From assembly GCA_964016885.1 (NCBI GenBank), contig OZ024742.1:155248001-155312000 (forward strand): 64,000 bases of DNA, written 5' to 3'. Below are positions 1 to 64,000 of the stretch, in pieces. The position numbers and the translations under genes are program-made. The stretch comes from Eledone cirrhosa. Its lineage: Eukaryota. The notes under the pieces were generated by a model that made no database searches, was not told the DNA's origin, and saw nothing but the letters and a program-made list of their open reading frames with translations. Numbering within the stretch: position 1 is the first letter of the stretch; each line of letters begins with the position of its first letter.

Positions 1-118
1 CATTGCAAATATTGTATAATGCAAAAAACTTGAGACACAAATGGTAATATAATGCGAGAATTACAGTACGATTTAGAATATAATATAATATAATAGATGA
101 TGATAATAAAAAGCATAA

Positions 119-166
<48 letters not shown>

Positions 167-1333
167 CACATTAGTACAAATACAAACTAACACTTATTAA
201 GTATTTAAATATATATATATATATTGTTTACAGTATAATATAATAAAGATAAAAATAAAGATAAAAATAAAAATTAAATATAATATATAATTCCCTGTCA
301 GTGTGCATAAACAATATAGAAACATTATAATAACATTATAATAACAATTTTATAATAGATTGGCATCAAAAGATATACAAAATTACAGCATACATATAAT
401 TCAAGGTTAACAAATAGTATAAAGTTTTACACAGTGTAAGAAAAAATCATATAGAACTAAATTGTGTTGAAAACATTGTGTTGAAAAAATATCTATACCA
501 TAGTAACAAATACACAGAGGTCAAGTCATATTACATTGGCATAAACATTACCAAAATATCACAAAATATTACAAAATATATTTACGTGGTTGACATACAC
601 AGACATATATTAATGAAATTACATGGTCAGACAAACAGCGTGTGGTAGTAAAAAAATAAATAAAATAAAATAAACCGAAGATCGAAAAACAAAAACAAGT
701 ATATTTACTTAGGTGTCACAAGCGGTTAAGTAAAAGAAAAAAGATAGAAATGTAGACCAGAGAGTTGACTAGAAAACCTTTTTAAATTAATTAATATTAA
801 AAGTATTTAAAATACATATTTAGTCACTTCAAAATTGGCTAGTGTTTAAGTCATCAAAACCGTATAAGTTTAAGATATCTCAATAAAATTATCAAGAATA
901 GAGTAAAATATGCTTCGTTCAGTCGAATAACGTTATCAATTAAAAGGACTCTAAATAGAACTATGGTAGACCAATGGGAACAGAAAGAAGGAGCATAAAA
1001 GGAAGGAGCATAAAAGTAAAATCAATATATTATATAATATCATAAAAAGGAGCATAAAGGTGAACTTTATATATAGTATAATAGAGGGGGCGGATATTAA
1101 GTGTGTAGAGGAGGAGGTTTATTAGTTGAATGAGACTCCAAACAAAGTATCTAATAAGATATAAACTCATAAGTTGTTAGTAGTGAAACTATAATAATGC
1201 TTAAGAAGATAGATAGGGTATGGTAGCCAAAAGACTATGGAAACTAAAATCGAAAAGCTGTAAAAAACTAATAATAATAATGATGATAGTAATCAAAATG
1301 AACCTAAACAAAAAAGATAAGGAAATATATCAG

Positions 1334-2650
1334 CTAATGGATACTATTTAAACTACCAGAACTTTTAGGTCTATAATAGAAGAAAGAATTAGAAATGGCA
1401 TGGGGGCAGGAAGAAAATATCTCAGACTTTCTATTAAGCAAAACTTCCCTTGAGAAAATTATAGAGTGGCTCTCTAGGGTACATAGATTACAGAATGTAG
1501 TGTGTGTTGATAGGTTATTAGAGCGTGCTACTATATGCCTATTAAGGCTATATGGCATACCAGCCCCTTTAAGATCCCAGATATGCTGTGCTAAAGAAGT
1601 AGAGTTCTTAAACTTAACATGTTTAAAATTAGAGATATGAGAATTAAACCTAGTTTTAAAAGTATTAGATGTGGAGCCTATATATGTGCTACTAGAAGAA
1701 TTAGTCTTAACTTCACAAACATAAACAATGTTCCTAGAGAGGCAGTGACCATTTAAAGGGCAGTTAATACTTACTCTAGAGTTACAATTCCGGGTGCTAT
1801 TGACCGGCTGAATGAGTGAGCATTACTCCTAGGGTTATTATAAGATAAGGTCTGCTCAGATGGTAAGGCATTAATGGATCCATCAATACTAGTAGTACGC
1901 AAAGAGGAGTAGCTGTCCCTAATTTTCCTATTGTTAGTGCTAGCTAAATGAGAACTAATATTAGGGTGGTAGAGAATGATAGTTTAATTACATTTTTATT
2001 ATAAATACCATGGTATTTATTAGAAGAAGGGAATTGTTTGTCTAAGATAGAAAAGAAAGAACTAGGGATGTTAGTTAATACTTCATGATCATAAGGCGGG
2101 TTAAAATAAGTATTGAGTCTCCTCCTATTTCTATCTTACGAACTCTACCGTTATCCAGTATTCCACTAATAGGATCAGGGTAACTACGAGGACTAGTTGA
2201 AACAACATTATTAGAAGCAGCCAAAACCCTATTGAGTCTACTTCTGTTTCTACCTTTAGTATATCTACTGTTATCTGGAATCATATCAATAGGATTAGGG
2301 TTACTACCAGTATCAATTGAAACAACACTATTAGAATTAGTAAAAACATTACCACTGGGTGAGCGATCAGAGTGCCTAACTTGTTCCCTAGAACTAATCC
2401 CGAAACGTATACCATTAGACTCACTATTACGATTACGGTAGCTTAACCTATGGATGGGTTCGGATACACCTATGGGATTTCTACGATTCTTATGCTTTCT
2501 ACTCCCATTCATGGCCATATTATGGGATATTATGTTATTATTATTATGAGTAAACGGAGACTTTCTAAGTTTGGTCTCATTATAACGTATTTTACCAGAG
2601 TAACCAGAGTTAGCTAGGGCATTATTATAGTATTCCGTATTTTCTTAATA
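1334..2650 (-). mobile_element. 5'-truncated, frameshifted Penelope-like element (Hydra-clade-like): RT thumb end, low-complexity linker, GIY-YIG endonuclease
   Basis: Manual minus-strand translation gives [12 protein letters not shown], then RRRLNTYFNPPY..LDKQFP..YHGIYNKNVIKLSFS, then CPLNGHCLSRNIVY..YIGSTSNTFKTRFNSH..LAQHIWDLK..CNLCTLE..LLNRKSEIFSSCPH. These motifs are collinear with the elements at 10111 and 35588. Confidence 0.85.
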
Positions 2651-2668
2651 ATTTTTATAATTTTTAAA

Positions 2669-3075
<407 letters not shown>

Positions 3076-3691
3076 TTATAATTAATACAATAACAGAGAT
3101 AGCTTAACGCTAAACTTCGACTGGTAACCATCTCACTCAACAAACATTAGGTTATATGTTAGTATAACCCAATTTAAGAGTTTGGGTGCTAACAATATGC
3201 ATTTCGTGGAAAGCCAGTTGTATTATTTTATGAGATATAATTAAATTTAAAATGTGTCTCTCTTTCCAAACAATTGTTTCATTATAAGTTTTCTACAAGT
3301 TGGGAGAATGTTTCCAATTCATGTAGAAGCCTAACATATATTCATGTAAGAATATATTTAGGTGGGCACTTATAAATCTTTAGTGGAAGCCCATTAAACT
3401 TTGAAATAAGTAAAAATTATTACCGCAGTTACAAATCGTGTCCGCTAAGCTGCTCCTTCTCGCATCGAATGAGCGCCAAATTTGAAATTCCAGCAGTCTT
3501 TTGACTGAGGAAGTTTCATAGCGTCACAATGCGGGAAGGGGAGACAACTACAACACGAGAAAAGAGAAAAAAAATATACACTCAGGTTAATTAGTTTTTT
3601 AAAAAACATTATTAATCCAACGTGTTAAGAACTCAATTGAAATAAAAAAAATAAATATATGCGTCTATTAATTACACACTCATACAGATAC

Positions 3692-3730
<39 letters not shown>

Positions 3731-3733
<3 letters not shown>

Positions 3734-5315
3734 CGGCGATGAATTAGTTTTGCGAGGTTTTTTATATGAAATCGTGTGTCGAAACAGATATTGTTATATT
3801 TGGGGAGGGTCATATTTGCGTAATATTGCCAGAATTAATAACAGAACACACTCACTGTTTGGTTGGTTTTCGCTTCTCGCTGTCTTTTATATATATATAT
3901 CTGCGATCTAGCTTACTCGGTCCTCAATGTTGCCATTGACTGACCGGCGGTCAAAAATAATACAGATACAATATAGACAAACACATATATATATAGTTTA
4001 CATAAATCTTTCGTTGCACATCTGCAACATCGTCAGTGGTGTTATATTCATTGTTCCTCCTGTTGTGTTGTATGTCTACGCCATTTTTTTTGTTCAGTCT
4101 GTCTATATATTTATTTATTTATTTGCTTGTTTGTTTATCTTATTTTATTTTGTCTTCTTTGCGCATGCGTTTGCGTGTGTGTATAGTGTTATGTGTGATG
4201 TGTGATGTGTGACTAGTGTGTATAGTGTTGTCTGCTGGGTGACTAGTGTGTGTTTATGTGCTTGTGTATGTATTTATTTATCTTATTTTATTTAATTTAA
4301 TTTACTTATTTATTTATACTTCTCTTAGGTCAGTGTTGTTTGTTTGGGTGTTGTTGTTGTTCCACTCATTCTTTCTGTTTAGCTTTGGTCTTCTAATTTC
4401 TATTTCACTGGCCTCTCTGATTTGCCTATCTGCTGGGTCATTCCTATGTTTAGATATTATTCTAATTTCTATGTTGTCTATGTTACCGTCATGATGTTGT
4501 CTAGCATGTTCGTATAGTACTGACCCGTTTTTTCGTCCTTTTAGTTCCCCCCAGTGTTGGTCTATCCTTTCACCTATGCTACGAGCTGTCTCACCTATGT
4601 ATGTTGTTGTCGTGTTTCTGCAAGTACCCTCTGTACATCTTATGCTATAGACTACGTTTCTAGTTTTACAGTTTATCCGGGGGTTCACCTTACATATGAT
4701 ACATTTCCTATTGGTACAGTGGGTTTTCTTAAAAGGGTAGGTTTTGCTGATCAGGGATTTTATGGTGGTTCCTGGCTTTTCTACCACCTTTATTTTTAAG
4801 TGGGTCTTTCTCAGGGCCTTTCTACACTGGTTAGCTAATTTCCCTCCAGGGGTGGCGTCCACAAACATGACACTCTGATATCTCTGGTTGTCGTACCATG
4901 ATGTGGCCTTCCCTATCTTATGTCTAGCCCTATCTAAGCTATTCCATGATTTGCTCCTGTATAGTGGGCAAATTCCTTTCATGTCCAGTTCTATGAGGGT
5001 CTTATACTTTTCCATGGCTCCTTCGTATACTCTGACTCTGTCTCTTTGGTTGTAGCCAGAGAACTGCATGCGGTTGATGAAGTGTTGGATGTGTCCTTCC
5101 ATTTCTGTTGGGTCGCACATGCTGGACACATTCTTCATCACTCGTACCAAATCTGCGATCAGAATATTAAACTTAGCACTACTGGACATTGCTGAGTTTT
5201 TGAGTATCAGGTATTTGGAGGCCATGGGTTTAGCATAGTGTGAGTGGAGAATTTGGGCTCTCTCGTCTATAGTGTTAATCCAGAGTTCTGTGTCTAATAC
5301 AGGTAGTCTATTGTT
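3731..5315 (-). repeat. Inverted copy of the PLE 3' part (equivalent to 8558-10059 plus 84 nt of ORF start)
   Basis: ORF 4314-5225(-) is identical to the last 303 aa of the main ORF; ORF 3625-3813(-) starts [28 protein letters not shown] and then enters (TA)n. Confidence 0.97.
4000..4040 (-). ncRNA. Hammerhead ribozyme-like core (copy in inverted arm)
   Basis: Reverse complement of the 5703-5743 motif. Confidence 0.6.
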
Positions 5316-5323
5316 GGCTACAT

Positions 5324-5955
5324 AGAGAGGCCAGTGAAATAGAAATTAGAAGAACAAAGCTAAACAGAAAGAATGAGTGGAACAACAACAACACCCAAAC
5401 AAACAACACTGACCTAAGAGAAGTATAAATAAATAAGTAAATTAAATAAAATAAAATAAGATAAATAAATACATACACAAGCACATAAACACACACTAGT
5501 CACCCAGCAGACAACACTATACACACTAGTCACACATCACACATCACACATAACACTATACACACACGCAAACGCATGCGCAAAGAAGACAAAATAAAAT
5601 AAGATAAACAAACAAGCAAATAAATAAATAAATATATAGACAGACTGAACAAAAAAAAATGGCGTAGACATACAACACAACAGGAGGAACAATGAATATA
5701 ACACCACTGACGATGTTGCAGATGTGCAACGAAAGATTTATGTAAACTATATATATATGTGTTTGTCTATATTGTATCTGTATTATTTTTGACCGCCGGT
5801 CAGTCAATGGCAACATTGAGGACCGAGTAAGCTAGATCGCAGATATATATATATAAAAGACAGCGAGAAGCGAAAACCAACCAAACAGTGAGTGTGTTCT
5901 GTTATTAATTCTGGCAATATTACGCAAATATGACCCTCCCCAAATATAACAATAT
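5324..5955 (+). repeat. 5' pseudo-LTR of the PLE (begins inside the EN C-terminus, overlaps the ORF start)
   Basis: Matches 9455-10085 with about 3 visible differences in ~606 nt. Confidence 0.95.
5703..5743 (+). ncRNA. Minimal hammerhead ribozyme-like core in 5' pLTR
   Basis: CTGACGA-T-GTTGCA(GATG)TGCAAC-GAAA-GATT-TA. Stem II is perfect and stem I is short or imperfect. Minimal hammerheads are established features of PLE pLTRs. Confidence 0.65.
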
Positions 5956-8900
5956 CTGTTTCGACACACGATTTCATATAAAAAACCTCGCAAAACTAAT
6001 TCATCGCCGCTATGGCATTAGCTTGTGCCAAGCTGAAAGGTTATTGAAAGACACTGTTTTCTGTTATATAAAAACTACAATAACAACAGAACAAATCCGC
6101 TTCTTAAAACACTGTGTTTCCTCCAAAACATACACAACAAACATATCAAAACAAGTAAATAATTTATTATTGAACAAAACACAAGCTGAACGGCTAAAAC
6201 ACACAATAACAGTTAATATGAAAAGAACAACATACACAAAAGTCAACGCACTCTACAGACAAAAACGCATCAACGGTAAGGAAATCCGAAATCTCATCAC
6301 AGCAAACGAGAGAGATGACTTCATGAGCGTCATCCGACGCGAAACGAAATATGCTCAAAACGAATGCTGTAGGCATTTCAAGAAGAAATTAGAATGGATG
6401 AATAAGAAAAAACTACAAGAAAGGAAAATCGAATATTCTCAAAAATACCCAGATAACATCGACAACATCCGTATGAGTGATGTAAAACTACCGGAAGAAT
6501 TTACCAATGACCACACAGTAAATATCTATGGGAACACTTTAATCAGTGAACAAGAACAACAAATCCTAAAGTTACCACCAAAATTTGCCATCTACAAAAA
6601 AATTAATCCTATGGAATGCAAAACGGAGCTGGAAAAGTGTTTCACAAAAATACGTTGGAATGCAAAGGTAAACAACAACAACAATAATAACGGTAGTAGT
6701 AATATAAACAATAACTCTGGGTATAGAAATAACAGCCATAACCATAACAATGGCAGGAAAGTGAGAAATAGTGATAATGGTAATAATACTAGCGATAGAC
6801 AGAACAACAACAACCACAATAATAATAATAATAGAAACGTTAACCACAGACACAGCAACAGTGACCACAGTAGTAATAACGGTAACAATACGAACAACAA
6901 CAACAACAATAACCACAGTGGTAATAATGGAAATAGTACATGTAGCAACATCAACAAAAACAAGAAACATAATAATAGTAACAACCACAATGGTAGAAAT
7001 AGCAGTAACAACAACAATAACGGTGAAGTAAACAACAATACATCTAGCAATCATAACAATAATAATATTAATGCTAAGGATAGAAACAACAACAACCACC
7101 ATGATAACAATAATAGCAACACACACAACTATGACGATAGAAATAACGACAACCCCTTAGAGAAACTATTTTTCAACCCAGCTGACAAAACATATAAGAT
7201 GGGTAATATCTATCCTACGAGGTTACCCTTTAATAAAAGAGTTTGCATACCACAACAAATAGATGACGAGACGGAGGCACAGTTCACCATAGCTAGAAAT
7301 AAGATTAGACAAGTAGTAGACAGGTACACTATGAGACAGAGCAGACCAGAGGCCCAACAACTTGGGATAAAACCTGTAGAAGGCTTGGTTAGCCTCAAGC
7401 AGCGCACAAGGGATGGTGAGGTAGTGTGTCTACCCACAGATAAGTCTGGTAGGATGTCAATAGATAGCATGCCGAACTACATCGAGGCAATGCAACCCCA
7501 CATCACCAACACGAGCGAAGTTGCACAACTAACACACGATGGGAGAGAAAAAATCCTCAACGCTCACATGATGATGTGGACTGACATCCTAAAGCCAAGC
7601 AGACGCACTGCCAACAACTTCCAGGCGTCTAACAATGGCATACCACCCTTGTATGGGCTCCGCAAAGACCACAAGACAGTCGACGACCCGACAATAGGAC
7701 CACCAACAAGACCTGTATGCGGAGCTAATATAGCTAGCAACTACAGGATCTCCTACTTCCTCTCAATGGTTATGCGCCCCATAATCAAGATGTCCCCAGA
7801 TGTATGTGAAAGTACAGAGGACCTCCTCAGCAGAATCAGTGAGTGCAACAAAAACAGGAGCCTATCCAACTGCATAATAGGCAGCATGGATGTGGTGTCA
7901 CTGTACCCATCCATTAACATTGATTTTGCTGTGAAAAGATGTGTGGAGATGATCATTGAGAGTGAGGTGGAGTTCTGCGACGTCGACACAGACGAACTGG
8001 GCCTCCTACTTAGACTTACCTACGACACTGACTACCTAGACAGCCATGACCTTAGATGTTTCTGCCCTAGTAGACCTATAAGAGGTAGACCCCCCACCAT
8101 AACCTCAATGGCTAAAAAGACTCCCATAGGAAGGTGGATTGGGTGGACCAAAGCTATACGGACCCCCCAAAACACTGATCAGGTAAGAAAAATGGTCGCA
8201 CATGCAATAGGGGCTAGTATCAAAACTACCCTAAAGGGCCACATATTTAAGTTCAATGAGAAAATCTACACCCAAAATGAGGGAGCAGCCATCGGCGTCA
8301 GCATAGCTGGCGATGTTGCCAACCTTTTCATGGTATGGTGGGAAAGGAGACTTAAAGATCTCCTTAATGAAAGCTCCATAGACCTCATCATGTACTCTCG
8401 TTATGTAGACGATATCAATATAGTTATAAGAACATCCCCACTAGACAGCACTAACAAGTTTGATTTAGAACGTAGCACGATGGAAAGCATCCAGCAGATA
8501 GCTAATTCCATACACCAGAGTATAACTGTAACTATAGACTTCCCTTCCAAACACCCTAACAATAGACTACCTGTATTAGACACAGAACTCTGGATTAACA
8601 CTATAGACGAGAGAGCCCAAATTCCCCACTCACACTATGCTAAACCCATGGCCTCCAAATACCTGATACTCAAAAACTCAGCAATGTCCAGTAGTGCTAA
8701 GTTTAATATTCTGATCGCAGATTTGGTACGAGTGATGAAGAATGTGTCCAGCATGTGCGACCCAACAGAAATGGAAGGACACATCCAACACTTCATCAAC
8801 CGCATGCAGTTCTCTGGCTACAACCAAAGAGACAGAGTCAGAGTATACGAAGGAGCCATGGAAAAGTATAAGACCCTCATAGAACTGGACATGAAAGGAA

Positions 8901-9559
8901 TTTGCCCACTATACAGGAGCAAATCATGGAATAGCTTAGATAGGGCTAGACATAAGATAGGGAAGGCCACATCATGGTACGACAACCAGAGATATCAGAG
9001 TGTCATGTTTGTGGACGCCACCCCTGGAGGGAAATTAGCTAACCAGTGTAGAAAGGCCCTGAGAAAGACCCACTTAAAAATAAAGGTGGTAGAAAAGCCA
9101 GGAACCACCATAAAATCCCTGATCAGCAAAACCTACCCTTTTAAGAAAACCCACTGTACCAATAGGAAATGTATCATATGTAAGGTGAACCCCCGGATAA
9201 ACTGTAAAACTAGAAACGTAGTCTATAGCATAAGATGTACAGAGGGTACTTGCAGAAACACGACAACAACATACATAGGTGAGACAGCTCGTAGCATAGG
9301 TGAAAGGATAGACCAACACTGGGGGGAACTAAAAGGACGAAAAAACGGGTCAGTACTATACGAACATGCTAGACAACATCATGACGGTAACATAGACAAC
9401 ATAGAAATTAGAATAATATCTAAACATAGGAATGACCCAGCAGATAGGCAAATCAGAGAGGCCAGTGAAATAGAAATTAGAAGACCAAAGCTAAACAGAA
9501 AGAATGAGTGGAACAACAACAACACCCAAACAAACAACACTGACCTAAGAGAAGTATAA
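5930..9559 (+). CDS. PLE polyprotein: N-terminal basic region, Asn-rich insert, reverse transcriptase, Cys-rich linker, GIY-YIG endonuclease (1209 aa)
   Basis: PTDKSGR, LYGLRKDHK..RPVC, GSMDVVSLYPSI (motif A), QNEGAAIG (B'), RYVDD (C), LPVLD, YAKPMAS, CxxxxCxxC, VVYSIRC..YIGETAR..RIDQH..HARQHH..REASEI..LNRKNEW; no internal stops. Confidence 0.96.
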   Translation: MTLPKYNNICFDTRFHIKNLAKLIHRRYGISLCQAERLLKDTVFCYIKTTITTEQIRFLKHCVSSKTYTTNISKQVNNLLLNKTQAERLKHTITVNMKRTTYTKVNALYRQKRINGKEIRNLITANERDDFMSVIRRETKYAQNECCRHFKKKLEWMNKKKLQERKIEYSQKYPDNIDNIRMSDVKLPEEFTNDHTVNIYGNTLISEQEQQILKLPPKFAIYKKINPMECKTELEKCFTKIRWNAKVNNNNNNNGSSNINNNSGYRNNSHNHNNGRKVRNSDNGNNTSDRQNNNNHNNNNNRNVNHRHSNSDHSSNNGNNTNNNNNNNHSGNNGNSTCSNINKNKKHNNSNNHNGRNSSNNNNNGEVNNNTSSNHNNNNINAKDRNNNNHHDNNNSNTHNYDDRNNDNPLEKLFFNPADKTYKMGNIYPTRLPFNKRVCIPQQIDDETEAQFTIARNKIRQVVDRYTMRQSRPEAQQLGIKPVEGLVSLKQRTRDGEVVCLPTDKSGRMSIDSMPNYIEAMQPHITNTSEVAQLTHDGREKILNAHMMMWTDILKPSRRTANNFQASNNGIPPLYGLRKDHKTVDDPTIGPPTRPVCGANIASNYRISYFLSMVMRPIIKMSPDVCESTEDLLSRISECNKNRSLSNCIIGSMDVVSLYPSINIDFAVKRCVEMIIESEVEFCDVDTDELGLLLRLTYDTDYLDSHDLRCFCPSRPIRGRPPTITSMAKKTPIGRWIGWTKAIRTPQNTDQVRKMVAHAIGASIKTTLKGHIFKFNEKIYTQNEGAAIGVSIAGDVANLFMVWWERRLKDLLNESSIDLIMYSRYVDDINIVIRTSPLDSTNKFDLERSTMESIQQIANSIHQSITVTIDFPSKHPNNRLPVLDTELWINTIDERAQIPHSHYAKPMASKYLILKNSAMSSSAKFNILIADLVRVMKNVSSMCDPTEMEGHIQHFINRMQFSGYNQRDRVRVYEGAMEKYKTLIELDMKGICPLYRSKSWNSLDRARHKIGKATSWYDNQRYQSVMFVDATPGGKLANQCRKALRKTHLKIKVVEKPGTTIKSLISKTYPFKKTHCTNRKCIICKVNPRINCKTRNVVYSIRCTEGTCRNTTTTYIGETARSIGERIDQHWGELKGRKNGSVLYEHARQHHDGNIDNIEIRIISKHRNDPADRQIREASEIEIRRPKLNRKNEWNNNNTQTNNTDLREV

Positions 9560-10077
9560 ATAAATAAGTAAATTAAATTAAATAAAATAAGATAAATAAA
9601 TACATACACAAGCACATAAACACACACTAGTCACCCAGCAGACAACACTATACACACTAGTCACACATCACACATCACACATAACACTATACACACACGC
9701 AAACGCATGCGCAAAGAAGACAAAATAAAATAAGATAAACAAACAAGCAAATAAATAAATAAATATATAGACAGACTGAACAAAAAAAATGGCGTAGACA
9801 TACAACACAACAGGAGGAACAATGAATATAACACCACTGACGATGTTGCAGATGTGCAACGAAAGATTTATGTAAACTATATATATATGTGTTTGTCTAT
9901 ATTGTATCTGTATTATTTTTGACCGCCGGTCAGTCAATGGCAACATTGAGGACCGAGTAAGCTAGATCGCAGATATATATATATAAAAGACAGCGAGAAG
10001 CGAAAACCAACCAAACAGTGAGTGTGTTCTGTTATTAATTCTGGCAATATTACGCAAATATGACCCTCCCCAAATAT

Positions 10078-10085
<8 letters not shown>
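9455..10085 (+). repeat. 3' pseudo-LTR with 26-nt tail repeating the ORF start
   Basis: Direct repeat of 5324-5955; ATGACCCTCCCCAAATATAACAATAT at 10060-10085 merges into (AT)n. Confidence 0.95.
9833..9873 (+). ncRNA. Minimal hammerhead ribozyme-like core in 3' pLTR
   Basis: Same as 5703-5743. Confidence 0.65.
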
Positions 10086-12820
<2,735 letters not shown>

Positions 12821-12822
<2 letters not shown>

Positions 12823-12947
12823 TTGAAATAAGATGAAAACGAAATTTCATTTCTCACTCTTCGTACGGCACTTACTTAAATGAAAGTATGTGTGTATACG
12901 TACATACATATATGTATACAGACGTACATTAGCATGCACATATATAT

Positions 12948-13026
<79 letters not shown>

Positions 13027-13466
13027 TATACATACAGGTACACAAACATATATGCACGTATCAGTTTAGCGGACGCTTATTATAACGCCGCTTTGTTCGT
13101 TTGCAAACAAACTGAACAGCCTGAATTTTTATGCCGTACGGTGTTAAGGCAACCACGTCACCTTTTTGTTCAACACTGACTCAGGAACGATGTACTATTT
13201 CAAGCTTGTTAGCTATCATCAGCACCGTATACCCATCTGCCAGATAGTTCAACGTTCGAAAGTATATACTTTCCTCATGAAAATTAACGGCTGAGCAGCC
13301 TAATTTGCATATCGAGTGAGCTAAGTCGGTCAGGCATACCGAAAATGATAAGTTGAAATGAAATGAAAACTAAATTTCATTTCTCACTCTTAGTACGGAA
13401 CTTACTTAAATGTAAGTATGTGTGTATATGTACATACATATATCTATACAGACGTACAGTAGCATG

Positions 13467-13524
<58 letters not shown>

Positions 13525-13686
13525 CATACAGGTACACATACATATATTCACGTATCAGTTTAGCCTTAACACCGTACTGCATAAAAATTCAGGCTGTTCA
13601 GTTTTTTTACAAACGAACAAAGCGGCGTTATAATAAGCGTCCGCTAAACTGATACGTGCATATATGTATGTGTACCTGTATGTATT

Positions 13687-13720
<34 letters not shown>

Positions 13721-13764
13721 GTGCATGCTACTGTACGTCTGTATACATATGTGTATGTACTTAT

Positions 13765-13817
<53 letters not shown>

Positions 13818-13861
13818 GTGCATGCTACTGTACGTCTGTATACATATGTGTATGTACTTAT

Positions 13862-13875
<14 letters not shown>
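12821..13875. repeat. Complex tandem + inverted duplication of a unit containing an internal (TA)n tract
   Basis: 12821-13070 is repeated at 13351-13563; 13564-13760 is the reverse complement of ~12895-13150; 13718-13790 is repeated at 13815-13875. Confidence 0.85.
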
Positions 13876-13922
<47 letters not shown>

Positions 13923-13923
13923 C

Positions 13924-13986
<63 letters not shown>

Positions 13987-14011
13987 TATATATATATATA
14001 TATATACATAC

Positions 14012-14066
<55 letters not shown>

Positions 14067-14094
14067 CATATATATATATACATATATATATATT

Positions 14095-15146
<1,052 letters not shown>

Positions 15147-15159
15147 TATATATATATAT

Positions 15160-16432
<1,273 letters not shown>

Positions 16433-16463
16433 CATATACATATACATATATATATATATACAT

Positions 16464-16624
<161 letters not shown>

Positions 16625-16692
16625 TATACATATATACATATATATATATATATACACACATATATATATATATATATATATAGATACATATA

Positions 16693-16732
<40 letters not shown>

Positions 16733-16757
16733 AACATATATATACATATATACATAT

Positions 16758-17356
<599 letters not shown>

Positions 17357-17357
17357 A

Positions 17358-18222
<865 letters not shown>

Positions 18223-18225
18223 ATA

Positions 18226-18324
<99 letters not shown>

Positions 18325-18327
18325 GCA

Positions 18328-18391
<64 letters not shown>

Positions 18392-18471
18392 CATATATAT
18401 GTATATATATATATATATATTTATACATATATATATACTTATATATATATACATATATATATATATACACA

Positions 18472-18523
<52 letters not shown>

Positions 18524-18526
18524 CAC

Positions 18527-18565
<39 letters not shown>

Positions 18566-18746
18566 CCTATATATATATATACACATATATATATACATGT
18601 GTACACATATATATATATATATATATACATATATACATATATATATATATATACACACATACATATATATATATATACACACACATATATATATATATAT
18701 ACATATATACATACATATATATATATATATATATACATATATAAAC

Positions 18747-18806
<60 letters not shown>

Positions 18807-19028
18807 GTATATATATATATATACATGTATGTATATATGTGTATATATGTATATATATATATATGTATGTCCATATATACATACATATATATATATACAT
18901 ATATATACATATATACATACATGTATATATATATATATACATATATATATATACATATATATATACATATATATATACATATACATATATACATATACAT
19001 ATATATATATACATATATACATATACAT

Positions 19029-19070
<42 letters not shown>

Positions 19071-19098
19071 ATATATATATACATATACATATATACAA

Positions 19099-19127
<29 letters not shown>
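18223..19127. repeat. ~900-bp compound (TA)n/(TACA)/(TG)n microsatellite
   Basis: Direct reading. Confidence 0.95.
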
Positions 19128-19129
<2 letters not shown>

Positions 19130-20090
19130 TATATATTTGTGCAATAATTCACTTGCAGTAAGATTTTGATTTGCGTATTTTCGTTTCAGTTAAGAAAACC
19201 TTTATCTGGATCCTACAGTGTGGGATATAAGTTGTAATGTGTTTTGACGTATATTTCGTAACTGAGGAAAGCGAAATGCCAAATATGCGAGAAATTGCTG
19301 GGGATAATGATAACGTCACACATGTTTTATAACGATTCCATCACACTAGCCCTCACTAATCTCTGTATGTGCCATTACACAATCGCGCATTATAATGTTT
19401 TTAATGAAAGGAAGGGCTCACATGAGGAAATATGACTGCATTATTTAGTAGATCAAAAAACCATGTGCGGGATTCGTTTTTGGTTTTTAACTTGACAATT
19501 CAGTAACATTATTATTATCCAAAGTCTACATCATTGGTTATTGAATTTCTCATTGTTATTATATAAATATATATATTTTTTTTTTGTTACCGTTAGGCTA
19601 TTTTTGGTACTGCTATTGTTGTTACCGATGCTGTGTTTACTACAAATATACCACAGAAAATTTTGAGGATCTATATTTTCCTTTAATTACGATACTGCTG
19701 TCATGTCTGCTGTCACCCTCTCTCATGCACCATACACATATGAAGCTCCAGGTGTCGAGGGAGAATGAGAGAGAGACAGTGTGTGTGGCATAGAGGGAAA
19801 GAGAGTGAGAGAAACAAATGTGTTCTCACATATCTCATTCCAATGATCAAACAGGCGTAATGCTTCCACATATGTTTGTTTCACCCCGTTATAATCATGT
19901 GATTACTAATCAGAGCAGAATAGAAATCAAAATTTCGCAATCAAGAAGAATCTAAGGCATACGCTTGTCTGTTCGCATGTTTATGATATTTTGTGTATTC
20001 GTCTTTATATGTGAGTGGCAAGTATATATGTAATAGACATATAAAATGGGTTGTTTTGTAACCCTAGATATATGTATGTGTTCGTCTGTG

Positions 20091-20155
<65 letters not shown>

Positions 20156-20454
20156 GTATGTATGTATAAATATATATATATATATATATATGCCTTGTAT
20201 TCATTTGTGTATGTATTTGGTATGCACAAGTTTCAATTGTTTTTATATGTGTTGGCGTGTATTTACGCACGTAGTCTTCATGAGTAATTAAACAAGACAT
20301 ACAACACAGCTTAATCACTCATATTATTTATATTGTTCAAAAAACGAAAGGATTGCAATACGAGCAAACAAATAAAATAACAAATCACCTTCAATATAAT
20401 TGTCACGCATATATGTGGTGTTATGTATGTTTCTGTGTAGATATAAATGTTATA

Positions 20455-20536
<82 letters not shown>

Positions 20537-20979
20537 TTGTTTATTATACAAGAAATATATATATATATATATATATATAACGTTCTCTTTATGAATATAT
20601 ATCATTGGTTACTGAAATATATGTGAACATTTACATGGACACATACATATTTACATACATTCATGGCTACGTATATAAATACACACAGATACATATATAT
20701 ATACATACATACATATGTTCTAATATGTTTTACATATAAGCACCAATATACAAATATACTATATATCAAACTATGTGTACCACATTTAACATTGTAAAGG
20801 TTTGATTATGTCACCTCCCTTAAATATGATGACTGGCGAGTAAGATATTTCTTTGCAGTGATATGATTATTATTTCAACACGATGATTATTATTTCAACA
20901 ATAAAGTGACGATTTTATACTTCCGCGGGATATTGTGATTAACTTAAGAACTGATTATAGTGTTATATTTATGATATCC

Positions 20980-21443
20980 GATGCGGTGAATTGGCAGTAT
21001 TGATAGAGCGCAAGACACCATGCTTTACAGCATAGAGTTATGGTCCTTTACGTTCTCAGTTCAAATCTCGCCGAGGTTAGCTATGCCTTTCATCCTTACG
21101 GGGTCGATAAAATAAAGTACCAGTAATACACTGGCGTTATTGTTGGCCTTATGCCAATTGTAGAAACAATTATATTTATGATATCCTGATCACTATATTT
21201 CACCTATTTTTACATTTACCCTTTTATCTTCCAACATCTCGCCGAGGTTAACTTTGCCTTTCATCCTTACGGGGTCGATTAAATAAAGTAACAGTAATGC
21301 ACTGGGTAATTGCTGGTCTTGTGCCAAGAGTAGAAATAATTAGTATATAAACTCTGCCTTTTAGCCTTACGATGTCGATACATTAAAGCACAAGTAATGC
21401 ATTGGGATAATTGCTGGCCTTCTGCCAAAAGTAGAAATAATTA
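20980..21443 (+). mobile_element. tRNA-derived SINE (full copy 20980-21172) followed by two partial 3' copies
   Basis: GCGGTGAATTGGCAG (A-box-like)..GTTCAAATC (B-box)..GCCTTTCATCCTTACGGGGTCGATAAAATAAAGTACCAG (Nin/Deu-like core)..TGGCCTT.TGCCAA; 17-bp TSD TTATATTTATGATATCC. Confidence 0.88.
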
Positions 21444-21739
21444 TCACATAATATTACGATTATCAATATATAAAACCTTATCGATACAATACTGGGCCCC
21501 ACTATAACTTAAGTCAATGTATGTGACTGCTCGAGAGAACGTGTATGTGTGTGTCTGAGTTTGTACCTCTAGGAGCATGTGTGTGCATAGTTGTGTATGG
21601 ATCTGTGTCTGCATTTGTGTACAACCTGTCTCCACATATGTTTGTGCATATATATGCGTTTCCATATGGCACCAGTGCCTGTGTCCGATATACCTAACAA
21701 CACATATTTGCGGTCAACTAAATGACCGGAGACAGAAAA

Positions 21740-22690
21740 CACACATCAACCGAAGCTTCCCATTTCAAAGAAATTAAAAATCCGATCGACACCCCAGTCA
21801 TATTCTTTATTTTAACTTTACTTGTTCATTACCATCTTATGATATATACGTATACTTTATTTTCCGTTTTCCTATTCTACTTTCTTACATTGTATATTTA
21901 TATATTTATTATATTTTTAAGTCTCTTATATTCTTATAATTTTTATTAACATTATTTATAATATATTTTCTCATTCCACTATTTATTCTAGAATTTTTTT
22001 TTTTTATATTTCATATTTACATATATTATATTTCTTGTATCTCGCTATTTAATATTTATTTTTATTTTTTTTATGTTTGGCTCTTTTATCTCAACATTTT
22101 AGTTTATTTCATTAAAAACATATATTAAATTTGTTATATCCCATTCACCATTTACCCCTTTTCCTTCCTTCAACTCTTCTGTTTCTTTGCTTCCTTTTCT
22201 CTTGTCTCCCATTCATTCTTATCTCATATTCCCATCTATCATTCCCTACTCCTATCTTTTATCACACATCCACATGACGATTATCTACTCTGACCACACT
22301 CAGAAACGCGCAACATTTCATTCACACGCTTCTTATCCTTAGTCCCATTCCCTCTCTCACCTTTTTCCCCCCTATTTCCTATGTTCTTTCTTTCTCTTTT
22401 CATCTCTTATCATTTTATTTTAACCTCTTCCCATCTCTTCTCTGTTCTATTCTCCATCTAACCAACCTGTCAAAAAAAAAAAAAAAAGAACAACATAAAC
22501 TTCGAGTTACAGAGAAATGGTAATTAAAGCTGAACACCAAAATCTTCCGTCCTGAGGGAAACCATGAGTCTCATGATCTATTGATTGCACAGTCGGCCCC
22601 TATCGATAAAGATCAATCACCTTGAGCTGACCAATCGCGAAACGCGCGTCAGATATTATTAAATATAAAAAATATTTAACTACTCGTCCT
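21740..22690 (+). mobile_element. Probable PLE 3' region/pLTR remnant
   Basis: Pyrimidine-rich stretch ending CTGAGGGA..GAAA-CGCGCG-TC (22552-22650, degenerate hammerhead) shortly before (TA)n. Confidence 0.4.
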
Positions 22691-22773
22691 TTATATATAT
22701 ATATATATATATGTAAATATATATGCATTTACATATGAATATATACATATATATATGCATTTACATATGAATA

Positions 22774-22840
<67 letters not shown>

Positions 22841-23149
22841 GTATTTACATATAAATATATACATATGCACAACATTATTTGTGTATGTGTTTATAGGTGA
22901 TGGTTATATGGTTGTTTTCTACATTTTATTTTTCGGAATCTATTAATTGGGCCGCTTGCCAATTTTCTTAGAGTTGCACAATTAATTTTTTCAGAAAATA
23001 CCAGACTAGCAGAAACGCTTTTGAAATGTAGAGACAAACTAGTTCATGTGATATGATTATGATTACACTAAACATTAAATGAAAATCAAATGCTGAGAGC
23101 ATTTGTACGTTATTCATTTCGAATGTATAAGTGTGTATTTATAATAATA

Positions 23150-23180
<31 letters not shown>

Positions 23181-23707
23181 TGTGTGTGTGTGTGTGTTTG
23201 TATGTGTGTGTGTATGTTTTATGAGTGTGTGCTTATGTATATACAATTAAGTGTGTATGTCTATATGTGCATAAATGTACGTAAATAGTTAAATAAAAAT
23301 TGTCTCAATATCGGAGCCGCATTAAGTAGTTTACAATAACCATTTCATATTCGTTTATGCTTCATCTTAGATTTGAAACATTTGATTCCAATTATTTATT
23401 ATGATATAATCGAGAATTAAAAAAAAAAGTGTAACTTATTTTCTTGTAAACCCAGCTTTGTATGATCAGACATTTTGTTTTAAACATATGGTACTGCTTA
23501 GAAATATGTTTATTACCATTATTATGTCTAACATCTCTTAAATGAATTGTGATATCCCCAAATAAATATTGATGATTTATCATTAGTCAACCTTTACTAG
23601 AGATTAGCAGTCCCTCGTGGGACACACTCACTTTTGGGACCTCACTATATATATGTATATATATATATATATTAAATATATATATTATATTAAACATATT
23701 ATATTAA

Positions 23708-23748
<41 letters not shown>

Positions 23749-25739
23749 TTACTTGCGTGTATCCCGAAAGTAATTTATTTCTCAATAAAGAGTATTGATT
23801 TTTGCTGGTAGGTCTCACACCCACCTTTAGTTTAGATAAAATGCAAATACAAATCTTATGGAATTGTATAATTATATGTCAGTTATATGAATCAAATCTA
23901 AACATATTCTGCGACACCATCGTAGACACAAACACACACACACATACATACGCACAATCACACACACATATAAACCCATACATACACGCACGAATTTATA
24001 CTAATAATCAGATTATCATATTATAACATGTGCAACATACGATTTACGCCATTTTAAATACGAGGACACTAAATTAAGTATCACATATGCTATCCCTATC
24101 TTCATCACTGATCTCTAATTACGTTCTATCGTCTTCTTGTATATGTATCTCCCTCGGGTTACATTATATGTTGTGGAACGTGTCTAGAATTATAATGCTG
24201 TTATAGTACAATACGCGTTTAATAGTCCCACGGTGTGTGTTGGTTTACATTATATTTAAACTTAATTTGCTTCCCGTTTGATAGTAAATATTCCCAGTAT
24301 ATTTTTAGAAAGTATATGATAACATGTTTGAATAATAACTATATCAGAATAAAGAACTTCTAAGCAGTCGTAAAAAACTACGATATGTACTTTATCAATA
24401 TAATATCTTCTTCTACACTCACTCTGTAACATTTCGTTTAGTTCAGAGCAAAATACGCCAGGGACCTAAAACAAGGGTCGGAAATCCATTAAAATCTTGG
24501 TATAAATATTTTCTTTAAATGAAGCCAACACTGCATTGTCCGTTGTACATTATATCCTCTAAAAACTCATAGGAGAAACAAATCATCCTGAAACTAAAAA
24601 TAGTAAAGAAAAGTAACAGAGATATATTCATCACTAAAATAAAGCACGATTAGTAAATGAAGACAATTTAATGATGTATATAGCTAACAATATTTAGTTA
24701 GCAATTTTACTGTTAATATAGGTATGTGACGCATATTCTCAAGATACGGAGCAAGAAATTTTGAAAAATAGAATCCGAATAAATATTATTAAGGTCAATT
24801 TTTGAAATTATATATATTTGTTCAATTTCATTTTCTCTTTTACGCTGCTAGAATTACTATCTATTCATAACTTCAAACTTAAATAGGAAGAAAATCTCTC
24901 GTCTTAGATATTTCACTTTACTTCTAATTCTATTTTATCGATTGTCTGCGGAAATACAGCCTATGGCAATTCACTAGAACTGCGATGAAAGAAAACTCCA
25001 ATTTTACTGTATATTAATTCTACAGTATTTCCATCAGTCTATCTTTTTGCCTGATGAAATTTAGGCCAACTTACTGCCATCAGCACTCCTAAACAAAAGA
25101 GCAGATACTTTTTTTAGCCTATCAGCAACTATACCCAAAATTATATTTTGTATCTTGAGAACAGATGCTCTTTTTAACAATAATATACATTATAGCTGCA
25201 ATACATGGTGAAGAGTTATAATTGTAAATAGATTATGAATACGTTTCTATAATTTAATGTAAGAAAGATGAACACTGCCTGTAGGTATTTGCAGGGCTTA
25301 TATTACTGGTATGGCCGATGCCAAATAAATTCAATTTCGTTCAAGTGGATAGTGTTTGTGGGGAATGCGAGATATGTTTATCATGAGGTTCTTTCGGTGA
25401 AACACATTACAACAGGAATAGAAGGAATAGAAAGGTGGTCATCTATGATACATTGTTTGTTATTGAGGAATAGGAATTTGTTGAAATAGATGTATCAGGA
25501 AGAATAGTCCTGTGAATATATTTCTCACATGAGAAAAACCACAGACCCTCCATCTCAACTCTACTTTTGAAAAGCAAAAGAACTGCGAAACCGGTAAAGG
25601 AACCAAATAAATATATATATTTTTTTTAAAAACAAGACTCCAGTTGTATTTTCGATTTCATCTTTTTTCCTTATACTTTCACTCGTGTAGGACACCTCGG
25701 TTATTTGTCATCTTGTAAAAAAACGTCACTTTCTTATAC

Positions 25740-26849
<1,110 letters not shown>

Positions 26850-26924
26850 TATATAAATATGCACATATACACACACACACATATATATATATGCACATAT
26901 ACACACACACACATACATATATAT

Positions 26925-26962
<38 letters not shown>

Positions 26963-27093
26963 ATACCCACACACACATACATATACACACACACACGCAT
27001 ATATACACACACACATATATACACACAGACACACATATAGACACACACATATACATATATACACACACACATATACACACACACATACACACA

Positions 27094-27140
<47 letters not shown>

Positions 27141-27155
27141 TGTTATATATATATA

Positions 27156-27612
27156 TTGTTATACTTGGAGAGGGTCATATTGTTATAATATTGTCAGAAA
27201 AAATAACAGAACACACTCACTGTTTGGTGTTGGTAGGTTTTCGCTCTTGTATCTTTTATATCTCCATAGTTAATCTATTTGGCAATCAAATTAAATGAAC
27301 ATGGAGTAGGCATCACAATACAATGGGAAGAAGCATAATAGTACCACTGATGTTGCAGACGTCGACGAAATACATTTGATAGACTATATATATATATATT
27401 TATATCTGTATTTTTAACCGTTGGTCAATCAAATAAATTAACTATGGAAATATAAAAGATATAAAAGATACATAAGCGAAAATCATCCCAAACCAAACAG
27501 TGAGTGTGTTCTGTTATTATTTCTGGCAAAATTATAATATGACCCTCCCCAATTATAACAATATCTGTTTCGACACACGATTTTATATCAAACACCTTGC
27601 AAAACACATCTA
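27156..27612 (+). mobile_element. pLTR-only copy of the main PLE family with inverted arm (~27156-27288 minus; ~27290-27612 plus)
   Basis: Both arms carry GTGAGTGTGTTCTGTT..ATATGACCCTC; outer ends abut TA runs. Confidence 0.85.
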
Positions 27613-27647
27613 TATGTATGTGTGTGTGTGCACCATATACATATTTT

Positions 27648-28098
27648 ACTAGACCTGAAAAAATGCGCAACCTCAAAAGAGCCACAGAATGTTATAATAA
27701 ACCTTCAAAGGTGTGGGACTACAGTTGTTGCTCCAAAATATTGTAACCCTTATCTATCGCACACTCTGTGGCATCCTTTTTATAAAAAAGAGACTCATAA
27801 CGAATTCAAGACGAAACGATAATTATTTAAGCTAATGTTCAATATCTCATATTAGATGTTTAGTAATGATTAATACGAAATGCACTTAAACCGAATACTA
27901 CATTATAAATTCACTTAAATAATTATCATGTCGTCTTGAGTTCGTTATGAGTACGTTTTTTTTTATAAAAGGATGCCACAGAGTGTACGATAGATAAGGA
28001 TTATAATATTTTTGAGCAACAACTCTAGTCCCACACTTTTGAAGGTTTATTATAACATTCTGAGGCTCTTTTGAGCTTACGCATTTTTCAGGTCTAGT
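27648..28098. mobile_element. MITE-like foldback element, ~185-bp imperfect TIRs and ~80-bp spacer
   Basis: ACTAGACCTGAAAAAATGCG..CGCATTTTTCAGGTCTAGT; arms align throughout; no clear TSD. Confidence 0.7.
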
Positions 28099-28631
28099 TT
28101 AATATTTTTTTAAGGCAACGCTTGTAATAACTCTAGTTACACACGATATATATATTAATATTAAATGATCGTTGTAATGTAATTAGATTATATAATTATT
28201 ATTTTATAAATGATCTTATAAATATTATTGTAAGATGTATAAAAATGTTTTCAGACGTTTAATATAAACAACTACAAAATTCAATCAATATTAAATAAAT
28301 ATATTTTACATAATACTTGTTACAGTTGAATTAATACAAATTAAATATTACATACAAATAGTCTAACATAATAATAATAAAAAAAATCTAACATAATAAT
28401 AATAAAATAATCTAACATAAAACGAACAATAATATGGACAAATACACAAGTGAATATGATACAACCAATATTATAAGTGTATTATAATGAACTGAAAAAA
28501 ATAGTTAATATAAATTTTAAAAATCACATATACATTAACAATACAACTTCCCAAACGAGAAAAAAATATTATGATTATAAACGACGAAATATAGGAGGAA
28601 GTTTCAGAGCGAAACGATCAATAAACGTACA

Positions 28632-28716
28632 AACAAAATGGCGGATGCTTTTGAGCAACAATTACTCTCGTTGGTTGATTAGCCAATAAGACGATGACAT
28701 TAGCCAATAAGACGAT
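28632..28716 (+). promoter_or_regulatory. Promoter-like motif cluster (YY1-like site plus duplicated CCAAT box)
   Basis: CAAAATGGCGG followed by two copies of ATTAGCCAATAAGACGAT; motif match only. Confidence 0.3.
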
Positions 28717-29669
28717 ACATTACAAAACATGTTTGGCAGCGATCACCACGGTCAGCAACACCCCTTGATTTTTGTATTCACAAGCAACGCATATATGTCA
28801 GAACCCGCAGACTTAAAACATTCTGTTGTTAGTCACTGCGTGAAAGTTTTGTGTCCGATGTATTACAATTAACATGTTTATCGTATTTGGTTTGAGTGCT
28901 TAAATAGCTCCAGTTTATAGCGTGCTCTTTAAAGCTCAGCAGTCGGTTCGGTTGATTTGAACTGACTCTTGAATGTATGTTGTTCTTAAAACCGATGGTT
29001 TTTCTTGCACTGATAATAGCGTATGTGATATCATGATTTTTACTTGGTTGAATAATTCCGGTAATAGAGATGTAAATCATCACGCGAATATACAATTTTC
29101 TTTTCATATAATGCTAATGTCCCTGTTGTAAATAAACAAATGTATCAATAATATATGTACCCTAAAATACAAAAAAAATCCTCAATTTAAAACTTGAGTA
29201 ATATTAGATAATGTTATCTAATTCATTGCATAAATTGTTCGTTTTTAATTTAAAAATCAGTAGATCAATAATATAACACCATAGGTTTTAACTTGTATGT
29301 TGATTAAAAAATATTGTACTATGAAAAACCCCCATCCAGTCACGAAATATATATTAAGGAATGTTGGCTTATGTCTTGTTTCTTTCTTTCTCTTTACTAG
29401 GCTTTTCGAGGGAATCAGGTAGAGGATATTGATTTTTTAATTCTTTATTGAAGCTAATGACAATAAACTGCGTACTGGAATATGTACATACATGTATACT
29501 CTTTATATTCCCACGACTACCCGCCCGCATATTCACACATACAATAATGGAAACGCCGAAACACACACACGCACACACACACATATATATATACACACAC
29601 ACACATATATATACACACACACGCACACACATATACACACACGCACACACACATACACACACACACACA

Positions 29670-29712
<43 letters not shown>

Positions 29713-30199
29713 ACACACACATACACCACACACACATATATATATATATATATGCATTAGATTAGCATGGCTATAAATTAGTCTTCTTATTTTTGTTATG
29801 CTTAACTATAATATGTTGTGCTCAAGTGCTTCGGTTTTAACAACGTTTATTATGGAATGTTATTAAATATGTTACCGACCTCTTTAGAATCATGAAAGAA
29901 AATGCAATAATAAGATGTATACGATGTTATCTATGAAACCATTTGCTGAATATAGAAATAGTTCAGATAATGGAACAAGTTTCAGTGTATTACTTGAAAC
30001 AATTGTAAGTAATGTAATAGATAGATATATTCAAAAGCTATAAAATAATTAGAAACTTCCCGTGCTAATCATTGGAAATAAATCGACAATATTTATAAAC
30101 GTTTTACATAATAAATTCTTATGAATATTTAAGAATTCACAATTCAAAATGGAAATAAAAACATTTATAAAAAATTGAAGTTGAAAAGATCCCACAATT

Positions 30200-30380
30200 C
30201 CGAATCGGTGGAGCCTAGGATAACATGCTTTGCGGCATATAGTTACATCTGTTAACGTTCTGTGTTCAAATCGCACCGAGGTTAGTTTTGCTTTCAATAG
30301 AATATAGTATCAGTAATGCACTGGGGTCGATCTAATTGAATTCCCCCTCCCACAACATTGTTTGATTTATGCTTAAATTT
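30200..30380 (+). mobile_element. Diverged tRNA-derived SINE
   Basis: GTTCAAATCGCACCGAGGTTAGTTTTGCTTTC..CAGTAATGCACTGGGGTCGAT. Confidence 0.65.
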
Positions 30381-30783
30381 TCTGATTTAAGCATAAGGTC
30401 AACAATTATTGATATTAGTTATATAAGTATGGCGGATACCATATATTTATCGCTTTGAACTTAACTACGACATAAAGATGAACTGAATTCTGTCCATGTT
30501 GCTATAGCCTGAAATCAAATGAAATTATTACAAATGAAATTCTATATTTTTACAAACAAAATATAGTCTTTGTTCCGATGTAACGCTGGGAGTGTTCTCA
30601 TGAAAGCTTTCACTTCAGGCTTGATAATACTGTCACATATGTGTTTCTATAATATTTGGTGCGTGTTGAGAGACTGCGTAGATACTATATTAACTACTTG
30701 GAACATATTAAGTAATTAAACATTATTTTTATGAGTAGTAATTGAGACGAAACCTATAATTAGTAATGTATAATTTGCTGGTG

Positions 30784-31028
30784 CCACCACCACCACCACC
30801 ACCACTACTACTACTACTACTCTTACTACTACTACTAATGATAATACTTCTACTACCAATGCTGCTGCTGCATTTGCTTCTATTGCTTTTGTTGCTTTCT
30901 GCTATATCTGCTACGATTACTACTGCTAGTGGTGTTGTTGTTTATGATGCTGCTGCTACTACTACTACTACACCTACTAATACTACTACTACTACTAGTA
31001 CTACTACTACTGCTGCTGCTGCTGCTAC
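30784..31028. repeat. Compound trinucleotide repeats (CCA/CTA/CTG)
   Basis: Direct reading. Confidence 0.9.
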
Positions 31029-31520
31029 AAAAACTATCCATCCATAAAATATGTCGCAAATTTAAACATGGTTTCAATCTTCGTATTGATTTTCATTTGT
31101 TGTCAATGTTGTGTTTGTGTCGTGTTTGTGCTGCTGTAAAACTTGCTCTAACAATTCTTGCTCAAACTAATGCCAATATTAATCATCATCATCATCATCA
31201 TGGTCAACCACAATTTTTATTTTAAAAATGGTTAGGATTGATTGATGTTGTTGCTTATGTTATGTTTTGTTTTTCTTCATTCTGTTCATTTCATATGGAG
31301 TATAGCTTTTGACTATTGTGAAACAAAATAGCATGTTAGTTTTATTTGCTATCTCTGTCAAGTATGTAGACTTCAGGTAGAAATAATATAGTTATGTTAC
31401 ACTTGCTAATCTTAATGCTCACTTGTTTTTTTATGTTTCCTTTAGGAGGTATGTTATATTTAATGTTTATTATTATTTTTCTTTATCCTTACCCACACAC
31501 TGATTTAAGTTTGAAGTAAC

Positions 31521-32869
31521 TCAATGCCATACGTCTCTATTCGTGGTGTTAGTTATTTTTGTGGTGGTGATGGTGGAGGCGGTGGAGTGTTGTTTTGGTA
31601 GTGTTGTAGTTGTTGGTATGGGCAACATCGGTGTTTTTTTGTTTGCTTGGGAACAGACAGCCCTCAGGTGACCTCTGCCACCACAGAGGTAACAAGCGGG
31701 TCGTTTGCCCTGCACTGTGATGTGTAAGTAGGGAAGCCCATCCAGCAATATGCGGTCGGGGATCCCAGCGTTTCGTTCTGGCAGCATTTGCACCAGAACT
31801 TGCAGGCTAGTTCCACCCAACACGTTGCTGGAAGACTTACCTACTGAAATTACTGCATCATCTTTCAAGTCGAAGAGGCCACACAGTACCACCCATAAAT
31901 CAATATCTGGATAGATACTGTGTATGGTCAATCTTTGCGTCTTTTGCCCACATAAGTGAGGAAGAAGGTAAATAAGGGGGACACAATTGGGGCCAGGGCA
32001 TGTTTTTCGGCCGTCAATTTATCTTTCATTCGGATGGAGAGACTTCCGAATGAATACAATGTTTTTCAGATGATCTTTTAAAGCCAGTTCAATCTCTGTC
32101 TGTGTGAGTTGTACTGGCTTACGGGTTTTGTTGGAGATTGTCCTATAAATAATAGTTTTTAAGCTATTTTCCTTTTTTAGCTCAGGGGCAGAATTTAAAG
32201 AAAATAGACCATTCTCCTCCAAAGTTATGTACTTCCGTGCATTTCCCATTTGCTGGGCCATGTTCGAAATGTCAATAGGTTCATACACAATGTTTTTTTG
32301 GTAGTTTGAGCGAACGTCATTTCGTTCGTCCCCTCTTAGTTTACATTTGTCGAAATGTGGTTGTTATCTTGTTTTTTGTTGTTACAATTTTCATTTTTTG
32401 TTGTGTTTGTGTTATTTATGTTGGTTATGCGTTCACATTTGTTTTCCCCTGTTGGGGTTAGTCTCCATTTTTTCAAAATGTTCACTTATATTTTCAGTAT
32501 CCGAGTGACTTGTAGTCACAGCTACGACTTCTCTCTCAACTTTGGTGTTGGGCGTGGCACCGTGAAAAGTCGAAACGGCATCCATTAATGTTGTCAATTT
32601 TTCCGAGTCAATTTTTTTTCACATTTTTTTCATTAGGGTTAGGCTCCATTTTTTTCAATGTTTCTAATAATCATTATTCTTTCAGTAGGGTGGCTTGTTG
32701 CCTCCGCTACCCGCGATCCTTCAGTTTGTTTAGTGGGCGTGTCATCGTTGCCTGTGGTAATGGCTTCCATTACCACTAACGTAGTGACAATCTCAAGATT
32801 TTTAGGATGAAAAATTTCACCCAAAAAGGGGTGAAATAAATTAACCATAATGTCTGAAGACCCAGGCAA
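31521..32869 (-). pseudogene. Fragmented gag-like ORF1 of a non-LTR retrotransposon (Tx1/L1-like) with CCHC zinc knuckle
   Basis: LHITVQGKRPACYLCGGRGHLRAVC (CX2CX4HX4C) in ORF 31521-31931; collinear same-strand ORF pieces at 32019-32288 and 32639-32869. Confidence 0.6.
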
Positions 32870-33033
32870 GGGGATTAATTAACACAATAACGCAAGTATA
32901 CAGACAAACACTTACTGTTAACACGTAATATCTCCAATAATCGAGGAGCCGATGTGAAGAACGTCTATACCATCCAGAGATAGAGAGAGAGAGATAGATA
33001 GATAGATAGATAGTGAGAGAGATTGATAAACAG

Positions 33034-33086
<53 letters not shown>

Positions 33087-33094
33087 TATATAAT

Positions 33095-33209
<115 letters not shown>

Positions 33210-33216
33210 TAGAGAG

Positions 33217-33257
<41 letters not shown>

Positions 33258-33414
33258 ATAAGTCTATGAATTACTGCAAACTGATATATACGAAGCATGT
33301 GAATACGAGGAATCGTGCTTTGTTTTTTTTGTGTATCTACATACAAAGTTGCGCTACGTATTTCATATGAAATATTTCACTGTTGTTTCTACCAATATTT
33401 CAGAGGGTATGTTT

Positions 33415-33700
33415 ATGTGATTGAAAACATGCTTGCAGAACAGTCGAATATCGATGTAAAGAAACAGGCAAAATACGTATGGAATTACTTTTCAAAAATA
33501 CATGTATATATACAATAATTTCTCATCGTAGTGTGTGTACAGCCACATTCACAAGTATTCGTCATAGTTTTATCCATCGGTTTACGTTATTTCAGGTAGG
33601 ATTGAAAGAAAGGAAAACGAAAATGATAACCACAATCATATTATGATATAATATTCTCTCTCAATATCTCTCTCTTTATGTAAATATATGTGTATTTGTG
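33415..33700 (+). repeat. Dispersed repeat; inverted copy at ~45190-45460
   Basis: Shared TTGAAAACATG..GCAGAACAGTCGAATAT.GATGTAA..CACAAGTATTC..AAAATGATAACC; the ORF track shows matching VIENM.AEQSNIDV.KQAK. Confidence 0.8.
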
Positions 33701-33912
33701 TTTGGCGGTGCGGTCAGTCAGAAAAAAAAAATGTAAATCTTGATTTTCATGTTAAGCAAATCGTTGCAAGTGTTATGTCAATCGTATCCATAAAGCCGCA
33801 AACAGATCATCTGCGAAACCCATGACAACTTTGATGAATGACACAGATAACTTAAATTGAAACTTCCTTCTCTCTTATTTAATTCTCACACAAACACAGT
33901 CAAACCAGACAC

Positions 33913-33944
<32 letters not shown>

Positions 33945-34328
33945 GTACATACATACAAGTGTATATATATATATTTATGAATATATTTATAAGTATGTGT
34001 GGGTGGGTGTCTGTGTGTTAGCGTTGTTAAATGTTTACATGAAATAGACAAGTAATTCTTGCAATGAATTATTTAAATTATGGTAAAGTCACAGCTCTTT
34101 TAGCAGCCGTATAATATCACCAGTCATTTGTGTTTCAGAACTTGTATCCATCATCACTGTCGTTTATTTTCCCGGTACTGGGATAAGAATAAGCATATTC
34201 TGGGGATGCTCGCGAACACGTAAATACAAGTATATATATATACACACACATACACACACACACCCATACACACACATACATACCCACACATACACACACA
34301 CACACACACACATACACATATATATATG

Positions 34329-34429
<101 letters not shown>

Positions 34430-34494
34430 ATACAAATACAAAGACCAACATTCGAAGAAGAATTTTGTAAATATTTATTATTTGTACAAATCAA

Positions 34495-34685
34495 GGGCGG
34501 TGAATTTGCAGTATCGGTAGAGGGTTGGACGTCATGCTTTCTAGCATAGTCACGTCCTTTTATGGTCTGAGTTCAAATCCCGTTGATGTTAACTTTGCTT
34601 TTTCTTCCTTACGGGGTCGATAAAATAAAGTACCAGTAATGTACTGGGTAATTGCAGGCATTGTGCCATAAGTAGAAACCATTAT
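34495..34685 (+). mobile_element. tRNA-derived SINE, full length
   Basis: Same family as 20980; 18-bp TSD ATTATTTGTACAAATCAA (34477-34494 and 34681-34698). Confidence 0.92.
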
Positions 34686-34765
34686 TTGTACAAATCAAAT
34701 CTTTAAGCAATAAATTACTGCTCATACCCTAAGTATGTCTCTCTCTCTCTCGCTCTCTCGTTCTC

Positions 34766-34856
<91 letters not shown>

Positions 34857-34860
<4 letters not shown>

Positions 34861-35556
34861 ATAATAAATAATAAATATATTATAATAATAAATTCGAAGA
34901 CTAAAATCCAAAGAGGGCTCGATAAGGATAAATATATATCAGATATATAAGAACCGTTGAGCAAATATTTATTAAAATAACAGATTAAGTTTAAGCAAAT
35001 AATCGCTGCTTTCACCCATAACGGGATTTTCTGGAACTAAAAAAGTCAATCTGTGAACGCAGAAGTAAATGTTTAAAAAAACGGTGCAACCCAAGGAGGA
35101 TAGGAAGACGATACTTCGGTTAGTGGAAACGTTCCCTGGCAGAGAACGGAAAAAAACGAAGTTATACCAATTACGTGGTTTTGTCTTTGCGTGTAAGTGT
35201 TCTCAGTGTCCACATAATGACGTATTATCTTCATTTTTTCCGTTCATTGCCAGAGGATGTCTCCATGAACCATCTAATAGAATATTAGTCTACGACTTCA
35301 TTCATACCAGAAACGTGGTTTTGTCTTTGCGTGTAATTGTTTTCACCGCGCCAAATAATGACGTATTATCTTCGTTTTTTTCCGTTCTTTGCCAGGGAAC
35401 GTTTCCTCGAACCAAATTATCGTCTTCCTGTCTTCCTTCGGTTGCAACGTTTTTTGAAATATTTACTTCTGCGTTCACAGATTGACTTTTTTTTTATTTC
35501 AGAAGATCCCGTTAAGGGTGAAAGCAGCGATTCTTTGCTTAAACTTTAATCTGTTA

Positions 35557-35564
<8 letters not shown>
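34857..35564. mobile_element. Family C PLE-like pLTR insertion with inverted arms (~34857-35161 minus; ~35173-35564 plus)
   Basis: 34970-35160 is the reverse complement of ~35370-35564; homologous to 14201-15146; ends in (TA)n. Confidence 0.7.
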
Positions 35565-35587
<23 letters not shown>

Positions 35588-35593
<6 letters not shown>

Positions 35594-38500
35594 TCAGGTT
35601 ATCAATAATGTAGTGATAATATATCGTTACGTTAGAGATGAACAGCGTACGTGCAGGTTTGCTCAACGAGTATAAATTATATTCCGGAGAAATGTAGAAA
35701 GGATGAATATAAAATGAAAGTGCTTTTGTTAAAAAAGGAATTTATTAGGTGTTGACATATGTTTCTGTAACAGACCGAATACCTATGTATCGCTGCTTGC
35801 GTAATCATATAATGTTAGCAAGTATTCGATAGCAAATGTATAATCAGTTGTCACTTCTTCAGAGATTTTGGATAAACTGGATAAAATCAGAATAATTGAA
35901 GTATTTATATTAGTAAAAGAGGAAGGAACAGAGGGGACAGTATATGACAGATGGTAAAATAATTTACTGCTAGACAAGTATATAATGGGTTTTTAATGAG
36001 AATACCATGAGTAAATCTAAATAAGAATTTTGGGAGTGCCAATTTTAATCTCTACTTGACCAACTGGACAGTGGACAGGGCTGGTCATTTGGTGCAGTAG
36101 TATTAATTATAAAGTGTCAATTGGGGATGGGGAGATTTCGATTGCTACTAAATAACATCAATGCTAGTAGCCAGCTGGTATATGCATTAGGGAATTGAAT
36201 CAAGAAATCAGAAATCTCATTTTATCTATAGCCGTTTGTATTAAAAGGTAAATAATAGAAGAGTTGATAGAATTAAGACTAATACAGAATGTTCATATCT
36301 ATTTTGACAATCAAACGGGGATAGAGACAGGCGTTCAATCCTGGTAGTATTTATAATATGAAAATGTAGATTTTAAGCGATGGTTACAGTATAACGATCG
36401 CTCTATTCTGTTATTTAATAAAATGTTTTTGGATTTCATAATACAAAATAATTCTACATTACATAATTTACAAAATTCCTGTCCATTGGATTATGGGGGG
36501 GGGGCAGTCGCTATTATATCCCATTTTAGGTGAAATTGTTGGTTATTTTCACGCAGCTGCCAAGCCTTGTCTGCCAGTGTTGTTACATAACGCTGGTTTT
36601 CATGTTTTATCGAATAACGATGTCTATAAAGGAGTGATTTGAAGGAGGTGGCTGTAGATCCCACATAGTACCACTTCTGTCTATCCGATTCGATAGTACA
36701 TTTGTATACGATGTTGCGTTCAAGACACTGATTGTTCAACGGACACATTCCTGGTTGGACACAGTTGCAATTATAATTTTGCGTTGTTGTATTGCCATGG
36801 ATGGGTTGATGAGGTTGCTTATGTAGGACAGGATGTTGTTTGTTGTTTTGTGATGTTATAGCTAATGTTTTACGTGTATAGTTATGTGCTGGAAGGCGTT
36901 TATACAACCGTTTTGCGTTAAACTTTTTTATATGTTGTTCAATATTAGGGGCGGTTGAATATGAAAGTCGAATAGTGTTAGGGTTTAAGATTTTATTATA
37001 TTTATGTGATGTTGGAAAGTGTTTTCTAACTAATCGAAAGAATTTTGAGGGTAGATTGGTTTTAATAGAGTTGTTATAGACCGGGTTGTACCAGATATAC
37101 TCCTTACATCGCCTTCTGTTTGGTGGTGTGCGACTATAATTGTGTCTATTGCGGTAGTGTATGTATGGTGGTGATTATGTGCTATTTCTACTCCTATGTG
37201 ATTTATTTTGGGTGTTTTGGTGATCTTTGACTATATACTCTATATTATCTAGGTGACCGGCTTTCCTAAGTGCATCATCATAATACTCGGCATGTTCTTT
37301 GAAGGTTTGTTGGTTGGACGATAGGCGGGAGATCCTAAGAGAAACATTTCTAGGGATGGATTTAATTATAGAGAGTGGAAGGTTAGAACTCGTATTTACA
37401 TATTTAAGGTTCTCATTTAGTTTATGGAACGGTTTAATCGTATCTGTATTGAGATTGAAAGTAACATCAAGGAAATTGACCTCTTTGAGGTTATATTCAA
37501 ATGTAATATTTAATCCTAGTTCCTTAAAAAGCTTTCTGATATTTTTACGCATCCTTTCTAAATTCTGGTTATTCATATGCTTAACTAATAGGAGCGCATC
37601 GTCACGGTAAATTCCACCGTGGAGATCCTTGAATTTTCCTTGTAATCTGTGGGTGATATAAATTCCCACAAGATCTGTTACTTCCGCCGAATCATTAGAA
37701 CCCATAGTGATATCAAAATTAGAAGGTCTATCTTTGCGAACCCAGTAGCTATCATCGAATTTAACTATAGTTTTTCTCGCTTCCATAATAATTTTAATTT
37801 CAGCATCCGTAAGGTCGGAATTATCCTTAGCGAACGAAAGAGCTTCATGTAGAGTATCAGGTGAAATTGAGGAATAATATTCATCAATATCAAACTGAAT
37901 AAATTTCGATTTTTTCTTATCAGTAATGTTATTAAACCATCTTATTGCTTCATGAGTGTTACCCCATAGTTTAATCTCTACTTTAACCTTAACTTGGGGG
38001 ATAATTCTGTCTAGTATATATTTGCTAATTTTACCTATATCAGATTTAGAGGGGCATATAAGTCTAATATTAGGGTTAGTATCGAAGTTTACCTTGTGGT
38101 CCTTCAGGTTGAAGGATGGTATAGCTGGTGTTAAGGGTTGCGTTCTATCGTCAATACAAAGTTTTTTAACAATATCACATGCCGAGTTGTTGATGTTTTT
38201 AAGTGTGGCTTCATTAGTTTTCCTGTATTTATAATTAATACTACTGCACCAAATGACCAGCCCTGTCCACTGTCCAGTTGGTCAAGTAGAGATTAAAATT
38301 GGCACTCCCAAAATTCTTATTTAGATTTACTCATGGTATTCTCATTAAAAATCTATTATATACTTGTCTAGCAGTAAATTATTTTACCATCTGTCATATA
38401 CTATCCCCTCTGTTCCTTCCTCTTTTACTAATATAAATACTTCAATTTTTCTGATTTTATCCAGTTTATCCAGAATCTCTGAAAAAGTGACAACTGATTA

Positions 38501-38648
38501 TACATTTGCTATCGAATACTTGCTAACATTATATGATTACGCAAGCAGCGATACATAGGTATTCGGTCTGTTACAGAAACATATGTCAACACCTAATAAA
38601 TTCCTTTTTTAACAAAAGCACTTTCATTTTATATACATCCTTTCTATA
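35588..38648 (-). mobile_element. Hydra-clade-like PLE, 5'-truncated: RT + GIY-YIG (~36360-38235) and 3' region, with inverted pLTR arm ~38228-38648
   Basis: LKDHKVNF..RLICPSKSDIGKISK, FIQFDIDEYYSSI, FDITMGSNDSAEV, IYRDDAL, VNFLDV, WYNP, CPLNNQCLERNIVY..YVGST; 35695-36113 is the reverse complement of 38228-38648. Confidence 0.92.
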
Positions 38649-38807
38649 TATATATATATATATATATATATTGTATAAACAACGTTCGCCACATTTAATG
38701 TGTATGCCCGTCTTGAGATTTGGGGTTCCAATTATGGCCACCTCTCTAGTTTTAGGATGCCTCTACAAAACTGGCCTCTCATCGGGCGCTCACACAAAAG
38801 TATGAAA

Positions 38808-38990
38808 ATAATTGTTTCTACTTTAGGCACAAGGCCAGTAGTTAACAAGTACATCACTCGTACTTTATTTTATCGACCCCGTAAGGATGAAAGGCAAAAT
38901 TAACCTCGGCGGGATTTGAGCTCAGAATGTACGTAACTATGCTAGAAAGCATGGCGTCCATCCCTCTACCGATACTGCCAATTCACCGCC
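38808..38990 (-). mobile_element. tRNA-derived SINE
   Basis: Same family; 19-bp TSD ACAAAAGTATGAAAATAAT (38794-38812 and 38993-39011). Confidence 0.92.
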
Positions 38991-39178
38991 ATACAAAAGT
39001 ATGAAAATAATGAACATTGTTTATACTAAACAAGCTCACTTCCAATAGATTGGGCATTATTTTCCTTTCCCTTTTATTTTCGGATATTCTGCATGCACCC
39101 CTACACGTACACACACACACACATACACACATACACACACACACACACTCACACACGTATATATATATATATATATAT

Positions 39179-40560
39179 AATTTCTTTTGCGAGGTTTTTG
39201 ATATGAAATCGTGTATCCAAACAAATATTGTTATACTTGGGCAGGGTCATATCGTTCTGATAATATTGCCAGAAATAATAACAGAACACTCTCACAGTTT
39301 GGTTGTTTTCGCTTCTGAATCTTTTGTATCTCCATAGTTAATATATTTGGCAATCAATATTTATCATTGACTGACCAAGAGAAATGGAAATACACATCCA
39401 ACAATTCATCATCCGCATGCAATTCTCCGGCTACTACCAAAGAGACAGAATCAGAGTATACAAAGGAGCCACGGAGAAGAATAGGACCCTCATAGAACTG
39501 GACATGAAAGGAATTTGCCCATTTTACAGGAGCAAATTATGGAATAGATTAGATAGAACTAAACATAAGATAGGGAAAGCCACCTCATCGTACGACATAC
39601 AGAAATACCAGAGTGTCATGTTCGTGGATACTACCCTTGGGGAGAAATTAGCTAACCGATATAGAAAGGCACTAAGAAAGACCCACTTAAAGATTAAAGT
39701 AGTAGAAAAGCCAGGAACTACCATAACATCCCTGATCAGCAAAACATACTCCTTTAAGAAAATCTACTGTACTAATAAGAAATGTGTTATAAGTAAAGTG
39801 AATCCCCAGATAAATGGTAAAACTAGAAATATAGTCTATAGCATAAGATGTACAGATGGTACTTGCAGAAACATGACAACGACATACATAGATGAGACAG
39901 CTCCAAGCATATGAGAAAGAGTAGACCAATACTGGGGTGGGGGTGGGATTAAAAGGAAAAAAAGAACGGTTCAGTACTATACGAACACGCCAGACAAAAG
40001 CATGACGGTAACATAGACAACATGGATATTAAAATGATATCTAAACATAGAAATGACCCAACAGGTAGGCAAATCAGAGAAGCGAGCGAAATAGAGCTTG
40101 GAAAGCCAAAGTTAAACAGACGAAATGAATGGAATGGCAAACAATACTGACTTAAGAGAAATATAAATAAATAAATATATACACAAGTGCAATAACAACA
40201 AACACACATAAACACCCACCAAACATTATACACACAGGCAGACGCATGCGCAGAGACGGAAACAAAAATAAATAAATAAAATAAAAATGGCTTACACACT
40301 ACAGTACAACACAATAGGAAGAAACATAATAATAGTACCACTGATGATGTTGCAGATGTGCAACGAAATAACTTTGTTAGACTATATATATATATATTTA
40401 TTTATATCTGCATTTATAACCGTTGGTCAGTCAATGATGAATATTGATTGCCAAATAAATTAACTATGGAGATACAAAAGATGCAGAGGCGAAAACCAAC
40501 CAAAGACTGAGTGTGCTCTGTTATTATTCCTGGGAATACAACAATATGACCCTCCCCATA
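39179..40560 (+). mobile_element. Degenerate copy of the main PLE family: inverted pLTR arm 39179-39378 plus thumb/EN/pLTR 39379-40560
   Basis: ORF 39384-39914 aligns to the main ORF (MEIHIQQFIIRMQFSGY..KVVEKPG..YIDETA); hammerhead core at ~40342; both tails in TA. Confidence 0.93.
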
Positions 40561-40573
40561 TATATATATATAT

Positions 40574-41905
40574 GGAGGGTCATATTGTTGTAATAATATT
40601 ATCAGCATATAATTACACCCCACAGCATCACACTCTATGATCAGCTAATTCCTCTACTTAACTTCTATTTATGTCTAAACTTATACTCTACAATAACTAT
40701 TAGGAATAAACATAAGGATACCACCATTTAATATAACTACTATAGCTTACTTATATTATATTCAGTAATGGATAGATAATAATACAATGACTCATTTAAT
40801 GTATTATAGGAAAATAAATTATATTTATAATTAAATATATAAATTGTATATATGTATATATATATAAGGGATTCACTTATAACATAGTATAATGTATATT
40901 AATAACACCATAGATGTAACTAATTGGACCTGTAAACAACTGTACATTTTTTCTATAGCTTACTTATATTTTATTCAGTAATGGATAGATAACAATATAA
41001 TGAGACCTTTAATGTTGTATAGGAAAATAGATTATATTTAAAATAAATAGCATTATATAAAAGGGATTCACCTCTAATACAATATAATGTATATTAGCAA
41101 AAGGAATTTAACTAATTCGAGCTGTAAACAACTATACCTTTTTTTTCTATTTTTTTCTATCATATACAAATTAATCGCTAATTACCTCCCCTTTCACATT
41201 AGCCCACCTTAATATAGATCTCAGACTCACTTCCGGAAATTAAACCGTTAGAATAATCACTCAAGAATAGCTCGAACCCGGGATAACAGGATCAATATAT
41301 AATCCATAGCTGTATCTTATTATAAACATTCACTAAAATAAAATATACCCAGTGTAATGGAAAAGTTAACAATAATAATAATACTCTCAACACAAGCTCT
41401 TTTGAACATTACGGAAACAATTATCACTCTACATCCAACAAAAACTTATAATTTTAATACACAAACACATTTCCTTGCTTGATATGCTTGTAAACCTATG
41501 TTATTGTATGTGATACCTTTGCTATGCAGTAATTATATATGCTTAGTACCATTCTTTGTTTCCTACCTAACTGTCCTGTATATGCCTAACGCATTTGCAC
41601 TATCTATACTGCTTTAATTGTTATACTATTCTCTTGTAATCTCTGTCACATGCATTCCACTCTGTGTCTCTTTCATTATTATACAATTCTCTTGTAATCT
41701 CTGTCACATCCATTCCACTCTGTAAATACGTAACTATTGATGACGACATTAATATCCATGTATCTATATGATTGTTCAGTTGAATAGGTAGTTTATTATA
41801 TGTCCAAAGGTTGCTAGTGATCCGAGGATCTAAACGAAAGTTTGGAAGAAACGATTGTCAACAATAAAATGATTTGAACATAGTTTTGATTATTGTGTAA
41901 TTTAT
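40574..41905 (+). mobile_element. Old PLE-like remnant with ~215-bp internal tandem duplication, preceded by a short inverted main-family tail
   Basis: GGAGGGTCATATTG at 40574; TATAGCTTACTTATATT..TAAACAACT repeated at ~40740 and ~40954; degenerate hammerhead end GAAACGATTGTC at ~41847; ends in (TA)n. Confidence 0.4.
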
Positions 41906-42108
41906 ATATATATAGTGGCCCATATATATATATATATATATATATAAATATATGGGATAACAACTTATCGTTATATGCAATCCCGTTAGAATACTCAGCG
42001 CCATGGATAGTTTACACGTACGGCTTTGTTTGACTCAACAAGATGTTTTCATAATTATGCAGCGAGTTCGCGGTAAATTCTATGCAGGTTATACTTGGAG
42101 TAACAATA

Positions 42109-42334
42109 GTTAAAAAAATAAGAGTAAGAGTAACATGGTTGGCTGTACAATAAGGGCTGTACAATATCTACCTGCTCTGATGTGTTGACCAGTTGTAAAC
42201 AATGTATAGGGGATCGATTGACGCAACCTCAAGCGATAGCGAACTCTAGACGCACCTGACCAACGAAACAATTGTCATTACTTTAAATAAAGCCCTTATT
42301 GTACAGCCAACCATGTTACTCTTCTTTCTTTAAC
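42109..42334 (+). mobile_element. Tiny PLE-like pLTR piece with inverted terminal arm and hammerhead-like motif
   Basis: 42109-42158 is the reverse complement of 42291-42334; CTGATG-T-GTTG..CAAC-GAAA-CAATTG-TC (42177-42276); right end in (TA)n. Confidence 0.55.
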
Positions 42335-42350
42335 TATATATATATATATA

Positions 42351-42579
<229 letters not shown>

Positions 42580-42647
42580 GTTATTCCAGGTTGAATCGGA
42601 GGTAACCACAGTAAGTAAGGTATTCAATACATTGCAGAGTATAAAAG

Positions 42648-42766
<119 letters not shown>

Positions 42767-42820
42767 CTGTGTGTATGTATATATATATATAGAAGAAACC
42801 TGAAATAACACGTTTTTATC

Positions 42821-42874
<54 letters not shown>

Positions 42875-43114
42875 CGCTTAAAAATATTTCAGGTTTCTTC
42901 TTTTTTTTGTAATCCGACAGAATATATACGTATATTTGTATTTGCTACACTCAACTATATTAAGTTTTATCAAATGTAACCGTCTCCAATGTAGGGCAAT
43001 CTTACATCTTAGAAAAAAATATGTTATCCTATATGTGGGTTAGAATTTATGTCCTACATTTTTACCTTTTCCTTAATTATCCTCGATTATTGTGGGCATT
43101 TCAAAACATTTTCC

Positions 43115-43193
<79 letters not shown>

Positions 43194-43619
43194 CGATGTA
43201 TTAATGCCACTGTTCCTTTTCTTCTTATTTTATTCAGTTTCCGATCCATAAATTATTCCACAGTAAACTCTACTTTTACGTTTGTATTACAATTCATTGC
43301 CTCGGGCGTGGTGAGACATTTGGGAGTATGAAACCAAATATCTGCTTGTCTCCATTTGTTTTTTGGTGGATATGGGAAACAAATGTTACATTTTACTTAA
43401 GTTTTAATGTCAATATAATTGTAAAACCAACCGTAAATGTTAAATCCAGAGTATACACTTCATGTTGTAAAACAAAGCAAATATTTTCTTCTTTAATGTC
43501 AGAAGTTAGTTTGAAATATTCGTTATTATTACGATCTACTGTTTTCACTTTACTCGATGAAAACCCGACTCTGTGTAGCGTTTTCTCATTTTATTGCCCG
43601 CAATGAACTTAACCCTGGT

Positions 43620-43753
43620 TTCTTCTTCTTCTTCTTCTTCTTCTTCTTCTTCTTCTTCTTCTTCTTCTTCTTCTTCTTCTTCTTCTTCTTCTTCTTCTTC
43701 TTCTTCTTCTTCTTCTTCTTCTTTTTCTTCTTCTTCTTCTTCTTCTTCTTCTT
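43620..43753. repeat. (TTC)n/(GAA)n microsatellite
   Basis: Direct reading. Confidence 0.97.
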
Positions 43754-45175
43754 CCACCTCACCACTACACTTGTATTATCTACGCCAAAGTAACCTAAAA
43801 ATGCTGGTCGCGACCAAATTAATCTAACATAACTGATATGGTACCCTATCTATCTGGCATTTCAAGACGTTTTGAAGTTTCAATGGGATTGGACATAATG
43901 TTCCGATCTCAACAGGTATCGCATTCACCTTGTATTCCACATCGGCTTGCCAGCTTCAATTTCAATTCAGAGTACTTGATATTTTTTTCAATTTCCCTAT
44001 TTGCAATAGCTATGCCAATTGGTTGGGTCTCGTTGACTATCTGACAGTATTTGCCTTTCTTGTTCAATAAAACAATGTCCGGTGTTTTATTGGTATTTCT
44101 GTTACAAAAGCCAATGAATGTATAGGCAAACATTATCAGGGCGCCACTCGTATTCCCTTTGAGCAGGGCTCACACATCCACTTGAGATGTGGGCCACATT
44201 TTCCACATGCTTTCCACAGAGCCTGCTCAATTGTGTGTTAGATATTTTGTAGATGTTATACTTTACCGAATTCTTAGCAATAGCTTTTTCTGCAAATATA
44301 AGGCGCTCAGCGATACATTTCAAATCGCCTTGCTTAAGGCATGACTCCGATGTTGATATATCCTTGATATAGTGAGTATTTCATTCAAATTAACCACGCA
44401 TGCTCATTCCTAGATCTTATTTTGTTTTCTCTTCATTTCTTTTTTTCAATTCTTCCTTTCCAATCATTTCTACTGCTTTCTTACCCATAGCTACTGCTGC
44501 ATCTTCTAACAAAGCTTTGTCACTGCTAACAAAATATTCTGCAAACGTTCAGTTTTCATTCATTACACAATAATCCCTCCTAGTGGCATCTGCCACCATA
44601 TTTTCTTTACATGTATCTTCTATTAATACTTGCTTTAGTGTTTATTTCTTCTTCAATCTAACTCTGAATGGATGCACTATATATACCTACTGCAATTTTC
44701 CAGATATTTATCACAGCGGTCAAATTTCTCGCATTCATGTTGGGTTTTAAAACATTTTAATTATTTTTTCATATAACCTTCGAAGATTTGCTTCCCATAC
44801 TGCGTGCCAAATATCATCTAACTCTAAGATCCCAAATATTTATAGTTACGATGTGCTGATTCTCTCATGGTTTCTCTTGATGACAGTCGTAATCCAGCAC
44901 AGGCTTCTCCCTTCTCTCATCTCACGTTGATTACATATCCTTTGGAAATCCCGAATTCTATACCGATGTCACTACTACATATCTGGACAGTTTTGACCAA
45001 TGAGTATTTTTGGTGTCCAGCCATCTCAAATAGTTACAGTTTATGCTTTCCACATTGGTGGTCCATTTTTATTTTGCTGAGTGTGAGTGTTATAGGTATG
45101 AGTGATATACCAAATAGTAGCGGTGAGATTTAGACTCCTTGGAAGATAATTCTTCTAATGTAAATTTATCCCAGA
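43754..45175 (-). mobile_element. Degenerate R4/Dong-like non-LTR retrotransposon (RT C-half, CCHC, restriction-like endonuclease)
   Basis: IFQG..SPLLF, YKYLG, RLCGKHVENVAHISSGC..AQREY..R.DNV, PDIVL..KY..L; many stops and frameshifts. Confidence 0.8.
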
Positions 45176-45647
45176 AAGATATAACTTTATATAAATATAC
45201 ACATACATTTATAGAAAGAGAAGGACAATGTTAGAGAATATTATATCATTTTATGTTTATGGTTATCATTTTCATTTTCGATTCGTGCGTCCTATGTGCA
45301 ATCCTACCCGAAATAATATAAACCGGGGGGCGGGAATGTGAATACTTGTGAATGTTGCTGTACACACACTGCGATAAGAAAGTATTGTGTATATACATGG
45401 ATTTTGCTTGTTTGCTTACATCAATATTCGACTGTTCTGCACACATGTTTTCAATAACTTGGTTTTCCATTCTGAAATGCTATTAAGCTACAACTTTGTG
45501 ATGTCAGCAATACCATACATCTGCAGGAATTCACCGAAGAAGGAATGGCGCAACATTTCCTATGTCGTCTTAAAATCAACCCAGGTCATATACAGTAGCT
45601 GTAATCCATTGGGTAATTGCTAGCCTTGTGCCAAAAGTAGAAAGAAT

Positions 45648-46110
45648 TATTATTATTATTGGAGTCTCAGTCACTGGATAGTCTGTTCAAATGAACATCA
45701 AGCCACAACCTGCAGTCTCAGATACTCACGACGTATCGGAGGGTTCTTGCTGTTACCAACAAGCATGCCGTGTGAAGTTTTCCAAAAAAAGGTGGTGGGA
45801 CTAATGTTTTTAAACCATTCCTGAAAAGTTTTTGTGATAGTACGTAGTGATCCTATGACAATCGGAACGAACTTTATCTCAAAACTGTCCCAAATCCTTT
45901 TTAATTCCGACTTTAAAACCTGGTATCGTTTAATTTTCTCCTTCGTCTTTATTGCACTCTTGTGACAAATGGGTACGATCTTTTGTCCTTGTCAAAAGCC
46001 ACCAGGCCAGGCCTATTGTGTTCTAATTTCTTGTTGTCCATATCCTGAAATCATATAGCCTCTTAACTTGATCGTTTTCTATCACCGACTCTGGCTTATG
46101 CACATACAAC
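45648..46110 (-). mobile_element. 3' end of a second R4/Dong-like element ending in (TAA)n
   Basis: EKIKRYQVLKSELKRIW..FVPIVIGSL..ACLLVTARTLR; tail is ATTATTATTATT on the plus strand. Confidence 0.75.
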
Positions 46111-46461
46111 TTATAAATAAGCAACATATATAACAGCGGCATCGGCAACAGCATCAGTAACAACAAATATAGCTACTCGAAAAAAACATCCAAATCTATG
46201 GGGCACCGTCTTTTCGATTTTACGGATGAAATCAGCAGTTTAGCGACCGGCGCGAAAGAGAAGCGGTCGGGAATCTTCCGCTCCTTTGCATTCCCACAGC
46301 GGTGACTGAGTTGCAGCACCATGGTGTCCATAATTCGGGTTTTACCTTCCTCAAAGAAAACTCCCTCCTATTTGCCCTTTGGATGACCTCGGTGGCTTTA
46401 TACATACACACATGCACATAAACACTCAAACACACGCGACACTACGCCACATGCACCTACA

Positions 46462-46504
<43 letters not shown>

Positions 46505-48084
46505 TCTATTCAATTGGCAGTTACGAGACGGACAACGGCGAATACATTGTCAAATCCCTTTACCATCATCCAACTTCTGAAGATCATCATTCAAGCCAGC
46601 GCCCATTGAATTGCAACCATATAAATAAAGTGAGAAGATGTAGTAAAATATGAGAGACTGAATCGTTTCGAATAAATACGCATATAAAAGTTAACGTGTA
46701 CGTAAAGCCCTGGTGTAATCTGCAACAAGTTAACCACGAGGAAATTGGGACTTTAAGCCTGAGTCGATACATCAGCGACACGCATATTAAATGTGACCGA
46801 GTTGGGATAACCTGGATGTCAGTTGAGATCAAAAACTTATAGGGGCGAGGAATATATTCAAATGGACGGAAGATAGATTTATAATATGATAGAGTGTGAA
46901 TTAAAGGTCTAGGTTACATGCTTGAAGAAGTTATGTAACTCGAGTGAATATTCCAAGATTCTTTGCTAGATTCTTTATGAATGCCATGATTATATTTTCC
47001 CTCTATCGTCCATGGTATGTTATTAGTATTGTCTTTATTCACGGAAAAGTATAGAGCCCCTGCTCGTCATAATAAAATTGATGGGTTAAGTTAAGAATAT
47101 CAACAGATGATGTCTCATAATCAGAATAATTTTATTTTTGATTACATTTCGTTTTGTATTCGTTGATGGATTGGTCATGATTGCACAGTGTTTAGTGATT
47201 GGTCTGTCTCATGAATGTTGGAGTATGTCTACCCAAAATCAATATTACTACTGTATGTACAACGTATTGATTTTTGTGTTTGGAGAAGTGTCCATACGTT
47301 GTAGCTCACCTTTCGTTGGTTTCAACCAAATAACCAAATTACAACTTTCTATCCAGGACACACGTTTTATCTTACTTCCAACGGCACACACTCACACATA
47401 CATGTCCATACGGTACAAAAATACACACCATACGCATATATAATGCACGTTCGTCTATTTATAAAAGTGAATGCAATAGATTGTTCATCATCTTCAGGTG
47501 ACCTATTATCGATCATACTCTTGTAAATGTGCTTTATTATTGCAAGTATAATATTATTAAAATTTGATAACATATTTATGTAATAGTATCATTATAAACA
47601 ACCTCAGTAGTGCTACATACTTCAGCTTCTATAAAATGAATGAGAGTTTGTGAATATTTCTCGTGAATAATTTACAATTTATTTCAGACTTAGTTAAAGA
47701 CGGGCATGATTAAATCGCCATAGATACAGTAAAGATAACAAACATTGGATTCGACGTCTGACACATTACGGTAACACATTGCTGTCAACTTCTTGTATAA
47801 ATCTTCACCATAATGCTGATTGCCAATCGCAAAATGTCCAATAAAATACACTGCTTATGTGATATGTTTGACATATTGAGACACTTTAAACCTGACCCCA
47901 TTATAGAAAGTAAAACTTAGATTTCTATGTTTCAACGATGAATTATTATTCAAGAAGCACACTTTGATTTCATTATTAATGATTTTTTATCTAAACTGCA
48001 GTAACTTTACTTCCATTTCGAATCGTCATCGTGTATTATTTCCGCAGGGCCGCATGTACATATGATATTCCTAACGCGAACCGG

Positions 48085-48330
48085 GACATGCTTTGGGCTC
48101 TAGAGCAAGACACTTTATTTTATTTCACTTTGTAACAGTTCACTTTACAGTCGAGATGAAAGTTTGATTGTGTGGGGTGTCATGATCTATCGAGATTGGC
48201 TTTTCCGTTTATGACGTGGAGGGGTGAGGCTGGCATGCGTGGGTGACTGCCGGTCCTCCAGAAAAACAACTTTCCAGGACTTGTAACTTGGAAGTAGAAA
48301 ACGCTTGGTCATCTGTGACCGAAGGGATTC
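48085..48330 (+). mobile_element. Diverged SINE-like repeat
   Basis: TAGAGCAAGACACTTTATTT core resembles the TTGAGCAACACACTT segment of the 61633 SINE. Confidence 0.35.
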
Positions 48331-48428
48331 CTATATATATATATATAGTTCTGTATAATGGTAGCTATTGTGCTTCCATAGGTGGTATGCCAACATTAGC
48401 ACTCGATATTCAGCAGAATAGAGTGTAG

Positions 48429-48706
48429 ATATTATAAAGAAAACGAAAAATCAGTGATGCATCTGGATTTAATTTATTGCGTGTTACAAATGATTCGCCG
48501 GCAGGTAGCTCGATACATGGTCGTTTATACGGATTGTGATAACATTTGCTCCAGACGAAACACCCGTGTCTGAAAGAACCCGCAGAAGTAGAATCAGCCA
48601 GATCCATACAAGGACCATGTCCCGAGCTACATGCCGGCGAAACATTTGTAACACGCAATAAATTAAGTCCAGATGCATCACTGACTTTTCGTTTTCTTTA
48701 TAATAT
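48429..48706. mobile_element. PLE-like pLTR foldback (arms ~48429-48534 and 48601-48706) with hammerhead candidate at 48565-48655
   Basis: CGTGT-CTGAAAGA-(~60 nt)-GAAA-CATTTG-TA-ACACG; perfect 5-bp stem I; right end in (TA)n. Confidence 0.65.
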
Positions 48707-51649
48707 ATATATATATATATATATAATATTTGTGCATGTGTTTGAGATTGTGCTTGTATCTGGGTGTGTCTATCCGTGTGTCCGTATGTGTGCGTGTTTG
48801 GATATTTAAAATTATATTCTCTGTATAGATATTCGCAAAATCAATAGAGTGGGTTTATATTTATATTTCGCAGTAATGTTATTCCTGATATGTTCAAATT
48901 AAACCTTTCCAAGTTTTACTTCGCCTTTTATCTAACAAGTCTTCTTGAGGATTCATGAAGTATAATAATTTCGATAAAATGCATTGTGACATTCTTAAAA
49001 ATAAGATAACTTTTCTCTTTACCATGAATTTATATTTCACATAAGTAGGTAAGTATGTCAGTAGCCATGGTGTAATATTTTCATTACATCCTACGTTATT
49101 GAAGATGTATATGTATTTGAATATATAGGTACATGGACAGCAGATGTTGGAGAATGATGTTGCAATAAAGCGTCACTGTTATATATTCATGCGTTATTTC
49201 ATATTTTACAATGTGTTAATGCTTCATATCCGTAGTTTGTATGACGTGTGATATTGTATAAAATTCGCTGATACCTGTTGTGTGTCGTTGCTGTTATCTC
49301 TACTGTGTCAATAGTCATAAGTCTATGTTTTGTACATCTCGAACTGTATTGACAAACGTGCCGTTTCTTTTACACTTAAATTATATTTGGCAGCTGTTTC
49401 GAGAAACAGCCTAACGCACGAGTAGTCGTGTCGTGATACCTTTGGAGAGTCAGGGAAACGAAGCTAAGTTCAATTATATAAGAAAGATTTTATTCATTTT
49501 TGGTAACATCGGTTTGCTTCATATTTAAATATGCATTTCTCTGTTAATGTTATGTATCATTGATCGTTAAAGATTCCACTTCTCAATCATAGGCTCCATT
49601 ATGCAATCACACTTTTTGACATATTGGGCAAGTGCATTTAGACATAATCACACATCTACCGAAACCATATGAGAAAGATTGTTTGAAAATACTGTGTGGG
49701 CATCTCTCAGATTGAGTTTACTTATGACTCAAATAATATCTTTATCCCACAATTCGTCATCGGTATATATCTTTACGAAATGTTCAGTCACTTCTATGCT
49801 AATCCAATGCGAAAATATTTCAGTTAATGAAATATCTGTAATACATAACCTAATTTTCTAGGAGTTTGATGTAGGTTTGTAGTAGTTAAACATCTGTGTC
49901 AGGGAGTAGTAAGACGAGATAATTATACTGTTAATTAAATAGAAAGTTGTGATTATATCTCATATGATCTTTGCAGGGTGTGTGGATTAAATGTAAAATG
50001 TGAACGAGAGTGCAGTTATTTGTTTAAAATACTGAGTGGAATCAAAAATTATCTAAATTAGGAAATCTCTACCACTTCTCCTGACCTACTAATATTTGCA
50101 GCCAAATCTTTCAAGCAACACCCTATTTTGATACGATATTATGCAATGACAAATGACATGAATAAAGCAACTGATATATTACTATGTCTGAGAACAAAGG
50201 CAAGGTTGGTTTGAATGAACAATACAATTATAATTGAGTAGATATTAAACATTAACACAATAGCATCGTTACTCAAAGCCTCATATTGATATCAAATATG
50301 CTTTTCATTTTCAAGAATATATGGCATATTAACAATATTATTACACTTATAATGGGTTACTAGTTTAATTGAAATACTACATACTATATAACTGAATGTT
50401 CTTTATTTGAGTAAAAAGATATCAGAACTTGAAAATATATATTTAAAACCAGGAAATTAGTATGTAGACACTGAAATAGAAACAAAAATCACCCTAGGTG
50501 AAAATTACAAAAAGCAGAAGATTTAAGAATATAGGTTTTTAAGTTGTTCTTTGAAAATCAAGATTTATTCCACACCTGTTTACACATAGAAGAAATATTG
50601 AAGTGATTTATCTTTCTCTATTGTGTAGGTTGTAGAACTCTAGCGTATTTTAGTTGTTTTATTCCATTTTTTTTTTTGTGTGCGAATATTTTTACGTATC
50701 ATGTTTGTATGCATTATATATTTTTTATTGTAAGAGATTCGCTGAATTTGGTTTACTGTTTATTGCGATTATTTGTTAATTGTTTGATATTTTATTTTCG
50801 AAAATAATAATAACTGTTGGTTTTGCTTAAATTCTCTCTTATATAATGTTTTCCTTTCTCGTTTACTGCAATTGATCATTTTAGTTAATTTGTATACTCG
50901 GATTTGGAAGTAATATTTTGAGGATGGAAAATATGTTTCGTCATCATCACCAGTATCACCACTATTATCATCATCAAAACTCTCCATAACAACAGCAACT
51001 GCAACAGTAGCACAACACTGTCATTATACACATTGTTAGGCATATCAACACTAATGTCATAAGCATAATCATGGCTATCAGTTAAATCCTGTTTATTTTC
51101 CTCCTCATCCCCATCATCCCTACATTTAAGTAACAATGACAAAATCAAAACCATGCTAACCTTGGTATTAATCATGATCATTATTCTTATCATTATAATC
51201 GGTTTTACTATTAACTACGAATATTACTAACAATACATTCACCCACTTCTTTCTAGTGACAGAAGAAAAAACATTTCCTCTCACATGATTCAATTTCTTG
51301 TAACCGGAAGGAGAAGTTTTATGGAATTTGTTCTCCCTATTAGCATTCGAGTATAGCAACCATGTATATCTTTGGCGGTAGGTATTGTCACTGACTGTTT
51401 CACAGGAAAACAGTAACATTTATGCCAGAGTAGCTTTGAATAATCTAACTTTTGATTTTGTGTTTATGTTAGATTTCCACACCTTATCTAGCGAGTTCAC
51501 AGTAGACCATGCTTGTGCTATCCTGCTGTTTATATTATTCAACGAGTTCTTGCATGTGGGAACGTTTTGAAATCAGCTACTGTTTTGAGAACAATTAATA
51601 ACTTTAAATGTGTTGTTTGATCTGAGATGCTGGTCCTTTATTTAGGTTT

Positions 51650-52300
51650 GTTGTCATTTAGGAAGAGTTTCGTAGCTTGAGCAGACACCTCTACCTTGTG
51701 TAAGCGATCCACTTCACATAAATCAATGTCATCAGCGAATTCCATAGTTGCAAGGTGTTGTGACGGAAGTATCGTGCTTCTAACCTTTGAAGGTTAAACC
51801 CAACAAAATAAAAATATACCAACACGTATTTATATACAATCAAGTTCAATGATGAATAAATATGGTGTGAGGCGATACATTCGATGTGAGGGGATAAGTT
51901 GGATGATAAATAAATACGGTGTGAGGGATAACCTTGCAGCACGAATTCAGTTTCTCCTTTTGATATCAATACAGTAGCGAAATTGCTACATGTTCCTGAT
52001 CCATTACCGTGTTTGTGAGGAACACCGTAGGCAAGTAGAATTTCAAAGGTAACTTTACGGTTAAATCTACCAAAACATTTCCGAAAACTATAAACGTCAT
52101 TACGGCTTTTTAGATGATGTATTTCTTCTTCAATTAGACGATGGAGGGCCATGATACGTGAGATGAAGGCCTAGGTGATCTAAATCCCTTTTGGTTTGAG
52201 CGTAGAGGTCGTATGGTATTCAATGATGAAACGATTATACATTTTGGCTGCAACTTGTGTCAGAGGTATTCCACAATAATTGTGAGGTTTCCTATGATCA
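51650..52300 (-). pseudogene. Highly degenerate RTE-clade LINE RT remnant
   Basis: SFRKCFGRFNRKVTFEILLAYGVP (decayed DFxKAFD..ILxAYGVP) and VLQG followed by frameshifted PYLFII. Confidence 0.6.
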
Positions 52301-52970
52301 CCTCTTAGGAATAATCTGCATTTGGAAAATTGCTGCTGCTGCACATACAGGCATCTTAAGCTGAAACCCGAAAGGCCAAGACCTAATGACCTAGCTTTCC
52401 AGCAGAGGTTTTTTGAAATATTTATAGAAACAGGGCCTTGTAATAAAATGATTTTGTACTGGATTCAGTCGATTTTACCCACCACCACGAATAAAAATTG
52501 TCCATGTAAACAAGACATTATAATCGGTTTATATGTGTGAAAATGTGTCGGGTAACGCATCAACAGTCAGTTTGTATTCCTTTAACAAGAAATAATTAAT
52601 TTGTTCCTCGTCTATAATGATGTTAATTACAAGTAATCCATATATTGTATGTTCTATAAAGAAAATAAAACAAAATTTTAACTGAAGAAAAAAGAAACGA
52701 TATCTTATTTTTCACTTAAGGAAATTCGATTAATATCAAGAAACCAGCTATAAATTGAAAAATAAAAATTCACGTATTATGAAAACATGAAAAGAATTAT
52801 AATGATTCAATCAGGGTAGTAATGTTTTTCCTTCTTTCACTATTTTTCTCTTTCTTTACATGTTGTTACAAACGGTGGTGTAAGTCCTACACAATATGGA
52901 ATGACCTTCTGTTATATGTGCTGATATATAAGTGATGCTTGTAGGCACATGTAAGCATTCGCTCCTAAGT

Positions 52971-53041
<71 letters not shown>

Positions 53042-53092
53042 CGCGCACATACAAGCACACGGGTACACGCACTCTCTATCTCAAACACACAC

Positions 53093-53188
<96 letters not shown>

Positions 53189-53614
53189 AAATTGAGTTTT
53201 ATGTATCATGCGATGATGCCAATATTATGTTGTGTGGGGTGAGTAAGGGAAATATAGTGAGGAAGAAAGAGCCACAGATCGAAATGTAGAGAGAAAAATG
53301 TACAGTATATACATCTTAGTAATGAAAGATGTGAGAATTATATTGAGAATAGATAACGAAAAACTAAGTGGATGGTAAAATGTGAATATCAGCGATGATT
53401 GTAGGAATAGTAGGAATATATGAGAGTAATATTTTAAAACAAAATTCTGAGGCCTCTAAGAATAAAAAAAAGATAGAGTGAATCAATCGCAGCAAATCAG
53501 ACAGTAGGATACTGGATGGAAATGAGAAGTCTTAGGTTTGAGAGATATAGAGAAAAATATTGATAAAAATATTGTCAAACACATTAAAATATATGCATGG
53601 ATGTGTGTGTAGAT

Positions 53615-53748
53615 GTGAAGGAACGCTCGCCGGTCTAGTCATAAGGGGACATTATATCTTTGCCTTTCATCCTTACGGGGTCGATAACATAAAGTACCAG
53701 TATTGCACTGGTTAATTGCTGGCCTTGTGCCTAACGTAGAAACAATTA
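53615..53748 (+). mobile_element. SINE 3' half
   Basis: TTTGCCTTTCATCCTTACGGGGTCGATA..TGGCCTTGTGCC..GTAGAAACAATTAT. Confidence 0.85.
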
Positions 53749-53795
53749 TATATACATATATATATATATATACATAAGGGAACTTATAAACACCT

Positions 53796-53970
<175 letters not shown>

Positions 53971-53985
53971 ATATATATATGTATG

Positions 53986-54049
<64 letters not shown>

Positions 54050-56533
54050 TATATATATATAGCAAATCACATAGTCAGCTACATTATGTGTAATACATAT
54101 AAGTAATAAATACAGTCGTGTACATTGAGAAAAGAAAAAGAAAAAAAATACCATAAATTTGAATTAGCCATGTAAATGATTTAAATCAACATTAAGTGAT
54201 TCAAGGAAGTTTAATTAATAACATCAAAGATTTGTTAAATAACTAATTTAGAAGAACATAATGCGATATTTCACTGGTTTTTAAAACGCTCTACCCTGTT
54301 GTTGCTATTAAAACATTTCCTTTTTTAGCGTTTTCTTTATGATTTGCATCGTCATAAATATTGTTGTTCTAGATACACTTGTTTTTGGTGTTGTTGTTCT
54401 AAATCATGCAGGGAATGTTGATTAAGTTAGGCCTATTGTTGTAAATGGATGAGTTTCTTTTCATCTTATGCATTCAGTCATTTACGTCCACGTATATGTA
54501 AGGCTATGTGTTAAATGATATTGGCACAGACATGCTTAAATGTGTATGGCGCTAATGACTTCGGTTGAGGTAAACCGCATTGCTCCCCTTTTATGTAGGA
54601 ACTATAGAAGGTGATAAAATTGCTGTACTACGTGCAGATGAAAGCAAAAACTGAAAATATACATCAGCACCTAACAAAAGTGACATATATTTACCGTCGA
54701 ATCAAGTCAAAGCACGATTTACTTGGCTAAAATTGTTATTTCGGCACAGAACATGCTTGATACAACTGGTCTATGATCAAAATACTCTAAACACGGTCAT
54801 ACGTCTATTCTGAGGTAGTTAATCAATATTACATTATAAATCATGACATTCTTGTTTTAAGTTTTATTTAGCTGCGGTCAGTGAGAAGAGTTATCGCCGG
54901 ATCGTTTTTATGCAACATTATTTCAATCTCTATCAAGGTACATTTGTGAATGGATTGATTTCAATCTAATCTGTTAACCCAATTCTTCACTCGGACGAGG
55001 CCGACTGTTTTGTGATTTATATTAATGCATGAGTATTTAGCAAATACTTGAATACTGCATGGTAATTATCAAATGTGAAAATTATTTATTACAGTTTTCA
55101 TAGTAAATCATAATATTCTCCTTAAAAAATTAAATACTGCATATGTACATTGATTTCTTTCTTAGGGGATTTTTAAAGGATGTGATATCGTAGCAAGAGA
55201 TGATGAGAACAGAATAAACATTTTGCAACAGACACTCACAAACACACACACCAACACACGTACACACACACACCCAGACATACACACACATACGCATACA
55301 TACACACACACGCACGCACACCCACACATACACACACACGCACACACACATACGCACATATATATATATATGGGGGGGGGGTTATGTACTCAGCATCTCT
55401 TCCCATATTTTTCACTAAGTTTTTCATTAAGTTGGTACTGCATTTGTTGATGGTATTAATGTGTGAAAAGAACAAAAGAAAGAATGGATAGGAATTCGTA
55501 CTGTAGTTCTTCGACTAAAATGTAGATACATACATACAAATTGATGCCTAGAAATAAATGTCAAAAAAGACTCTGCTTGCAGGTTTGTAATACGAGACTT
55601 TCGTCTGTGAGAGGTGGAGGAAAACCTGCTTGTATATATACATATACCCATCGAGATAGCTCTATGAATGTAAAGCAGACAATAGAAAGAATATAACATT
55701 TTAGATGTTTAGTATGACGATTTATATTTAATAATGAAGCAATTTCCACAGCTTATATGATGAGTTTGATACATTACTAGATGCATTTCTGCTTCGAAGG
55801 TGACAAACATACCTATCATTTTTTTTTTTTTTTTGAAATATATAGTTCATATTGGCAGTAATAATTACATTTCTATCAGGTGGGTATTTTTTTCTTTTCC
55901 TTCTAATATATCATAGAACATTTATTATCTGAAAAATTGGCAATTCTCCAAAGCAAGCTGGTATTTGACATATTTGCCTGAAGGTTGTGAAGGAAATTAC
56001 TGTAAAAGCAAATTACAATGTATAACCTGGATGTTTTTTTAATGCGATTCTTGTTTTTCAACATTAACATTTACTTACAGTAATGTTTGTATATATTTTA
56101 CTAAACTATGCTTGACTCTTGCTACCTATTGTAGGTTACATGTATATATTGACGTTTAAATTATCATATCATGCGGTTTCTTTGGTTATTTGAAGGAACT
56201 AAATTTAAAAATTTTGAATCAGATCAAACACCTAATGGCAATGCTACAAACACAAATTGAGACAAATACATGTATATAAAACACACAATTAATTAGGTCA
56301 TTTCGTGTGATGCATATTTATGTGAATTCAGTTGGGTGAAAACATTCAACGTCAGGTATGTAATTGATTTAAGGAGGCGAATTACCGAACCATTCTGGTG
56401 TTTTGTGCGATGCTCTACACTCTGAATTCCAATCTGTACGCAGAATATTACTATATTTCGCATCTCTCTCACTAGCAGTTAAAGAAATCGCCTCTGATCT
56501 CGATGAATGGACATCCTAAGATTTCTAATATTC

Positions 56534-56645
56534 TTCAAATCCCGCCGAGGTTAACTTTGCCTTTCATCCTTACGGGGTCGATACAATAAAGTACCAGTAA
56601 TGTACTGGATAATTGCTGGCCTTGTGTCAAAAGTAGAAACAAATA
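56534..56645 (+). mobile_element. SINE 3' half
   Basis: TTCAAATCCCGCCGAGGTTAACTTTGCCTTTCATCC..GTAGAAAC. Confidence 0.87.
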
Positions 56646-57974
56646 TGTATATATATTGGTATATATAAATATGTGTATGTGTGTGTGTGTGTGTATGTAT
56701 GTGTGTGTGTGTATGTGTGTGTGTGTGTGTGTTTGTGTGTGTATGTGTGTGTGTGTGTGTGTGTGTGCATTCATATACAAGCAATGTAAATATCGCCGTT
56801 GATGTTAACGATTTATATGAATCTCAATGTCGTAAAACGCTTCTATAAAGATAACAAAACAGTTACACAACAAATATTCCGCCAAAACAAATGTAGTGTT
56901 CAATATTATCTAACATTAAGTAATCCAAAATATATTCGATAAGGTTGCCACTACTATAACTAGATAGCTTTTTCAAAGGCAACATTCAATAAAACCCGAG
57001 ACTTCCATACACTTTTGACCACGAACAAAATCATAAAAATTAATCTGCTTCACACCTGTTTTTCATCATATATTAAGGCATATCACGACATTTAATAGAT
57101 AATCATTTCGCCCATCAGCACGGATAATATAAATAATTCATTAGGTATTCCTTAAATAAGGCCGTTCAAAATTGCATGGTATGAAACGAATGATGTCCCA
57201 ACATGCTTATAAATGAAAAGGATGAATTTTCAATGGACCAAGTTTGTAACATCATGTCAAGCCCTGTACAAACCGAACATTATGCCTAAGATAACCATCG
57301 AGGAAATATATTACAATTGTTGCAACTCATCACTGATAGATATAATATTTTAATTTGTTCCTCAATGCAATGAAGGAAGCAAATAATCCAATCTTCGAAT
57401 TCACATTTATATACTAATTTGTGTGGAAATACGATACCTTCACACATGATAACAAAGATTTACGTATGTTTAATACTAGTTACAAAGAAATGTACATGTG
57501 AAATAGAGCAAGAGAACATCAAGATAAATATCATAACAAAAGAAAGCGTTTAAATTATACAAAACAAAAACGATTTGTGCGTGCTTTCTGTTTGTGAGTA
57601 GGAGGTGTAAAAATAATAAAATCCCAAGACCAAAATAACTGAGAGAATATTATCGTGAAATATCAAAGTTGAAATAACAGGATCATTCACACGTAGATGT
57701 GACATTTTCCAAAAGCATTATGAAAAGCCAACTTCAACCATTAACGTCGTAAATAATGCTATCGCTACACGATCAACAGGAAATCAGGATACTGATCTAA
57801 TACTAACATTGTAAAGAGTAAAACAGTACTTTTAAAACAAAATTACGTTTCGTAGACATAATACAGCTAATGAACAATTGCTTTCCATTTGTACTCATTT
57901 AATTACTGAGGAAGTGATTTCTACACTGAAAAGTGAATACACATACACACTCACAATCAGCCCCCCCCCCCCCC

Positions 57975-58094
<120 letters not shown>

Positions 58095-58416
58095 CGCACA
58101 CACATATGAGAGGTGTATGTGTGAGGATGCGTGTTTAAATATATACATAGGTATATATAGTTAATAGGAAAGGGCGTAACTTGCAGTTTCGCGTAACGTC
58201 ATGAGTTCGATTACCGAGTTAGCAGGATAGAAACTGCAGTCGATATATTTGAAATTACATGTTCTACTAAATGAAGATTTCGTTTTAAATTTGTACTTAG
58301 TTATTCATTCCCATTTGAATTGGCGCTGTAAACAGAATACAGTGACTGAATCTCATAAAAAAGACAACAATTACACAAGATTATATACACACACACACAC
58401 ACATTCACACACACCC

Positions 58417-58450
<34 letters not shown>

Positions 58451-59454
58451 CTGTGTGTGTCTGCGTTTAGTATGTATAAGAGTCCGTGGGTATGTATCTC
58501 TAATACGTTTGTGTTCTTTCTTTAAATTCAACCCAAGCGCTTCACTCATACTTCGTCTGAACTGCCACCCGATATACGTCGTCCCATATTACGTTCAAAT
58601 TTGAACATTACTTTTTCCTATGACAGCCCTTTCGGTCGATATACTAAGGTAAAAGTAACTTTCATTGGACATATTGTATGCATCTTATATTTTAGGAATC
58701 AATACTTACATACATGTCTTCGCTCATCTCATCCAATAAAAAAAAGAAAAACGTTTCTATTCGGATGAAGACATTTGCAGGAACAAAATAATTTGCAGTA
58801 AATCACAGACAGTCTGTCACCTGGAATTGAGTGACCCAGTGATTAGTACAATCGATCTTCAAACCTGATATAAAAATCAAATCAAATCAAATTTCTCATC
58901 CCAGATTGATTTATTGGCATATGTATTGATGAAGGACAAGTTTGTGTCATTTTATAAAAATTCTATTTTTTTAATGAAAGGAAATGGATAGTAAGTGTAG
59001 AGTGTATACGATAAAGTATTCCCAAAATAAACTAATAAATATATTTTTACTAGAATGTTGCACATTTCCATTTGGGAATTGAAATGATATATCGATTTCT
59101 AAGGAGGATCGAAAATAAAAAAATGTAATGTTGGTCCATGACACTTACATATTCCTCCTTACACGCATGCAAATATATATATATATACAAGCGTGGATGT
59201 TAAATTTCTTTTACCTTTGTGTGTGTATTTTCGAGATGAAGTACATGTTCATGTCTCACAAATATATGTATAAAAGAGACGAGGGGCGAGTGAGCTTTTA
59301 AAAAACACAAACTGAAAAAAAAAAAACACTTTCATTACTCCATTCGTGTCCCGAGATTAGCACTAGAATGAAATCTCCATACGGAACTAAAAATAAGCCC
59401 ACATTCATTCACTCTAAAAAAGAACTTACAGGCACGCACAAGTACACATGTATG

Positions 59455-59574
<120 letters not shown>

Positions 59575-59787
59575 GTGCATGCGTGTGTGTAGGTGTATGC
59601 GAGAGTGATCCAAACAGCAAGCTGTCTGACAAAACACTCAATGAAGGTCTAGAGAATTCTTATCATAGCTTTTAGAAATGGGCATGAAGTGTCATCCACT
59701 TTCCATTTAAGATTACCAAAGGTTAATTGAACGTGGCTAAAATGCGTTCTAACCCAAGCACACACACACATATATATGCAATTATCC

Positions 59788-59843
<56 letters not shown>

Positions 59844-60403
59844 ATGTGTGTGTGTGTGCGTGTGCGCGCGTGTATGTGTGCGTGTGTGTATATGTGCGTG
59901 TGTGTGTGTGTGTTTGTGTGTGTGATTGCGAGTGGTTTCTGTGGTGAATGAATATTTATTTGAAAATCTCATTATATAACATGGAATTTTGTAACAGCGG
60001 TGAAGTGATTCTATTCACAGATAACGAACCAAAGTTTTATAAACTTTACAATTTCACTTAAAAGTACGCATTGAAAACGATAGATCTTTCTGCGTTATTT
60101 ACACATCGCTCTTTCTCTCGATTTCTTTTTTTCTCTCTTTTCTATGAAAAGCATTTTACAGATTTTTTTATTGCTCCTCTTTCTATGAATATTTCTATGA
60201 ATCTGACTGTGAATACTTTGGCACTTACTGAAAATTACACATGCAGTGAACCCTTGTTGATATATATATATATATATATACATATGTGTGTGGGGATGGG
60301 TGTATATGTGTGCCTGTATGTAGTTATATGTGTGTGAAAACATTCCCACAGACGAGTATATATGTTATCGAACTTATTTAATATTTAATTATACGCACAC
60401 ACA

Positions 60404-60455
<52 letters not shown>

Positions 60456-60457
60456 AC

Positions 60458-60493
<36 letters not shown>

Positions 60494-60539
60494 TTATACT
60501 TGCACACAGGATATTCAATTTGTTGGTAATTCAACAAAG

Positions 60540-61365
60540 ATAAATGTTTATAACTGATTCAGACCACTATCATATATAATTTTCTCTAATTTAATGGTTA
60601 ACAAACAAAATTGGAGTTATCTTTCCTTTCTCAATCGTGTAAACATAAACATTCTACGTTTGATAATCTGTATAGCTTCGCTAAATTAATAATATTCTGA
60701 AAACATTTTCAATGTTGAACAAAACTTTTGAATCCACCAATTGTTCTACTCTCACAACTTGAACCACCGATTTTTTAATTAAAATACAAATTCAACATCC
60801 TTCGTAACTCATATTTGATATATAAACAACTAATACATACGCAATTTATTAATATATATATAAATATGTATATACATATAACTTATCGTAATGTAATAAG
60901 ATGAACATACTTACAACCTTAATTCTTCATATAATCTAATTGATTATATATACAATATTATAACTCATAATATAGGTAAATAAATATTTTCCCACAAATT
61001 AACGTAAATTCTAGCCGTTCCTCCTTTCTCTTCTTTCCTACGCATACAATAACTTACCATAATTATTTAATTTTTCCATAGCGTCTAAAATAACCTTTTT
61101 TTTCAGCCCTTATACATAAACATCATTTGCATACTCATCTTAACAATTTGAAATATCTGACTTTTCTTCTCTTTTCCTTTCACTATCCAAGGATAACTTG
61201 AAACGTTAAGGTATATTCTCCTTGGGTATGTCCAAAGTTATAAAACACACTTCGTATTTTATCTGATGATAGCGTACCAACATTTTTGGTACCCTTGAAA
61301 TATATATGATAGTATATATAAATATGGTTTTATAAATATAGTTTCCATTTATTTAATATCATTGT
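60540..61365 (+). mobile_element. 3' remnant related to the 10111-12336 PLE family
   Basis: CTGATGA..GTACCAA/TTGGTAC..GAAATATATATG (61263-61308), followed by TAAATATGGTTTTATAAATATAGTTTCCATTTATTTAATATCAT identical to 12204-12247; 5' boundary uncertain. Confidence 0.6.
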
Positions 61366-61425
61366 ATATATATACATATATGTGTGTGTGTTTCTGTGCA
61401 TCTGTGTAAAACATTCAAACATACG

Positions 61426-61459
<34 letters not shown>

Positions 61460-61469
61460 TATATATATA

Positions 61470-61558
<89 letters not shown>

Positions 61559-61632
61559 GGTAGCAACGCTGTTACCTAGTTTTTGTATTATTTTAGAATT
61601 TAATATTCAACTATACATATCTAAAATCTAAA

Positions 61633-61984
<352 letters not shown>

Positions 61985-61994
61985 CATATATACC

Positions 61995-62112
<118 letters not shown>

Positions 62113-62321
62113 CATACATACATAGATATATATACATAAACAAAAAATATATATATATATATATATGCTTATATTAATGTATCAATTTATTATTCAAATA
62201 TATGATGTCTGTCTAAATGTGTAGTGTAGCTACGAAAGTTTTTATTCTAATTATTAGATATGCCAGGGCATTCTAACTTTATTACTGTTTTCTGTTAAAT
62301 GCTGACTGAAATAGAAAATAA

Positions 62322-62710
62322 AATAATTGTTCCTACTTTAGGCACAAGGCCAGCAAATACTCAGTGCATTACTGGTACTTTATTTTATCGACCCCGTAAG
62401 GATGAAAGGCAAAGTCAACCTCGGTGGGATTTGAACTCAGATCGTAAAGGGACGTAACTATGCTGGAAAGCATGGCGTCCGACCCTCTACCGATACTGCC
62501 AATCCAACATAGAAAATAAAATAATTGTTTCTACATTTGGCACAAGGCCAGGAATACCCCAGTGCATTACTGGTACTTTATTTTAACGACCCCGTAAGGA
62601 TGAAAGGCAAAGTTAACCTCGGCGGGATTTGAACTCAGAATAGCAAGGGCCGTAACTCTATGCATCAAAGCATGGCGCCCGACCCTCTACCGATACTGCC
62701 AATTCACCGC
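62322..62710 (-). mobile_element. Two head-to-tail full-length SINEs
   Basis: Copies at ~62322-62506 and ~62520-62710; ATAGAAAATAAAATAAT-like flank present three times. Confidence 0.92.
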
Positions 62711-64000
62711 CATAGAAAATTAAATAATGGGAAATAGACATGAAATGCAATCCAAAAGTAATATGTACAACATCGTGATTCCTTCCCTATATGATATCTA
62801 TATATTTTCCTTTTCAATGTACATACTAACGTATGAGTTGAATTACTTTTAATAGAAACTTTCCGAAAATATATGAAAATTAAATCAAAATTAAATAAAT
62901 ATGAGCATAAATATACAATTTCTTTTCTAACATACCCATAAGGTCAGCTATTTTTTGGTAAGGAAAACTAGATTAAATCAACCAGGGATGATTATCGTTA
63001 CTTTGTTTTATCGAGACCGTAATGATGTGAGATAGATTTGACCTCGACATGACTCGACCTTGTGACGTAAAAATACATAACTAAATCCGCATAATCGTCA
63101 CATGAATATATAATGAATCATGTTATATGTTCAATATGCCATAATTTTCACAAGATGGTTTGAAAATGTAATGTTAAAATTGAATTCAATTCTAAATTAA
63201 TATTGGATTGGCTATATACAAAATAATGAATCATCTTATAAAACCTATCCCTTATAAACTCTTAAATGTGGATTCTATTCTTAAATTCAAATCTATTACT
63301 AGCTGTCAACACTTTACTTTCCTAACAATTATTTGTACACATTTCTCTTATCATCTACTCATTTTCCTTAATTCTTTCTCTCGGTGTCCATACCCGGGAA
63401 TTCATCGACATTGGCATATATCGTATGAAGTCTGATATTTGAATTATAATTCAACCAAACTGCTACCAATAATGCGTTTCAAGTTTCAAATCAATAAACT
63501 ATCCATCTATTCAACAAGATCACCCCTCTCACTATAGGGTTCACAGAATTCTTTCCGTGTTTTTTTTCAGTACTGCGCTTTCATATATAGAATAATTCAC
63601 GGTGATATGGTTTTTGTTTCGAATAATTGTTCAGCAAGAATTATACGAATTCTCCTCTCACACCCTAGCCAAATAGTGGGTCAGTTATGTGACAAAAACG
63701 CACACATGCATCCACCCTCGTTTAAAATGAGGTTATATATAAGTCATACTAAATAGAAAGAAAGCTATGGAGTAGCAAGTAGTCGAGGCTGTGAGGTGTT
63801 TTGTATTGGCATGCGCACCCCATTTGATGTTACCTAGCTGATTTAGGATGTTATTTCTTGAACCGACCCTGGCTTTATGGTCCTTGTAAAGAGTTACCCC
63901 AAATCTACACTAAATAGTTGAAGGAGCGTTCTCATCGTGCTCCCCTTCAGATGAGTTCTCTGAATAGCTAATCCTTCTACTATGCTACATTAACCCCCTA

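What the first reader, a model, noticed from the sequence alone, without database searches (positions are those of the whole stretch)
3731..10085. Intact, probably still active (TA)n-targeting Penelope-like element
Seen: uninterrupted 1209-aa ORF with all RT catalytic and GIY-YIG motifs; pLTRs differ at only about 3 of ~606 positions; the inverted arm encodes an identical 303-aa C-terminus. At least three decayed copies (25866, 27156, 39179) and a sister family (16866) lie in the same 64 kb, all ending in TA runs. Established: PLE pLTR and inverted structures and microsatellite bias are known in general. Inference: a recent insertion from a long-lived, high-copy family, and a good candidate for biochemistry. 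I cannot assign the clade by eye (C-terminal EN ending LNRKNEW; possibly Nematis-like).
Basis: partly seen in the sequence, partly recalled or inferred. Interest (0 to 1): 0.75.

Follow-up and report, generated by a model that had tools for sequence, protein, structure and literature searches.

The report
Penelope retroelement with telomerase-sized fingers insert
This is a complete-looking copy of a very young jumping gene with thousands of copies in TA repeats of an octopus-like genome, and its copying enzyme carries an extra, conserved 70-residue piece where telomerase has one, which likely marks a branch of these elements that we did not find named.

Summary
Observation confirmed. A 1209-aa RT/GIY-YIG Penelope-like element (PLE) with pLTRs, an inverted arm and a hammerhead core sits in (TA)n. 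The family is very young: 25 of the 30 best copies are identical over 2.3 kb, and about 4,000 3' ends join TA.

Ends fall at +26, +69 and +84 from the ATG; the site with the longest TA match is rarely used (25 copies). 19 of 20 fetched inverted loci pair a short end with a long one. Earlier scan notes describe this one-tail footprint in this genome.

New here: the RT has about 70 extra conserved residues between motifs A and B', the position and size of the telomerase IFD, with a C-terminal endonuclease. All 58 measurable relatives share it; the published C-terminal-endonuclease clades lack it. The lineage is one clade (100/100), sister to Nematis-like surrogates (99/98); a Neptune grouping is rejected. 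The insert does not superpose on TERT's IFD.

Correction: this copy carries four amino-acid changes from its family, one a proline at an always-hydrophobic site, so it is not the best biochemical candidate. Expression and insertion polymorphism are not shown.

The parts
3688..3732 (.). (TA)n target tract, left flank
   Evidence: sequence
3733..5315 (-). Inverted, 5'-truncated arm (copy of 8558 to the 3' end, with the long tail ending at +84 from the ATG); carries the family allele at the 8625-equivalent site
5316..5323 (.). 8-nt filler at the head-to-head junction, not found elsewhere in the element
5324..5951 (+). Upstream pLTR (partial tandem copy of 9455-10081; 3 differences in 628 columns); includes the ORF start
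5707..5740 (+). Minimal type I hammerhead core (CUGACGA, one unpaired U, 6-bp stem II, GAAA, UA); helix I weak; cut predicted after 5740. Copies at 9837-9870 and on the minus strand at 4036-4003
   Evidence: descriptor from PMC4209133; not found by Rfam
5930..9559 (+). Single ORF, 1209 aa: N-terminal region, RT, thumb, Zn-finger-like linker, GIY-YIG endonuclease
5955..6013 (+). Stretch holding the three preferred 3'-end (inferred cDNA start) positions of the family: +26 (5955), +69 (5998), +84 (6013)
6674..7159 (+). Asn-rich in-frame insert (80 of 162 residues Asn) between the LPPKF..RW motif and the DKS region
8039..8245 (+). About 70 extra conserved residues between RT motifs A and B' (IFD position); borders from the break in the alignment with a Nematis-like protein, exact placement uncertain within aa 678-772
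8624..8626 (+). Codon 899: Pro in this copy, Leu in 32 of 32 other aligned family segments and L/M/I/V in 56 of 56 relatives
9155..9514 (+). CX4CxxC linker (short, Nematis-type spacing) and GIY-YIG endonuclease with CCHH
9455..10085 (+). 3' pLTR, ending at +26 with ATAT shared with the target
10086..10110 (.). (TA)n target tract, right flank

Best explanation
This is a complete-looking copy of a very young, high-copy Penelope-like retrotransposon that inserts into existing (TA)n tracts, and it likely belongs to an unnamed branch next to Nematis whose reverse transcriptase carries a conserved 70-residue insert at the position of the telomerase IFD. Shown: anatomy, copy numbers, TA junctions, three fixed end positions, the short-plus-long pairing of ends, the insert and its conservation. 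Inferred mechanism: (1) an RNA longer than one 4.13-kb unit is made from a tandem or pLTR-bearing copy; (2) the protein binds it just downstream of the start codon; (3) the GIY-YIG domain nicks both strands of a TA tract about 9-13 nt apart (one visible target duplication, L175); (4) each 3' end primes cDNA inside the RNA, one at +26 and the other at +69 to +85, at positions set by the protein-RNA complex and usually falling on a 2-4 nt TA match; (5) the two cDNAs stop at different points and are joined head to head by microhomology or a short filler. Here one arm ran through a whole unit and 628 nt into the next, rebuilding the ORF start. The insert would most likely help hold primer and template, as the IFD does in telomerase, but it was probably gained independently; this is untested.
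For: Copy number and age: 4,522 exact matches of the 26-mer at the ATG, old subfamilies included; 252 read on past +84; 25 of 30 best copies identical over 2,301 nt; 16 of 16 loci holding the ATG and 3.6 kb have an open 1209-1211 aa frame (loci were chosen as best hits). End positions: +26 1,948, +69 913, +84 1,144, against 25 at +51, the site with the longest TA match. Pairing: 11 short+long, 2 long+long, 0 short+short of 13 classifiable; 19 of 20 fetched loci short+long. Junctions in 19 loci: 11 overlap by 1-10 nt, 2 blunt, 6 with filler. Target pre-exists: a 9-nt duplication in L175, and flank lengths fit length-biased choice of TA tracts (p 0.15-0.20). Insert: A-to-B' spacing 125-137 in 58 of 58 measurable relatives among 75, against 51-66 (one 84) in the Neptune/Poseidon/EN-minus set and 61 in the Nematis-like family of this genome; A-to-C 167-203 in 50 of 50 measurable among 147 representatives at 50% identity. 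It is conserved about as well as the RT core and folds confidently (pLDDT 92). Tree: lineage 100/100 with the insert columns dropped, sister to Nematis-like rows 99/98; grouping with Neptune rejected (AU p 0.020 and 0.009). Internal initiation at two sites and cutting of both strands were shown in vitro for another PLE (PMC11167929).
Against: No named reference sequence is in the tree: clade labels come from motif matches to figures in PMC8557442, Nematis is represented by two families, and Naiad, Chlamys, Athena and TERT are absent. Lineage plus Hydra is not rejected (AU p 0.30). The insert does not superpose on the TERT IFD: human TERT aligns 106-108 of 196 residues at 2.5-2.8 A, and longer alignments mostly reach 8-13 A. 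The anole element starts cDNA at sites without homology to the target, whereas most ends here share 2-4 nt with TA; one end in L175 does not. The pairing counts come from one 81-Mb stretch, and 11 of the 20 fetched loci were already known to be short+long. This copy may be impaired by Pro899. Repbase and Dfam could not be checked.
Confidence: 0.72

Rival explanations
1. It is an ordinary member of Nematis (a marine subclade nested inside it) and the fingers insert is a dispensable lineage mark.
For: Sister to Nematis-like rows at 99/98; short linker spacing like Nematis in Fig. S2; sporadic IFD-like regions are reported in Coprina and lost in some Naiads.
Against: Printed Nematis sequences have A-to-B' 63, DK[RG]G and YKTHK; this lineage has 131, DKSG and RKDHK, a stem of 1.0 changes per site, and keeps the insert in all 58 measurable members at core-like conservation.
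Confidence: 0.3
2. The fingers insert is inherited from the common ancestor with telomerase, so this branch keeps a true IFD.
For: Same position and size: the 196-residue segment spans 183 residues in human, 191 in Candida and 170 in yeast TERT but 117 in Tribolium TERT and 129 in LINE-1; TERTs top both fold searches.
Against: No low-rmsd superposition of the insert (best 131 aligned at 4.8 A, Z 7.2); the model is helices and loops; the nearest relatives lack it, which needs several losses.
Confidence: 0.1
3. The 3' ends are set only by microhomology between the RNA and the nicked TA strand.
For: All three main sites end in ATAT, TA or TAT.
Against: The 5-nt match at +51 is used 25 times against 913-1,948 for sites with 2-4 nt; ends pair short with long far more than chance; one L175 end has no TA match.
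Confidence: 0.08
4. The family is no longer active, and this copy is a dead relic of a finished burst.
For: This copy has four amino-acid changes, two not shared by any other aligned segment. No polymorphism was shown.
Against: 301 of 435 pairs among the 30 best copies differ at no site in 2,301 nt; tandem arrays with open frames exist.
Confidence: 0.15

Closest known systems
Nematis clade of C-terminal EN+ PLEs (PMC8557442: passages, sections 11, 12, 15, Figs S1, S2, S7 as text)
   Same: C-terminal GIY-YIG with CCHH, short CX2-5CxxC linker, 'HL/HI' after the DK motif, extended loop after HK; nearest neighbour in the tree (surrogates).
   Different: About 70 extra residues between motifs A and B' (131 against 63), DKSG instead of DK[RG]G, RKDHK instead of YKTHK, longer thumb-to-linker region, long stem.
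Naiad/Chlamys PLEs (PMC8557442)
   Same: Insert at the IFD position; (TA)n preference (Naiad, including octopus families); pLTR, inverted arm and tail.
   Different: Their endonuclease is N-terminal with a CxC domain and they are reported to lack canonical hammerheads; Naiad's insert is about 20 aa. Here the endonuclease is C-terminal and a hammerhead core is present.
Hydra clade (PMC8557442, section 11)
   Same: C-terminal endonuclease, KDHK, RW motif, modified DKG, (TA)n insertion, hammerheads.
   Different: Hydra is stated to have no IFD, no CCHH, a CxCX5C linker and elements under 3 kb; this one has the insert, CCHH, CX4CxxC and a 4.13-kb unit.
PAc, Poseidon element of Anolis (PMC11167929, parts 1-2 of 4)
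   Same: cDNA starts inside the RNA just downstream of the ORF start at adjacent sites that define the 'tail'; AT-rich target; hammerhead in the pLTR.
   Different: PAc starts 111-118 nt into the ORF without target homology; here three sites at +26/+69/+84, mostly on 2-4 nt TA matches, used in a short-plus-long pair.
Asn-rich Penelope elements of Adineta vaga (PMC3846280, passages)
   Same: Long in-frame Asn-rich insert that leaves the ORF open.
   Different: There 460-554 aa with 25-30% Asn, between RT and thumb or RT and endonuclease; here 162 aa with 49% Asn, upstream of the RT, shared only with the Octopus vulgaris relative among 17 aligned.

Membership tests
EN+ Penelope-like element | Single ORF with TERT-related RT and GIY-YIG endonuclease | tested here: met
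   (TERT top hits, Z 13-14.5); GIY-YIG Pfam hit in relative P0047
EN+ Penelope-like element | pLTRs from partial tandems, inverted truncated arm, tail on one end | tested here: met
EN+ Penelope-like element (C-terminal EN clades) | Hammerhead motif in the pLTR | tested here: met
   Core at 5707-5740; core in the 3' region of 8 of 30 relatives, 0 of 30 and 0 of 25 in controls. Cleavage untested; helix I weak
Nematis | C-terminal EN with CCHH and short CX2-5CxxC linker | tested here: met
Nematis | No insert between RT motifs A and B' (canonical spacing about 60) | tested here: not met
   131 against 63
Nematis | Falls inside the Nematis RT clade | tested here: inconclusive
   Sister to two surrogate families at 99/98; named Nematis sequences not available to the tools
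Neptune | Falls with Neptune RTs; DKG motif; long linker | tested here: not met
   AU p 0.020 and 0.009 with surrogates; DKS and short linker
Hydra | CxCX5C linker, no CCHH, no IFD | tested here: not met
   CX4CxxC, CCHH and insert present; grouping of the RTs is not rejected (p 0.30)
Naiad/Chlamys | N-terminal endonuclease and CxC domain | tested here: not met
   Endonuclease follows the RT in the ORF
Penelope/Poseidon | No Cys-rich linker between RT and EN | tested here: not met
   Linker present
TERT-type IFD | Insert folds like the telomerase IFD | tested here: inconclusive
   Position and size match; no low-rmsd overlap of the insert; predicted model only
Currently active element | Transcripts or insertion polymorphism | tested here: inconclusive

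The most novel reading that the evidence does not exclude
An undescribed ninth PLE clade, spread across hundreds of aquatic-animal families, that joins a C-terminal GIY-YIG endonuclease to an RT with a telomerase-sized fingers insert acting as a primer-template clamp. Its thousands of fresh octopod insertions record an asymmetric twin-priming reaction in which one RNA start site serves each strand of the cut.
Probability: 0.4. Interest if true: 0.68.

Novelty: new variant of a known kind. Interest (0 to 1): 0.52.

Why it matters
The IFD is cited as a link between PLEs and telomerase and is stated to be absent from C-terminal-endonuclease PLEs (PMC8557442). A large lineage that has both changes that picture and offers a natural comparison (insert-bearing against insert-free sister) for what a fingers insert does in an RT that also cuts DNA. 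The family also supplies about 4,000 junctions at three positions and a short-plus-long pairing rule, which give exact predictions for an in vitro test of how PLEs make tails and inverted arms, a question that paper lists as open.

Tried and rejected
Rfam found no hammerhead; the core was found by a hand descriptor. Pfam missed the whole ORF. A PDB sequence search gave only weak bacterial RT hits. The protein atlas gave no result for this protein or a relative, so host taxa of most relatives remain unknown; only Octopus vulgaris is named. A degenerate pattern for Naiad found nothing in this genome, so no Naiad row is in the tree. No RNA holder listed. Horizontal transfer: runs of several coded organisms hold near-identical pieces, but at low depth (6-33 in X1), and X1 also holds an unrelated repeat of this genome at depth 11. 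Carry-over or close kin explains this, so no claim is made. The polymorphism test at L175 failed because its flank is a high-copy repeat. The idea that the element synthesises the long TA tracts was not supported by tract lengths (p 0.15-0.20; flanks capped at about 1.2 kb; background includes PLE-flanked tracts). The first tree was a quick search with insert columns kept and two rows dropped for lacking the motif; searches left out 16 and 22 further rows (long branches or near-duplicates). Literature searches for such a lineage and searches of the PMC8557442 supplement for its motifs found none; long cells there are cut at 400 characters, bioRxiv supplements are closed, and Repbase, Dfam and Arkhipova 2006 were not seen. 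PMC2678813, PMC10294476, PMC8967140 and PMC13282606 (passages) do not treat PLE clades at this level.
Full report
Observation. The locus reads (TA)n, an inverted arm (5315-3733), an 8-nt filler, an upstream pLTR (5324-5951), a 1209-aa ORF (5930-9559), a 3' pLTR ending at 10085, and (TA)n. The pLTRs differ at 3 of 628 columns, and the inverted arm differs from the main copy at 1 of 1525 nt. The host genome has 3.0 Gb and the best named relative is an Octopus vulgaris protein at 68%; an octopod host is my inference.

Family size and age. All 40 scored candidates of 3,039 were full-length matches reported at 100% identity over 2,301 nt. Among the 30 fetched, 25 are identical there and 301 of 435 pairs differ at no site; these are best hits, so they show the youngest layer only. 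Exact counts: 4,522 for the 26-mer at the ATG (it includes older subfamilies) and 252 reading on past +84 into the ORF. All 16 fetched loci that hold the ATG and 3.6 kb have an open frame of 1209-1211 aa. The window's copy differs from the majority at four residues (615, 836, 839, 899). At 899 it has Pro where 56 of 56 relatives have L, M, I or V, in a predicted strand, so it may be impaired (inference).

Target. All 30 free 3' ends in the first 30 loci and the window abut TA. A strict rule passes 65 of 75 distinct ends, and most misses are TA runs with an early variant. Background is 7.7% of positions in 20 stretches of 10 kb. The tract pre-exists: L175 shows a 9-nt target duplication at the edge of a TA run, and flank lengths fit length-biased choice. 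Raw reads of another sample show the same junction (465 reads).

End positions. Junctions with TA number 1,948 at +26, 913 at +69 and 1,144 at +84, but 25 at +51, which has the longest TA match. Position therefore matters more than homology. In head-to-head loci of the first 81 Mb of C1, 11 of 13 classifiable pairs were short+long, 2 long+long, none short+short. Of 20 such loci fetched, 19 had one +26 end and one +67 to +85 end; of 19 junctions, 11 overlap by 1-10 nt, 2 are blunt and 6 have filler. The one-sided tail is known (PMC8557442 Fig. 2 legend), and internal initiation at two sites with cutting of both strands was shown for the anole element (PMC11167929, parts 1-2 of 4). Earlier scan notes describe the same footprint and a twin-priming reading. 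I read the data as two primings, one per nicked strand, from different RNA sites, followed by end joining. This step is inferred.

Ribozyme. Rfam found none. A hand descriptor finds an intact core with one unpaired base before a 6-bp stem II at 5707 and 9837, as in the minimal PLE hammerheads of PMC4209133 (part 1 of 4). It is unchanged in 49 of 49 copies in young loci. The core lies downstream of the ORF in 8 of 30 relatives from metagenome contigs and in 0 of 30 and 0 of 25 controls. Helix I is weak here and clean in the sister family at 17107.

Protein. The AlphaFold model (pLDDT 88.6) matches TERTs best (Z 14.5, rmsd 6.5, 380 aligned). The endonuclease is C-terminal, has CCHH and a short CX4CxxC linker. 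An Asn-rich stretch of 162 aa lies upstream of the RT, is shared only with the O. vulgaris relative among 17 aligned, and recalls the bdelloid inserts of PMC3846280 (passages).

The fingers insert. From the motif A Asp to the motif B' Gly there are 131 residues. The 58 measurable of 75 relatives give 125-137; the other 17 did not match my motif pattern. The set found with a Neptune-like query gives 51-66, with one 84. Among 147 new representatives at 50% identity, 50 were measurable and all have the long spacing. Counting by hand in Fig. S1 of PMC8557442 gives Penelope 61, Nematis 63, Neptune 60, Naiad-Amil 84, two Chlamys 105 and 122, human TERT 118. BLAST against a Nematis-like protein breaks cleanly across aa 704-772. 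The insert is conserved like the core (mean top-residue share 0.49 against 0.53-0.55) and folds confidently. The segment spans a TERT-like length, but the insert does not overlay the TERT IFD at low rmsd, so independent gain is more likely. That paper states that canonical C-terminal-EN PLEs and Hydra lack an IFD, and a 2026 preprint still lists eight clades (10.64898/2026.07.22.740005, part 1 of 5 and passages).

Placement. Named references could not be used, so I took surrogates whose motifs match the printed alignments: L031 and others for Neptune, P0264 and others for Hydra, P0252 and the genome's own L208 family for Nematis. With columns under 70% filled dropped, the lineage is one clade (100/100, stem 1.0) and sister to the Nematis-like rows (99/98). 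Grouping with Neptune is rejected; grouping with Hydra is not (p 0.30). Naiad, Chlamys, Athena, TERT and nematode Nematis are missing, so nesting inside Nematis is open.

Novelty. Eight literature searches, two supplement searches and the scan's notes showed no description of this insert-bearing lineage; Repbase, Dfam and subscription papers were not seen. The layout, TA bias, tail and hammerhead are known kinds. Verdict: new variant of a known kind, interest 0.52.

Noticed in passing
window 36491-38281 (-), 1334-1822 (-), about 10400-10810 (+): Broken Hydra-clade PLE copies (KDHK, CxCX5C linker, 35-45% identity to 21 relatives); the first is split by a frameshift near 37175.
   Followed up: partly
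window 16866-17355: Sister family as a 490-nt head-to-head insert: same ORF start and +26 end, unrelated pLTR body, hammerhead with a clean 5-bp helix I at 17107; it abuts a 1.7-kb TA tract. The longest background tract (2,230 nt, L190) lies between two ends of this family.
   Followed up: partly
L167, L172, L173, L174, L178: TA tracts up to 1.2 kb or more on both sides of young inserts repeat one variant base every 10-22 nt, the same unit on both sides. The period is near the one visible target duplication; whether insertion expands such units needs empty alleles.
   Followed up: partly
L208-L220 (G000): An 887-aa open PLE family with Nematis-like motifs and no fingers insert; a natural control for the insert.
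   Followed up: partly
L031-L060 (G000): A Neptune-type family closely matching Neptune1_Ap as printed in PMC8557442 Fig. S7.
   Followed up: partly
P0072: An Octopus vulgaris gene model named dynein regulatory complex subunit 6-like contains a piece 73% identical to this element; probably an annotation chimera or an exonised fragment.
   Followed up: no
window 17554-18228 (-) and 31521-32018 (-): Fragments that look like the end of a LINE ORF2 and a zinc-knuckle ORF1 (weak zf-CCHC hit); labels by eye.
   Followed up: no
G000:C1:14385725-14394044 and C1:181302499-181308525: Tandem and inverted arrays of full units at about 4.0-4.15 kb spacing; candidates for source loci of multi-unit RNA.
   Followed up: no
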